From assembly GCA_003707115.1 (NCBI GenBank), contig PPNB01000010.1, forward strand, positions 124,001 through 188,000: a stretch of 64,000 nt of DNA, written 5' to 3'. How positions within the stretch are numbered: the first letter of the stretch is position 1; each line of letters starts with the position of its first letter. The position numbers and the translations under genes were made by a program. Shown piece by piece: positions 1 to 64,000 of the stretch. Under the pieces are notes generated by a model. That model was not told the origin of the DNA. It worked only from the letters and a program-made list of their open reading frames with translations, and ran no database searches. Source of the DNA: Tortispora ganteri (Eukaryota).

Positions 1-213
1 AGTCACAAGCTCGCTGAGCAAGGTAGGAGGAATCGTATTAATGCAGCACTGCATGAGCTAGGTGCTCTGCTATCTTCATCGACTGATTGTGGACCAGCAT
101 CTAAAGCGATAACTGTGGAGAATGCTATAGAGCACATAAAGAGACTTCGATCTGACCTGAACGATGCTCGAGAACGGATTAAGGAGCTCGAAGCACAATG
201 TGCTTCAAATTAG
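1..213 (+). CDS. PHO4: 3' end of a bHLH transcription factor, Pho4/NUC-1-like (partial, runs off the window start)
   Basis: Frame 1 reads SHKLAEQGRRNRINAALHEL...SKAITVENAIEHIKRL, ending at TAG 211-213. The basic region matches the Pho4/NUC-1 type. Not in the ORF track. Confidence 0.75.
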   Translation, partial: SHKLAEQGRRNRINAALHELGALLSSSTDCGPASKAITVENAIEHIKRLRSDLNDARERIKELEAQCASN

Positions 214-511
214 GCCGACCCAGCTGGTTTACTGGATCGACCAAACATACTTACAATCACATATACTCATACACATTTATTAGGAGCAAGAAAAAAATAT
301 ACCTCCCTAAAAAAGTGTTTGTTTATTACATTTAGAATTTATAACTACTGAAAAAAAAAATGTATATAAATTTCTTTTATCTCTGATTAATTGTGATCTC
401 GCTTGTTTTAAGATAAGGTTTACGAGCGATGTCGTCAAAATCTAAAGCGCCTCTTACTTCTATCCCCTTAGAAACCCGGAACAAATATTGCGCTACAATA
501 TTTGCGCAATA

Positions 512-3226
512 ATGAAAGCTGCAGTTACACCAAAAGCCGATGAAACGGTGAACAGCAAGTCATCGGCTCCTTCTGTTACCGTTCATGAGGATTCCAGCAC
601 TACACCTTCCACAACTATAGGTAGAGCTCCAGATGGTCGGGTCTTCGAGGTACCAAAAACTAACGACATGATATCCTCGCTATTTAACCCCTTTGTCAAA
701 CATACACTCGTTGACTGGATTGTGCTAGCTTTCTTGGGCTCATACTTTGCTATATATTTCCTACTGAGTGGTGCTGTGCGACAGTACACTATCCTCGCGC
801 TTTTCGCTTTCTGGAGACTCAGCTACAACGCTGGTATAGGCTATCTCCTCCACGTGCAATCAAAAAATGCAAGGCTCGTCAAATGGGCTAGAGACCTGGG
901 CGTCTTTGACGACAAAACAGCGATTCATAAGCTTGTCAAACATGAACTCACCGCTAAAATGGGAAGCGACTACAAGTTCGAAAACGTACCCGATGAGTTC
1001 AACACTTGGCTAATATTTCGTATACTGGTGGATCTCATTCTATGTTCGGATTTTACTACTTATTTTCTGTTTGGTCTAACATGCTATAATGCACTCGATT
1101 CTCCTGTGTATTTAGTCCTCTTCCGTTGGTTAATAGGCATCGGCCTCCTAGTATTCAACCTCTGGGTCAAAGTAGATGCACACAGAGTAGTCAAGGATTA
1201 TGCGTGGTACTGGGGTGACTTCTTCTTCTTGGAAGATCTTGAACTGACTTTTGATGGTGTCTTTGAAATGGCCCCTCACCCTATGTACTCTGTAGGCTAT
1301 GCAGGCTATTATGGAGGTTGTATCATTACTGCTTCCTATAAACTCCTCTTCGCTTCCTTGTTGGCACATGCCGCTCAATTCGTTTTCTTGACTCTGGTTG
1401 AAAATCCTCATATTGAGAAGACATACAACCCTTCTCCTCCCCATAAACGTCTTAATTCCGTGGCAAATCTGGATAGTAGTGTCGCAAAATCTTCCTCAGC
1501 TTCTCTTAATACTGAAAACGACCTAGTTTCTGATTTATCAGATGATTCAGATGCTTTCCCCGCTATGGTAGCTTTCTTCAATTTTCACGTTTATAGAGTT
1601 TCAGATGTCCTTACTATGCTTTTAGCTCTCTATTCACTTTTTCCACTTCTGCTCCCCAGCCGTCGAATATACGATTATTTTGCAGCCAGTCTCAGCCTAT
1701 CATGGATACTGTTTAACTGTATCGGTTTGGGTATTATCTTACGCAAACAGAGTGAACACCAGTCTTGGACTAAACTCTTTGTCAAGTACGGCCGCACTCC
1801 TGTCCAAGCTTTCGAGGATTGGAAGTCAGTTTACAACCTCTGCAACGTTCTCACCTACACAAGTTTTGTAGTGGTGGTGTTGCGTGAATTGGACTGGCCA
1901 CCGCGAACTGATAACGGTTTTAGATACGTATCTGGCCTTATGCTGATTGCACTTCACCTATGGGTAAGTACCTCCATTTATGATTCACTGGGACAGTTTG
2001 GCTGGTTCTTCGGTGACTTCTTCTTACCTTCAAACTCTTCATTGACTTATTCCGGCATATATCGCTATTTCAATAACCCCGGAAGAGTTTTGGGTACAGC
2101 TGGACTATGGGGTGCCGTCTTAATGACTAACTCCAGAATTGTATTCCTACTCTCTGCTATTCACACGTTTGGCGGTATTGGATTCCTAAAATTTGTCGAA
2201 GCTCCGCACATGCGCCTGCTTTATGGCGACCAATTAAGAAAAGAAGCCGGTGTTGTTAAGAATCTTAAGCGTGCAGCCCGTTTACCCGACCCGTTCGAGA
2301 AAAAAGTTCGCGATATTCAAGGTTCTATTGACAAAGTGTTCTCGGAAACCACTGCAGCAGTTGAAGAATTTCTTGCTGGGGCCGGACCGCGATTAGGCGG
2401 CAATGTAACTAATCTTAAGTCTGCTAGCAAAGTTCTGCTTAGCAAATACCCAGCTAAGCTCATTATCACGCGTGTGTCGGATGAATTGCAGGGGCTTGAT
2501 CCTGGGCAGTACTCAATTGAGGTATCTGCTAAAAGTGGCAAAAAAAATAACGAGGATGGAGTTTTAGAAGTTAGTATCGGAGACTCTATAGTGGTTGAAT
2601 GGACTAGTTCTCCTAATCGATCATTGAAAGATTGGATTGGTCTCTACAAAGTGGGCGCCAATGGTTCTACATTAGCCTCCAGCGTGAGTTCTAAAGGGCG
2701 ATGGTCAGCTGTTAGTGCAGAAGCGTATGAAGATCATACAGCTGGTATTATAGAGTGCTACGCAGACCATGGTGAAGTAGAGTTTAGAGGAGATGCTCTC
2801 TTCTGGGAAACAGGAACGTATGAATTCCGCTACCATCATGACGGCAGACATAATGTTATGGCTATCTCTCAGCCTTTCCGCATTGTGTTAAACAAGGTCG
2901 AAGGTGACGACTTTGAGACTATTGAGAAAACACTTTTCCCCATGATACAGAAATGTTTTGAAACATCGGGCACGGTTGAAGCCAAAGGAGCTGAGTTGAG
3001 ACCAGGAACGAGTATTCCGCCGCGAAATGAAGATGATGATTTATGGGACGAAAATTTAGACGAAGAAGAAATCATGAAACGTGTTGGATTCTGCATAAAT
3101 AAAATGTATGGAATTGAATACGCTGTTCAAGTTATTGCATGCGAAAAGAGTGCGAAAAGTTTGGCAATGAGAATAGCCAAAACCAAACATGCTTTGAAAC
3201 CGTTTACAGTTCATTCAGCACCATGA
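512..3226 (+). CDS. CHO2: Phosphatidylethanolamine N-methyltransferase
   Basis: Two PEMT repeats (YAWYWGDFFF...FEMAPHPMYSVGY; FGWFFGDFF...GIYRYFNNP) plus a C-terminal soluble domain. First ATG is at 512; the track start at 488 is a TTG. Confidence 0.95.
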   Translation: MKAAVTPKADETVNSKSSAPSVTVHEDSSTTPSTTIGRAPDGRVFEVPKTNDMISSLFNPFVKHTLVDWIVLAFLGSYFAIYFLLSGAVRQYTILALFAFWRLSYNAGIGYLLHVQSKNARLVKWARDLGVFDDKTAIHKLVKHELTAKMGSDYKFENVPDEFNTWLIFRILVDLILCSDFTTYFLFGLTCYNALDSPVYLVLFRWLIGIGLLVFNLWVKVDAHRVVKDYAWYWGDFFFLEDLELTFDGVFEMAPHPMYSVGYAGYYGGCIITASYKLLFASLLAHAAQFVFLTLVENPHIEKTYNPSPPHKRLNSVANLDSSVAKSSSASLNTENDLVSDLSDDSDAFPAMVAFFNFHVYRVSDVLTMLLALYSLFPLLLPSRRIYDYFAASLSLSWILFNCIGLGIILRKQSEHQSWTKLFVKYGRTPVQAFEDWKSVYNLCNVLTYTSFVVVVLRELDWPPRTDNGFRYVSGLMLIALHLWVSTSIYDSLGQFGWFFGDFFLPSNSSLTYSGIYRYFNNPGRVLGTAGLWGAVLMTNSRIVFLLSAIHTFGGIGFLKFVEAPHMRLLYGDQLRKEAGVVKNLKRAARLPDPFEKKVRDIQGSIDKVFSETTAAVEEFLAGAGPRLGGNVTNLKSASKVLLSKYPAKLIITRVSDELQGLDPGQYSIEVSAKSGKKNNEDGVLEVSIGDSIVVEWTSSPNRSLKDWIGLYKVGANGSTLASSVSSKGRWSAVSAEAYEDHTAGIIECYADHGEVEFRGDALFWETGTYEFRYHHDGRHNVMAISQPFRIVLNKVEGDDFETIEKTLFPMIQKCFETSGTVEAKGAELRPGTSIPPRNEDDDLWDENLDEEEIMKRVGFCINKMYGIEYAVQVIACEKSAKSLAMRIAKTKHALKPFTVHSAP

Positions 3227-3258
3227 TAAGATAGAGAATTATGATGTTATTGTAAATA

Positions 3259-4059
3259 TCACGAAGATAAAACAAAATCGTTAATTAGACGTCTTGTAGC
3301 GAACCCTTGTTCCAATGCTTTCTGCAGAAGCATAGTTCTTGCTTTAGCGGCATCGTCTACGGAAGCACGTGCTGGTGCTGAATATACCATTGCAGTTATA
3401 TCGTCAAGCGAAGCCATGTAAGCGATCACAATTTCGTGCAGTTGTGTATCTATAAATGAGGACGAATCAGGATATATGTTTTGGAGATCACTTGAAATTG
3501 AGACGGACGTTCCGCAAGCTATGTCGAGAAGTTCAATACCGGCGTCCAAAAGTGCGAGACTGGCTGCCGTTATGCTTGCAGCGGCAGCAGCACCAGGTAT
3601 TTGAAGCGCGACAGGAGCCTGTTCTCCAGCAAGAATGACGTCGATATTGACATAAATATAAGATTTAGGATACAGTTCTAATCTGATCGAAGGAGGAAGG
3701 GCAGTGTCTAAGAGATCTGCAAGCTGCAGGGCGTCCATGTCCATAGGACCAGGTACTCTTATAGTGTCTGTATTGGTATTAGAAGTTTCAGAATAAGGGA
3801 AAAGGCGAACATGAGATTGAACCACAGCAGTTGGCAAGAAGGTTGAGTTAGATGATTTCGGAGGTTTTGGGCCGGAGACTGTAGCCAAAATTTTCACATT
3901 GGAGTTAAGTTCAACATAACATGATCCTGGTACAGTTTTATCTACAGATTGTTGTACAAACCATCCATTCTTTGAACCATGCAATTTTAGCGGTGAATCA
4001 AGATGAAGTGGTTGCGCATCTGGAGGTCCTAAAACTCTTCTACGATCTTGCAAGCTCAT
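3259..4059 (-). CDS. MTR3: Exosome core subunit Mtr3 (RNase PH-like)
   Basis: N-terminus QDRRRVLGP; GSCYVEL, IRLELYPKS and ASLALLDAGIELLD are RNase PH motifs. Confidence 0.85.
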   Translation of the reverse strand: MSLQDRRRVLGPPDAQPLHLDSPLKLHGSKNGWFVQQSVDKTVPGSCYVELNSNVKILATVSGPKPPKSSNSTFLPTAVVQSHVRLFPYSETSNTNTDTIRVPGPMDMDALQLADLLDTALPPSIRLELYPKSYIYVNIDVILAGEQAPVALQIPGAAAAASITAASLALLDAGIELLDIACGTSVSISSDLQNIYPDSSSFIDTQLHEIVIAYMASLDDITAMVYSAPARASVDDAAKARTMLLQKALEQGFATRRLINDFVLSS

Positions 4060-4346
4060 GGGTGTTGTTGTAGTTCAGCTTTGGGTCCTCTGTATTCCCA
4101 AAGGAAGAGAAAATCCATTCTGAGAGCCTGGTGCACATCAGCAAAAGACACCTAAACTTCTGCCGATTCTGGTAGTGATTTTGTGCAATTATGTGCCATT
4201 GAATAATAATAAATGGCTGATTATGTGTATTAAAAGAAACCGCCAGTATGAGTAATACAGTCAGCAGATCAAAAACATCCAGCTAGCCAGATCACTTTCA
4301 CAGTCGAACAATTGGATTCCAGTAGATATAATACATCTTCTTCACA

Positions 4347-5564
4347 TCAAATCTCTCTTCCAGAAAAAACTGCGCTGTCACTTTCTTTGACTGTGTCATC
4401 AGACTCTGCACCAACTGTCGCCTGTAGCTTCTCAAGTTCACGACGGAATCTATTGCCAAATATGTCAATGTAATATGTGGCTCCGTTATACGATGCAGTT
4501 GTAAATAGATAAGTCAAAAACAGCAAAGACAACTTACGGTGATGATACCACAAAGGTGAGGGCAGCATGGTCAGAAGCTGATAGATAAACTGTATGCACA
4601 TAAAAGCCACAACAGCCAGGCTATCTGGAAGGGAATTCACAAATTTCCCTAATCGAGTATTAGCATAATGTTTGCGAAGATACATAAAACTCGTAACCCT
4701 TCCAGCTTGGATCTTGTCTCTACCCCTGTAGTTGATAAAATAGTAATACAGGCTCTGCCACACCATGTATGCTACAGAGGCCCAAAACAAGCCATCAAAA
4801 AACCTATACTTATCCACTTCTTGCGCTGAAGGAAACCTCGCTGACTTAAAGTCGTAAGACAGTTCGTGAACAATAGTGTGCATGACACAAGAAGGCATTA
4901 TATGTATCAAGGTTGACGTGCTTTTGTCGACAGAATGCAAAACCAACGAGTTACGCCAGGTAACCACAGCCCATGATAAAGTACCAACGCATAAGGCGTA
5001 TAATGATACAAACATTCTGTGGGACCAAGGCATTGCCCATACATAGATCAACAGCAGAACATTTACAAAGTAACACAAGTCAGCGAGGTAATAATGCCAT
5101 TCCTTCTTTCGGTAAGAATATACTCTGATTGGCATTAAAAATACCAGTTCTGCAGTGTAAAGAATATGCATATACTCAGGGTAACTGCCAAAGACATAGC
5201 CAGTTAATAGAATTAGCCAGACAACAAACACAAATGATAGTTTCTCACCATTGGAGATCCACTTTTGTTCTTCGAATTTCGCTTCAAGTTTGATCAGACG
5301 TTGATTTAGTATCAATTTAATCCTTTCAATCTCCTCATCCGAAGAGACTATTCGCTTTGTTTGCCTTTTAGCGTAGTTCTTAATTCCTGATCCTGTCTTC
5401 TTTAGTTTCTGTGGCACTGAAATCGTCAAGGACTCAATGAAATCCAGAGGCGATAGCCTATCTATTGATGTAGTGTCATCTTCAAACCAGGATTTCAGTG
5501 ACGGAGATGACAAATTGCTACTTATAGGTGATTCTCCCTCGCTCACCGGCGTAGAATCACTCAT
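4347..5564 (-). CDS. GPC1: Glycerophosphocholine acyltransferase (DUF2838)
   Basis: YYLADLCYFVN, WRNSLVLHSVDK and YNGATYYIDIFG motifs; multi-pass membrane protein. Confidence 0.88.
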   Translation of the reverse strand: MSDSTPVSEGESPISSNLSSPSLKSWFEDDTTSIDRLSPLDFIESLTISVPQKLKKTGSGIKNYAKRQTKRIVSSDEEIERIKLILNQRLIKLEAKFEEQKWISNGEKLSFVFVVWLILLTGYVFGSYPEYMHILYTAELVFLMPIRVYSYRKKEWHYYLADLCYFVNVLLLIYVWAMPWSHRMFVSLYALCVGTLSWAVVTWRNSLVLHSVDKSTSTLIHIMPSCVMHTIVHELSYDFKSARFPSAQEVDKYRFFDGLFWASVAYMVWQSLYYYFINYRGRDKIQAGRVTSFMYLRKHYANTRLGKFVNSLPDSLAVVAFMCIQFIYQLLTMLPSPLWYHHRKLSLLFLTYLFTTASYNGATYYIDIFGNRFRRELEKLQATVGAESDDTVKESDSAVFSGREI

Positions 5565-5689
5565 TATTTAAAACCAATGCTAGCTGTCAATACGCGTGGT
5601 GGAGTAAATCTTATATAATAAAGTTAAGCTTTTAGCCAATAATATAGCTTCATTCCATCATTATTCATTATTCATTTGTATATAGTATG

Positions 5690-8020
5690 CTACTCCACGT
5701 TAACATAGTGGTTGCCTAGAATTACAAACGGCCGCATGTATTTCTTTGCCCAGATACCACCAGTCAATTGAACTGGTTTCGCACCAATACTCTGCTTAGC
5801 TTGTCCCGTAGTTGGTCCAAAGTCAACAAATGACTGTTTCTCCGCCAAAGCAATGCGTATCATCTCCTCCATCATCACGAAATATGCTTTATGTTTCCGT
5901 CCAACCTCATAATCGAGCCCCTGCAAATCTGAGGTGATCGTTTTTCCCAGACGAAAGATTACGCAACTCGCAATTACTTGACCGCCTAACTTAAGGAACA
6001 ATAAAGATCGACTGTTGTGAGGTTCATGCGCGCCGGGTTTCAGTGACTTGATGAGATTCACAGAAGGGTCTGCTAGTGTTGCGGTCTTTCCTTCTTGCGA
6101 TCTGTGGTTTGCAACATCACCCCACATGTTTATAATTGTATTGCACTCCTCATCAGTAAAGGCGGTACTTTCTATGAACTCTCCTCCTGCTTTCTCGAAC
6201 TTGTTGCGCTGAATTCTATACTTCACAGACTTCAAATACTGCACGGCTGTTTGATCGAAATGACCTCGCAGATCGACTATATTCGTACTGGGTAATTTCA
6301 GTTTACTCCAACCGCTCAATGCAAGACTTTTCTCTGCAGCGGTGTGAGTATACACTGGATCTATAATGAAAGTGCATCGCTCTTTTTTCGGCAAACTTGC
6401 ATTCCAGTCAGCAATTGCTTTTCTAACTGCTGCGTGCTTTCCAATAGGCCTGCGCGTTGGTGAGCAATTCAGAATAATCTCTTTCATGGGCCAATGAGTG
6501 CCTATAATTCCCATTCTTCTGCTCATCATATTCAACTTGGACTTGCTGCCTATGGTTCTCCGCAGAAAATCTCCGAATTTGTTCTGCAATGGTGAACATA
6601 GATCAAAACCATCAATGATTGTAAGTAATACTAATGCACGTATACCGTCAAATTCTTTCTTTAAGTCAGCGTCAGGGGATTGCTTTGTAGCTAATATTTC
6701 ATGGTACCTGTCCTGATGTGCCTTGTTTTGCTTGTTCCCTTTCGCAATCCTTTTGAGTTTGTTTTTGGACATGACTGGGTTTGCATTTAGTCCAAGGACA
6801 TCCTCAATGGTATCGATATCTTGCCTCTCCAAAGCCATATTCTCTTCGTCCAATAATTCCCATGGACTTGAATCGGTTATATTATCCTTTTCTTCATCAG
6901 ATTTCTTTGCCGTGATTTTGAGAACAATGCACCTCATCAAAGGATCTTCATACTCCTCATATGCTCTTAGAAGCGATAGAGCATTACGACCATCCAAGGC
7001 GTCCGGTCCTAAATTGTATACATTGATGAGTTTGGCATAAGCATCAAGTTTGACCTGGTCAAGACTTCTGATGGAGATGGGCTCCACGTTGTACAAAGAT
7101 TTAGGTCTTCGTGTGAGTATGTGCATTATATACATTCCTAGGCATGTGAGAATGAGAGCAACCCCGAGAAGGACAGTTCCAGATATCTTCAATGCGCCAA
7201 TATTGTTGTCGTCATCGACTTTCGTAGAGAAAATGATTGCAACTACTAAGGCAATAAATGTGCAGATCATAGTGAAAATTATTACTCCGTTAGCAATTCT
7301 TTTTACCCTCGAGAATAATTCAGTGAATCTATTCTGCCTGGAAACAACGCTTGCCACGACAAAAGTAGCTACCCCACTGCAGCAAAGAGCGGTACCACAA
7401 TATTGTTGGAAGAGCATCGATCCCTTCATTTTGATATCCATATCAGGTATGCGAAGGTCACCATCGTTTCCTTGCAAGCCAGAGTTCGTAGGGTCCCACC
7501 AAATAACTATTATCAATATACCAATAGTAAAATTTAATGAAGAGACAAACGTCAGAATGATCTTTTCACGGAAGATGCCCGGAGACCACTGGATACTGAT
7601 CAATGAAAGTGTGAACGCCACTAATAACAAAGACAATACTGTAGACAATGCGATGTGTAGGTTAGATTCGTCCTTTGATATTTGCAATATGAGACATATG
7701 AGACATGTCTGTGCGGCTAAGAAAGCTAAAGCGTTAGAAATTTGCCTCCATATGTTTCGTAGTCTCAGGTGATTAACATCAGGATATGTTTTGAGAGTAG
7801 TTATGAGATCGACGCTAGTGAAAATGCAGACGAAAGGTACAATGACCAAACTTATTACGGTTTCTGCTATGATAAATCTGCTAGCAGGTGAGGAACTTTG
7901 GGCTTTAACTACTAGATTAGGAACAGTCATTGCAATTATGGCCAGTCCAAGAGCCATTGATATAATGTAACTGAGCAAGAACTTCAATCTTTTACCCTTT
8001 CCCACATTTTCTAATAGCAT
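5690..8020 (-). CDS. Multi-pass membrane protein fused to a C-terminal GNAT-fold (Acetyltransf_6/FemAB-like) domain
   Basis: About 8 hydrophobic segments in the first ~315 aa. C-terminus LPSTNIVDL...YLKSVKYR...GLDYEVGRKHKAYF...IRIALAEKQSFVDFGPTTGQAKQSIGA. First ATG at 8020; a possible 45-nt intron at 8063-8107 (GTACAC..TTTAAC..TAG) could extend the 5' end. Confidence 0.7.
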   Translation of the reverse strand: MLLENVGKGKRLKFLLSYIISMALGLAIIAMTVPNLVVKAQSSSPASRFIIAETVISLVIVPFVCIFTSVDLITTLKTYPDVNHLRLRNIWRQISNALAFLAAQTCLICLILQISKDESNLHIALSTVLSLLLVAFTLSLISIQWSPGIFREKIILTFVSSLNFTIGILIIVIWWDPTNSGLQGNDGDLRIPDMDIKMKGSMLFQQYCGTALCCSGVATFVVASVVSRQNRFTELFSRVKRIANGVIIFTMICTFIALVVAIIFSTKVDDDNNIGALKISGTVLLGVALILTCLGMYIMHILTRRPKSLYNVEPISIRSLDQVKLDAYAKLINVYNLGPDALDGRNALSLLRAYEEYEDPLMRCIVLKITAKKSDEEKDNITDSSPWELLDEENMALERQDIDTIEDVLGLNANPVMSKNKLKRIAKGNKQNKAHQDRYHEILATKQSPDADLKKEFDGIRALVLLTIIDGFDLCSPLQNKFGDFLRRTIGSKSKLNMMSRRMGIIGTHWPMKEIILNCSPTRRPIGKHAAVRKAIADWNASLPKKERCTFIIDPVYTHTAAEKSLALSGWSKLKLPSTNIVDLRGHFDQTAVQYLKSVKYRIQRNKFEKAGGEFIESTAFTDEECNTIINMWGDVANHRSQEGKTATLADPSVNLIKSLKPGAHEPHNSRSLLFLKLGGQVIASCVIFRLGKTITSDLQGLDYEVGRKHKAYFVMMEEMIRIALAEKQSFVDFGPTTGQAKQSIGAKPVQLTGGIWAKKYMRPFVILGNHYVNVE

Positions 8021-8913
8021 TCTTCTGATCCTATACAAGCAGGTTCTTCTGTGAACAAGCAACTATCAGTATACTCGTTAAATTATATGGTAAGAGAAAA
8101 AGTGTACGTATCGTTGCCGCCAAAGATATCCGATGTGATTATAATAGAGTTGCTTGGCAGATTTTACTGTAAAAATTCACTAACGATAGCGCTCACTATT
8201 GTTAAATTTTCTTTTTTGAGAAAATAATTATGAATAGGAAAAAACAAATTAAAAATATAAAAGACAAAGCAACTTTTTTGTTTTGTGTGCTATTATATCG
8301 TTCAATGAAGACATAAATGAAGATCTCAATTGGTCATTGTTTAAACTCCAACTACCTAATTTGCTTAATTGCCGGTGTAACCGATCTATTAGGCGAGCAT
8401 AAAAATATACCCTACTATCAATACAATAGAACATCAAAAGAAATCAAATACTGGCGCGTATAGTGACATTTATAACAACGGTTTTTAAAACTCCTTGTCT
8501 ATCAACGGTCAAAATTGTGGCATACAGAGCGATCAAGCAGGATGAACGAGGCTGTTAGCACATGCCTATAATCCTTCTACGCCTTACAATGACTTTCATT
8601 CATTAAAGTTATTACACTGTCCACCAATTCTCAATGCATAATGATTACGCAATAAATACTATTATATTAATTAACGCCATTTAGCTCGATAGTTTCTGAC
8701 TGATTTTTAAGCCCTCATTGACAGCTATTCTGGTTTTTTTTTTCTGTTTTTTTTGAATTTTGATCTTCGTTCCGAAGTCTCAAAAAAGCTAACTCCGACC
8801 ATCTCTTATTTCATTTCTTCCTTCGTGGTTACTATAGCAACATTAACAATAAATGGCCTCAGAAGCAACTGGCATCGGGCCTCCAATCGCATTTACTTAA
8901 CACGTTGTCTGCC

Positions 8914-9183
8914 ATGAGCGGAATACCAACGTGGGTTCTTTCGCCAGGCGAGAGGAACAAGATCCTAACCGAAAGAAGTATACGGGCACGCAAGAAATGT
9001 CCGGAAGAATTGCATGCATTCACTGAGTGTGCCCGAGGAAGAAGCATCTCAACTGTTTGGTCCTGCAGAGAGACGTACAAAAATTTGAGAAACTGCATGG
9101 CTCCCTTCCTTACAGATGAAGCATTCGACGAAATATATGAGGAATTCATGAAAGCTAAAGTTGACCCCAAAAAAAAGAGCTGA
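8914..9183 (+). CDS. CMC1: Twin CX9C mitochondrial intermembrane-space COX assembly protein Cmc1
   Basis: PTWVLSPGE N-terminal motif; two CX9C pairs (CPEELHAFTEC, CRETYKNLRNC). Confidence 0.85.
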   Translation: MSGIPTWVLSPGERNKILTERSIRARKKCPEELHAFTECARGRSISTVWSCRETYKNLRNCMAPFLTDEAFDEIYEEFMKAKVDPKKKS

Positions 9184-9317
9184 CCCTTTTGAGTTCTCCT
9201 TTCGCCATATCGATCGAATCAGCAAATACAACTGGGTTTGCAGGCACTGAACTATTCTGACCTTTGATGACCTACTTATTTAGATCCTTACTCTGTAAAT
9301 AAATATATTATCATAAC

Positions 9318-9731
9318 CTAATCATCCTCTTTTTTCTCGTCGTCCTCCACTTCCCATTCGCGTCCGGTTAAGCAGTATTTTTCAGGCGGAAGCCGCAGCC
9401 CATAGCCTGCCTGTACAACAGGCAAGGGTCGAGAATTACGCTCTTGAGCGAGCTGCATCAGAAGCTCTTTAGGCGGTGCCGGCCGAAATTCGTAGTTCGT
9501 ACGAGCAGCAACAGCAAGTCTTATGTCTTCAGTGGTCACATTATTTGAATTATGAGCATGCTCAGCATACGCTAAAGCGTCTTGCAGTACCGAGTACGTA
9601 TACCTATATGCAAAATCCATGAGCTGTAAAGGGACTCGTTCCTCGTACTCATTCACTCCAGCGGACGCAAATATCAAATGCAGCAATCGCGCATCTTGAG
9701 GTCTTACCTCTTCATCGTCAACTTGATCCAT
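9318..9731 (-). CDS. TAF9: TFIID/SAGA subunit Taf9
   Basis: PQDARLLHLI, QLMDFAYRYT, LAQERNSRPLP and GLRLPPEKYCLT motifs; ATG at 9731. Confidence 0.95.
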   Translation of the reverse strand: MDQVDDEEVRPQDARLLHLIFASAGVNEYEERVPLQLMDFAYRYTYSVLQDALAYAEHAHNSNNVTTEDIRLAVAARTNYEFRPAPPKELLMQLAQERNSRPLPVVQAGYGLRLPPEKYCLTGREWEVEDDEKKEDD

Positions 9732-9948
9732 TTCTCGCCTCTTGAGCGTGATAAAGCAGACAAAATTAAGTTGCAATGGTAAGTGACAGGTAAGAGCTAT
9801 GACCAAAGAAGGTGAACACGGAAGGTGTACGCAAAACTCAATTTTATAACATCGTTACCTTAGCAACCGTTCAAATTAACATAAAAATGATTTATCAGTC
9901 ATGCTTCCTCCAGCTGTAAAATCTGTATTCTCTTTTCTATTGAAATAA

Positions 9949-12378
9949 ATGATCCCTCATTTACTCCTTCAGGCTTCTACGGAATCTGACCTTAAATTCC
10001 CTTGTCTTGCTGGTAGGGTACTGGTCAGAGATTCACCAGACTTACTCTTGTTTTTGAGTACTCACTTTGGATCTTTAGACATCTATGTCCTCTACCAAGG
10101 CGATTCTGATTCCCATGCCATCGGTATTCTGAACGCTGGTGCTAAAGTCCTAATTGTCAGCCCTGAGTTAGCTGCTACTTTAGAAAGTCAAGGCGTTCTA
10201 CCTGAACGCTTATGGCACTATGACTCCGTCAACGAATCAGGCGGCTCGTTCATGTCTGTTCCTCCTGCTAAGCTTTCGTTAGCAACAGCTGTTAGCGCTG
10301 ATTCCTTCAAATCGGCCATGGATACTATTAGAGCTGGTGGAATTGCTTCGTTACTGTGTGATGACCTCTCTGCAACTGATATGGCGCAGCTCTTTCTTGC
10401 AGTTGCTAAAACTGACCGTCCTGATGGCCTCTACTCCACGCTAGTTGTTGATTCTCATGAACGCGCTCTGGGCTTCGTATACTCTTCCTTCGAATCTGTT
10501 AAAGCTGCTATAGAGACTGGAACTGGTGTATATCAATCTCGAGAACGCGGTTTGTGGTTCAAAGGTGCCTCATCGGGCGCCACCCAGGATCTGCTCTCTA
10601 TTGGGATTGACTGTGATGGTGACTGTCTAAAATTCGAAGTCATACAAAAAGGCCCTGGATTCTGTCATCTCAATACCCCTACATGCTTTGGTCCTATTGA
10701 ATTTAAAGGTTTGTTGGCGCTAGAATCCACTCTCAAAAGCAGAAAGGAAGACGCGCCCGAAGGATCTTACACTAAACGTCTATTCACTGACGATAAACTC
10801 CTAAACGCCAAAATCCTCGAAGAAGCGGAAGAGCTCGTCGATGCTAAAAGCAAAGAAGAAGTATCATGGGAAGCCGCAGATCTGTTCTATTTTGCTCTCA
10901 CACGAGTTGTAAAGGACGGTCTATCCCTCTCTGATATTGAGCGTAACCTTGATCTCAAAGCCCTCAAAGTTTCTCGCCGAACAGGAAACGCAAAGCCAAA
11001 GTATCAAGAAGCAGTCGAAGCTAAAGAGACGAATATCAAAGGAGACTCCACTTCTGCAACGTCTTCATCTGCAGACCTTGTTATGCCGAGGTATTCTAGC
11101 ACATCTAGTGATCTTGATACTGTTCTTCAACGACCTGCTCAGAAATCTGCTGATATCATGAAGCTGGTGAAACCTATTGTCGAATCGGTGAAAACTAGAG
11201 GCGATGCAGCTTTGTTAGAATACACCAAAAATTTCGACAAAGTTGAACTAAAATCCTCCGTCATAACTGCTCCATTTCCTGAAGAACTTATGAAACTTGA
11301 CGCTAAAGTTAAAGAAGCCATTGATCTTTCTATCGAGAACGTTAAAAAGTTTCACACTGCACAACTTCCTTCCACTACTTTGAGCGTTGAGACGGCGCCT
11401 GGAGTTATTTGTTCAAGGTTCGCTCGCCCTATAGAATCCGTCGGTCTGTACATACCTGGAGGAACTGCCGTCCTTCCTTCCACCGCCTTGATGCTTGGTG
11501 TACCGGCACAAGTAGCTGGATGCGAAGAGATCGTATTTGCATCCCCACCTAGGAAAGATGGAACTATTACTCCGGAAGTCGTATATGTTGCTCATAAAGT
11601 CGGTGCGAAATGTATTGTATTGGCAGGTGGAGCCCAGGCTATTGCAGCTATGGCTTATGGTACAGAATCTGTTCCCAAGACTAATAAAATAATGGGACCC
11701 GGCAATCAATTTGTCACTGCTGCAAAGATGTACGTTGCTAACGATACTTCTGCTGCAGTTGCTATTGATATGCCTGCCGGACCCTCTGAAGTACTCGTCA
11801 TCGCTGATTCTACTTGCAATCCGGCGTTTGTGGCATCTGATTTGCTTTCTCAGGCTGAGCACGGCGTAGATTCTCAGGTTATTCTCATTGCTCTTGGTCT
11901 AACTGAGGAGAAGCTCTCTGCGATTGAGGATGAGGTCAAAAAACAGGCTTTAGCGCTTCCACGAGTTGACATTGTTCGCGGTAGTATAGCGCATTCTATC
12001 ACTGTTACGGTGGAAACTGTTTCCGAGGCATTTGAGTTATCTAACAGATATGCACCGGAGCATCTTATATTACACATAGAAAAGGCATCTGAGCGACTTG
12101 ACTTGATTAAGAATGCTGGTTCTGTGTTTGTGGGACAATGGTCGCCGGAGTCGTGCGGAGATTATTCCTCTGGTACGAACCACACGCTTCCTACTTACGG
12201 TTATGCTAAGATGTATTCTGGTGTTAATACTGGCACGTTTTTGAAGCATATTACATCTCAGGAGTTGACAGAAGAGGGATTGAAAAATATTGGACCAGCC
12301 GTGATGAGTCTTGCCAGTGTGGAAGGACTAGATGCACATGGCCGTGCAGTCGGCATTCGCCTTGCTAGCTTAAATTAA
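9949..12378 (+). CDS. HIS4: Trifunctional histidine biosynthesis protein (PRA-CH / PRA-PH / histidinol dehydrogenase)
   Basis: DCDGD...FCH cyclohydrolase, KILEEAEEL/EAADL pyrophosphatase, and DMPAGPSE, SQAEHG, PEHL, GTNHTLPT dehydrogenase motifs. Confidence 0.97.
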   Translation: MIPHLLLQASTESDLKFPCLAGRVLVRDSPDLLLFLSTHFGSLDIYVLYQGDSDSHAIGILNAGAKVLIVSPELAATLESQGVLPERLWHYDSVNESGGSFMSVPPAKLSLATAVSADSFKSAMDTIRAGGIASLLCDDLSATDMAQLFLAVAKTDRPDGLYSTLVVDSHERALGFVYSSFESVKAAIETGTGVYQSRERGLWFKGASSGATQDLLSIGIDCDGDCLKFEVIQKGPGFCHLNTPTCFGPIEFKGLLALESTLKSRKEDAPEGSYTKRLFTDDKLLNAKILEEAEELVDAKSKEEVSWEAADLFYFALTRVVKDGLSLSDIERNLDLKALKVSRRTGNAKPKYQEAVEAKETNIKGDSTSATSSSADLVMPRYSSTSSDLDTVLQRPAQKSADIMKLVKPIVESVKTRGDAALLEYTKNFDKVELKSSVITAPFPEELMKLDAKVKEAIDLSIENVKKFHTAQLPSTTLSVETAPGVICSRFARPIESVGLYIPGGTAVLPSTALMLGVPAQVAGCEEIVFASPPRKDGTITPEVVYVAHKVGAKCIVLAGGAQAIAAMAYGTESVPKTNKIMGPGNQFVTAAKMYVANDTSAAVAIDMPAGPSEVLVIADSTCNPAFVASDLLSQAEHGVDSQVILIALGLTEEKLSAIEDEVKKQALALPRVDIVRGSIAHSITVTVETVSEAFELSNRYAPEHLILHIEKASERLDLIKNAGSVFVGQWSPESCGDYSSGTNHTLPTYGYAKMYSGVNTGTFLKHITSQELTEEGLKNIGPAVMSLASVEGLDAHGRAVGIRLASLN

Positions 12379-12423
12379 AGTGCTAACCCACCCGTGAAAT
12401 AGAATATAGCAAGGTATATTCCT

Positions 12424-13146
12424 TCAGAATAGCATAGGAAGGTAGTATCTAGGTTCTGTAGCTTGAAGATCTATCCATACGAGACCAGAGCTGACCAGGT
12501 CTTCTAAGGCTGAGGAGATTCGTAACTTGTTCCATTGCATGTTATCAGAAATGATCGTCTTGGAAAGATAGCCTATATTTTGGCATATGCCGAGCAGTGT
12601 ACTTTGGTCATTAGATAACTGCATTGGTACGGATCGAACCATTTTCTTTCTTTTTGACCCAAATTCGACAATATCAAAACCACCAAGAGGATAAAGAGAG
12701 TCTATTGCATTCTTTATATCTGATTCGGTTATATTGTTGTTACCTAGGTAAGTAATTATGTCGGACATCGACATAAGACCACCATTCTTGTCTTTAGTGG
12801 CACGGCAAGCCTCCACTACTTTCACCGCCAACTGAAAATAGTAGTCATTAATATCTCTACCTAAAAGAGAAGCCCAGAATGAGCCTCCCTGATTTGTATT
12901 AGCAGATGTTGCTAAAGGGTCAACACCGATTGTATGGCACATATTTATAAATTTAGATCGAAATTCAGGACTATTATGAATTTCGTGGCGGTGTTCAGTC
13001 GCGAACTGTAACAATGCTGCCTGAAACACCTCTAATTGATTAGCAAGCTCTTTAAACCGAGATTGACTCAATGAACTGCTAAGATCGCTAAACTGTTTAG
13101 CATCTTTAGCAGACTTATCGAAACTAGCCAGTCCCAATCTGGACAT
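12424..13146 (-). CDS. SNF8: ESCRT-II subunit Snf8/Vps22
   Basis: GLASF N-terminus, EFRSKFINMCHTIGVDPLA, NGGL and GLVWIDLQ motifs of the EAP30 family. Confidence 0.93.
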   Translation of the reverse strand: MSRLGLASFDKSAKDAKQFSDLSSSLSQSRFKELANQLEVFQAALLQFATEHRHEIHNSPEFRSKFINMCHTIGVDPLATSANTNQGGSFWASLLGRDINDYYFQLAVKVVEACRATKDKNGGLMSMSDIITYLGNNNITESDIKNAIDSLYPLGGFDIVEFGSKRKKMVRSVPMQLSNDQSTLLGICQNIGYLSKTIISDNMQWNKLRISSALEDLVSSGLVWIDLQATEPRYYLPMLF

Positions 13147-13302
13147 TGTCGAAAGGTGGCTTAATGGAGTCTAATTGACTTGTGCATAATAGATGCAATG
13201 CTCTTACCAACTAGCGCGTTTAGGTAAACTACAATTAAAATTATAAAACTACCTTCCGAAATTAGCTGCATCTGAACCTTTTTTTTTATAGTGGTCATGA
13301 TG

Positions 13303-13649
13303 CTAACCGCATGTTCTGCATTGAAAGTCAATCGGGTCATCAGAGCCACCAAGTCCACTTATATTATCATTAGGTCCACCGTTACCTCTTCCCCCTCTAG
13401 TGCCACCAAGTCTTCCAGAACTATTATTTAACCTTCTCTGAGATCTTCCAGCTGTGAAGTCTGATCTTTCGGCTGATTCACGGGGATTCAGCTACATAGT
13501 TGTTAGCTTCTCAGTCATTTTATTATATGCGATTTCCTACTTACCGAAAACAATGTAGTAACGTATAACCCTATAAAACGAACAATTTTCTGTGATATTG
13601 GCAATGAGTTCACAACCTTTCCACCCGATACATAGGGCTTTTGTGTCAT
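13303..13649 (-). CDS. Two-exon 97-aa SelK/SelG-family membrane protein (Cys-type)
   Basis: Exon 1 13649-13545 MTQKPYVSGGKVVNSLPISQKIVRFIGLYVTTLFS; intron 13544-13492 (GTAAGT..GCTAAC..TAG, 53 nt); exon 2 13491-13303 LNPRESAE...GRLGGTRGGRGNGGP...DFQCRTCG*. Absent from the ORF track. Confidence 0.8.
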
Positions 13650-13793
13650 CGTTGTCGTATAGTTAATTGTCTAAGTGTCAAAGGGTCTAAGTATATAGTG
13701 GATAAAAGGTGACAATTCGTGTAGGAAGAGTTTATTAAGCATAAAGTTATTTTACACCTCCTGTATGTTATAAAATAAGTTGAAAGTGTACAA

Positions 13794-13864
13794 GCGTTGA
13801 TGGTTTAGTGGTAAAATTCGTCGTTGCCATCGACGAGCCCCCGGTTCGATTCCGGGTCAACGCA
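13794..13864 (+). tRNA. tRNA-Gly (GCC)
   Basis: Acceptor stem GCGTTGA/TCAACGC, D-arm, anticodon arm CGTCG-TTGCCAT-CGACG, T-arm CCCGG-TTCGATT-CCGGG, followed by a T-run Pol III terminator. Confidence 0.97.
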
Positions 13865-13981
13865 TTTTTTTTTGTATTTTTTTGCCCATACTTTTCAGGT
13901 TTCTATTTCAAATATTTAATTTTATTAACTGTGTCTAAGCGTTTTCAAAGCATTCATGTGTGTCATACAATGTCATAGTAT

Positions 13982-16162
13982 TTAGCTGATTCTAATGATC
14001 TCTCTTCTCTGGTTTCTGTACTGAATGCGATTCTGAATAGCTAATGAACTCAGAACTCGATCGAGAACTTCTTTTGCATATGAATCAGGTTTAGAAGAGT
14101 CACAAAACTCCTGAATAAGTGTTCTATATGTTGTGAAAAATCCTGGTTTCAGTCTGTCAAGTAAAGACTCACTCAATTGCCTCATCTTTTGCACGAACAC
14201 TTGTCCAGATGCTTCACCCTCTTGCAAAGCATTCATCGTTGAAGCGTTAAATAATCTCACAGCTTCATCTACATGTTCTTCTGCAACAACTGTTCGCAGT
14301 GTGAGCTTCGCAAGTGCTTCGGATATACGCACTATAGCTTCCAATTGTCTGATAGTGATCGGAATAGCTGACCTCTCGTTGGCTACCTTTTCTGATTCGT
14401 GCACTTTCTTGCGAATTTCAACAAAGTAACTAGACAGCTTACTAGCTGCTTCACTTGATAGCCGTGGTGCACATCTCGATCTGCAGTAAGAAATATACCT
14501 TTTCATCTTAGCCATATCAATATCACCAACGACTGTAGTGTCTGCTTGTCTATTCATATGGATGTCCATAACGTGTCTTGCGAGAGATTGATCTCTCGCT
14601 GTGTTATGGTCGTCTTTGACTAGGAAAATCATATCGAAACGTGATAAAATTGTCGTTTGAAAGTCAAGATTGTCTCCTGTAGACTTCAAATCGTCATACC
14701 TACCGAATACAGGGTTAGCTGCTGCTAACACCGAAGTCCTAGAATTCAAAATAGTCGTGATACCTGCTTTAGCAATGGAAATCGTTTGCTGCTCCATAGC
14801 TTCATGAATCGCTACTCGATCATCCTCTCTCATTTTGTCAAACTCATCAATACACACGACACCTCCATCGGCAAGAACCATGGCTCCACCTTCAAGGTAG
14901 AAATCTCTCGTGACTGCATCTCTCTGAACTGAAGCTGTCAGACCAGCAGCAGATGACCCCTTTCCGGATGTATACACCGATATAGGAGCCACCTTCTCGA
15001 CAAACTTGAGCATCTGCGACTTGGCGGTACCTGGGTCGCCAAGCAGCAGAATGTTAATATCTCCGCGCAATCTCATTCCATCAGGAAGAATCCTTCGCGT
15101 CCCGCCTACCAGCAAACATGCAACGGCTTTTTTAATATCCTTATTACCGTATATAGAAGGTGCGATACTTCCGGCAAATATTTCGTAAAAATTAGGCTGT
15201 CTAGCCATAGCCACAAATTCCTCCTCGTCTTCAGGTGAGAAAGCAACACTGCCGCTCATTGTATGATGTACATCTAATTGCATTCCAATAACTCGAAGAT
15301 ATGGATTTCGAATAGGCGCATTGCCCATCCCCTTGGATTTTGCGTTCTGAATAGAGTATATGCCTATAACTGTGCATCGTGTTCCAGGAACCACCCGGTT
15401 TACTAAGTATCGGTCGCAGCTCATAGATATGTGCCTTGGAATTTCACCGACTGGTACATCATCAGGGGCTTCTTGTAGCTTTAAGTGCTGCTTGTCGATG
15501 AAAGCAGACTTCTCATGGACGATAATGAACGGATTAGGAACGCACTCTTTGCGCTGGCCTTCCAAAGGAGGTGCATCGCAGAATTTCGGTAAGGCAACGG
15601 TAGACATTCCGGGGTCTACGTCAATATGCCGAACATATCGGCACGTTCGGCACATGATTTGCAGCTTTGTTGCCTGTGAGCTCAGTGTTGACGCGCCAAT
15701 GACAATACCAGACACCCGAACTAGTTTAGATACGTGTTCTGCGTTGAGCTGCGGGATGGGAATGACATTGGCATTAGACGTGAGAAGTATCTGAAATTTA
15801 GGAAGTGAAGCAGGGAGGTTTGTTTCACCACCTTCTGATTCTTGTATCGGTTCGATGTTGAATATGCGATTAGCAACTTCGTGCGCGGCGCCCTCAAGCA
15901 ATTTTAAAGTATCGGTTGGCGAGTTTGTTAGTCTATCTGCCAGTTCTTCGTTGTATGATACGACGTGCGACATGTCGACGTTGACTAGGTACTGTTGGAT
16001 AAGAACGTTTTCGCGGATTTGTTGGCGGTATATGAATTCAGCGCCAATTCGAAACTCCAGCAGGAAGTCCTTGAACTGGTCCTGGATTGCGGATGCCTCG
16101 CTCTGAGGCTCATCTACCGGCAGCGCATACGCCGTGTACAATCTTCCTTGATCAAATGACAT
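13982..16162 (-). CDS. MCM5: Replicative helicase subunit Mcm5
   Basis: GDPGTAKSQ Walker A, IDEFDKM Walker B, SRFD arginine finger; the N-terminus (MSFD...Y) and LPDGMRLRGDIN are Mcm5-type. Confidence 0.96.
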   Translation of the reverse strand: MSFDQGRLYTAYALPVDEPQSEASAIQDQFKDFLLEFRIGAEFIYRQQIRENVLIQQYLVNVDMSHVVSYNEELADRLTNSPTDTLKLLEGAAHEVANRIFNIEPIQESEGGETNLPASLPKFQILLTSNANVIPIPQLNAEHVSKLVRVSGIVIGASTLSSQATKLQIMCRTCRYVRHIDVDPGMSTVALPKFCDAPPLEGQRKECVPNPFIIVHEKSAFIDKQHLKLQEAPDDVPVGEIPRHISMSCDRYLVNRVVPGTRCTVIGIYSIQNAKSKGMGNAPIRNPYLRVIGMQLDVHHTMSGSVAFSPEDEEEFVAMARQPNFYEIFAGSIAPSIYGNKDIKKAVACLLVGGTRRILPDGMRLRGDINILLLGDPGTAKSQMLKFVEKVAPISVYTSGKGSSAAGLTASVQRDAVTRDFYLEGGAMVLADGGVVCIDEFDKMREDDRVAIHEAMEQQTISIAKAGITTILNSRTSVLAAANPVFGRYDDLKSTGDNLDFQTTILSRFDMIFLVKDDHNTARDQSLARHVMDIHMNRQADTTVVGDIDMAKMKRYISYCRSRCAPRLSSEAASKLSSYFVEIRKKVHESEKVANERSAIPITIRQLEAIVRISEALAKLTLRTVVAEEHVDEAVRLFNASTMNALQEGEASGQVFVQKMRQLSESLLDRLKPGFFTTYRTLIQEFCDSSKPDSYAKEVLDRVLSSLAIQNRIQYRNQRREIIRIS

Positions 16163-16278
16163 CCTGGGTTATAAAGATTGTGGACGCACAGAATAGTAAA
16201 AGAGAGTGAACTGTTCGAGAAAGGGGGTGTATGTTAAGGTGCAAGAAGGGGAGAGTTTTGAATGTTGCGTTGGGAAAA

Positions 16279-16295
16279 GCGCGTCGGTCGCGTTT
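16279..16295. promoter_or_regulatory. Tandem MCB-like (ACGCG) elements upstream of MCM5
   Basis: CGCGT at 16280-84 and 16289-93, about 120 nt upstream of the MCM5 ATG; such elements are typical of G1/S genes. Confidence 0.4.
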
Positions 16296-16397
16296 GGCCT
16301 AATTAACCCATTTAGTCAAATCACTTTTATATTTAAACCCTGAACCCGTGAAACTATCTCTGCGGTTAATGTCAAGTATGTTGCAGTATACGTCAGA

Positions 16398-16580
16398 ATG
16401 CAGGTCGATGTGATTAACTGTATGTTATGATATGTTCCAATCCGCTAAGATATGTCTGGTAGTGTTGGTGGCGATGAAGAGATCGCGAAACGACAGCCTC
16501 AAAGCGGTGCAGCTACACGTTTCAGTGCGGCTAAAAATGCCGCCACTGATGCTGTCAACGTAAAGGAAACTTTGTATTAA
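16398..16580 (+). pseudogene. Grg1/ccg-1-like small ORF, possibly degenerate
   Basis: ORF 16452-16580 MSGSVGGDEEIAKRQPQSGAATRFSAAKNAATDAVNVKETLY resembles the Grg1 family core. Upstream is ...ATT AAC T|GTATGT, and there is a TATA-like element at ~16328. Confidence 0.4.
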
Positions 16581-16681
16581 TTAACAAAGCAGTCTCTATC
16601 AAATTTCCAATATTTTTTTAGACATGAAAGCTGGCTACACGTGGTGAATGTTACACATATATAGCCCATGCATGCAGCAGG

Positions 16682-19600
16682 ATGGGCGTGACTTCCCAAA
16701 GGCTTACCTGCCTGGCGACCTTAACACCGATCATGCCCCACAACCGGTCTGTCAGCAAGTCTAGCGTCTCGTCACGGCCGGGGACGCTCGAGTACGACGG
16801 AGAAATATTTGATAAAGGATTTGTGGCCCCAGAACTGGAGAACATTGAAACTCCTTTAACCACTGAGCTCGAAGAACCGACTCCTTCAGCGACTCATCGC
16901 CGACTTAGTCTTTCCAAGCCGATTACAAGGAATTCCATCTCTCACATAGTCAATGCTGAGTCTTTACCTCGAAGTAATGGATTATATACGTCGATTATAA
17001 GGGATCCTTCCACCAAGGATATCCCCCCGGTGTCTTTGACTCCCCTGCAACCCGTTGACGGTACGACTATTGAATCCTATTTCGCGGCCATCTCAGCGGA
17101 TCATTCCACATTCTCTGGCTACCATAAGCAATCTGGCGCCTCAGAGCCTCACATCCTGAAATATTCGGCTTCTAGCACTTCGCTAGCCAATCTCAGAACT
17201 ACACCGATAGGTCATTCAAGGCAGTCGTCTTTCTCTTCAGCTTTTAGCATCCCTACCCATCCGACCTCTGGCGAAATGTCAGACGTACCCGAAGTGTTCT
17301 CTGACCCGAAATTTGATCTAACTAACCCTCGCATATTCAATTCAGTAACAGAAAATATTGAGCTTATTGTATTCTCAGACTCTGACCCTGCATCAGCGAC
17401 TCCTCTCAAGCCAAAAGGCCGCCGCACCGCCGCTTCTCTCGCTATGTTACAGGAAAAACTTTCTTGGTACTTAGACATTGTCGACATGAATCTAATAGGC
17501 AGCATATCTAGTGCCACTACCTCTTTTTTCTCCGCATTATCAAAGCTTGGCGACTTGGAAAACGAGTCAAAAGAAATTGTACATAAACTTAATTCGATGT
17601 CCTTATCCCTTTCTTCTATAGACCAGGATATAGTTCAGACAAGTTTGACAGCTCAGAAATTAAATATCCGTTTGCAAAATATATCAAAGCTTCGCGACTC
17701 TGTAATTCAAATAAGGCAAGTCGTCGAAGCCGCTTCTAGTGCTGAATTGGCCTTTCAGAATAATGACCTTGCAAAGACTCTCGACATAATGGACTCTATA
17801 CAGCATATGATTCATGGTAAATCTTGCAAATACGACTTAAGGTCTATAAGGAGCCTTAATCCGCTGCAAGAGCGGCTCATGACAATGAAAACTCAAATTG
17901 GACAGTCTTATGTCACCTTATTCGCCGATACACTCATGCACGACTTGATCAGGCATAGAGAATCGGTTCCTCCTAGCGAATCACTGACCCGCCTAATATC
18001 ATCCGCTATGAAGGTCAATAAACGAAGCGATTCCGCGAATGTTAATACTACGTTTTCTGAAACTTCTGATACCTTGCGAGACACCCTGCATGCGAAAATA
18101 TCAGGCCTATATAGGGCTAACATGGTTTCGTCTGCTTTGAATGTTTACGGCGACCGCGCCTCGAGAGAACTCAAGGAAATTATTCGTCGTTATCTGCCAA
18201 ACGATGACGATGCAAGTTCGGATGTATCAGGTATGTCTCGAAGCCATAGAGGAAACATCTTGGCTAAGTCTTTGCGAGCTATGGAACCGCTACAATTTGA
18301 TCGCATGCTTGCACAGATATACTGCGCAGCTTCTGAAGCTCTGCGTCGCATTTCTTTCCAGCAAAAGCTTTTACTGGATCTAAGTGCATCAATATCAATG
18401 CAGCTTGAACAAGATGGCTCTGTCAATGGAGCATTGGTGAACTCAATTATGGATACCTCACAGATGCTGTATGATATCTCCAACTATACCTTTGATAGGA
18501 TATCTAAAGTGCTTGGTGCTCGACGAGATTTGACTGTTTTTGCATTGAACAAGGGGTATTCCAACAGTAGTTTTGACACATCTACATACATTCAGGATGC
18601 CGACTCTTTTTTGAGATATTATTCATTGAATATGGTTTTTCTACGTGAATATGAGGCTCTGCTTGGTGTTTCCGCTACTGACTGCCCGCTTTACAGAATC
18701 CTCAATGAACAAGTCAAAGAATTTTTACCCAATTTACAAAACATGAGTGTTAGAAAGCTCACTCTCATTATCGAAAAGGATCGCTGGAAAGAAGTAAAAG
18801 TTCCAAAAGATATACAGACTTTTATAGATATTCTACGCACTGATGAAGACATACGAAACTCTGATGAAGACATTATGCAACTAGTTGCAAATGAACCGAT
18901 TTTAAACAAAACCGAGGAATTTTTATCTAAGATAAAGGTTAATGATTCTGAACTGTTTCTTTCACATTCATCACTCACATTGATCATGAATATACGTGCT
19001 CAACTGATTCTTTGCGAAGCATTTAGCCACAGTGCAGGCGCTCTTGGCTCTCGTATAGTTGATTTGCTCAGAGTCTTCAAAACAGGGTTAAACCAAGCGC
19101 TTCTTGCAGCTGGAGCCACGAAACTGGCAGGACTAAAACACATCACGCTGAAGCATTTAGCGCTTGGTATTCAAAGTTTAGGAGTGTTTGTGAATATGAT
19201 TCCAATTATCAAAAAAAGGTTTGTGGACAGATATGGCGACTGTTCCATTTCATCACCAAGTGACAACCTAACCGTTGCAGGAGAGTTGGATAGCGTGTTA
19301 CAAGAGTTCAAAGAGGAACAAGCAATAATTGTAGAGAAGATCGTCTCTATTATGTCAGGACGTGTTGCAATTCACGCTGGCGTTATAACGAGAGTCGACT
19401 GGAATAAAGAGAACGATAATCAGACCTATGCGAACGATTTGCTGAAAGAGCTCCAGACTCTCAAGAACATATCACAGAGCTACATTCCAAGTGATCTATC
19501 CAAAGATCTTTTGAATAGGGTGTTTGAGCGCTACGAGACGGCACTTAGTACGGAGTTTGGCAAAGTGACAGTGACCAGTGAAACAGGCCGAGAGCGCCTT

Positions 19601-19924
19601 CTAGCAGATGCAACGGCGCTTAAGAAACGCTTCACCGCTTTAGGTGCAGAAATGATTGGCGATTCAATATACGCAGTAGTTCAGGATAAAGATGTGGCAT
19701 ACGAAGCGGATGTTAATGAGATTGAGCCCACAAAGAACGGCGTCGATAACGGAACCGTGCAAAACGATACTAAAACGAGAACTAGTAAAAGTTCCGAAAA
19801 CGTTAGCGAAAACGCTGCCGAAACCGGCAAACTTGAAGCTTGTGAACCAACGACTAACGCCGAAGATACGACTAATGGTGGAACTCCGATAGGTTCCGAA
19901 TCGGAAACACCGGCCGATGATTAG
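16682..19924 (+). CDS. VPS54: GARP complex subunit Vps54
   Basis: LQEKLSWYLDIVD...ISSATTSFFSAL and AAGATKLAGLKHITLKHLAL motifs. The start may instead be the ATG at 16733. Confidence 0.92.
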   Translation: MGVTSQRLTCLATLTPIMPHNRSVSKSSVSSRPGTLEYDGEIFDKGFVAPELENIETPLTTELEEPTPSATHRRLSLSKPITRNSISHIVNAESLPRSNGLYTSIIRDPSTKDIPPVSLTPLQPVDGTTIESYFAAISADHSTFSGYHKQSGASEPHILKYSASSTSLANLRTTPIGHSRQSSFSSAFSIPTHPTSGEMSDVPEVFSDPKFDLTNPRIFNSVTENIELIVFSDSDPASATPLKPKGRRTAASLAMLQEKLSWYLDIVDMNLIGSISSATTSFFSALSKLGDLENESKEIVHKLNSMSLSLSSIDQDIVQTSLTAQKLNIRLQNISKLRDSVIQIRQVVEAASSAELAFQNNDLAKTLDIMDSIQHMIHGKSCKYDLRSIRSLNPLQERLMTMKTQIGQSYVTLFADTLMHDLIRHRESVPPSESLTRLISSAMKVNKRSDSANVNTTFSETSDTLRDTLHAKISGLYRANMVSSALNVYGDRASRELKEIIRRYLPNDDDASSDVSGMSRSHRGNILAKSLRAMEPLQFDRMLAQIYCAASEALRRISFQQKLLLDLSASISMQLEQDGSVNGALVNSIMDTSQMLYDISNYTFDRISKVLGARRDLTVFALNKGYSNSSFDTSTYIQDADSFLRYYSLNMVFLREYEALLGVSATDCPLYRILNEQVKEFLPNLQNMSVRKLTLIIEKDRWKEVKVPKDIQTFIDILRTDEDIRNSDEDIMQLVANEPILNKTEEFLSKIKVNDSELFLSHSSLTLIMNIRAQLILCEAFSHSAGALGSRIVDLLRVFKTGLNQALLAAGATKLAGLKHITLKHLALGIQSLGVFVNMIPIIKKRFVDRYGDCSISSPSDNLTVAGELDSVLQEFKEEQAIIVEKIVSIMSGRVAIHAGVITRVDWNKENDNQTYANDLLKELQTLKNISQSYIPSDLSKDLLNRVFERYETALSTEFGKVTVTSETGRERLLADATALKKRFTALGAEMIGDSIYAVVQDKDVAYEADVNEIEPTKNGVDNGTVQNDTKTRTSKSSENVSENAAETGKLEACEPTTNAEDTTNGGTPIGSESETPADD

Positions 19925-20265
19925 ACACTTACCGTTCACATGAACGAAATATAGAGTTTCGTGAACTTCCTGATTGTTTTGGGTTAGGGATGTTATTGAC
20001 TGGTTATTGAGTTTTTAATCGTACTGAGTTTTCTCGACAATTTTGTAGGGGTCGAGGGGTGAGTTTCTAGGGACGAAAAGGGAGAGAAACCCCCAGGGAA
20101 CCTGTATTTTACCACAACACGGTCTGCCTAATTAGAAAGGTTTATTTCTGTATATCGCGCTCCTTTTTGCTTGTTTTTGAGCAGCGATTTTACTCTTTTG
20201 CACCTTGTATTTTTGCTTATTTTGATATATAGCAAGAAAAAGGTTGTACCTACGTCCTGCCAATA

Positions 20266-21297
20266 ATGTCGCTTCTATTTCAGTATGGCGACTGGCTGGA
20301 AGTCTCTGTTCCTTCTATCGAGAGGCCTTTTGGAGTATATCTGTACTCTCTTCTTGACAAGTCGGCCCAACTTCTTACTGGAAAATCTGCCTATGAAGCA
20401 TGGTACTTCCGACCTGACTCTGAGCAATGGCTTACCACCAGCAAAGGTATAGCCCTTGCTATGATTGTGTACTATGTGACTATCTTCGGAGGTTACTATA
20501 TTATGAAGTTGCTGCCCCCTTTCAAACTTAAAGCCTTGTTTCAGTTGCACAATTTAATTTTGACTTCTATATCGGCTGGGCTGTTAGCTCTTTTCGTAGA
20601 GCAGTTGGTTCCCATGCTCTATTATCATGGTCTTTTTTACGCCATTTGCAACGAAGCCTCCTGGTCCGAGCCGATGGTTATACTCTACTATCTCACTTAC
20701 TTGAGTAAAGTATACGAGTTCGTCGACACTTTCTTTTTGGTACTCCGCAAAAAACCTCTTACATTTTTGCACACTTACCACCACGGCGCGACTGCTTTGC
20801 TCATGTATACCCAGCTTTTAGGCCGCACTGCTGTATCTTGGGTTCCGGTCACGCTTAACTTGATGGTGCACGTAATTATGTACTGGTACTACTTCCAGGC
20901 TAGCCGTGGGGTTCGCGTCTGGTGGAAACAGTGGGTCACTAGACTGCAAATTATCCAGTTCGTCATTGACCTTGGCTTCGTATATTTTGCGTCCTACACT
21001 TATTTCTCGAACAAGTATTTTCCCTACTTGCCCAACTGCGGTACATGTTTTGGCGACGAAATTGCTGCTATATTTGGCTGTGCTTTGCTCACCTCCTACT
21101 TGTTCCTGTTTATTGGATTTTACGCCAAGTCTTATGTCAACAAATCTCGCACCAGAAGCCGCAGCACTGCTGCTGCTCAAGCCACTGCCGAGGCTGCCTA
21201 TGCACTTGGTTCTGCTACTGGATTCGGCGGAATCGCCCCTCCTGAAACGAAACCTTCCAACGGTGTGTCTACTCGTCGCACTCGTCGCAAGGAGTAA
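20266..21297 (+). CDS. Fatty acid elongase (GNS1/SUR4 family, Elo2-like)
   Basis: KVYEFVDTFFL, FLHTYHHG, HVIMYWYY and TRLQIIQF motifs. Confidence 0.93.
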   Translation: MSLLFQYGDWLEVSVPSIERPFGVYLYSLLDKSAQLLTGKSAYEAWYFRPDSEQWLTTSKGIALAMIVYYVTIFGGYYIMKLLPPFKLKALFQLHNLILTSISAGLLALFVEQLVPMLYYHGLFYAICNEASWSEPMVILYYLTYLSKVYEFVDTFFLVLRKKPLTFLHTYHHGATALLMYTQLLGRTAVSWVPVTLNLMVHVIMYWYYFQASRGVRVWWKQWVTRLQIIQFVIDLGFVYFASYTYFSNKYFPYLPNCGTCFGDEIAAIFGCALLTSYLFLFIGFYAKSYVNKSRTRSRSTAAAQATAEAAYALGSATGFGGIAPPETKPSNGVSTRRTRRKE

Positions 21298-21430
21298 AAT
21301 AATACGTATAGACGTAATTCATTCCTTCTCACCTTCCTTCTCGTAAATATTTTCGTAATTAGTCGCAACTAACCGAATGATCACCTCCCCCTCCCTTCCC
21401 TAACCTTACTACACCACAGCAATCACACCA

Positions 21431-21865
21431 ATGACCGAAACAGTTTCATCGGATACTCTGAATGCCGATATCCGTACGGTCGTGCAATCTCTGTACGAGA
21501 TGGCCGTAGCCGTTCATGACTACGAAGGAGATGAATCGTTGGCTGTGGTCACAGAACGGGTCAACTTGCTGGTGGAGGACCTGGGAAGGCTGGACGCAAA
21601 AGCTGCCGAATTAAAAGATCTACTGCTGCCTCGCGACATTATTGAGTATGTGGAAAATGGTAGGAACCCCGATGTGTATACTAGAGAATTCGTTGAGCTT
21701 CTTGCTAGACAAAACCAGTATCTTAAGGGGAAAGTGCATGCAGTTGCGGGGTTCCGAGACAAACTGGCACAGGAACTCGTGAACGCTTTCCCTGAAATCA
21801 CAAGCGATGTTAACTTAGTGCTACATCAATCTACTTGCCTTAAAGTTACTCCTGATGATTCGTAA
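21431..21865 (+). CDS. NUT2: Mediator subunit Med10/Nut2
   Basis: LPRDIIEYVENGRNPDVYTREFVE...NQYLKGK signature. Confidence 0.95.
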   Translation: MTETVSSDTLNADIRTVVQSLYEMAVAVHDYEGDESLAVVTERVNLLVEDLGRLDAKAAELKDLLLPRDIIEYVENGRNPDVYTREFVELLARQNQYLKGKVHAVAGFRDKLAQELVNAFPEITSDVNLVLHQSTCLKVTPDDS

Positions 21866-21885
21866 ATATCATATCGGATAGCTGT

Positions 21886-23151
21886 CTATTTTGTGTCTCG
21901 CGGAAGAATAGCGTTCATACTAATCTCCCCTAAGAATTTAGATGCCGCTTCTTGATCGCCGTACACCGCCACAAATTTGTCTATTTTGGCATTGATTGTT
22001 TCGTCCTCGATGCTATTCTGTACATCTATGATGAATCTGTTCCAAGTATGGAAATTGTGGATCTGTAGGAAAACCCAGGCACTCATCTCTCCAGCCTGCA
22101 ACAAATGCTGGATATATGCCCTGTGGATCTTCTTGCATGAGTAACAATCGCAGTCATCCGATATTCCTGACATATCTGTGGTGAATCCATTCCACAAATT
22201 GATTGCCAGTTCTCCTGAAGGATTCGCAAAGTCAAAAATAAAGGCTGAACCACTGTTCGATGCCTGTACAGGCGCAGTGTTCGGTATTGCGTCGAACCCT
22301 AGCTGTACTAGATTCAGTACGCTTTGTGGGGTATTTACATCGTTTCCTGTGTAAAATAGCGGCTTGTTATTAGCCCCTGCACGATTAACTATTTGCTCCA
22401 GGTCTATTAATGAGTCGATATTGTCATTTTCGTCCAAATCCGGGGTGTCTTCATCGGCTTTTCTCTTGCGCGAACGGGCTTCCTTAAGTGTCGCAAACTG
22501 CAGCCCAAAATACCCGTCCGTATTCAAAGACACTAGGTAGTGGTCTTGTAACCACCATCCTTGACCGTAAACAGCTGGTGGGACAGCCTTGTGGCGCAGT
22601 GTTTGCGGTAATGCCTCCCACCAGTCGATGGCTCTTTTGACCATTTTTTGTGATCGGGTCTTACCTGGGATGCCGTCCTGGCTAGCTGTAGGTTCGTCTA
22701 TCGGTGTGAATATAATATCCGCATCTGTATTTTGTGCATATTTGTAAAAATCTGGTACTTCTAGACGAACAAATCCTTCTGTGGTCATGATTCCGACGCC
22801 GGTGTTACTGTTGGCTTGTGCTGAAGGAATTGGTTGCAACCGTCGAAGTCCAAGCAACACGGGGCTTTTCCTTAACGGATCAAGCGCTGTGGCTCTCTTC
22901 GAGAACTGCTCTTCACCTTTTGTAAGAAGATCGCTGGGCCTACCTCGTGCACCGATGTAGTCTTCAATAGCTACATGAGTTGGCTGAACTGCTACGTGAT
23001 CTGGAGTGAGGTGCGGAATTGCACCTCGGATAGTAGGAGTGAACAGACAAGGTGTCTTGAACTCAGACCTTTGGAATTTGAGTCGTCCTGTCCTTGAGTA
23101 TCTAGCTCCAGCTCGAGGTACGGTTTTCAAAACTTCGAATTTGGGGTCCAT
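21886..23151 (-). CDS. Queuine tRNA-ribosyltransferase accessory subunit (QTRT2-like)
   Basis: TGT fold start (RTGRL...TPCLFTPTIRGAIPHLTPD); Zn site CDCYSC...HRAYIQHLL...EM...LQIHN; the catalytic-subunit DSGG motif was not seen. ATG at 23151. Confidence 0.85.
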   Translation of the reverse strand: MDPKFEVLKTVPRAGARYSRTGRLKFQRSEFKTPCLFTPTIRGAIPHLTPDHVAVQPTHVAIEDYIGARGRPSDLLTKGEEQFSKRATALDPLRKSPVLLGLRRLQPIPSAQANSNTGVGIMTTEGFVRLEVPDFYKYAQNTDADIIFTPIDEPTASQDGIPGKTRSQKMVKRAIDWWEALPQTLRHKAVPPAVYGQGWWLQDHYLVSLNTDGYFGLQFATLKEARSRKRKADEDTPDLDENDNIDSLIDLEQIVNRAGANNKPLFYTGNDVNTPQSVLNLVQLGFDAIPNTAPVQASNSGSAFIFDFANPSGELAINLWNGFTTDMSGISDDCDCYSCKKIHRAYIQHLLQAGEMSAWVFLQIHNFHTWNRFIIDVQNSIEDETINAKIDKFVAVYGDQEAASKFLGEISMNAILPRDTK

Positions 23152-23356
23152 CTGGTCAAAATCTTCGAGGATCAAAGTTGCACTAAATAGCAAGAGATGG
23201 AAAAAAAAAACTTTAATCGGAGTCAAACTGGAAATCTGCTGACTTAAACAGGTTTCGAATAGCGGCCCTAGAAAGTCAAACAATCTACAAAATTAGACAT
23301 ACAATATTGTGTATGGATATTTCCATTAAATAAGATTAAGTCGAAGAAATAAGCCC

Positions 23357-23812
23357 TTACTCGTAGATCCAGCTGCGGGCAGCAGGGGTGTAAGACATGA
23401 GCTCTTCGGGTTTGAACCACAAATCGATCTCCTTTTTGGCGCTTTCAACAGAGTCAGAACCATGGCAGACGTTACGACCGACATCGATAGCAAAGTCACC
23501 ACGGATAGTGCCAGGGGCAGAAGCTAAGGGGTTGGTAGCGCCCAAAAGGACACGTCCAGTCTTGACAACTTCTTTACCTTCCCAAACCATAGCGCAGATG
23601 GGTCCTGAGCACATATATTGAACAAGGCCAGCAAAAAAGGGTTTGGTAGCAAGATCAGCATAGTGCTTCTCCAAGTGAGCCTTGCCAGGTTGGACAAGCT
23701 TCATGGCGACCAATTGGAAACCTTTGGCTTCAAAACGAGAGATAATGGGACCAACAAGTCCGCGTTGAACACCGTCAGGCTTGATAGCAATAAAAGTACG
23801 TTCGTTGCTCAT
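23357..23812 (-). CDS. YNK1: Nucleoside diphosphate kinase
   Basis: [16 protein letters not shown] and NVCHGSDS active-site motifs. Confidence 0.98.
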
Positions 23813-23961
23813 TGTTAAAAAAAAGTTCGAGATTCAGTTGAAAGAAAAAAGGTGTCGAAGTTGGAGTTTCCTCTGGCTTAATATATTCCTACAAAAATAT
23901 AGTAATTACGACTTTGAAAAAAAAAAAAGTGCCCTTCGAGGGGCTTAACGGGACTTCAAGG

Positions 23962-23969
23962 CCGGGTAA
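23962..23969. promoter_or_regulatory. Reb1-type site next to poly(dA) in the YNK1/ATP25 divergent promoter
   Basis: Exact CCGGGTAA, with an A-run at ~23917-23928. Confidence 0.45.
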
Positions 23970-24040
23970 CTTGGTGCAACGAACGCTTTTACTCGCAGTC
24001 CTTATACTTTAATTTTTCTTGTATCGCTGCAACAATCGGA

Positions 24041-26092
24041 ATGCGAGTTCTATGCAGGTTAAAAGTGCCTACAGGCATTTACGGGCATTATACACCTGTA
24101 CGCCGTTGGACTACTGCTGTACCTTCCCTGGGTTTGCGTCGCTACTCAGTGAAGCCTTGGTACCTTACCGAAGACTCAACGCAGCCCAGAAATGCGACCT
24201 TGTCTATAGATATTCCGAGTAGGGCTGCTGACACAACCAAGACCACAGTAGAATGTCTACAAGATCTTGGATTGAAAGACATAGGGGTATATGTTGTACT
24301 AGATCCGCTCGGTGAGGAGAAGACCGTTGTCTTGACGTCGGCGCTGTCGGCTAAGCATGTTGTATCTGCTGGATCAGAACTTATACAGTTTCTTAAACAG
24401 AAGTTGAACATTTTGCCCAAATCCGATGGTCTTTTTTGTAAAGAGAACTTGAAGGTACAGAGGAGGAGGTTACGCAGGAAGCTTTCGAAGCTGGCCGTGT
24501 TTGCGTCTAAAGTTGTTCCGGAAGAACACATCGACGCTACACTGCAAGACAGAATGGGTGCTGGTTCCTGGGCTATGATCTCGTTTAGATCAGTACCTAA
24601 CAACACAGATGTTCACATATTTACACAGGATCGTCGTAATGAGATAGATTTGCCTGGGTTATGGATTGAGGAAGATCTTTTGCTAGAAGGTTATGTTGGC
24701 GAAGAGCGAAGTACACCTAAAACTATATCTCAAGTAGACCCGGAAAAATTCTTGTTACGCAACTACTCTACGACTTCGAGGAGATTTTTACATCACCAGT
24801 CGTCATCGTCTCCTACTGCCGATGCATGGGAAATCCTGTACAGTGATCGAAACATGCCGCCGAAACCGCAGACAGTATTCCAGGTCATGAAACGTCTTTG
24901 CAAAGACGGCAACTATGAGTTACTCAAACGGCTACAAAGTCGTATACCTGCGCAATACTGCGAAATTGATGCGGACAACCGGTATTTAGACCCAATAAGT
25001 CTTGTTCTATGGGCACACATCGTATACCTCTCCAAGCATTTAAGCAATCACGGGATCAGTAAAACACACGATATGCTGATCCGAAGAAAGAGTATAAGTG
25101 ATGTCGACATTTCGTTTAGCACATTATCTAGCGCTGTCATGTCCAAATCTACTCCGAGACCAACCAAAATCGATGCAGCGCCTTTTGTGCGATCTTTCTT
25201 TGACTCTATGCCTAAAAGAGGAAACGTTGAAAGGAAACACCTGCAAATACAGTTGCAGTTTCTGCGGTTATTACACACCATTGCTCCTAGAGAGTACCCG
25301 CTGGAAAGCCTGGAGAGGTTTATCTACGATATGGTTTCTACAGGCCACCTTCCTGTGAAGCAAGATCTGTTGGCAGTACTTATGAGTGCTGCTACTTCAC
25401 CTCCCGTAGAAGTCATTGAAGGACACGAAGTGTTACAAGAAGATACTCTTACCCAATGGACAAAGTCTTTTCAGAGAAGATTTGATTTCATCAGAAGATT
25501 CACGACAGAAGTTTGTGGTTCTTTGTGGTTTGAGGACTTTCATGAGATTAGAGAGTTAAGAGGCATCTTACTGCGTGCATGCATTGGAGACAAACCAGCA
25601 AATACAACACATGATGGCAGGATTGACCCGCTACCTGTTACGAGAGGAAAAGTAGCTGATGAGCGCTTTGTGGAACTATCTGCTTTCTTCCAAGAGACTC
25701 TAGGCGCGCAAGACGAGAACCTAGTAGTAGCAATGGTAATGGGTCTTGCTATTGCGAAGAAATGGGTGAATATTTGGAGACTATTAGAGCTATGTGCGAT
25801 GAAGGAGATGACCATTGGTCGTCCAGGATTAGCACTGATATCCTGGAGCATTGCTACGAGCGATATGGATCGGCCAAAAGAATATTTGTTGCGATCTGGA
25901 TGGAAGATCTTAATGGCGCTACGCCCAGTTGATGAAAAGCCGTCGCAGGAGCTATCGCAAGCACTATATGCAGCCGGTAAGCAGCTTGGATCTATACCAA
26001 AAGATGTTGCTGAATTTATAGAGACTGCTGATGAGTCTTGCATGAACGAGATGCCGCTGGATTTGACGTGGATGACTGTAAATTTACGATGA
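24041..26092 (+). CDS. ATP25: Mitochondrial Atp25 (RsfS-like N domain plus mRNA-stabilisation M domain)
   Basis: Presequence-like N-terminus; DLGLKDI...SAKHV...DGL...RRRLRRK...SW...VHIFTQDRRNEIDL..LW pattern. Confidence 0.8.
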   Translation: MRVLCRLKVPTGIYGHYTPVRRWTTAVPSLGLRRYSVKPWYLTEDSTQPRNATLSIDIPSRAADTTKTTVECLQDLGLKDIGVYVVLDPLGEEKTVVLTSALSAKHVVSAGSELIQFLKQKLNILPKSDGLFCKENLKVQRRRLRRKLSKLAVFASKVVPEEHIDATLQDRMGAGSWAMISFRSVPNNTDVHIFTQDRRNEIDLPGLWIEEDLLLEGYVGEERSTPKTISQVDPEKFLLRNYSTTSRRFLHHQSSSSPTADAWEILYSDRNMPPKPQTVFQVMKRLCKDGNYELLKRLQSRIPAQYCEIDADNRYLDPISLVLWAHIVYLSKHLSNHGISKTHDMLIRRKSISDVDISFSTLSSAVMSKSTPRPTKIDAAPFVRSFFDSMPKRGNVERKHLQIQLQFLRLLHTIAPREYPLESLERFIYDMVSTGHLPVKQDLLAVLMSAATSPPVEVIEGHEVLQEDTLTQWTKSFQRRFDFIRRFTTEVCGSLWFEDFHEIRELRGILLRACIGDKPANTTHDGRIDPLPVTRGKVADERFVELSAFFQETLGAQDENLVVAMVMGLAIAKKWVNIWRLLELCAMKEMTIGRPGLALISWSIATSDMDRPKEYLLRSGWKILMALRPVDEKPSQELSQALYAAGKQLGSIPKDVAEFIETADESCMNEMPLDLTWMTVNLR

Positions 26093-26151
26093 TAATGAAT
26101 GTATGAGAATTTTTTGATTTGCATTTTTTATTGCTTGTGTGGTTATTTGTA

Positions 26152-26739
26152 TTAGAATAAGCCGGTAAAACGTTTTGCAGCGCTCGGGGACTTTTTGGCG
26201 GCGTCCTTAGCAGCATTAGCGATAGTCGACCGCATGCCATCCTGGCCGATCTTGTATCCCCAGCCGCGCAGGGTTTTAGCCACATAAGGGGTTAATGTGA
26301 AAGTGAGCGGCACGCGCAAAAATATAAGTAGGGACTTATGTATACCATAAGCTATCAGAAACTCAGTCCATAGAGAGGGCTGCGAACGCTGTGCGGGATT
26401 GTGAGAATATATATCCGAAGAAGAACCGTCCTCAGAAGATGTATTTGTCTGTTCACTTGTCTGCGTAGGAGTTGATTCATTATCTTTCGATTCAAAACCA
26501 AAATAAGACTTAATTTGGTCTTCCCATTTGCTCACAGTTTCCTGTCCAGCAGAGTGGACGACAAAAAACGTAAGCGGAAGATCGATCATCGATATACTCA
26601 GGTATACACCGGTAGCAACCCAGCCGTACTCCTTTGAGAGTTCTTTCATCCTAGCACTGAAGCTAGCATTTCTTATAGCTACAGGCTGCGGCCGGGTAAT
26701 ACTCTGCCTGAGTGCACGCATGCTTGCTCTAGCCAACAT
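26152..26739 (-). CDS. DUF1279/FAM210 family mitochondrial protein (Nat2-like)
   Basis: KELSKEYGWVATGVYLSISMIDLP and TEFLIAYGIHKSL...RVPLT motifs; Arg-rich presequence. Confidence 0.88.
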   Translation of the reverse strand: MLARASMRALRQSITRPQPVAIRNASFSARMKELSKEYGWVATGVYLSISMIDLPLTFFVVHSAGQETVSKWEDQIKSYFGFESKDNESTPTQTSEQTNTSSEDGSSSDIYSHNPAQRSQPSLWTEFLIAYGIHKSLLIFLRVPLTFTLTPYVAKTLRGWGYKIGQDGMRSTIANAAKDAAKKSPSAAKRFTGLF

Positions 26740-27184
26740 GGTGATTTATGTATTCTCGAGTATCTTAGAAGGTTGCAAAAAATGGCCTTTAGTAACATAG
26801 TCAGGCCAATAATAGAGCTCGGTTTTTGGGAGCAATTAATCCGCCCCGGTAGTAACCCATCGAGTTGCTTGTATTATTAGGCTTTTTGCCTTTCCCCACC
26901 GCACTCCCTCCGAAGGCTGAAAAACTATTCTTAACAGACGACACATACTAGGATCAGAGTTTTATCTTTCTGCGCCAGTTATTTGTATATATAACTGCGT
27001 ATACAACTGGCTACACAAGTGCTTGTTTTGAAATTGGTGTAACTTGCAGATCGATCCTCAATCAAGCGTGTCAACACAATACCACGGCCGCGGGGTTGTT
27101 TTCTTTTCCGGCTTTTTCGTTCCTTTGTGGGGTAACAGATCGATCGCTCGATTTCTCTCATTTTCCTGCCTACAGTGATCTCAT

Positions 27185-28210
27185 ATGTTGCAAATCACTA
27201 CAGATAATTCTTCACATCCTATCTACATGTCTACACAAACAAAACCCCCGGTAGAAATTGCAGATAGACCGCCCATAAGCAAGCACTCGTGGGAGTATGT
27301 AGTTCGATCAGGCATAGCCGGTGGACTTGCCGGATCTGCTGCTAAAACTGCTATTGCTCCTCTCGATCGCGTTAAAATTCTTTTTCAGACCTCTAACGAG
27401 GATTTCCTGCAATATAGAGGATCCCTAAAGGGCACGGCTCGTGCTATTTCACGGATATATAGAGATTCTGGCGTATATGGCTTATTCCAAGGCCATTCCG
27501 TCACGATTGTACGAATAATGCCTTATGCCGCCATAAAATTCGTCGCATACGAACAGGTCAGAAACTTCTTTATTCCTTCTAAAGAATACGAAACGCACAT
27601 AAGACGTGCCATCTCTGGTTCGCTTTCTGGTATAGTATCTGTGATGTTCACATATCCACTAGAAGTCATACGCGTTCGCATGGCTTACGAATCCAAAAGT
27701 CACCATCATTACGAGACACCAGCTGCTCATTTGCGTGAGCATGGAGTTTTGGCCACAACAAAGCGGATATACGCTAACGGCGGCCTACAGAATTTCTATA
27801 GAGGGTTCTCCGCAACGGTCATAGGAATTATACCGTACGCCGGTGTCTCTTTCTGGACGCACGATTTTGCTCATGATTTACTTCGGCTTCCTGCAATAAA
27901 GAAGTACACCACAATTGAATCTGATTCTGTTGACCGGCCACCTCTGAAAGTCTGGGCTGAGCTAACCGCTGGCGGTCTTTCCGGAATGGTTGCACAGACT
28001 GCGTCGTATCCTCTAGAGGTTATCCGGCGTCGTATGCAGGTCCACGACGGGTCTAGACAGAATATTATTGGTTTAGGCAAGGATATTGTTCGCGTAGATG
28101 GGTTTAAAGGATTATATGTTGGTCTTTCAATTGGGTTTATAAAAGTCGTGCCGATGGCTGCGATCTCCTTCTTGGTATATGAGAGAGTAAAGTTTGCTCT
28201 AGGAATATGA
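27185..28210 (+). CDS. LEU5: Mitochondrial carrier, CoA transporter Leu5-like
   Basis: Three PX[DE]XX[KR] repeats; AKTAIAPLDRVKILFQ, FQGHSVT and PYAAIKFVAYEQ are Leu5-type. Confidence 0.88.
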   Translation: MLQITTDNSSHPIYMSTQTKPPVEIADRPPISKHSWEYVVRSGIAGGLAGSAAKTAIAPLDRVKILFQTSNEDFLQYRGSLKGTARAISRIYRDSGVYGLFQGHSVTIVRIMPYAAIKFVAYEQVRNFFIPSKEYETHIRRAISGSLSGIVSVMFTYPLEVIRVRMAYESKSHHHYETPAAHLREHGVLATTKRIYANGGLQNFYRGFSATVIGIIPYAGVSFWTHDFAHDLLRLPAIKKYTTIESDSVDRPPLKVWAELTAGGLSGMVAQTASYPLEVIRRRMQVHDGSRQNIIGLGKDIVRVDGFKGLYVGLSIGFIKVVPMAAISFLVYERVKFALGI

Positions 28211-28878
28211 AATTAATGACTACTGATATATTCTGGTATTGTTCTTTTATTATTTACATGTAGTATGTAATCAGCAGCCAAATTGAAATCGGCAAAGTTA
28301 TGTTCCTAATTGATATCTATGACAAGCAAGTTCTGCAATACGAGCAACAAGTTTGGTTTGTGTTCAACTTATTAAGATTGTCATATATGAAGAAAATTGT
28401 AAATGAGAGTCATTGGAGAGCAACATGTGGAATCCAAACCGGAGCTTATCGACATGATTAGTTGTCACTTGCAATAGTACCACAGCACTTCGACATGTCA
28501 ATTGCAAAACATCCAAGCTCTATAATATAATTGGCAAATAATTTGTTATTTACTAAAGAAAGCTGGTTAGTTATGCTAAACTAGCAGAGGGAACGTGTAG
28601 CCAGCAAATAATTGTTAATAAAGTTTTTCGCTTAAGTTTATTTATTCCTTGACAAGACATTTATTGGCTGTATAGTCAATACCATTCTCGCTTGTGAATC
28701 TAAATAGCAATTAACTTTATGACATTAGCAATGTACAGGTATAAAATGAACTCCGCGCAAATATTATATTAAAATGTACCGTTACTGTATAAGCATTAAA
28801 AAAAACCAAAACATGAGAAAGAGAGCATGATACGGAAAATTCGTGATACTAAAAGACTGCCAAGCGTCAATGTAGACG

Positions 28879-28921
28879 GGTGTGAGTGTCCGCGTCTGTG
28901 TGTGTTTATGTGTGTCTGTGT
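28879..28921. repeat. Degenerate (TG)n low-complexity tract
   Basis: GGTGTGAGTGTCCGCGTCTGTGTGTGTTTATGTGTGTCTGTG, 3' of the C2H2 TF gene. Confidence 0.5.
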
Positions 28922-29024
28922 ACGCATCCGCCAAAACGTATACGCGGTTGCGACTGCACTTGTATAAATATTTTCATTTATTTGTACTGTGATTGTGCAG
29001 AATATGAACGTCCTTGGCGCTTGC

Positions 29025-30113
29025 CTAAGCAGTTGCTCCGCTGAATGAATCGTGTGAAGCACTCGGTAAATAAGAGTCACCTAACCGCGTGCTCGGCACT
29101 GCTACTACTCTCATTGATGCCGAATCTGTCTTTTTAATCACAGAGTCGCCGTACATTCCAGAGCAAGAATCAGAGGGCTCAATATAGTCGAAATCTGAGT
29201 TACCGTAATAGGAAGATGAGGCAACGTTAGATGTTGTGGCGGCAGCTGTTGCTGATGCCGAAGATGCGGGTTTGGAAGTGTTCTGGGTTGAGACGGTAGT
29301 GAGTGGATTTAGAGAAGAATTCTCGTAAGAAAGCGAGCTATTGACATTGGCTTGCGAAAGAGCGGTGGGGTGGAGTTTTCTATGGGCCTGGAACTCCTGA
29401 TCCTGTATTGAGAGAGTAGTCCGGGATGGGTCGATGATGTTATTTGTGGAGAAGCCTGTAGAGCTAGAAGCGCTGCTAAAAGTGTTGTGTTCGGGAGTGT
29501 CGTAGGGGATCGGTTCTTGTTCTGAGCCGTAGATGCCTGAATAGGAGTTATGTATCGATACGGCCATGGTAGGCATGGTGTAGTAGGACGAAGCGAGCTC
29601 ATAGGCGGAAGAGCCTAGCGCGTAACCCACGGGGTAACCTAGAGGGGGTCGGGCCACGGAATCAAAATCATAAGGATATCCGGCGGCGTGGTAGTAATGT
29701 GAGGCCGTAGAATAATTGGTTTCTTTGCTGTCTATTCCGGAGTAGACGCTGTTGATCGAAGGAAGCTGGGTGCCAGTGGAAGTGCCAGATAGTACTGGCG
29801 ATTGAAACGTACGCGGAACGGAGTCTAAGCGCTGATTTGAATTGTGGAAACGGTGATCAGTTTGGAACAGCTTTCCTTGCTTCTGTTGCTGTTTACGACG
29901 GAGTCTACAGAGGTCTCTGATCTCCTTGAACTCCTCCGGCAAACGTTTAGCTCCATGACCCTGCATTTGCACGTGGGCGTTTAAGTGATTCAGGGTGCCG
30001 TATGCCTTCTGGCAGTCCTGGTAGTTGCAAGCATAGAGGCGCTCTATTTCGCCATGTCGTCGGCGGTGACGCTTGTTTTGGGATTCGGGAGATGTCGATT
30101 TATCTTTAGCCAT
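29025..30113 (-). CDS. Con7-like single C2H2 zinc-finger transcription factor
   Basis: RRRHGEIERLYACNYQDCQKAYGTLNHLNAHVQMQGHGAKRLPEEFKEIR matches the fungal Con7 family; S/T/Y-rich tail; ATG at 30113. Confidence 0.85.
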   Translation of the reverse strand: MAKDKSTSPESQNKRHRRRHGEIERLYACNYQDCQKAYGTLNHLNAHVQMQGHGAKRLPEEFKEIRDLCRLRRKQQQKQGKLFQTDHRFHNSNQRLDSVPRTFQSPVLSGTSTGTQLPSINSVYSGIDSKETNYSTASHYYHAAGYPYDFDSVARPPLGYPVGYALGSSAYELASSYYTMPTMAVSIHNSYSGIYGSEQEPIPYDTPEHNTFSSASSSTGFSTNNIIDPSRTTLSIQDQEFQAHRKLHPTALSQANVNSSLSYENSSLNPLTTVSTQNTSKPASSASATAAATTSNVASSSYYGNSDFDYIEPSDSCSGMYGDSVIKKTDSASMRVVAVPSTRLGDSYLPSASHDSFSGATA

Positions 30114-33100
30114 TGCAGAGGAAAACACTGAAATGGGCCTATGCCTCTATGAGAGTGATCGCTGGAGAACAGCCGGACCGATGACTGGACTATATATGAA
30201 GTTGAAGAAAATCATACTACTACCATAGAAGCCGTCCGTACAGAAGACTACCAGGGTAAATAGAGTTTAAACCATTTAACGTTAAAGTGTGTGAAGTTTA
30301 TTAGATTAGGATAACATGGTTGGCATCGTTGGCGTAAGGCATAGGCGATATCGCTTAATTGAAAAGTATCGTTAAGAGATGTGCGGGGAGGTCTAGGTAG
30401 GCCGATTAGTTAACATAATCTAGATTAGATGAACAATCAGAAAGTAGAGAAAGCGATGGTATAAATGCATTTCTCTCTGCGCACAATAAGCCACGGTGGC
30501 GCAGCCGAACACTGACAATAACCGTCAACTTACTCTGAATACTCGGCGGCGAAAGTATGCCGACAAGAAAAAAATATGACGACGCCGTTGATGTCGATAA
30601 AGTTTTGCCTGTAATCCTAAATGAAAGTGAAATAACGTTGCGTGGTATCCCGTACCCTGAATTTAGGTTCACCTATATTTTTTTCTTATTCGATAAGGGG
30701 ATATCAAGCTTTTACCTACCAAGGGGAATGAGGATTGTTATTCTTCAGTGATAAAAGCGGCCAACTTAATTGCCACCGCGAAGAACCGAAGGAATTGCGA
30801 AAACAATTGATTTAGCGGGAAAACTCGTTATCGCGAAACTGCAAAATGAACTAAATACGGAAGATCGTGGGGTATATTAATATATATTTGCACGTCAGAT
30901 ACTATTAGTCTTATTTTATCACGCCAAATTAGAATCAGCTTAATTCGCTAAGATCACGTTTGATGACCGCGGTCTTTTGCCGAGCCCTGTTAAGAGTGGC
31001 TGTCTGCGCTGTTTAGAAATCAACAGTCCGGGTTGTATGTACAAGCTGCCAGAGCTGGACCAATAGGTCGCAGAAAACCTTATAGGCCATATGTAAAAAA
31101 GCTAATAGATTTAATAGGTGACTGACACCTTACTGTGTTGCACATTTACAACGTGATCACAAGTCAAGCAGGAGGAAAAAATGAGCATAGAAAAACCTTG
31201 CGGGGAGAATAACAATAAGTTAGAAAAGATTATAGCCACAAAAAGCTGATGAAAATTAACTAATGGTTTTGTAACCTTTCCAAGTGCTAGTGTTCTATCA
31301 CGTGTAACGGCTTTACAAGAGTAGAACGTTAAACTCTACTGAACGAACGTATTTGGTCGTCAACGTTAAATTAAATTCTCCTCAGCATCTCCGAGTCCGG
31401 TTCGGTTTACTTTTTCGCTTCTTTAAGAATTGTAGTACATCGATTTGAAATTAACTACTAATTATTTCTCAAATAAGCAAAAGCTAACATGCAATTAGTA
31501 TTTTCTGTCATTAAAATGCTCGCTTGAGTTTAGCGAGCCCGGAGTTTTATTACCCCGACTTAATCAACCAAATTTACTTGTTCATTACACGTTCGCGATT
31601 TGCCCTTTTCAACTTTCCACATTGATCTCTCTCCTGTGCCTTTCTGCTACGTAATACTGCAGAAAACTTGCACCTTTGAGCACACCTTGTGAGCTTAAGA
31701 TAGAACCTATCTGCAATTGCGCTATCGAGCTGGGAGTTATCGCGAGCCTTCATATCTGGCGCCGCTACGTTCTGATTATATCTCCGAACCCGGAAATAAG
31801 CATCAATTGATGGTACAGCAGCATTAAGAAATAATACATGCACGATTTAATTTTCGCTTTTTTACAACGTACCACAACGCACTATCGCAAGACTTGATGC
31901 CATTTGCCGGAAGTTCTTTCCATTTCATCGCTGTTTTCTTCCCCCTGCAAGCTCTAAACTCTAGGTGACAGCTACGCGATATGTAACCTTATCATTATTA
32001 CGTTTAATATGTCATTCATTAGCTCTCACCTCTGCTACCCCATTCGGGGTATTGATAACAAAATTACACAACCTACCACCCTACAAACCTACATCAATAC
32101 TATTTTTTAGATAATGTATACCATCTATTCATAGTTAGGTCGAATAATCCAAACAGAATTGTAGACAATGGATCATATATTTGCTGAGGTATACAATTCC
32201 GATCGGCCTGATCGGAGCTTTTACCCGAATCGCTATATGAAAAGTTTATCTTTATTCGCTTTGAGTTTTTATAACCCTTTCGCTTTTGGCTAAACTGCTC
32301 TACAACACCTGTAATTCCCTGCGCAAATTTTCACTATGGACATCGAACATTTTATAACCCCACATAGTACCGCAAACCCTGTTATCGGCATTGAATGCCG
32401 TATCTGCGAACAACCATGTCCATATCTATTATTATCTTGCTCTAATCCTCTACATCGCTTAGCTTTACTTCAGTTACCCCCTTACCTTCGGAAAAGCTAC
32501 TAAATCTTGTACCTTGGGGACATTAAAAAAAGCGTTCGACTTTGGAGAATTTACGGAGCGGCTCCCGGTATTCATCGCTCTATAATTCAGCTCCACCATC
32601 ATTCCAGAACCTAAACTATCCAGTTGGAAATAGAGTTGCGTTATATCGAGATCTTGTCATATCTCAATAAAACCAAACCCTATACTTTATTCAAGAAACT
32701 TTTACATGATTTTTAAAGTAGTTTCTTTACTAACTAACGTTACTACAGTGTTTTTAAACTGCTGGATATTTTACCCCGTAGTCTTTATACTGGCACTCTA
32801 TCACCGTTAGCGTGGAAATAGCTTTTATTTCTTGGCTCTGAACAATATGGAGAATCTAAAAGTCACGCGTCCAACTAACAATTGATCCACTTATTTAGGC
32901 TAAACCCCGTGGCTTTAGTATTGAGTCCTACTTTTAAATAGTTGTCTAAACAGCAGGTAACGACTACTTATTCTTACACAGCCTTTAGTTCTTTTCTAAC
33001 GCGTTTAGACATTTCTCTACTCCCATCCAGTTAGAAACTACTGAACCACACAGATGAAACTGCCCTACTGTATCTTTTGCCATTAAGAACATCATTTTGA

Positions 33101-34397
33101 TGCAACAGTACTACATGTAAGTCTTGGCAATTCCTTACGTATCTTTTTTTTCCATACTAAAACTCTGTGCGGCTTCTGGACCACCGTGTGTCCTATCTAA
33201 ACGTACAGTCTATAACGAAAAACCTTTCTGAACATGAAAGTTGGTCTAGAAGAGTGTTCGAGCCGTTTCGAACACTTTTAGTGCCGTTTACCGCAGTACT
33301 TCGTGTCCAATGTAACGCTAAAAAGGCCTTAAATCTAAAAGAAAAATTGCTTTTAAACTTTAAGTTAGTTGCACCTCCTTCTACTAAACTCTCATGCAGC
33401 CGTTCTCTTTAGACCATCCACTACTCTGTCTAACTAAATATGCATAGTAAAGATTATCGTAGCTCTAATTTGCCTAAGCAAAATAAATCTCGCTTAAAAT
33501 TCGCAGCATTGTGTTCTTCATAAGGTATTTAGTGGAATGAAAAACACACCCCAGAAGGTAGCAGTTTTAACCCCACATAACCTTAATTGCCAAGAGTTTT
33601 TAACAACCGCTCATCCTTATTAAGAAATAAATGCAAACAGTGCCTTAAAGATGTTAATAAGGTGTAAAATATCGTCAAAACTTTATTCATGCATCACCTA
33701 TTTCACAAAAACTCATCCAAAAGTCTACATCTATTCTGGGATGGGAATCTACGTTCATGCCATAAGCTTCCTGAATGCCTTTCAAAAAGAACAATTAAAA
33801 GACGGACAGCATGCAACAACAACAATAATCACAAAACTTCAAGGCGCAAAAGGGACAAAAGGATCACGTAATCACAAAAATCATCAAATTCATATTATAA
33901 AATTCCCAATAATAAAAACATAAACTTCATTGATTCATCACTCATAAGTCATTAATCCTCTTAGAATAAACATATTCCCCTTTTCTTTCGCCTCATAAAC
34001 ATTCGGTCCAAGAGTACATACAGTAAACCATCAAACTGTTCGTATCCCTAGGCTTTCGATTTCGTTCAGTTTCGCTTCATCTCGCGTGGTTTCATTTCTT
34101 CATTGCCCGTTAATCTTTTAATCTTTCTATCTTTCACGTTCATCGTTTCAAGGGTTCTATCCAATGCGCGCTTTCTTATCGCGCAGACCTTAGCACGGTC
34201 TTCTCAATTCGTCAAACGTGAGCAAACAGTCAGAAATTCTTTGGCTTAAAACTGAGGTAGTCAAAAGCATCTATATTCGTCACAGTTAAAGTGCTCAGAG
34301 AACATCAAAAACTGAAACTATAAAGTTAGTCCGTCTCTATATATGCATCTGCAGACAATGTCAGCCATTAAAGGCTCTAATATTTGTCTTTCCATTA

Positions 34398-36197
<1,800 letters not shown>

Positions 36198-36396
36198 TTA
36201 TAGAGTCTCTAAGCAAGGTATAAACCAATCTGAACAGTAAATAGTGGATAGGAAGAACTGAGGGTCTTTTTCTCGCAACTAAAGGAGGTGATGTCTAAGG
36301 AAGAAAAAAAGTGGGAAAGGATTTTTTTTTTTAACTTGTTATTGGGAGTTTCTATTTTAAGAGAAAAAAAAAAACGAAAAAACCCAGCTCCCAAGG

Positions 36397-36404
36397 CCGG
36401 GTAA
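36397..36404. promoter_or_regulatory. Reb1-type site beside poly(dA:dT) tracts in the DBP2/CUB1 divergent promoter
   Basis: Exact CCGGGTAA next to long A/T runs; TATA-like element at ~36192-36202 on the minus strand. Confidence 0.45.
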
Positions 36405-36669
36405 TCCACTGGCCAATCAACATAAGTCAATCGGATCAAGTGCATATAGTTGACGCAAAATACTGTACGCTGATGTCTGAATAGGGTATTTAATTGCTTC
36501 TAGTTATAGTATATGCTTACTTATTAATCATTTGGAATGTATATGTGAACTGTTACGGTTACATGCCGGCCGGCAAAGATACTAGACGGTTGCTACGGAC
36601 AGCAGACAGCCTGTCAAAAGGTAGCTATCTGAGTCTTTCCCTTAGCTACTGGCTTTCTATAAAAGATAA

Positions 36670-38514
36670 ATGAGACGCACGCTGAAAGATATTATTAGTT
36701 CAGAAGTAAAGGAGGATGGTGATACGTTATCTGACACGGCGTCTGTGATGGACGTCGATCTGAGTGCAAATGGGGACCAAGAACTGTGCATCGACTGCGG
36801 CGACCAACCTGGCGAGCTTATATGCAAAACGTGCGACGACATGTTCTGCAAAGTGTGCTTTGCATATATCCACAGAACGGGTAAGCGCAAAGAGCATGTT
36901 GTTGTTGAGCTGGCTGTTGATGCTCAGAGTGAAGAAAAAACAGCAGCAGATGTTACTTCAGCTATGCAGAACGAGGCCGAAAAACAGCCTGCTGAAGACG
37001 CTGACGGTGCTGATGAGAACGTCGATTCATTTGATATTGCCGAATCAAGCTCAAAATCTGCGTCAGAGATTTTAGAACGCTCTAAATATATTCCACTACG
37101 CCTTACAGCTGACGAGCGCAAACTTCTGCGCCTTCTTGAAGCCGCATTGAACGTCTCGGAGTATACGGACAAAATAGACATCCTGGCATACACTAGCAAG
37201 ACAAAGAGGATAGTTCAGCAGCTGCGCGAGATGTGCTCGGTGCTTGCTGGTCTGGTAGTGGCCTCTGATATAGATCTTGGTCAGGAAATTTTTCAAGACA
37301 AAGAATTCTCCGACAACGCACAATGGTACCAGGACATATTCGAAATCGGCAGAAGATATAAGGTAATGAACCCAGATAAGCTGCGCGACACCTTCGGCAA
37401 ATTAATGTACATGATAATGGACTCGCGATTACCTGAAGTAAAGATGCATATGGAGTTTGATCTGTACAAACCTATGGTTACTGTCTATGGCTATTTACAA
37501 GCCCGCGATTGTGTCGAACTGCTCGAAGATGGACTTATCATATCAGCCACTGCTGAAATTAATTCCGGTAACTCTAGATCTCAAATAAACACAGCGATAA
37601 AGCGCAAAGAAAAGGCCATTGAACTGCTTGCTGCGCGCTACTCCTCTAAGAAAATATCAAAGGAACAAATTCGCCAATGTTTATATTCGATAGGTGATAA
37701 CCATGCATATCTTCGTGCTAATCAGGAACCATGCGAGCAAATGATTTTGTACCTAACTCACTATTTCTCTCTTGATGAACCTTCTCTAAAGACTTCATTC
37801 CTCTCTGCAGCTTCAGAGGCTATTGGTCTTACTTCTCCAGATGAAGACTCATTAGCAATTAGATATGGCCGGTCTGGTGCCAGATTATCTCACTCACATC
37901 AAAAACAGTATCAGTATGTGCTTCAAAGCTTATCTTTATGGTCTATGATCATGAAGGATATGTTCAAACTTTGGATGCTGGCTGATGATGATCTGCTATC
38001 AAACCGGACAACCTATCGACTATTGAACACTGGCCAAGGTCTCAACCGAGTTCAAGCTTGCCCTAACGTTAGTATTGCGATGCAGAAAATTATATCTGCT
38101 GCCCAGAAGCGCGTCGGCGTATGGCATGGTTCTTCCGTCGTTCATCTTGGGGACCATGCCGTACCTAACTCCCTCTTTTTCCTTGACAAGTACCTACAGG
38201 TTCCACGAATTCTTAATCCGCTTACTATTGCTATCAGGGTAATAGACACTGAACTAAGTAAAGACCCATTTGTGGTTGATTGGGTTACTGCGCAATTTGG
38301 CTCAATAGACAGGCTGAAAAAAGTAATTCTCGGCGACTTCTTCCGTCATGGATTTGACGGTTCCGGTGCTGATAACTTCTACGATGCTGGCTCTTGTATA
38401 GATGGTCGGCTTACTTCTGCATGGAATTGGGCAAATCAAATCTCGAAAAAAGATTATTATAAAATGTTTCTATTAACCGGCTTTAATGGATTTAATGGCT
38501 CAGACGGATTTTAA
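36670..38514 (+). CDS. CUB1: UPF0652/DUF2009 protein with an N-terminal B-box-like zinc finger (YPL260W-like)
   Basis: CIDC..C..C...C..C...H...H finger; IPLRL..ERKLLRLLEAALNVSEYTD and FDGSGADNFYDAGSCIDGRLTSAWNW motifs. Confidence 0.9.
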   Translation: MRRTLKDIISSEVKEDGDTLSDTASVMDVDLSANGDQELCIDCGDQPGELICKTCDDMFCKVCFAYIHRTGKRKEHVVVELAVDAQSEEKTAADVTSAMQNEAEKQPAEDADGADENVDSFDIAESSSKSASEILERSKYIPLRLTADERKLLRLLEAALNVSEYTDKIDILAYTSKTKRIVQQLREMCSVLAGLVVASDIDLGQEIFQDKEFSDNAQWYQDIFEIGRRYKVMNPDKLRDTFGKLMYMIMDSRLPEVKMHMEFDLYKPMVTVYGYLQARDCVELLEDGLIISATAEINSGNSRSQINTAIKRKEKAIELLAARYSSKKISKEQIRQCLYSIGDNHAYLRANQEPCEQMILYLTHYFSLDEPSLKTSFLSAASEAIGLTSPDEDSLAIRYGRSGARLSHSHQKQYQYVLQSLSLWSMIMKDMFKLWMLADDDLLSNRTTYRLLNTGQGLNRVQACPNVSIAMQKIISAAQKRVGVWHGSSVVHLGDHAVPNSLFFLDKYLQVPRILNPLTIAIRVIDTELSKDPFVVDWVTAQFGSIDRLKKVILGDFFRHGFDGSGADNFYDAGSCIDGRLTSAWNWANQISKKDYYKMFLLTGFNGFNGSDGF

Positions 38515-38617
38515 GGTATCTGAAGCTAACCGACTTTCACACGATTACCTTTCATTAACATATATATCTACATACATTTCTAAAGTAATCGTGACATTAG
38601 ATAATAAGCGTAAATAT

Positions 38618-40261
38618 CTAAAATTGACCCTCATCGGACCCATTAACAATGACTGCGTTGATCTTAAGGATCATTCTAGTTAATTGAGTAGCTAAAAGTA
38701 ATTGCTGACGCTTGCTAATAAGCGGATCAATAACAAATAACTCCTTCATATCGTTAGATCCCTTCTCAAGACAATCGATGCCAAGCTGAGAATTAGAGTC
38801 CTTAATTTGACGAGCTTTTATAGTTGTAAGACTATTAATGGCATCAAGGCCTGAGTTCTCGGCCAAAATCATAGGAATCGAGTCCAATGCATTAGCAAAT
38901 CCGCGTAGAGCATATTGATCTATACCCTTTCGTTTATCTGCTTCCGAAGCAACAGCGATAGAGGCCGCAATTTCGGCAGCTCCACCTCCATAAACAATCC
39001 GATTATCACGGATGATATTTCGAACCACACAAATAGAATCGTGAAGAGCTCTCTTAGCTTCATCGACGATCATCTTGTTAGATCCACGAACAAACACTGT
39101 CACCGCACGCGGGTTAGCACAGTCCTCAATAACAAGCATTTTATCACGAGTTGTACCAAAGCTAAGCTCGCGAATGGATCCCGCTTTGCCCAGTTTCTCT
39201 GAAGAAAGATCTTCAAATCGGGGCACAATGCGTCCCTGTGTAGCTATAGCAATAGTTTCTATCTCTGGTCCTCCTACCCATCTGACTGCAGGAAGATTGT
39301 GCTGATACAAAAGATGGTTCGCTTCATCGTCGAATCCCCATTGACAAATTACCATATTGGCGCCAGCATCTTTGACATAGTTGATCATTTCAATAAACTT
39401 ATCGTGCTCGTATTCTTGAAGCTTTTTAAACTCAGCAGCGGATGAAATATCCAATTTATGTTTAGTTTTAGGTTTTGGCGGTTCAAAAGGACATGTGAGA
39501 ATAGCCAGTTTAGCATCCTTCAGAAAACGAGGCATCTGTGGGTGAGACATATCTTTATCGACGAGAACACCGTGAACTAGAGCGGTATCTTCTAAAGCCC
39601 CACCAACTTTTCCATCTACCTTCAGGAGCTCAAAATCCACATCTTTGCGTTCGAGGTCCGCAACTGCAAGTACAGCGTCGACGGCAATTTGAGCAAATTT
39701 GTCGTGGGCCTTAGATACAATCTTTGAGCCAAGAGAGGTCTTAGCAGCTTTTATAAGGTTGGAAGTATCCTCTTGTGAGTAAGGGACTTCGTCAGCGATT
39801 CTATCGAGCTCCGCGACGGCAACAGCACACGCTTCATCAAATCCATTAGCAATCCTTACAGGGTGGATTCCCTTGTCAATCAACTCAGCAGCTTGCTGTA
39901 GCAGGGCACCAGCCAAGACTACAACACCGGTAGTGCCGTCTCCGATTTCATCGTCCTGGGACTTTGACAACTCTACGAGAAGTTTCGCGATTTGGTTGTC
40001 GACATCCATTTGCGACAAAATAGTGGCTCCATCATTGGTAATAGTGATATCTCCGTCGGGTGATATAAGAATTTTGTCTAGGCCACGAGGGCCCAGAGAA
40101 GTCTTTATGATGGATGCTACAGTTTGTGCGGCGAGAATATGATTTTTGACGGCTTCTGTTCCGTAAGATCTCTTTTTTTTGCCTTGGTCTCTCACAATGA
40201 TGAAAGGTCTACCAGTTTCATCCTGAGCAACCATAGCATTTGAAAGGTCCAAGCTTGCCAT
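38618..40261 (-). CDS. CCT5: CCT/TRiC chaperonin epsilon subunit
   Basis: [17 protein letters not shown] and [18 protein letters not shown] epsilon signature. Confidence 0.98.
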
Positions 40262-40483
40262 TGGATATGAATATATTCGGAACCAAACACGTAGGGATGA
40301 TGATTTTAATGGAACTAAAAAGAATAGAAGTAGTAAAACTGAAGGTTCGTTGAAGGCAATGGGTGTGTGGTAAGCCTTGAAGATAGCATAGCAACGTGGG
40401 AAGGGGGACGTGTGCGACGACGTCTACGTTTATTGAGCAACAGGGACAACAATGCCAATAATATATTAGCCTTACGGCAGCCA

Positions 40484-40876
40484 TTAGGATTGAATTACGT
40501 TTAAGTAGTAGAAAGCAAAGGCAGCAAGGGCAGCAACAATGGCAAGATAGGGCATGGCGGAAGTAGAGCCAGAAGAGCCAGAAGATACGGAAGCACTTGA
40601 AGTTGATTTGGATGATTTCGAAGCCGCAGAGACACCAGTGTCCTTCAATACGCCAATCTCCATATCACGCAACATATCGTCAGCTTCAGAAGAGTGACCA
40701 ATATCCTCGTATGATTCAGTAGCATCTTGTCCAGCAACATCATATATGACTTCTACACCGCCAGGATGGTCATCTAAAAACTTAGTAGCGTCAATCACTT
40801 TACCGCGTACGACGAGCCATAGCGAATCTTTTGAGTCGTGTTGTGCTACTTCTTCTAAAGTAATCTCTCTTGACAT
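40484..40876 (-). CDS. CYB5: Cytochrome b5, tail-anchored
   Basis: FLDDHPGG and DATESYEDIGHS heme motifs; C-terminal hydrophobic anchor. Confidence 0.95.
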   Translation of the reverse strand: MSREITLEEVAQHDSKDSLWLVVRGKVIDATKFLDDHPGGVEVIYDVAGQDATESYEDIGHSSEADDMLRDMEIGVLKDTGVSAASKSSKSTSSASVSSGSSGSTSAMPYLAIVAALAAFAFYYLNVIQS

Positions 40877-41383
40877 GTTATCTCAGGGACAGTTAGGTAG
40901 GAACGAAAGCGGCTACTGCCTTGAAAGGGTGGATTAGAACAGTTCCGAGTTTGTTCGCGGATGATAAAAAGTGTGCAGTAATTTATAGTTCGAAGGCGCA
41001 AACGCGGACCAATCAGAACTACACGAATAAAACGACTCCGCACGAGCTGCTCCCGTTCCTCTTTTGCCTTAATTTTGCATTCATATAATTTTTTCAGTTC
41101 TATGTAATAATATATCGTTGAAAATTATGATTCACTGCTGCGATTTCGGTGCTACTATGTAGTGCTAGCGCCTTACTACTGAACACTTATATTTACCGTA
41201 TACGGTAATACTACCCTGTACAATTCACAAAGGGAAGATTAAAGTGTGTTTGGTGGTTGCTGTAGTAACTAGTATGACTTGTGACCTGAGCGTCTCTTAC
41301 CTGTTATCACTGTCGGGCAAAGACTTACACACCCAATCCATTTCGCAAACAACAGCTTTCTAGCCTAAAAACCCCCACGACAC

Positions 41384-42691
41384 ATGGCCTCTGACAAATA
41401 CGAGCAAGCCTCAGTCATTTTAAAAGGACTGCTACGTGAACCAGCTAATAAGGTATGTGCTGACTGTAAGCGGAATCAGCATCCGCGGTGGGCATCATGG
41501 AACTTGGGCGTATTTGTATGTATACGATGCTCAGGAATACATAGGTCTATGGGAACCCATGTATCCAGGGTCAAATCCGTAGATTTAGACTCCTGGACCC
41601 GCGAACAGGTAGAGTCGATGGTGAAATGGGGTAACGACAGAGCAAACGCATACTGGGAAGCCCAGCTCCCGGAAGGACATATTCCCCCGGAATCGAAAAT
41701 ATCTAACTTCATTCGCACTAAATATGAAGCGAAACGGTGGGTCGCAGATGCCTCACAGCCGGTTAATCCTGTACAACCTGTTCAGTCAATTAAATCTTCT
41801 ATGCATCTCGAAAAATCTAAGCGACACACTGCTGCCGACCTACTTGGTTCATACTCTTCTTCTACTCCATCTGCCTCATCAGCTCCGGCTGCAACTCCTC
41901 AGTCTAGTCATTCTCTTCTGGACATCTCATCTGCACCCATTACTACTTCCTCAACTTCTGCTTTATCTTCATTGTCAAAAGGAGTCTCAACGAAGAAATC
42001 AACTGTCTCTGCCTCAGAAGACTTATTGGGCGCTTTCTCGGTTCCCTCTAGCAATGGTCGGTCTAACGGTAGCTCTACAGATTCTCGCAAGGATGATCGC
42101 CCAGACCTCCGATCGACAATTTTGTCTTTGTACGGAAGTAAGTCATCTACGCAGTCTAGTGCTAGCACTCCTGCTGCGGCAAATTCTTCGGTCGACCCAT
42201 TATTCTCCCTTGACTCTTTCTCCGTGCCCTCCTCTAAGCCTAAAATTACGACGAGCAGCTCAGAAGCACTGGTTGATATATTTGGCTCTATTTCTTCTAC
42301 TACTGCTTCTATCCCTTCTGTTTCATCAGTTACCACCGCTGCAACTGACGCAGCAAAAGCAGGCGCATCGGCTGCTATATCTGCTGCATCTACAGCCACT
42401 GCAGCCTCATTTGCCAACTCTGCATTCGCCAATAATGTTTCTCAAATGCCTTCACTGGGCTCCTTGTCTTTAGACCATACACCTAAGGAACATTCAACAG
42501 TATCATTGGATGACTCCGGTGACGAATTTGATGATTTTACAAGCGCTAACGCTTGGTCTACCCCTTTTCCTACCTCTGCTACTACTTCTGTCCTTCCTGA
42601 GCCTGTGACTCAGCCCTCACTCTCTGCTGATCCTGTTCCGTCCACGATCGCTCCAGGTGAGGAGGATCTTTTTGCTAATGTTTGGAAATAA
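41384..42691 (+). CDS. AGE2: ArfGAP (Age2/SMAP-like)
   Basis: CADC...PRWASWNLGVFVCIRCSGIHR zinc finger; Ser-rich tail with DLL motifs, ending NVWK. Confidence 0.9.
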   Translation: MASDKYEQASVILKGLLREPANKVCADCKRNQHPRWASWNLGVFVCIRCSGIHRSMGTHVSRVKSVDLDSWTREQVESMVKWGNDRANAYWEAQLPEGHIPPESKISNFIRTKYEAKRWVADASQPVNPVQPVQSIKSSMHLEKSKRHTAADLLGSYSSSTPSASSAPAATPQSSHSLLDISSAPITTSSTSALSSLSKGVSTKKSTVSASEDLLGAFSVPSSNGRSNGSSTDSRKDDRPDLRSTILSLYGSKSSTQSSASTPAAANSSVDPLFSLDSFSVPSSKPKITTSSSEALVDIFGSISSTTASIPSVSSVTTAATDAAKAGASAAISAASTATAASFANSAFANNVSQMPSLGSLSLDHTPKEHSTVSLDDSGDEFDDFTSANAWSTPFPTSATTSVLPEPVTQPSLSADPVPSTIAPGEEDLFANVWK

Positions 42692-42843
42692 TTTCGGTTA
42701 TGAAAGGAATACATTATCGCTGTCGGTTGTATCTTGGAGCCAGCCGTTTGTTTGTTTGTTTTTTTTCGTCTATAGCGCTCTTCCACCCACATCCATCTCC
42801 CCACAATCACCCAATCTCTCCCACCTCACCGATACACGCTGTT

Positions 42844-43758
42844 ATGGATTTCAATGACTTAATATACAATGAAGAACAGAACAATTCACATGATAATTCT
42901 GCTGATTCGGTTTCTAAAGTAGCTGATCAGCTGGAAGATAATATGACGAAGGCGTTTGACAAAGTTTCCAGTAGCTTAGGCGGATTCTTTCAAACTCTCA
43001 AGAGTCAATCATCAGCACTTCTTGATGCCACCAAGACCGAAGCTGAACATATTACACATACCGATCTATCAGCTCAGTCCTCTGCACTGTTTGAATCTTT
43101 GAAATCAGCTTCGAAAAGCAGATTGAAAGAGCTCGGTGAGGCTGAGAACAAAGCGGACGACTATTTAGCGTCGCTTGGCCATAATCTAGGTTCCTATTTT
43201 AAGGAGTTCCTGCTCCGCGATGATGCTGATCAGTCTAACGATTCGGTTTTATTCGAAGCTCCAGAAGGTGTTAAACGTGCGATTTTTGCTTCTAGGCACG
43301 ATGCACAGTTGCATGCTTTGCACACATCTGCTGACTTGTTCAAATCTACCCAAAGCGATCCTCATTTTGAGAAATTCGTTAGCTCCTTTGATGCGAACAG
43401 CAACGAAATCACCAATCGCATTGCTCAAGACTTGGAAACTTATTCTGATCTCAGAGCTATGATGGAATCTTTAGTTCCACATGAAGTCTCATACTCTGAC
43501 TTTTGGTCTAGGTACTACTTTCTGCGCGGACAGATAGACGACGAAGAGAAAAGAAGAAAAATGGTTCTACAGAAAGTACAGGATTCGTCAGTTGATAATG
43601 AAGAGATTGATTGGGATAGTGATGAAGATGAGGTTGAGGTTGTGAAAACTAAACCAGTCTCTGCCGATAAAGAACGGAACTCCATCGCCCCTGTTGAGAA
43701 TACAGCAGCAAAGTCCATTGAAACGCAGGATTCAGATAGCATAGATGAGTGGGAATGA
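42844..43758 (+). CDS. DOS2: BSD-domain protein (Dos2-like)
   Basis: SRHDAQLHALH and LVPHEVSYSDFWSRYYF motifs; acidic DEWE end; ATG at 42844. Confidence 0.85.
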   Translation: MDFNDLIYNEEQNNSHDNSADSVSKVADQLEDNMTKAFDKVSSSLGGFFQTLKSQSSALLDATKTEAEHITHTDLSAQSSALFESLKSASKSRLKELGEAENKADDYLASLGHNLGSYFKEFLLRDDADQSNDSVLFEAPEGVKRAIFASRHDAQLHALHTSADLFKSTQSDPHFEKFVSSFDANSNEITNRIAQDLETYSDLRAMMESLVPHEVSYSDFWSRYYFLRGQIDDEEKRRKMVLQKVQDSSVDNEEIDWDSDEDEVEVVKTKPVSADKERNSIAPVENTAAKSIETQDSDSIDEWE

Positions 43759-43788
43759 GTTCCATATGCAAAAAAAAAAAAATCTCGC

Positions 43789-44703
43789 TTATACTTTAAA
43801 GAATTCTGAAGATCTCACGTCTAAGAGACTAATAGTATTTGTCATAGGGTTGCCTGCTGTATCAACATCTAAATACTTCAATTCTGTGATGCCAAGCGAC
43901 TCTGCATAATCCAGAACTTTGTCGTACGAGTACCCCAAGTGTGCAACTCCATGGCTGTCATCTGAAAGACAGAAATGTCCTCCATTCGCCTTAATATACT
44001 CAGCTACGTCCACATAAGGATAAGGAGTACTCCAACCTTTGCGCAAAGCAGCTGCATTCAATTCGAAGATACCACCGTAGTTCACAATATAATCGATATT
44101 TCTTTTTGCGAGCTGCCATACTTCGCTGTTTAATTCGCTCAGCCTAACAAAACGCTCCTTCTCAGGTGCCTTTAGGCGGATCAGATCAAAGTGACCTACA
44201 ACCGGTGGGTTCAAGCACTTAAGCATTTCGTACTGTTCGTTAAAGTAGCATTTGAAAAGTTCGATCACTCCGCCACATAGATCAGCAGCTTTGTTCCACT
44301 GAACTTCATCGTAATCTATGGGAATTGTCTTCACAAAATGGATAGACCCAACAAACATATCGAATTTGTATTTCTGCATTAGCTGCTTGATATACGCAGC
44401 ATACTGAGGCCGTATGAAGTCAACTTCAAACCCTACAAGTATTTTTGTAGTATTGCTGATATCTCTGTTTGTCTTATTTCTCACTTCACACGCGTATTTA
44501 TAGTAGTTGTCAAAAGTTTGCGCCAGATCATCAGGTTTAAGACCACTCTCTTCTGGATACAGCTCATCCAAGAAAAGCCTGGGCATGTGCTCTGTTAAGC
44601 AGAAGATCGTGTACTTCTTTTTGACTGCCGCTGCAATTACGTCAGCTAAAGTGTCAACCGCATGTCCACAGAACTGCCCGCTATGGCTGTGGTGTGTGTG
44701 CAT
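43789..44703 (-). CDS. HIS2: Histidinol-phosphatase (PHP family)
   Basis: MHTHHSHSGQFC, LTEHMPR, VGSIH, VGHFDLI and LSDDSH motifs. Confidence 0.95.
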   Translation of the reverse strand: MHTHHSHSGQFCGHAVDTLADVIAAAVKKKYTIFCLTEHMPRLFLDELYPEESGLKPDDLAQTFDNYYKYACEVRNKTNRDISNTTKILVGFEVDFIRPQYAAYIKQLMQKYKFDMFVGSIHFVKTIPIDYDEVQWNKAADLCGGVIELFKCYFNEQYEMLKCLNPPVVGHFDLIRLKAPEKERFVRLSELNSEVWQLAKRNIDYIVNYGGIFELNAAALRKGWSTPYPYVDVAEYIKANGGHFCLSDDSHGVAHLGYSYDKVLDYAESLGITELKYLDVDTAGNPMTNTISLLDVRSSEFFKV

Positions 44704-45126
44704 TAGTTCGCGATCTACAAGCGTCCGCTTAACTTATACTTGCAAAGTAGCAAAATCTAATGGCGCTTGAAATCGATAATTGCCCTAACCCTATAGTTTT
44801 GGCGGCATTAGACTAGTTACGCACCGCAGGGCACCAAAAATGACTCTAACTAGAGCTTATAGGTGCTTAGTAAAGCGCATCCTAAGCGTATGAAATTATT
44901 GCGACCCACAACGTAGTGTTTTTCAAAGTTTGTACTAGCGATATGACTGCTCATAAAGTCGTATACCCTTTCAATAGCCAAGCATCAGTAATGGCATTGT
45001 AGAGGCAAACATGACATTGCTGAACATCGAAAACCAGGTTATGAACATCGCCATTCGCTTACGTTCAGCCAGCGGTTTAAAAAGATTACCTCTTCATTAA
45101 GTTTCACAACGTGGCGAGCAGTTTAT

Positions 45127-45135
45127 GTGAGTCAT
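45127..45135. promoter_or_regulatory. Gcn4/AP-1-type site upstream of HIS2
   Basis: GTGAGTCAT (ATGACTCAC on the minus strand); a second ATGACTC lies at 44840-44846. Confidence 0.5.
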
Positions 45136-45390
45136 TGTTGAGAAGAGAACGCGTGGACGTTACACAAAGACAAAACTTTAATTTAATCTAACACGTAACG
45201 GTCATATAGAGATGCTCAGTCTCGCTAATTGCTCCCCTTTCAGGCATCAAGCGAGGATAACGTCCTACTTGGGCCACATGCGTGTTACTTTGCGAAATTG
45301 AATAATATCCCAGGGTAGTCGGCCTTATAAACGCAAATTATTTTCTCACTCTTCAGGGAAGCAGTGGTCTTTAGTTGCCAGCAGGGTTCC

Positions 45391-45408
45391 GAAACTTCTA
45401 GAAATTTC
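45391..45408. promoter_or_regulatory. Heat-shock element upstream of KAR2
   Basis: GAAacTTCtaGAAatTTC, four alternating nGAAn units; TATA-like element at ~45482. Confidence 0.75.
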
Positions 45409-45598
45409 CGGGGGGTCGCGGATAGGGTTTTACCCTAATAGGGAAGTAAGGCCAGAGTGTTCAATTGGGCCCCTTGAGCTCATATATAATGAAGTGAAAG
45501 TTATTCCTTGTACGCGTTCTTGATATCCTTTTCTTTCTTATATTATAATATCTCGTTTATTTCTTTTTCTTTTTGTACATAAGAAACAAAGAACAAAC

Positions 45599-47593
45599 AT
45601 GCAAAGAAGTTGGGGTTTGTTTTTTTACGGCATAATAGCTCTATTGCTGCCTTTGTTCGCTTCTCTCTCAGGCTCAAATGCCTTTGCAGTAGCTGACACT
45701 GAAGATTATGGCACTGTAATTGGCATTGATCTTGGTACTACTTACTCTTGTGTCGGTGTTATGAAGAGTGGAAGAGTAGAAATATTGGCTAATGATCAGG
45801 GTAACCGTATCACACCCTCTTACGTAGCATTCACTAGTGATGGTGAACGTCTTATTGGCGATGCTGCTAAGAATCAGGCTCCTAATAACCCAAAGAATAC
45901 TATCTTCGATATTAAGCGTTTGATAGGTTTGAAGTATAAAGACAAGACTGTTCAGAATGACTTAAAACATCTTCCCTACAAGGTCGTCAACAAAGACAAT
46001 AAGCCTGCTGTTCAGGTCCAAGTCGGTGGTGAAGAGAAGACTTTCACTCCTGAAGAAATTTCTGCTATGGTCCTTGGAAAGATGAAAGAGATAGCTGAGT
46101 CTTATCTTGGAAAGAAAGTTACTCACGCCGTCGTTACTGTTCCTGCATATTTCAACGATGCTCAACGTCAAGCTACCAAGGATGCTGGTACTATCGCTGG
46201 CCTTAATGTTTTGCGTATTGTCAACGAACCTACTGCCGCTGCTATTGCCTATGGTCTGGATAAGAAAGATGGCGAACGCCAAATTATTGTTTACGATCTT
46301 GGTGGTGGTACCTTTGATGTTTCACTCCTCTCAATTGAAGGTGGTGTCTTTGAAGTCCGTGCCACTGCTGGTGATACTCATTTGGGTGGTGAGGATTTTG
46401 ATAATCGTATTATCAAATACTTTGCTGATCAATTCAAGGCTAAAACTGGCACCGATGTCACTAAGAATGCTCGTGCCATGGGTAAACTCAAACGTGAAGC
46501 TGAAAAGGCTAAGAGACTCTTGTCCTCTCAAACATCCGTCCGTGTTGAAATTGATGCTTTTATTGATGGTGAAGACTTTTCTGAGACTTTAAGTCGTGCT
46601 AAATTTGAAGAACTTAACAATGATTTGTTCAAGAAGACTCTCAAGCCTGTTGAACAAGTCTTAAAGGATGCCGGTGTAAAGAAATCTGAAATTGATGACA
46701 TTGTCCTCGTTGGTGGATCTACTCGTATCCCTAAGGTTCAAGCACTCCTTGAGGACTTTTTCAATGGAAAGAAGGCATCTAAGGGCATTAACCCTGATGA
46801 AGCTGTTGCTTACGGTGCTACTGTCCAAGGAGGTGTGCTGTCTGGAGAGGAAGGTGTTGATGATATTGTATTATTGGATGTTAACGCTCTCACATTAGGC
46901 ATTGAGGTTTCTGGAGGTGTCATGTCAAAACTTATTGGACGCAACACCGCCATTCCTACTCGCAAGTCTCAGATCTTCTCTACTGCTGCTGATAACCAGC
47001 AAACAGTGCTGATCCAAGTCTATGAAGGTGAGCGTGCTATGTGCAAAGATAACAATTTACTTGGTAAGTTTGAATTGACTGGCATTCCACCAGCTCCTCG
47101 TGGTGTTCCTCAGATTGAAGTGACATTTGAGTTGGACGCTAATGGAATCTTGAAGGTATCAGCTACCGACAAGGGCACCGGTAAGAGCGAGAGCATTACC
47201 ATTACCAACGACAAGGGCCGCCTTTCCAAGGAGGAGATTGATCGTATGGTTGAAGAGGCTGAGAAATATGCTGAGCAAGATTCTGCTCTACGCGACCGCA
47301 TTGAAGCTCGCAACGGACTTGAAATGTATGCGACTTCATTGCGTAACCAAGCAATGGATCCTTCAGGATTTGGTGGTAACATTGATGAAGAAGACAAGGA
47401 CACTATACTTGAGGCTGTTAAAGAGACCATTGAATGGCTTAACGATAATCCTGAAGCCGATAAAGAAGAAATTGAGGAGCAGAAAGAAAAGCTGAGTGCA
47501 GTTGCTTACCCGATAACCAGCAAGATGTATGCTGGAGCTAATGGCGGTGAGGATTACGATGACTACGATGATTTTGATCACGACGAACTTTGA
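45599..47593 (+). CDS. KAR2: ER Hsp70 chaperone BiP
   Basis: Signal peptide, GIDLGTTYS, Hsp70 signatures and a C-terminal HDEL. Confidence 0.99.
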
Positions 47594-47802
47594 ACAGTCT
47601 GTATGAATATGGACTGCTTTGGAGTACATCTTTTTCATAAAAAAAAAGGCGCACAATACTGCATGTTATTAAAGGAACTATAGAATCTATGCTTGTTCTT
47701 AGTTAGATATTATTATAATAGATTATTGTTATAGCAAGTAAAAGTAAACCTCCCATCAGACACAGATATATCTGGGCCTTTTTTGGATTTTTGTACTATA
47801 CA

Positions 47803-48534
47803 ATGGCTGCAGCAGAACAACGCAGATTATTAGAACAGCTTATGGGGAACAATGAAGATGTTTCTAAGCTCTCTTTAAGTAGTCCTGAGCTATGCCCTTA
47901 CTATTTGGTTGGGGAGTGCGTGTATGATCTATTTCAATCTACTAAGATGGAACTAGGTCGGTGTCCCAGAATTCATAGCAAATCTCACAAAGAGCAGTTC
48001 TCAAAGCTACCAAGGAATGATCCGCTTGTTAGAAGGATTGAGTATGAGTATCTGAATATGGCACATAAGTATATATCGGATTCTAACAGGCGGAGGGACA
48101 CAATGCAGCGGAGACTCGAGAAGACTCCTGAAGAAGTTGTCAAGACAAAATCGCTAGTATCGCAATTAGAGTCATTTGAGGCAGAAGAACAGGCATTACT
48201 TGAAGAAGCTGCTGTTTTTGGAGAGATCGGTTATTTAGACAGAGTTCTAGATCTAATAACTGAAGCCAATAAGAATGCTGAAACAAGAGACTCGCTTGAG
48301 CATCAACTGAGACTGTTACAAGAGAAATCTGGCACATCAGGTTCGCAAAAATTACATACATGTCATATTTGTAGTGGCTATTTGTCTACATTGGATCACG
48401 AAACGAGACTATTAGGACATTTTACCGGAAAGCTGCACAGAGGTATGGCTTATTTACGCCAAACTGAAGATCGTCTGAGATCCACCTACCCTAACTGGGA
48501 ACCTTCTAGACCTGGAAAGAGATCACATTCGTGA
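47803..48534 (+). CDS. LUC7: U1 snRNP protein Luc7
   Basis: AEQRRLLEQLMG; zinc fingers CPYYLVGEC...C..IH and CHIC...HFTGKLH; ATG at 47803. Confidence 0.92.
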   Translation: MAAAEQRRLLEQLMGNNEDVSKLSLSSPELCPYYLVGECVYDLFQSTKMELGRCPRIHSKSHKEQFSKLPRNDPLVRRIEYEYLNMAHKYISDSNRRRDTMQRRLEKTPEEVVKTKSLVSQLESFEAEEQALLEEAAVFGEIGYLDRVLDLITEANKNAETRDSLEHQLRLLQEKSGTSGSQKLHTCHICSGYLSTLDHETRLLGHFTGKLHRGMAYLRQTEDRLRSTYPNWEPSRPGKRSHS

Positions 48535-48662
48535 AGTTTATGAATATTGCTACTTTGACTAAATTTTGATTACTTCGAAGGCACTTATAGTTCGTTCTTT
48601 CTCCTTCCATCATACAACTCTACCTTGTCACAGATTTTCTGCCTTTCCCAACCTAAACTTCA

Positions 48663-50696
48663 ATGACCGCAGAGCAAAGAACATCTGCAAAGCCCCTTGT
48701 TCAGGCTAACGGACGGTCTCAACGACAAATAGAAATAGATCAGCTGAAAAGGCGGTACAAAGTCACAGAAAATAGCGATCAATCTCTAAGGTTTGCATTC
48801 CCTCCTTCAGATCCTGACTTCCCTTATGAAATCTCTAATTTACAGCTAAGACTTTATGTCCCCGAAGACTATCCTCAGTCCATTCCTCACATCTCCGTGT
48901 TGAACACAAATATACCGCTTGGTTACTCTTTAAATATTGAGAAAGGATTCACTGCAATTCTTACGAAAGCTAAGGAGCAAAACTATCATCTTCCCCTGCT
49001 CCGTGTTATAGCGAATTTAGACCGACGCCTTGAAGAGTTCTTAAAGTTGCCCCCGTCAACTGTTATAAAAGTGCAAAAACCTCCGGATCCTGTTGTTGCT
49101 CAGTCGAATAAGACACAGCAGAATTCCAAATCATTAGCAAATACTGAACACCCTGCCTCTTCTAACACGAAAACCGTCCCCACTCCGAAAAGGGATGTCT
49201 CCCATACAGAAAAACTAGCGGCTCAAGCTCTTAGACAGCGCGAAATAAGGCTCTTGCTTTCTAGGATCAAGAATGCTAGACTTGTTGAGAAACATCCAGG
49301 CACTTCTTCAAATGAAGAATGGTATATCATACCCTTACAACCTCCTTCATACATTCGAAGCCATCTCTCCCCAGCCCTTGCAGGCATAAAATCCGTTCGT
49401 CTATGTGTTCCATACGCTTACAACTTAGAACCTCCTCGAATAAGTATACTTGGCAATTCATCTCCTGAGACTAAAACAGCTGAATATAAATTCAATCAGA
49501 AAGCAGCCAGCGTGAGGAACATGTCACTGCTTGCCCTCTTGAACTACTTCTACGAATCACTACCAGAACTTGCGATCAAAGCTGATTCAAATACAGCAGA
49601 AGAATATAACTCTAATGATCATCATGATCAAAATTCTAAGTACATTGTGCCTGATTGGCTTGAAGACGACGACGACAGTGAGGACAGTGAGGATAACAAT
49701 AGTGACGGTGGCCACGCAACTGATGGTACTTATTCTGACATTGAATCAGATGGCTCTTCCGAGTCAGAGATTGGAACGACGTCTAATACTGAAGAACCTC
49801 CAGTACCACAAATAGAGTCTATTAAAGAGCTACATGATGAAGTTGGGCGACCTAGTGGAGGTGTGGCAATAGACTTACCTGGGATTAAGCTAACTGGAAT
49901 TGCGATCCTACAATACTCATCCTTGAACTTAGTGGTTCGTTGTCGAAGATGCAAAACCACCACAGATATTGAAAAACTACACTCAACTAATCCACAAACA
50001 AAGAGTCCATCTGTTCTAAGCACAGCAACCTGTCCACAGTGCTCTCTAGTACTTTCTGCTCGGTTCTATCCTGAATTTGTTCATGAGCATTCGCTGAGAC
50101 TAGGGTACTTGGAGTTGGAGAATTGTTCGGTAGTTGATTTGCTACCGAGCAACTATATATGTACTTGCATGGAGTGTTCGGAGATGTATACTAGCGGGAT
50201 TAAAGGATTGTACATAGGACAGCCAAGGACGGTCATCTGTCGCTCTTGCCATGCGAAGATGTCTGTTAGTTTAAATGGTTTTAAGGTTGTAAATCAAGGG
50301 CCTGAAGACATCACATTGAAACTGAGAAAGAAAGAGAAAGAAAACCTACATTTAGTGGCAGGGAGTCCTTTACCTCAAAAGGGAGTGTGCAAGCACTACC
50401 GACGGTCCACTAGATGGTTCAGGTTTTCGTGTTGCAAGAGAGTATTCCCTTGTGACAGGTGTCATAACGAAAAGACAGATCACATGAACGAATTTGCGAC
50501 GCGTATGATATGTGGTGCATGCTCGATAGAGCAGCCTTTTAAGCAGGATTATTGCATACACTGCAAGCATCATTTTGTGAAGAAGAGCTCTGGGTTCTGG
50601 GAAGGAGGAAAAGGAACCCGAGACAAAGTCGCGATGTCTAGACGAGATCCACGCAAGTACAAACGAATTGGCAACAGCAGCAGCAGCAATAAATGA
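48663..50696 (+). CDS. CHY zinc-finger protein with RWD/UBC-like N-terminal repeats and CxxC ribbons
   Basis: PSDPDFPYE..LYVPEDYP; several CxxC pairs; CKHYRRSTRWFRFSCCKRVFPCDRCH CHY motif; FWEGGKGTRD tail. Confidence 0.8.
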   Translation: MTAEQRTSAKPLVQANGRSQRQIEIDQLKRRYKVTENSDQSLRFAFPPSDPDFPYEISNLQLRLYVPEDYPQSIPHISVLNTNIPLGYSLNIEKGFTAILTKAKEQNYHLPLLRVIANLDRRLEEFLKLPPSTVIKVQKPPDPVVAQSNKTQQNSKSLANTEHPASSNTKTVPTPKRDVSHTEKLAAQALRQREIRLLLSRIKNARLVEKHPGTSSNEEWYIIPLQPPSYIRSHLSPALAGIKSVRLCVPYAYNLEPPRISILGNSSPETKTAEYKFNQKAASVRNMSLLALLNYFYESLPELAIKADSNTAEEYNSNDHHDQNSKYIVPDWLEDDDDSEDSEDNNSDGGHATDGTYSDIESDGSSESEIGTTSNTEEPPVPQIESIKELHDEVGRPSGGVAIDLPGIKLTGIAILQYSSLNLVVRCRRCKTTTDIEKLHSTNPQTKSPSVLSTATCPQCSLVLSARFYPEFVHEHSLRLGYLELENCSVVDLLPSNYICTCMECSEMYTSGIKGLYIGQPRTVICRSCHAKMSVSLNGFKVVNQGPEDITLKLRKKEKENLHLVAGSPLPQKGVCKHYRRSTRWFRFSCCKRVFPCDRCHNEKTDHMNEFATRMICGACSIEQPFKQDYCIHCKHHFVKKSSGFWEGGKGTRDKVAMSRRDPRKYKRIGNSSSSNK

Positions 50697-50712
50697 TTTA
50701 ATAATATGGATG

Positions 50713-51661
50713 CTAATCTGCTTCTTCAAGTTTTCTGCTGACGGAAGCAGCAATGTCTTTGTAATGCTTTGATATTGTGCCAGTTTTGTCTGCGATGACT
50801 ATGGGTGTTCCCTTATCTGAATTAAAGCATATGGATTCTGCCAAAGGAATTGAACCTAAGACGTCAATATTTTGCTTTTCCGCTTCCTTTATAGCGCCGT
50901 CTGAACCAAAAATGTGCGATTCATGGTTGCAATTTGGACATATGAACATACTCATGTTCTGAACTAGACCTAATACTGGCACGTGTACTTTGTGGAACAT
51001 GTTTATGCCTTTTATTGCGTCTATAAGTGCTATATCCTGCGGTGTAGATACTATTATAGCACCATCTATAACCAGCTGTTGCGTAAGGGTAAGTTGAGTG
51101 TCACCTGTACCAGGAGGCATGTCAATGACCAGGTAGTCAAGGCCATCCCACTCAACTTCGTAGATCAATTGCTGCAGAGCTTTCATAACCATAAGCCCTC
51201 TCCATGCTACAGGTGCATCTTCACCAACAAGATATCCCATTGAAATGGTTTTAACGCCGTAATTTGAGAGCGGGATCAGACGGTTGTTCTTAGAAAGCCT
51301 GGGTTCACCTTGAAGGTTCATAAGTTTAGGAATAGACGGACCAAAAATATCAGCATCGAGCAGCCCAACTCGTTTCCCTTGCAATGCCAGAGCTACTGCA
51401 GTATTCGCTGATACCGTTGATTTTCCAACCCCTCCTTTAGCAGAAGATACGGCAACAATTTTGTCTACATTTGGCAATTTCCGCTTCTCGGGTATACCGC
51501 GTTGCATTCTCGGGATAGTGGGTTTTCCATCGGTTCTGTTCCTTGGAATACCCTAATATTGTCAGTAACTGTTCATTCAAGATTCTAATAATACTTACAA
51601 GTGGATTCTCATGTGATCTTAGAACTCTTTTAGTGGAAAATTGTCTGTATCGACGGATCAT
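50713..51661 (-). CDS. IND1: Mitochondrial P-loop Fe-S scaffold Ind1/NUBPL, two exons
   Basis: Exon 1 51661-51599 (MIRRY...SHENPL); intron 51598-51553 (GTAAGT..TACTGAC..TAG, 46 nt); exon 2 GIPR...GGVGKST, DADIFGPS, WRG, DMPPGTGD, CPNC. Confidence 0.92.
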
Positions 51662-51776
51662 ATGTGGTGGAAAAAGGCAAAAAATCCAAGTGTGAAGCTT
51701 ATTGATATTCTATACTAAATGTTGTAATATGTGATATTTATGAAAAAAGTTGTAGATAGAAGCGAAGTTGCTAAAC

Positions 51777-53486
51777 TCATGCAGAAGCATAAGCTTCGGC
51801 TTTAGCTTTAGCAGTAGTAACATAATTAGACGTTCCAATGTAATCAGATACCACTGCTAATACGTCATTAACAAAATCGGGCTCTGTAGCCTTGTTCACC
51901 ACGTCCGATGCATACTTCTTGTATTCAGTAAAAATTCTAGCAAGCATATCGGATCCATCTTTAGAGCCTTGAATAGCGTTTAATATTTCTGAATAACTAG
52001 GAAGTTCGGCATTTGAATGCATGCTCCGTATTCTTTCCTGAAATCTCTTTGTAATATCGTTCACCAAATTAGCAAAATTATTCCGCTGTATCGCCCAGAT
52101 AGTATTATCCCCGATCCGCAAGGTTTCAAAAAACGATTTCTGATAATCAGGAATCTTAAGATTACTCCACCAATCTCCTTTTTCCATTATACGGTTCGCA
52201 GGCTTTTCTTCTCCTTCGTCATTTTTGACCTTTTCATCTTTTTCATCAGGGCGCTTTAGTCTAACCTGATAACCACCGTAGTTTTTGAGAAGCAAGTTAT
52301 TATCAGATTCAAAAAGATTTGGGATTGTTCCCTCAGCCGCTGTTTTCTTTATCAGAGGCCAAATATCTTCAGGAGGGTTTCCAAATCCAAGATAGGTAGC
52401 TGCCACTCCAGCAACATGCGGAGATGACATTGATGAGCCAGACATATAACCTAACTTGCCTCCAGGTAAAGTAGATAATATATCAGTGCCCGGAGCCCAT
52501 ATGTCTACGCAAGGCCCATAAGACGAACCACTTTCGCCAATTGCACGTGCTCCACTTCGGTCTATATTTCCAACTATTATCAGACTTTTGGTGTTATATC
52601 CAGGAAGGGAGGAACAGGCCGTAGAACCCGTGTTTCCAGCAGCAGCAACGTAAACAAATCCTGCTTCTACCAAAGCATCTTGGATACTTTCTAGAGCGTC
52701 GTTCAAACCATCGCAGTAAACCGAAAAGTTGATAACGCATTTGTTGCAGTCCTTGTAATTTTCGTATAGATAACTGTGGCCCCTTATAACATTACTCATG
52801 GCTCCACGTCCACTATCCTCAAGAACACGAATACCTATTATCTTAGCCTTAGGCGCGACACCAAAATCTTTAGATGCCACAATACCAGCAACATGCGTAC
52901 CATGCACGCCATTAGTAGGCGAACTGTCATAACTGTTGTAGCCTATCGAGGCCCTTCCTTCAAATTGAGGATGAGATATATCAATTCCTCCGTCTATAAC
53001 AAAAACAGTCACGTCGGCGCCTGCATTAGGATCAGCAACATAAACAGAATCGTCAGCTTCATCTTCTGAATTATGAGAAATTCGACCCAGTCCCCAGTTA
53101 AATAATTCGTCACCGCCATTTACTGCAGTAATCGGAGCGCTTGAAGTCACGAACTGATCCGGATATACCTGCTCAACGTCGGGAGAAGACTTGATCTTTT
53201 CAATAGCCTCTTCATCAAAAATACCAGTATATCCCTTAACCGTTCCAAACTCGAATTCGGAAAATTGCCTCACCGTGATCTGTTCTCCAGAAGACGAAGA
53301 GACCATAACCTCATCGCGGTCTTCAAGAGATGCCGCTTTCGCTTGTTGAACCTCGGGTACATGAACAAAATGATCTTTCAGTTCAACGTCTTGTTTGAGT
53401 CGGATAATGTATCCATTAGGGACCACTTCAGTAGATAAGGCAGTATAGGCATATGAAGCAAATAATAATAAAATATTGTACTTCAT
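51777..53486 (-). CDS. Secreted subtilisin-like serine protease (S8, I9 propeptide) with a long C-terminal extension
   Basis: Signal peptide MKYNILLLFASYAYTALS; triad motifs VIDGG, HGTHVAG and SGSSMSSPHVAG; AAGN oxyanion motif; ATG at 53486. Confidence 0.92.
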   Translation of the reverse strand: MKYNILLLFASYAYTALSTEVVPNGYIIRLKQDVELKDHFVHVPEVQQAKAASLEDRDEVMVSSSSGEQITVRQFSEFEFGTVKGYTGIFDEEAIEKIKSSPDVEQVYPDQFVTSSAPITAVNGGDELFNWGLGRISHNSEDEADDSVYVADPNAGADVTVFVIDGGIDISHPQFEGRASIGYNSYDSSPTNGVHGTHVAGIVASKDFGVAPKAKIIGIRVLEDSGRGAMSNVIRGHSYLYENYKDCNKCVINFSVYCDGLNDALESIQDALVEAGFVYVAAAGNTGSTACSSLPGYNTKSLIIVGNIDRSGARAIGESGSSYGPCVDIWAPGTDILSTLPGGKLGYMSGSSMSSPHVAGVAATYLGFGNPPEDIWPLIKKTAAEGTIPNLFESDNNLLLKNYGGYQVRLKRPDEKDEKVKNDEGEEKPANRIMEKGDWWSNLKIPDYQKSFFETLRIGDNTIWAIQRNNFANLVNDITKRFQERIRSMHSNAELPSYSEILNAIQGSKDGSDMLARIFTEYKKYASDVVNKATEPDFVNDVLAVVSDYIGTSNYVTTAKAKAEAYASA

Positions 53487-53942
53487 TGTTTTGATGATTT
53501 GAAACAGATCAAAAGCATGCACTATATATATGTTTCAGCAAATAGCTGAAATATTTACTGAATAGCAACATTTAAGCCAGATAAATGATTATTATAACCA
53601 AAATATTACAGTCTGTCAGCTTCTTAGCCATAATTGCCCATTTTAAGTAACTGTATGTAATTCATGAGTTGACAAAATCCGAGAGTCGGGTAACTAAACA
53701 ATGTGCTGCAAATTTCAGTAAAATCAGGCTCATTATGTGTGATTTACCTGTATGAGGATAAAATACTAAGAGTAATAGTTTCCTCATATTCTCAGTACCT
53801 TTTTAATTAGACCCTTTCCTGTGAGTAAGCGAATACTGGCAGCCAAATTCGGTCAGGGTTCTGATGGCTTCCGAAAAGTAGAACAACATATATCACTCCG
53901 AGAGTTAAACTAGGCTAATTAAGTACCCAAACAGAATATTGC

Positions 53943-55823
53943 TCACAAGTCTATAAGCAGAACTTCCTCTTCTTTGGGCTTTTGCGGAGACGACACATTT
54001 CCGTTCGGTAAAGTGTCAGCGGAGGCAGCCATAGCAGCCGGTACCGATGTCCCTTGCGGGTAATATCCCAACGGCTGTGTGATATATGATGCTTGTGCTG
54101 GAGACGAGGGGTTCATATAGTAGGAGTTTGGAGCATTCGTAAGAGTATAGGTACTAGGTGCTTGCACATGTAAACCAGAATTCATAGGAGGGGCGGAGGG
54201 GACTGTCTCGGGAGACGCAGAGGGTGCTAGAACAGGATAGGGATTCTCGACAGAGGTATTCACAGCATTTTCAATAAAATTATAAGAGTTCGCCTGCTCT
54301 TGGTTGATGGCAGACGGTGGTTGGTGGAGCGACGCGGTGATACCCCTATCAGTAGAATTGACTCTGGCATGATATGTAGCTTCTGAAAGCCCTGGTGACA
54401 AATAAGAATATTGATTACCTGTTCCAATTTTGGCTGTCGGCAAATCGTAATTTGGAGCATGAAAAGATGGCTGACTGCCAGTAGTCGTAGGATATTGCTG
54501 ACTGTATGCTTGTTGAAATCTTCTTTCTAGCATTGCATCATAATAGCGAACAACAGTTGAGAGTTTGGCATGATTTTCAACTAATGTATCATATTTTCCA
54601 ATGGTTTCCGCTAGAGAACGAGCAAGCTTAGGGCGTAAATTGGATAAAGACTCATAAAGGTCCTGTATCTCCTTGTTGCGAAGAATAGCACCAGGTGGAG
54701 ATTGCTCAAGCCTGTCAACTATTGCAGCAAATAGATTTATGTTTTCGATTTCAGTTTGTGTAAGATCATGGGAATAGGTAGCAGGGGCTTTAGAGGCATT
54801 ATGCGGGGTATTGGATAGTTCGACTGCAGGAGAATCGACGGAGGTCGCCAAATTTTCAGTGGGTGCGGTAACATTTGGCGGCTTTTTATCATTTATTTCT
54901 TTAAGGGAGGCTTCAATGGCAGCTTTGAGATCTGGGTCATCTTCTTCTTCTTCTTTGGAAGCATGTGCTTGCAGCTCTGGTTGTGGAGCGGGTTGTGACT
55001 GCTGTCGTTGAGTAGGAAGGCGGGAATCTGCCAGAGACAGCTCTATAGCTCTGAGAAGGTCTTGGTCCTCTTCAACTATATCAGAAGAATTATTAGTTGT
55101 AGTTGAGCCTTTGCGAGAAGACTTCGACTTCTTGTACTTATTATAGCAGTTATCGCAGACACGCACCGGAACGTTGAAACCGTAGTGAGGTAGAGGGATT
55201 GAATGAGACGAGCATTTCTGGTCAAAGGCGTTACCACAGTTTCTGCAGTGATGTTTCCTGTTTGTGAGAGTAAAAGCAGTGGAGCAGTTCATGCAAGTGG
55301 AAGAATCGACCCAGGTCGGAGCCACGGAAGTGTCAATAAAGGTCGACAAAACAGAGGCTGACTGCGGAAATTTATAACCAGAACTCTCTATCTGTTCATG
55401 CAAAGTCTCTATATTCTTGAGCTGGTACTGACCCTTGAATGCAATAGACCATGAATGTATTAATTCTAAAAACAAGTCGCGGACGTCAGCGTTGGACTTC
55501 GACTCAGAAGGTGATGAGCCTAGTATGTTCCGCTGCAGTTCGTTAATGAAGTCTGGAGATACAACTTCAATGATGAAATTAAATCCGCCGTTCTTAACGC
55601 ATACATCTGTCAATCTCAAGGCATGTAGTTGTACATTTGGGTTATTGTGTAGAGCTCTCTGTTTAATAGCTTTAGCGGCGTCTTTCGGCGAGACAGTACC
55701 AGAACGGATCAGGTCACAAATTTCCAAGCTGAGCGCAATATCCTCTTCGCCCGTAGGTAACGTTTCAGCAGTGGCCTTTTCAACGTATTCGCTAAACTTA
55801 CTGTTGGATGAAAACCAGGACAT
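53943..55823 (-). CDS. VPS27: ESCRT-0 subunit Vps27 (VHS-FYVE-UIM-GAT)
   Basis: VHS (LEICDLIRS, CVKNGG), FYVE (WVDS..C..C...RKHHCRNCG...RVC), two UIMs, PSAP, C-terminal LIDL; ATG at 55823. Confidence 0.96.
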   Translation of the reverse strand: MSWFSSNSKFSEYVEKATAETLPTGEEDIALSLEICDLIRSGTVSPKDAAKAIKQRALHNNPNVQLHALRLTDVCVKNGGFNFIIEVVSPDFINELQRNILGSSPSESKSNADVRDLFLELIHSWSIAFKGQYQLKNIETLHEQIESSGYKFPQSASVLSTFIDTSVAPTWVDSSTCMNCSTAFTLTNRKHHCRNCGNAFDQKCSSHSIPLPHYGFNVPVRVCDNCYNKYKKSKSSRKGSTTTNNSSDIVEEDQDLLRAIELSLADSRLPTQRQQSQPAPQPELQAHASKEEEEDDPDLKAAIEASLKEINDKKPPNVTAPTENLATSVDSPAVELSNTPHNASKAPATYSHDLTQTEIENINLFAAIVDRLEQSPPGAILRNKEIQDLYESLSNLRPKLARSLAETIGKYDTLVENHAKLSTVVRYYDAMLERRFQQAYSQQYPTTTGSQPSFHAPNYDLPTAKIGTGNQYSYLSPGLSEATYHARVNSTDRGITASLHQPPSAINQEQANSYNFIENAVNTSVENPYPVLAPSASPETVPSAPPMNSGLHVQAPSTYTLTNAPNSYYMNPSSPAQASYITQPLGYYPQGTSVPAAMAASADTLPNGNVSSPQKPKEEEVLLIDL

Positions 55824-56305
55824 TTTTGGTAAAATAGAAAAGATTGCGTAAGCCGCAGCTATCTTCTTGCCGTTAAAGAGACTATTACGTTGTGTGGGGC
55901 AGACACTTACGAGATTATGGGAAATATGTATCCATGACAACATAAACATTCTGTTACCTATATGATAATGAACGGTTTATCAGTTATCGACAAAGACAAA
56001 AGAGATAAGGGATCATTCTCAAACAGTATTAGACGAGTATTTATATATGTTTTATGTTATTCAGTCTATAATTTTGTTTCCAATCTTGTTCCGATGCTGC
56101 TAAAAAGAAAATGGAGTGCTAGAATCGGATAATCCATATCACTATTATATACCCAATAAAGTGTATCTCGGCAACTCTCCACCCCTTCCACCCCTCTTCA
56201 CTGTCTCTCTCATATTCTCCATTTGCACCTCAAAACCTCCATACTCTCAAGTGAAAAGTTCATGGCTTGTGTCATGGTGAATATAGACATAGTAAATTTT
56301 TAGTT

Positions 56306-58873
56306 ATGGACACTAGCTCTCTTGCAAAGCTAGCCAGGGAGAGCCTTGACCCTAAACAGTCTGTCTCTTACTTGGTCAAGTCAGCTGCAGAATGCTATAA
56401 CGAGTATCGAAAACTGGCCGCAAAAACTAGTCCCACAGATTATCAGTATGAGATATACGCACAAGCTTTTATGAGGTACATACAGGCCTATACAATTGTT
56501 GCGGAACTAGTCACTGCAACCCCTGAGTACCTTCGAAACAAGATGGATCCTGATCTTCTCCAGTTATACCACGCTACACGAACGAAAATACACATGGACT
56601 ACGAAGTAGAGCGCATAAAAACTAAGATAAATATGCATTGTCAAAATCCTTCCTCGAATAACAATTCTGTTGAACCTCAGCAGCTACGAAAGTCTCAGCC
56701 TTCAAAGCCTCCACAGCCTCAACAACGCCCTCCGATACCTTCGGGGTATCCGCCCATTCCTAAAGATTATCCCCCGGTTCCTTCATCCCAGTCATCAACT
56801 GCTAAATCGGCATCTGATCCATTAAAGGAACGTTACAAAGAGCTGAAATCCTCCAAAGTTGTCTTTCCTACCGCTTCATTTGTAAATGCCGAAACTCTGA
56901 AGTCTTACCTCCTCAGGTGCCCCACCGATATCTTGCTATTGGATATTAGACCTAGAGAAGAATTTGAATATCGACACATAAAAGCTCCTAATGTTGTGTG
57001 CATAGAACCTTTTATTGTTGCAAGCGATGCAACTGACTCGCAACTTGAAGATTCTCTTCTGCTATCTCCAGAAAATGAGCAAGCTCTTTTTTCGAACAGA
57101 AACACCTTCGAGCTTGTAGTGTTATACGATGAAAACTCATCTTCTTATACTCAGTCTGAACCGGTAGAAAACATCAGACGGGCGATATTTCAGAATTGCT
57201 TTTCAAAGTATCTCAAGAGAATGCCGTGCCTCTTGGTGGGTGGCATCCAGGCTTGGATAGAGTATGCCCCAACAGAGCTTGAAAGTATTGCTCCTTCTCC
57301 TCCATCTCAACTGAAGAGATCTGAACCAATGGCAAATCTTGCGCATTCTTCCACTCATTTGTCTGTCAATAATGCTACTGTCGCATCAGGATCTGCGCGT
57401 ATCCCAACTATAAACCTAGATGTGCCATCTTCTAGTGCACCAAATTCACGGCCCTCCTCACCCTCTCGCTTTACTCGCATTGGGGAGTGGGTCTCTTCAC
57501 GAAGGTCCAGGTCTCCTTCGCCGTCTGGATTTGGTACTAGCTCCGGTAATAGTTCTTCTACGGAGAAGAACAAAATTAGTCACCATGTGAAACAATTGTT
57601 TGCTCGTGATGTTAACGATTACTTCAAACAGATCCCATTGACACCGCCGCCGAATAACTTGCGGGATACCCCTAAAAGAGCATCTTCTCTGCGCATCAGG
57701 CATCGACATAACGCTGATAACTCCTCGGGACCGGTTTCGTCGCAGGTTACTAGTCGACCGTTGGCACTAGTAGGGCTCCAAAACCTGGGTAACACTTGTT
57801 ATATGAACAGTATGGTCCAGTGTTTGGTAGGGTGTACACCCTTGGCAGAGGCGTTTTTGAAAGACTCATACAAAGAGTACATCAATCCTAACAACAAGAT
57901 GGGCACCAAAGGCGCTGTGGCTAGAGCTTTTGCTGATTTGACACGTGAGCTTTACGTGACGCGGAGTTCATACATCAACCCGAAATATTTCAAGAGCACT
58001 ATCGGACTTTTTGGATCTGACTTTTCTGGGTATGAACAGCAAGACGCACAAGAGTTTCTCATGTTTATTTTGGATGGGTTACATGAGGATCTGAACATTA
58101 ACGGAGACAAGCCTCGACTTTCTGAACTGACAGAAGAGCAAGAAAAGGTGCTTGAACATATGAGCGTCAGGTATGCTTCATTCCTGCAGTGGCAACGGTA
58201 TCTTCGTAGCGCACAGTCGATCATAGTTGATATATTCCAAGGGCAGTACCAAAGTCGACTGGAATGTCTTTATTGTCACGGCACGTCTACGACATACAAT
58301 GCTTTTGAGTGTCTGAGTGTTCCTGTTCCTGCGCGAAGCAGCCGAATGCGAGAAGTGAGTTTAGAGAGCTGTTTTGACCAGTTTGTTGCGAAAGAGATTT
58401 TGGACCGAGATGACGGATGGAATTGTCCGAGATGTAAAACTAAGCGAACTGCGTCGAAGAAGCTGACTATATCCAGACTACCTAACGTGCTAATTGTGCA
58501 CCTGAAGAGGTTTCAGACGAGTTATTCGGGATCTAAGAGCCAAAAGATAGATACTATGGTGAAGTATCCGGTTGACAACTTAGACTTAACACATTACTGG
58601 CCGGACTACGAAGAAGAAGACATGAAGTGGGCAGATGAGGCCAAGAAAGGCGATCAAGTTAACCCTTTTGTGTACAGTCTATTTGCGGTGGTGAATCATT
58701 ACGGAACGCTAAAAGGTGGGCACTATACTGCGTTAGTTCAGCGACCGGGCCATGGATGGTTTTCGTTTGACGATACACGAGTTAATGCTATTAATACCGG
58801 AATTGTGAACCAGAATGCATACGTGTTGTTTTATGTGAGACAACGCCACAAGTTTAATGCTGGTTCATTATAA
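56306..58873 (+). CDS. DOA4: Deubiquitinase Doa4/Ubp5-like (rhodanese plus USP domain)
   Basis: LLLDIRPR rhodanese domain; GLQNLGNTCYMN, QQDAQEF and HYGTLKGGHY USP boxes; ATG at 56306. Confidence 0.9.
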   Translation: MDTSSLAKLARESLDPKQSVSYLVKSAAECYNEYRKLAAKTSPTDYQYEIYAQAFMRYIQAYTIVAELVTATPEYLRNKMDPDLLQLYHATRTKIHMDYEVERIKTKINMHCQNPSSNNNSVEPQQLRKSQPSKPPQPQQRPPIPSGYPPIPKDYPPVPSSQSSTAKSASDPLKERYKELKSSKVVFPTASFVNAETLKSYLLRCPTDILLLDIRPREEFEYRHIKAPNVVCIEPFIVASDATDSQLEDSLLLSPENEQALFSNRNTFELVVLYDENSSSYTQSEPVENIRRAIFQNCFSKYLKRMPCLLVGGIQAWIEYAPTELESIAPSPPSQLKRSEPMANLAHSSTHLSVNNATVASGSARIPTINLDVPSSSAPNSRPSSPSRFTRIGEWVSSRRSRSPSPSGFGTSSGNSSSTEKNKISHHVKQLFARDVNDYFKQIPLTPPPNNLRDTPKRASSLRIRHRHNADNSSGPVSSQVTSRPLALVGLQNLGNTCYMNSMVQCLVGCTPLAEAFLKDSYKEYINPNNKMGTKGAVARAFADLTRELYVTRSSYINPKYFKSTIGLFGSDFSGYEQQDAQEFLMFILDGLHEDLNINGDKPRLSELTEEQEKVLEHMSVRYASFLQWQRYLRSAQSIIVDIFQGQYQSRLECLYCHGTSTTYNAFECLSVPVPARSSRMREVSLESCFDQFVAKEILDRDDGWNCPRCKTKRTASKKLTISRLPNVLIVHLKRFQTSYSGSKSQKIDTMVKYPVDNLDLTHYWPDYEEEDMKWADEAKKGDQVNPFVYSLFAVVNHYGTLKGGHYTALVQRPGHGWFSFDDTRVNAINTGIVNQNAYVLFYVRQRHKFNAGSL

Positions 58874-58956
58874 TGACATTTTTATTTGCAGTAAAACTCT
58901 GCCACTCCCCATACTTACTCCCACACATAACTTTTGACATCACATACAAGCACTTC

Positions 58957-61405
58957 ATGTCTAGGCACCGCCTTGTTCGTAATCTAGACGTTAACGGTAA
59001 GTCTGAGTGCTCAAATATACATAAATTTTACAATCTAACAATAAGAATTACTTGAAGAAGACGAATACTACTCCGACGAACAGCAAGAAGAAGATCAGTT
59101 ATCTGCAGAGGACAAGGCCGCATTCCAATCCGCAGTACAACACGTATCTGATACTATTGCAGGATCTGGAATATCGCTTAAAGAAATCGAAGACGCAGTA
59201 TATTATTATTATTTTGATACTGAAAAGGCAATAAACTATTTGCTTTCTCAAAAGGCAAAAGCAGAGAAAAAAACTGCGCCCAAACCAAAGTCAACTTCTA
59301 AAGCTAAAGGTAAATATTTTACAATCTTCTGCTCAGAACCGACATCATTACCATGTCTAGCAAACTAGCTGCTTTAAAAGCTGCTAGGGCAAAGAACTCT
59401 TCCGATTCGGCCCCTGAGTCCAGCTTAGGACATGCTTTGAAAATGTTAGATAGACTGGAAATACGCTCTCCTACTCCTCCCCTCTTATCATCCAAGTTTC
59501 AGAAATACTCAAAATCAGCAGACTCAACGCGCACAAATTCAGAAAGAGTATCACTGTCCAGTGTAGCTACTTCGCGCTCTAATAGCTCTACTGCTATTAA
59601 CGAAATTGCCGCCTCTGAAGATGATCAGCCGCCAATCTCTCAGCCTCTTTTCGCGCTACCGTACCCTCGACAACATAGCCCTTCATCGCCTTTTTTCAAA
59701 GCTTTATGCATGCGCGCTGATGATAAGAGGACAATGTGTTCGCAGAGCGGCCCTTTCCTTTCCTACTTTGGTCTTTCGCTGGATGAACAGGCCAATATTA
59801 ATGATGCATTTTCCAAACCCAGCCCTGATGACACTGTGCTGAGCAATCGACGAAATTTTTAATATCAGCTTTGTATTCCTTTTCGTTTCCCCTTTGCACT
59901 GTACTAACGTAATAGATTCTACTTCTGGTATCGTTGCAAAAACGAAATCTCTATCTGTCGCAGACCCTAAATCATCCGAGAAACCTCCTAACACCACAAA
60001 ACATGCCAAAGTCGAGGATAAAACTCCTGTTCAACCAAAACCAAAAAAATTGAAGTATGACATACCCAAATTAATGGAATCTTTTACGGGCAGGAAGCCT
60101 TCTCTCTCGTTCGTTGTAATTGGACATGTTGATGCTGGTAAAAGCACACTCATGGGCAGACTTCTGTACGACTCAGGAGAGGTTGCGGAACGTACTATGC
60201 GCAAGTTTCAGAAAGAGAGCAGTGAAATTGGTAAATCTTCATTCTCTCTTGCGTGGGTAATGGATCAATCGGCTGAAGAAAGAGAAAGAGGTGTAACTAT
60301 AGATGTTGCCCAGTCCTCTTTCGAAACCCACAATGCTCGATTTACTGTTCTTGATGCCCCTGGACATAAGGACTTTGTTCCTAATATGATTGCTGGTACA
60401 TCTCAAGCCGACCTGGCACTGTTGGTAATAGATTCTTCTACAGATGCGTTCGAATCGGGATTCAAATCGGGCGGGCAAACTAGAGAGCATGCGCTGCTGG
60501 CCCGAAGTTTAGGATGTCGCAGAATTATTGTTGTTGTGAACAAACTCGACACTGTTGGTTGGTCTGAAAATAGATACACTAGCATTGTTGAACAAGTTAC
60601 TTATTTTTTGTCGCACATTGGTTTCCCTAAGAATTCCATTCGTGCAGTACCGTGTAGTGGACTCACAGGTGAAAATGTGGCAAAAAGAAGCACATTGGAA
60701 GCATTGTCATGGTACGAAGGCAACTCTTTGTTAACTGAACTTGATTCAAGTGTTCTGGTTATAAACCGGGATTACAACAAGCCATTGGCTATGTGCATTA
60801 ATGATATTTTTCGTGGAGGGGTTTCATCGTCTGTTGTTGCTGTCGCTGGTCGTATCCAGCAAGGATCTGTCCAACCGGAAATGGAAGTGACGATTTGCCC
60901 TACTCAGGAAACTGCTACTGTTAAAAGTGTGATGCTAGATGATGGAGATGATAGAGAATGGGCGGTATCTGGAGATAATGTTACCATTGAACTGGCGAAT
61001 TTATATGACTCAGACATAAAGGTGGGGGATGTTCTATGTTCTGCTAAACATCCGCTCAAAAGTGTTAACTCTTTTAAAGCACGGATTGTGACCTTTGAAA
61101 ACATGGCCTGGCCCCTTCTAGCAGGTGTGTCATTTGAATTAATTCGAGGACGCACGAATAGGAGTGCCAGAGTGATCAAGATTCACAGCATTTTGGATAA
61201 AGCTACCGGACAGGTTATTAAGAAAAAACCAAGGCATGTTGGATCGGGAATGGCAGCTATGGTGGAAATTATTGTGGATGGTCATGCTATGCCTATGACT
61301 ACATTCAAGGACAATAAGCAGCTTGGACGGATGATTTTAAGGAAAGAAGGAATGTCTATTGCTGCAGCTGTTGTTGACGAGTTAATTGAGAAAGACTATG
61401 AGTAA
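58957..61405 (+). CDS. HBS1: Hbs1 translational GTPase, three exons (58957-58996, 59046-59309, 59916-61405; 597 aa)
   Basis: Exon 1 MSRHRLVRNLDVN; intron 1 GTAAGT..TCTAAC..AAG (49 nt); exon 2 is the HBS1_N domain (EIEDAVYYYYFDTEKAINYLL); intron 2 GTAAAT 59310..TACTAAC 59902..TAG 59915, phase-matched; exon 3 GHVDAGKST, DAPGH, NKLD. Confidence 0.92.
59353..59862 (+). CDS. SKI7: Ski7-like SKI/exosome-binding cassette nested in HBS1 intron 2 (alternative terminal exon or nested ORF)
   Basis: 169-codon ORF wholly inside the intron: SKLAALKAAR near the start, PSSPFF internally, AFSKPSPDDTV at the end, then TAA. Confidence 0.75.
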   Translation: MSSKLAALKAARAKNSSDSAPESSLGHALKMLDRLEIRSPTPPLLSSKFQKYSKSADSTRTNSERVSLSSVATSRSNSSTAINEIAASEDDQPPISQPLFALPYPRQHSPSSPFFKALCMRADDKRTMCSQSGPFLSYFGLSLDEQANINDAFSKPSPDDTVLSNRRNF

Positions 61406-61463
61406 TTCCCGTTAATGTATAATATAACCTTTTCCTTTTCTTTTTCTTTTCAGCTTTCTTTTA

Positions 61464-62813
61464 CTAGCCGAAGATGCGTAAATCGTCATTGAATTCTTCT
61501 TCTGGAACACTTTCTGCAACATCAGATGCGCTTTGGACCTTTTCGTTTATGAGGTCACGGCGCTGACCGAGAATTCCAGCCAAAAAATCTGTAATACGCT
61601 CATTCGACCATTCTTTGGGGTTTTTCCGCGGGGCATCGAAGTTGGCCAGTGCATCTTGAGTTTTATGGTCGAGCACTCTTCCCTTAGAGTGCTTAACTTT
61701 CTGGCGATCTTTTGGCTTGTTCTGTTTTTCGTTTACCCACTGCACAGATGTAGGCACTGATTCTGATGACTTGCTATCGACGAAAGCCCTCAGAAGAGAC
61801 TTATAGAAATCCGTATCATCGAAGACCATTTGCGGGTCCTTGCCGTCTATTTTGAGACCTGATCTATTAATGCGAGCCCGCTTTATCAGTCTATCCATGT
61901 CTGAGAGGACATTGGCAACCTGAGCAGAAGCAGGCTGATTAATGGCTTTAAATTTTGAGCCGGAGAGCGTAGATGCGCCGGAGAAGTCTTGTATACGTTT
62001 TGACCACCTATTGAGAACTTCAGTTGTAATTAGTGAAAGAGATGAGTCAATGACTTTTGAATCTATTAATGCGTCATCTATAGAGTTATAATTCCGTTTT
62101 GAAGAAAGAGGCTGTATTTCAGAATCAATGTTGCGTAAAAAAGAGTGCCTGATTTCGGCAATGTGACATGCTAGAGAGAGGAGCTTTTGCTTTGATTCAG
62201 CTATATCGTCTTTCGATATCGAGTCCCCTATCGGCACCATATTTGATATAGTCAAAGCCTTCTGTATGTGGATTCGAGCATCTAATATTTTTTCGAAAGA
62301 AGACATTTGTGATTTCACGGCCCTGCCTTTCTCTGCGGCAGCTTTCGCAGAGTCTGACATTTTGTTAGTAACCGATTTTCTTTGCGCTTCAAGAAGTTCT
62401 TTAATTTGAGATCGTTCAGCGATGATATCTGCTTCGTTATGAGATGATTGTAATTGTGATTCTGACTCTGATTCAGAATTCGAGTTATTTGATTCAGATA
62501 TCGATTGATCGATTTCGCTGTCTGTGTTTTCAACTTCACTTTCTGAACTTCTATCGCTGATTTCACCCCATCCGCTCGTAATTTTTGTCTCATATGAATC
62601 GAATAGCTCTGCTCTTGAAGATTTATGGCCTGAATATTTCGGATCATCGATTTCGGTATCGCGCAACTTGCTTATGCCTACAGGCTCATAAGGGTCAACT
62701 TCACCGTCTGATAGTGAATCAGAATCAAATCCATCAAATCCCATATCTTCGTTCTCAATATCCACATCTTTGGCAGTATTCGATTTCTCAATAAACTGTT
62801 TTATAGAAACCAT
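61464..62813 (-). CDS. BFR2: SSU processome protein Bfr2 (AATF family)
   Basis: KYSGHKSSR, AEKGRAVKSQ...ARIHIQKAL, VFDDTDFYKSLL and SKGR motifs; ends LRIFG. Confidence 0.92.
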   Translation of the reverse strand: MVSIKQFIEKSNTAKDVDIENEDMGFDGFDSDSLSDGEVDPYEPVGISKLRDTEIDDPKYSGHKSSRAELFDSYETKITSGWGEISDRSSESEVENTDSEIDQSISESNNSNSESESESQLQSSHNEADIIAERSQIKELLEAQRKSVTNKMSDSAKAAAEKGRAVKSQMSSFEKILDARIHIQKALTISNMVPIGDSISKDDIAESKQKLLSLACHIAEIRHSFLRNIDSEIQPLSSKRNYNSIDDALIDSKVIDSSLSLITTEVLNRWSKRIQDFSGASTLSGSKFKAINQPASAQVANVLSDMDRLIKRARINRSGLKIDGKDPQMVFDDTDFYKSLLRAFVDSKSSESVPTSVQWVNEKQNKPKDRQKVKHSKGRVLDHKTQDALANFDAPRKNPKEWSNERITDFLAGILGQRRDLINEKVQSASDVAESVPEEEFNDDLRIFG

Positions 62814-63156
62814 TGGGTGCTTCGTTTCTGCGTAAAAATTATACGTCTAGTTTTTTTCTTTTTTTTTTTTTGGTTTTCTCGTACTCGTTCTCTGATTTAA
62901 ACTTTCTGCCTAACACAAAAATAAGAGCGTATAAGAGGTAGAGAGTGCCCATTATCACATGCATTTCACAGTTAGGAAGCACACTGTTTCCCCCTCTTCT
63001 TGGGTGACTCCCACCTCGCTTTTTTCTCCACTTAAACCTTAAAAAACCCTCTGCTCTAATACAAGTCTAGACCTCTGAACTGTGTAACCTGCAATTGAAT
63101 TGACTCTTTTTCCGTTTCTCCTCATACCCTTTTTCGTTCGCTATTTTATTTGAACA

Positions 63157-64000
63157 ATGCCTAAATCCAGAGATAGCAGCAGCAAAAACACACATGACTT
63201 TGTTTTGCGCGTCTCTTTAGATTCGGACGATCGTCTAGGCTTAATAAGTATCTGGAGAATGCTCCACCATGCTCCGAGCGCTCTTCATGACCGTTCTCGC
63301 CTGCAAAACTTATCATGGAGGACCTGGTCTCTCTCTCCAGACCATATTCCTAGTTTATCCGAAATTGAGACTTCTGCATGGATTCCTCCAAGGCGAAGGT
63401 CTAGGAAAAGGGTGTCAATCGATGCCGCTTCAGCCAACCAGAAATTCCACAACTCTCAGCAGCATGGTCCCTATACACCTACCTCTTCAAAATTAAAATC
63501 ACCAGCTTTCAGCAATTTAAAAACAACTAATTCTAACTCTTCCAACTCAACTACCTCAGTCATTCGTGGGTTCTCTTCTTCTTCTGTGTCTATTCATGCT
63601 AGAGCTCCAGATCAAACCCTCAATTCTTCCTCTGCCATAAAACAGCCCGATCCGCCGCAAATCAACAGCAGCAGCCAGCAACAACTGCCCCATAACGACG
63701 CTTCTCAAGTATCTTCAGACTTAAAATCAAAATTTTCTCGCACTTCCAAACAGTATCCCGGACGAAACGATCCTTCTCACAAAATGTTCTTCATAGATTC
63801 TAGCCCGTCGGAATCTAGTCAGATAGGTTCAATGTCCCCAGGTACTATTCGTCCAACACATACTCCGGCGCCTTCAAAATCATTGCATATTGTTTCAACA
63901 GGAATTCGCTCCTCTTCCAGAGCCAGTCCTCCCACAAATGCTACTGATGATTCCGACTGGGACTCAGTCGATGACGACTCCGACACTGCACTGCAGTTCA
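63157..64000 (+). CDS. 5' part of an Mks1-like protein (DUF1752/DUF3295 type), runs off the window end
   Basis: ATG 63157; frame reads MPKSRDSS...RSRLQNLSWRTW...TSVIRGFS...KMFFIDSS...DDSDWDSVDDD. Not in the ORF track. Confidence 0.7.
   Translation, partial: MPKSRDSSSKNTHDFVLRVSLDSDDRLGLISIWRMLHHAPSALHDRSRLQNLSWRTWSLSPDHIPSLSEIETSAWIPPRRRSRKRVSIDAASANQKFHNSQQHGPYTPTSSKLKSPAFSNLKTTNSNSSNSTTSVIRGFSSSSVSIHARAPDQTLNSSSAIKQPDPPQINSSSQQQLPHNDASQVSSDLKSKFSRTSKQYPGRNDPSHKMFFIDSSPSESSQIGSMSPGTIRPTHTPAPSKSLHIVSTGIRSSSRASPPTNATDDSDWDSVDDDSDTALQF

What the first reader, a model, noticed from the sequence alone, without database searches (positions are those of the whole stretch)
58957..61405. One locus, two mRNA-surveillance factors: Hbs1 plus an intron-encoded, GTPase-less Ski7
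Seen: splicing GTAAAT 59310 to TACTAAC/TAG 59915 fuses HBS1_N in frame to the GTPase (597 aa). This 606-nt intron is over ten times longer than the other introns here and is filled by an ORF with SKLAALKAAR, PSSPFF and FSKPSPDDTV, ending at TAA 59862. Established: single HBS1/SKI7 genes make both proteins by alternative splicing (Lachancea kluyveri; human HBS1L short isoform), and the PSPDD motif belongs to the exosome-binding segment. In Lachancea the Ski7 form keeps the GTPase domain; the stop here makes it a short form like the human one. Inference: a truncated Ski7 isoform in a budding yeast, invisible to ORF callers.
Basis: partly seen in the sequence, partly recalled or inferred. Interest (0 to 1): 0.8.

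Follow-up and report, generated by a model that had tools for sequence, protein, structure and literature searches.

The report
Minimal Ski7 gene inside HBS1 intron
In this Tortispora-like yeast, the long intron of the ribosome-rescue gene HBS1 holds a complete small gene for the adaptor part of the mRNA-decay factor Ski7, without the usual GTPase domain, though whether it is expressed has not been tested.

Summary
Removing a 49-nt and a 606-nt intron gives a 597-aa Hbs1. It is gap-free and 92.6% identical to the annotated Tortispora caseinolytica protein, which has the same exon junction.

The 606-nt intron holds a 169-codon ORF (59353-59862). Pairwise searches find nothing for it. A profile of the Ski7-specific region of 63 fungal long isoforms matches it end to end (54 bits, E 3e-15; best of 2000 shuffles 12.8 bits). 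A profile that includes it hits only S. cerevisiae Ski7, residues 1-223, in the PDB. Its codon usage is gene-like in that frame only.

It starts with its own Met at motif S1 and stops nine codons after PSPDD. No plausible splice joins it to HBS1_N or to the GTPase exon. I therefore read it as a nested, GTPase-less, N-domain-less "Ski7N-only" gene, not an isoform that shares exons.

Three things remain untested: expression, conservation in sister species, and whether a second SKI7 exists. One base fewer in the T5 run at the stop would fuse the ORF to the GTPase. This is a new variant of a known kind.

The parts
58957..58996 (+). HBS1 exon 1 (ATG; MSRHRLVRNLDVN, phase 1)
   Evidence: Identical to the first 13 residues of the T. 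caseinolytica protein P0001.
58997..59045 (+). Intron 1, 49 nt (GTAAGT ... AATCTAAC ... AAG)
   Evidence: Its removal is needed for the 597-aa frame that is colinear with P0001.
59046..59309 (+). HBS1 exon 2, encoding the HBS1_N domain
   Evidence: PF08938 HBS1_N, E 2.3e-17, on 59048-59308.
58960..59352 (+). 393 nt with no ATG in any frame, between the Hbs1 ATG and the nested ORF's ATG
   Evidence: 0 observed against 6.3 expected. 23 of 20000 shuffles have none. Only 5 of 1273 (+ strand) and 6 of 1273 (- strand) windows of equal size in the 64 kb have none.
59310..59915 (+). Intron 2, 606 nt: 5' splice site GTAAAT 59310-59315, branch site TACTAAC 59902-59908, 3' splice site TAG 59913-59915
   Evidence: The junction KAK|DSTSG is the same as in the annotated T. 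caseinolytica protein P0001.
59353..59862 (+). Nested 169-codon ORF: Ski7N-like adaptor (own ATG, own TAA at 59860-59862)
   Evidence: ORF. (codon usage). (profile of 63 Ski7-type regions: 54.4 bits, E 2.9e-15, HMM 3-163 of 171 aligned to ORF 2-164). (Pezizomycotina-only profile: 43.6 bits). (family profile hits only S. cerevisiae Ski7, residues 1-223, in the PDB).
59356..59394 (+). Motif S1 (SSKLAALKAARAK, residues 2-14). It corresponds to Ski7 helix H1, which binds Ski3 in S. cerevisiae.
   Evidence: S3, L5, L8 and R12 are invariant; predicted helix 4-13; aligned to Ski7 MSLLEQLARKR. H1 role: PMC10659929, passages read.
59683..59712 (+). Middle block SSPFFKALCM (residues 111-120), aligned with PSaFAs-type block of long isoforms
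   Evidence: HMM alignments. Predicted helix 113-122. The match is weak and its assignment to a particular exosome patch is inference.
59755..59790 (+). Block FLSYFGLSLDEQ (residues 135-146), at the position of the FYLP block of other fungi (IFVP in S. cerevisiae Ski7)
   Evidence: The spacing from the aromatic residue to the F before PSPDD is the same as in Lipomyces, by my own count on the sequences.
59806..59847 (+). Motif S3 / patch-4-like AFSKPSPDDTVLSN (residues 152-165)
   Evidence: F153, S157, P158 and D159 invariant, P156 and D160 in at least 90% of 26 sequences; helices 143-154 and 158-168, pLDDT 87-92; aligned to Ski7 FNRPSPDDIIQSAQ.
59843..59862 (+). Overlap of the ORF frame with the open GTPase frame, including the T5 run 59856-59860 and TAA 59860-59862
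   Evidence: The GTPase frame is open from 59843 through the 3' splice site, so a +1 shift here would fuse the ORF to the GTPase.
59916..61405 (+). HBS1 exon 3: linker (KSLSV block) and translational GTPase domains, stop TAA 61403-61405
   Evidence: GTP_EFTU 2.2e-51, GTP_EFTU_D2, GTP-eEF1A_C; 92% identical to P0001.

Best explanation
This is the single SKI7/HBS1 locus of a Tortispora-like budding yeast (Trigonopsidaceae).

Shown:
- Removing introns of 49 and 606 nt gives a 597-aa Hbs1 (HBS1_N plus translational GTPase). This Hbs1 contains neither Ski7 motif S1 nor S3.
- The 606-nt intron holds a complete 169-codon ORF. It is collinear with the N-terminal adaptor half of Ski7, which is S. cerevisiae Ski7 residues 1-223.
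- The ORF's own Met is followed directly by the SKLAAL helix. This is S1/H1, the Ski3-binding helix in S. cerevisiae.
- Its own stop comes nine codons after F-x4-PSPDD. This is S3/patch 4, which binds the Csl4 C-terminal domain and starts the Ski2-contacting helix H7 in S. cerevisiae.
- No plausible splice joins the ORF to the HBS1_N exons or to the GTPase exon. The two products therefore share no residue.

Inferred:
- The ORF is a nested gene for a minimal Ski7 of about 18-19 kDa, with no HBS1_N and no GTPase. It would tether the Ski2-Ski3-Ski8 helicase complex to the cytoplasmic exosome, as recombinant Ski7N (1-235) does in vitro.
- It would be translated from an RNA that keeps the intron. 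One route is an internal transcription start in exon 2 or the start of the intron, as in Candida albicans. The other is leaky scanning on unspliced pre-mRNA across the 393-nt AUG-free stretch.
- On the leaky-scanning route, use of the 5' splice site GTAAAT (which by recall lacks the usual G at position 5) would decide between Hbs1 and Ski7 on each transcript.
- In evolutionary terms, the split of functions that S. cerevisiae reached by gene duplication has been reached here within one locus.
For: - Gene model: HBS1_N and the GTPase domains are found by Pfam. The spliced product is 597 aa, has no gaps and is 92.63% identical (44 mismatches) to the annotated T. caseinolytica protein P0001, with the same junction.
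- The ORF looks real: a 182-codon open frame is reached by 12 of 20000 shuffles. Codon-usage log-odds are 0.28/0.215, against a gene mean of 0.29/0.205 (sd 0.12/0.10, 204 windows). The five other frames score at most 0.003.
- Motifs in relatives: 63 of the 120 best Hbs1-family hits carry S1 and S3 upstream of the G domain.
- Profile of those 63 regions: it matches the ORF at 54.4 bits, E 2.9e-15, over HMM 3-163 of 171. The best of 2000 shuffles scores 12.8 bits. None of the 79 six-frame segments of the window appears among the 12 best-scoring rows printed, which apart from the ORF are all shuffles.
- Independent profile from 37 Pezizomycotina regions only: the ORF scores 43.6 bits and ranks 6 of 11 among Saccharomycotina and Saitoella Ski7-type regions (range 23.7-87.9). 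It scores above Lachancea dasiensis (26.0).
- Alignment with 25 full-length long isoforms: S3, L8, F153, S157, P158 and D159 are invariant.
- PDB: a profile of the ORF plus 7 such regions hits 4 distinct PDB sequences out of 177635. All four are S. cerevisiae Ski7. The best is 8qca_E, E 4e-9, profile 2-201 aligned to Ski7 1-223.
- AlphaFold2 predicts helices at 4-13, 25-36, 113-122, 143-154 and 158-168. The last 30 residues have pLDDT 87-92.
- No join to the GTPase exon: of 25 in-frame GT..AG pairs, none has a consensus-like donor. Only 3 keep S3, and those use GTGCTG with acceptors that lack a branch site.
- No join to HBS1_N: there is a single acceptor AG, and its in-frame donors are GTTATC and GTCAAC.
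- AUG-free leader. The ORF ATG has A at -3 and the Hbs1 ATG has T at -3. The window's own context statistics are weak: A 10, C 8, T 4, G 4 of 26.
- Literature, Results and Discussion read: the C. albicans clade starts Ski7 at a Met at S1 inside the intron from an alternative transcription start (PMC3597508).
- Literature, passages read: Ski7N 1-235 bridges Ski238 and Exo10, H1 is residues 1-12 and H7 is 212-225 (PMC10659929). Patch 4 residues are given in PMC4942675.
Against: - No RNA evidence of any kind could be obtained, so expression, transcription start, poly(A) site and translation are all inference.
- No orthologous DNA could be read, from T. caseinolytica or other Tortispora. Conservation of the ORF, of its stop and of the AUG-free stretch is therefore unknown, as is dN/dS.
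- The GTPase-less state depends on one reading-frame offset. The GTPase frame is open from 59843, and one T fewer in the T5 run 59856-59860 would give a Ski7N-GTPase fusion of the C. albicans type.
- The tail after PSPDD departs from the fungal consensus: VVLxAQ becomes TVLSNR.
- The blocks between S1 and S3 align only weakly.
- Pairwise searches with the ORF alone found nothing. Homology therefore rests on profiles built from regions that I selected by the same two motifs.
- An mRNA that keeps the intron would carry about 1.5 kb of 3' UTR after the ORF. In other yeasts this favours nonsense-mediated decay (general knowledge).
- A second SKI7 gene elsewhere in the genome cannot be excluded, because no genome is held.
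- The AUG-free stretch is a post hoc observation with an empirical frequency of about 0.4%.
Confidence: 0.6

Rival explanations
1. The real Ski7 product is a Ski7N-GTPase fusion of about 683 aa (C. albicans type). The stop at 59860 would then be an assembly error in the T5 run, a strain-specific 1-nt insertion, or be bypassed by +1 ribosomal frameshifting at UUU-UAA.
For: - The GTPase frame is open from 59843 through the branch site and the 3' splice site into exon 3. It overlaps the end of the ORF by 20 nt.
- The last sense codon and the stop are TTT TAA within a T5 run, so a +1 slip would re-pair on TTT (read).
- The read-through would put PSPDD about 41 residues before the KSLSV block, against about 26-34 in other fungi (my count on the sequences).
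- C. albicans Ski7 reads through the distal 3' splice-site region (PMC3597508).
Against: - Eighteen to 24 stop-free codons are expected by chance about 30-40% of the time at this composition (my estimate from the stop frequency).
- The bridging peptide NISFVFLFVSPLHCTNVI is hydrophobic and pyrimidine-tract encoded. It is unlike the hydrophilic linker that follows S3 in the relatives.
- A five-base homopolymer is short for an assembly error (general knowledge).
- No frameshift stimulator was looked for or found.
Confidence: 0.15
2. The ORF is a recently stranded relic of the ancestral Ski7-specific exon. It is not expressed or not functional, and the Ski7 function has been lost or is supplied by another gene.
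For: - No expression data exist.
- The ORF cannot be spliced to either neighbouring exon.
- The tail after PSPDD has diverged from the consensus.
- No genome is available to exclude another SKI7.
Against: - The ORF is intact for 169 codons, with a Met placed exactly at S1.
- Its codon usage equals that of the window's genes, in this frame only.
- Its profile score lies within the range of the annotated long (Ski7-type) isoforms of other yeasts.
- The upstream leader is AUG-free.
- This Hbs1 has lost S3. Some short isoforms of other fungi keep it, for example P0028, P0061 and P0090. That is what is expected if S3 is now needed only in the nested product.
Confidence: 0.13
3. A human-like isoform (HBS1_N plus Ski7N, no GTPase) is made by a cryptic 47-nt intron from GTCAAC 59290 to CAG 59336. 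This joins exon 2 in frame to the ORF.
For: -: this donor-acceptor pair is in frame and stop-free.
- Its size (47 nt) is like intron 1 (49 nt).
- CAG 59336 might be a remnant of the ancestral proximal 3' splice site (inference).
Against: - GTCAAC matches the donor consensus only at GT and position 4.
- No CTAAC-like branch site lies near the acceptor.
- One in three random GT..AG pairs is in frame, so finding 2 in-frame pairs is what chance gives.
Confidence: 0.04
4. The ORF is a chance open frame in a long intron and the motif matches are coincidental.
For: Pairwise searches of three databases gave no hit.
Against: - 12 of 20000 shuffles reach the open-frame length.
- Profile matches at E 3e-15 and 3e-12 are end to end, with the motifs in the right order.
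- Codon usage is frame-specific.
- The ORF sits at exactly the place where the Ski7-specific sequence lies in other fungi (PMC3597508).
Confidence: 0.01

Closest known systems
Candida albicans-clade SKI7/HBS1 (Marshall et al. 2013, PMC3597508; Results and Discussion read)
   Same: - A single locus.
[quoted passage not shown]
- The Ski7-specific sequence lies inside the Hbs1 intron.
- Motif S1 begins with a Met that serves as the Ski7 start, so Ski7 lacks the HBS1_N domain.
   Different: - In Candida the Ski7 frame continues through the distal 3' splice-site region into the GTPase. Here it stops at 59860, in a different frame from the GTPase.
- S3 lies upstream of the 3' splice site here, so Hbs1 lacks it.
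- The alternative transcription start was shown by 5' RACE in Candida and is untested here.
Human HBS1L isoform 3 / HBS1LV3 (Kalisiak et al. 2017, PMC5389692; Kowalinski et al. 2016, PMC4942675; passages read)
   Same: - A GTPase-less Ski7 equivalent from the HBS1 locus.
- It ends a few residues after the PFDFxxxSPDDIVKxNQ (patch-4-like) motif: aa 609-625 of 632 in human, residues 153-165 of 169 here.
   Different: - HBS1LV3 keeps the HBS1 N-terminal region and is made with an alternative exon. The Tortispora ORF shares no exon with Hbs1.
- The human RxxxFxxxL motif was not found in that spacing here (my reading of the sequence).
Lachancea kluyveri SKI7/HBS1 alternative 3' splice sites (PMC3597508)
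   Same: - One gene gives Ski7 and Hbs1 functions.
- S1 and S2 lie between the HBS1_N exon and the distal 3' splice site.
   Different: - The Lachancea long isoform keeps HBS1_N and the GTPase, and S3 is shared by both isoforms.
- Here there is no usable proximal 3' splice site, no shared residues and no GTPase.
S. cerevisiae Ski7 N-terminal region, Ski7N 1-235 (PMC10659929 and PMC4942675, passages read; PDB 8qca, 5jea, 5g06 found)
   Same: - Collinear over Ski7 residues 1-223.
- The H1/S1 helix sits at the extreme N-terminus and FxxPSPDD at the C-terminal end.
- Recombinant Ski7N alone bridges Ski238 and Exo10 in vitro.
   Different: - S. cerevisiae Ski7 is a separate, intronless gene with a C-terminal GTPase-like domain.
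- Sequence identity outside the motifs is low.
- Binding of the Tortispora protein is untested.
Basidiomycete SKI7/HBS1 (Cryptococcus neoformans, Ustilago maydis; PMC3597508 Results read)
   Same: The paper proposes a truncated Ski7-like protein without the GTPase domain as one possible product.
   Different: - That product would be made by exon inclusion or skipping and would keep the N-terminal exons.
- The authors left the mechanism open.
- These are not budding yeasts.

Membership tests
Ski7 (adaptor region, Ski7N) | N-terminal S1 motif / helix H1 (binds Ski3 in S. cerevisiae) | tested here: met
   Residues 2-14 are SSKLAALKAARAK. S3, L5, L8 and R12 are invariant in A2. S3 and L8 are invariant, and K4, L5, A6, A7 and A9 present in at least 90%, in A1. 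It aligns to Ski7 residues 1-12. A helix is predicted at 4-13.
Ski7 (adaptor region, Ski7N) | S3 / patch-4 motif F-x4-PSPDD (Csl4 C-terminal domain contact; start of H7) | tested here: met
   F153, S157, P158 and D159 are invariant, and P156 and D160 present in at least 90%, over 26 sequences. It aligns to Ski7 FNRPSPDDIIQSAQ. pLDDT is 87-92.
Ski7 (adaptor region, Ski7N) | Collinear full-length similarity to the Ski7-specific region of other fungi | tested here: met
   A profile of 63 regions gives 54.4 bits, E 2.9e-15, over HMM 3-163 of 171. A profile of 37 Pezizomycotina regions only gives 43.6 bits, rank 6 of 11. In the PDB, 4 of 4 profile hits are Ski7.
Ski7 (adaptor region, Ski7N) | Hydrophobic patches 1-3 that dock on Csl4 NTD, Mtr3/Rrp43 and Rrp43/Csl4 | tested here: inconclusive
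   The blocks SSPFFKALCM and FLSYFGLSL align with the PSaFAs and FYLP blocks, but with low posterior support. The residue-to-patch assignment is inference.
Ski7 (adaptor region, Ski7N) | Physical binding to the exosome and to Ski2-Ski3-Ski8 | not testable with these tools
   This needs pull-downs or structures with Tortispora or S. cerevisiae complexes.
Ski7 (adaptor region, Ski7N) | Position in the SKI7/HBS1 locus between the HBS1_N exon and the GTPase exon | tested here: met
   The ORF at 59353-59862 lies inside intron 2 (59310-59915).
Ski7 as in S. cerevisiae / L. kluyveri (with C-terminal GTPase-like domain) | Ski7-specific region fused to a translational GTPase fold | tested here: not met
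   TAA at 59860-59862. The ORF frame differs from the GTPase frame. None of the 25 in-frame GT..AG pairs is a plausible intron. One caveat is that a +1 shift in 59843-59862 would fuse them.
Alternative splice isoform of HBS1 (shares exons with Hbs1, as in L. kluyveri or human) | A splice that joins the HBS1_N exons in frame to the Ski7-specific sequence | tested here: not met
   The ORF frame is closed by TAA 59311-59313, inside the 5' splice site (read). There is one acceptor AG (59336), and its in-frame donors are GTTATC and GTCAAC.
Hbs1 | HBS1_N domain plus eEF1A-like GTPase with intact G motifs | tested here: met
   Pfam finds HBS1_N (2.3e-17), GTP_EFTU (2.2e-51), domain 2 and the C-terminal domain. 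GHVDAGKS and DAPGH are present. It is 92.6% identical to the annotated T. caseinolytica protein.
Any expressed gene | Transcript and protein detected | not testable with these tools

The most novel reading that the evidence does not exclude
The locus makes three products. The first is Hbs1, from spliced mRNA. The second is a 169-aa Ski7N-only adaptor, from intron-retaining RNA. The third is a Ski7N-GTPase fusion of about 683 aa, made from the same RNA by +1 programmed ribosomal frameshifting at the UUU-UAA 'shifty stop' (59857-59862). The frameshift rate would then set the ratio of GTPase-less to GTPase-bearing Ski7.
Probability: 0.05. Interest if true: 0.85.

Novelty: new variant of a known kind. 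Interest (0 to 1): 0.55.

Why it matters
SKI7/HBS1 is the best-studied case of conserved alternative splicing in fungi, and of functions being split between copies after gene duplication. From what I read in PMC3597508, PMC5389692 and PMC6143672, the described arrangements are:
- alternative 3' splice sites;
- exon skipping;
- an alternative start that keeps the GTPase;
- duplicated genes;
- a GTPase-less isoform in animals that keeps the HBS1 N-terminus.

If this locus is real and expressed, it adds a further state. The two functions would be fully separated within one locus, as a gene nested in an intron that shares no residue with its host gene.

It would also be a natural "Ski7N-only" protein in a budding yeast. 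That bears on two points:
- It would support the view that the GTPase domain is dispensable for the exosome-Ski bridging role.
- It would give a compact 169-aa adaptor for structural and genetic work.

It also shows a blind spot in annotation. No protein related to this ORF was found in any searched collection, and the sister species shows only the 597-aa Hbs1 model among the hits.

My claim of novelty is limited. The key survey (Marshall et al. 2018, PNAS) could not be read. By my recollection of its abstract, it describes four kinds of Ski7-like protein, which may already include an N-less, GTPase-less class.

Tried and rejected
- RNA runs: no RNA holder was listed for 58900-61450, so no read laying was possible.
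- Whole genome: not held.
- Pfam on the ORF: 0 families.
- Word-indexed protein search with the ORF: near lengths gave 63 candidates with none at E<=0.01. Longer lengths gave 1560 candidates with none at E<=1.
- Exhaustive phmmer over 1,835,955,588 representatives: 0 hits at E<=0.001.
- phmmer of the ORF against the PDB: one hit at E 1.4, to the G domain of Ski7 (4zkd). I judge it spurious, because it aligns the disordered middle of the ORF to the GTPase fold.
- Metagenome scan with the ORF: 557 pattern matches, none confirmed.
- ESM Atlas: best score 0.81, below the useful range.
- Foldseek of the AF2 model against the PDB: no match at E<=0.001, as expected for a mostly disordered chain.
- Complex prediction of ORF residues 85-169 with CSL4_YEAST: no verdict (score 0.16, mark 0.34). 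The alignment I supplied was not used and the controls were not run. This is neither support nor counter-evidence.
- Inverted repeat pairing the 5' splice-site region (59300-59319) with the region at the ORF stop (59853-59872), as a possible intron 'zipper': rejected. The duplex energy of -9.6 kcal/mol is reached by 150 of 2000 shuffles, and better partners exist elsewhere in the intron.
- Regex scan for other introns in the window, to derive a 5' splice-site consensus: 26 candidates, mostly inside long ORFs. It was too permissive and was not used.
- Start-codon context statistics: 26 ORFs gave -3 as A 10, C 8, T 4, G 4. This is too weak to weigh the leaky-scanning idea.
- Literature: Marshall et al. 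2018 (PMC6055164, PubMed 29967155) is not held. A search for 'Tortispora' with 'Ski7' gave 0 papers. A search for Ski7 with phrases for 'lacks the GTPase' found only vertebrate or unrelated papers. One search was an uninformative search. Supplements of PMC3597508 (Text S1, Figures S1-S5) were not opened. They may bear on the truncated fungal forms.


Full report
**1. The observation**

- An ATG at 58957 opens a 40-nt exon.
- A 49-nt intron follows (58997-59045, GTAAGT ... AATCTAAC ... AAG). The finding does not mention it.
- Exon 2 (59046-59309) encodes an HBS1_N domain (Pfam E 2.3e-17).
- The second intron starts with GTAAAT at 59310. Its TACTAAC lies at 59902-59908 and its TAG at 59913-59915, so it is 606 nt long.
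- Exon 3 (59916-61405) encodes the translational GTPase domains (GTP_EFTU E 2.2e-51).

Joined, the exons give 1794 nt and 597 aa. The best database relative of the GTPase part is a 597-aa annotated protein of Tortispora caseinolytica NRRL Y-17796 (P0001). The spliced product aligns to it without a gap at 92.63% identity (44 mismatches of 597). The exon junction, KAK|DSTSG, is the same. I therefore take the window to come from a Tortispora-like yeast that is not that strain (inference; genus checked). The Hbs1 gene model is sound.

**2. The intronic ORF is not a chance frame**

The ORF runs from 59353 to 59862 (169 aa).
- The longest open frame in the intron is 182 codons. 12 of 20000 shuffles reach that.
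- Codon-usage log-odds were trained on the other ORFs of at least 300 aa in the window. In the ORF's frame they are 0.28/0.215 per codon.
- The mean for 204 gene windows of the same length is 0.29/0.205 (sd 0.12/0.10). The five other frames score -0.94 to 0.003.

**3. What it is**

Single-sequence methods see nothing.
- Pfam gives 0 families.
- The word-indexed searches give no hits.
- An exhaustive phmmer over 1.84 billion representatives gives 0 hits at E<=0.001.
- A PDB phmmer gives only a spurious E 1.4 match.

The Hbs1-family hits include many annotated long isoforms. 63 of the 120 carry an SKLAAL-type motif (S1) and PSPDD (S3) upstream of the G domain.
- A profile of the S1-to-S3 region of these 63 matches the ORF end to end: HMM 3-163 of 171 to ORF 2-164 of 169, 54.4 bits, E 2.9e-15.
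- The best of 2000 shuffles scores 12.8 bits. None of the 79 other six-frame segments of the window is among the 12 best-scoring rows printed, which apart from the ORF are all shuffles.
- Those regions were picked by the same motifs that drew attention to the ORF. I therefore repeated the test with a profile from 37 Pezizomycotina regions only.
- In that test the ORF scores 43.6 bits (E 2.6e-12). It ranks 6th of 11 among the Saccharomycotina and Saitoella regions (range 23.7-87.9 bits), above Lachancea dasiensis at 26.0.
- L. kluyveri, a congener of L. dasiensis, has a long isoform that complements ski7-delta (PMC3597508).
- An alignment with 25 full-length long isoforms has S3, L8, F153, S157, P158 and D159 invariant.
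- A profile of the ORF plus seven Ski7-type regions was run against 177635 distinct PDB sequences. It hits four, all S. cerevisiae Ski7. The best is 8qca_E at E 4e-9, and profile positions 2-201 align to Ski7 residues 1-223.

So the ORF is the counterpart of Ski7N. According to passages I read, Ski7N holds:
- the Ski3-binding helices, with H1 at residues 1-12;
- the exosome-binding helices;
- helix H7 (212-225), which contacts Ski2 (PMC10659929).

Patch 4 uses Phe207, Pro212, Asp213, Asp214 and Gln217 (PMC4942675). AlphaFold2 on the alignment predicts helices at 4-13, 25-36, 113-122, 143-154 and 158-168. Only the last 30 residues are confident, at pLDDT 87-92.

**4. How the ORF relates to the Hbs1 exons**

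The ORF cannot be an ordinary splice isoform.
- Upstream, its frame is closed by the TAA inside the 5' splice site (G-TAA-AT).
- The only acceptor AG before the ORF (59336) is in frame only with donors GTTATC and GTCAAC.
- Downstream, the ORF stops at 59860-59862 in a frame different from the GTPase frame.
- Of 25 in-frame GT..AG pairs, none has a consensus-like donor. The three that keep S3 use GTGCTG with acceptors that lack a branch site.

The product therefore begins at its own Met, placed exactly at S1. This is as described for the C. albicans clade, where 5' RACE found an internal transcript start (PMC3597508). It ends nine codons after PSPDD, much as human HBS1LV3 ends seven residues after its PFDFxxxSPDDIVKxNQ motif (PMC5389692).

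The Tortispora Hbs1 carries no S3, neither in the window's protein nor in P0001. Some short isoforms of other fungi keep it, for example P0028, P0061 and P0090. The two products thus share no residue. This is a nested gene rather than a pair of isoforms.

**5. How it may be expressed (inference)**

Between the Hbs1 ATG and the ORF ATG there is no ATG in any frame for 393 nt.
- 6.3 are expected, and 23 of 20000 shuffles have none.
- Only 5 of 1273 and 6 of 1273 equal-sized windows on the two strands of the 64 kb have none.
- The Hbs1 ATG has T at -3 and the ORF ATG has A at -3. The local context statistics are too weak to weigh this.

Either of two routes fits:
- an internal transcription start, for which there is a precedent;
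- leaky scanning on unspliced pre-mRNA.

On the leaky-scanning route, splicing at GTAAAT chooses Hbs1 and retention allows Ski7. That this donor lacks the usual G at position 5 is my recollection of yeast consensus, not a test. I could not test any of this.

**6. The main caveat**

The GTPase frame is open from 59843 through the branch site and the 3' splice site. It overlaps the last 20 nt of the ORF, which ends AAT TTT TAA within a T5 run.
- One T fewer would fuse Ski7N to the GTPase, giving a C. albicans-type protein.
- A +1 ribosomal slip would do the same.
- Eighteen to 24 open codons are not unusual by chance.
- The bridging peptide (NISFVFLFVSPLHCTNVI) looks like a translated pyrimidine tract, not like the hydrophilic linker of the relatives.

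I therefore favour the truncated product. The 'GTPase-less' state still rests on this one offset. It needs raw reads and sister-species sequence, and neither could be reached.

**7. Comparison with what is known, and novelty**

From PMC3597508 (Results and Discussion read), PMC6143672, PMC5389692, PMC4942675, PMC7924785 and PMC7491326 (passages read), the known arrangements are:
- alternative 3' splice sites (Lachancea, Aspergillus, Saitoella);
- an alternative start at S1 that keeps the GTPase (C. albicans clade);
- exon skipping, with a possibly truncated product (basidiomycetes);
- duplicated genes (Saccharomyces, Schizosaccharomyces);
- a GTPase-less isoform that keeps the N-terminus (vertebrates).

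The arrangement here combines the Candida-type start with a human-type end, inside a budding yeast. It leaves Hbs1 and Ski7 with no shared sequence.

I found no paper that links Tortispora and Ski7, and none that describes a GTPase-less Ski7 in yeasts. The 2018 PNAS survey by Marshall et al. is not held and may cover such a class. I rate this a new variant of a known kind.

**8. Verdict**

| Question | My estimate |
|---|---|
| The observation | Confirmed |
| Homology of the ORF to Ski7N | About 0.9 |
| Functional, GTPase-less, nested Ski7 | About 0.6 |
| Fusion, frameshift or assembly-error reading | About 0.15 |
| Relic reading | About 0.13 |
| Cryptic N-terminal splice | About 0.04 |

Expression, selection and binding remain to be shown.

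Noticed in passing
window 58960-59352: There is no ATG in any frame for 393 nt, across HBS1 exon 1, intron 1, exon 2 and the start of intron 2. This is rare in the window: 5 of 1273 and 6 of 1273 equal-sized windows on the two strands. It may mark a scanned leader for the nested ORF.
   Followed up: partly
window 59856-59862: The ORF ends TTT TAA within a T5 run, while the GTPase frame is already open. This has the form of a +1 'shifty stop'. It is also the one place where a single-base error would change the reading of the locus.
   Followed up: partly
window 56306-58873 (+): The upstream neighbour is an 855-aa ubiquitin C-terminal hydrolase with a rhodanese-like domain (UCH E 4.6e-72, Rhodanese 5.6e-07). 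Its stop lies only about 85 nt before the HBS1 ATG, which leaves very little room for the HBS1 promoter.
   Followed up: no
window 61464-62813 (-): The convergent downstream neighbour is a 449-aa AATF/Che1-TRAUB protein. By recollection this is Bfr2-like. Its stop is about 60 nt from the HBS1 stop.
   Followed up: no
protein P0023 (Nadsonia fulvescens): This annotated 840-aa model looks like a fusion of an unrelated upstream protein with Hbs1. Its Hbs1 part has neither S1 nor PSPDD. The Ski7-specific sequence of Nadsonia may also be hidden in an intron.
   Followed up: no
window 59481-59492 and 59719-59730: A perfect 12-nt inverted repeat (CCTCTTATCATC / GATGATAAGAGG) lies inside the nested ORF, with the arms 226 nt apart. 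Its significance was not tested.
   Followed up: no
window 59290-59336: A cryptic 47-nt GT..AG interval (GTCAAC ... CTCAG) would join HBS1_N in frame to the nested ORF. CAG 59336 may be a remnant of the ancestral proximal 3' splice site.
   Followed up: partly
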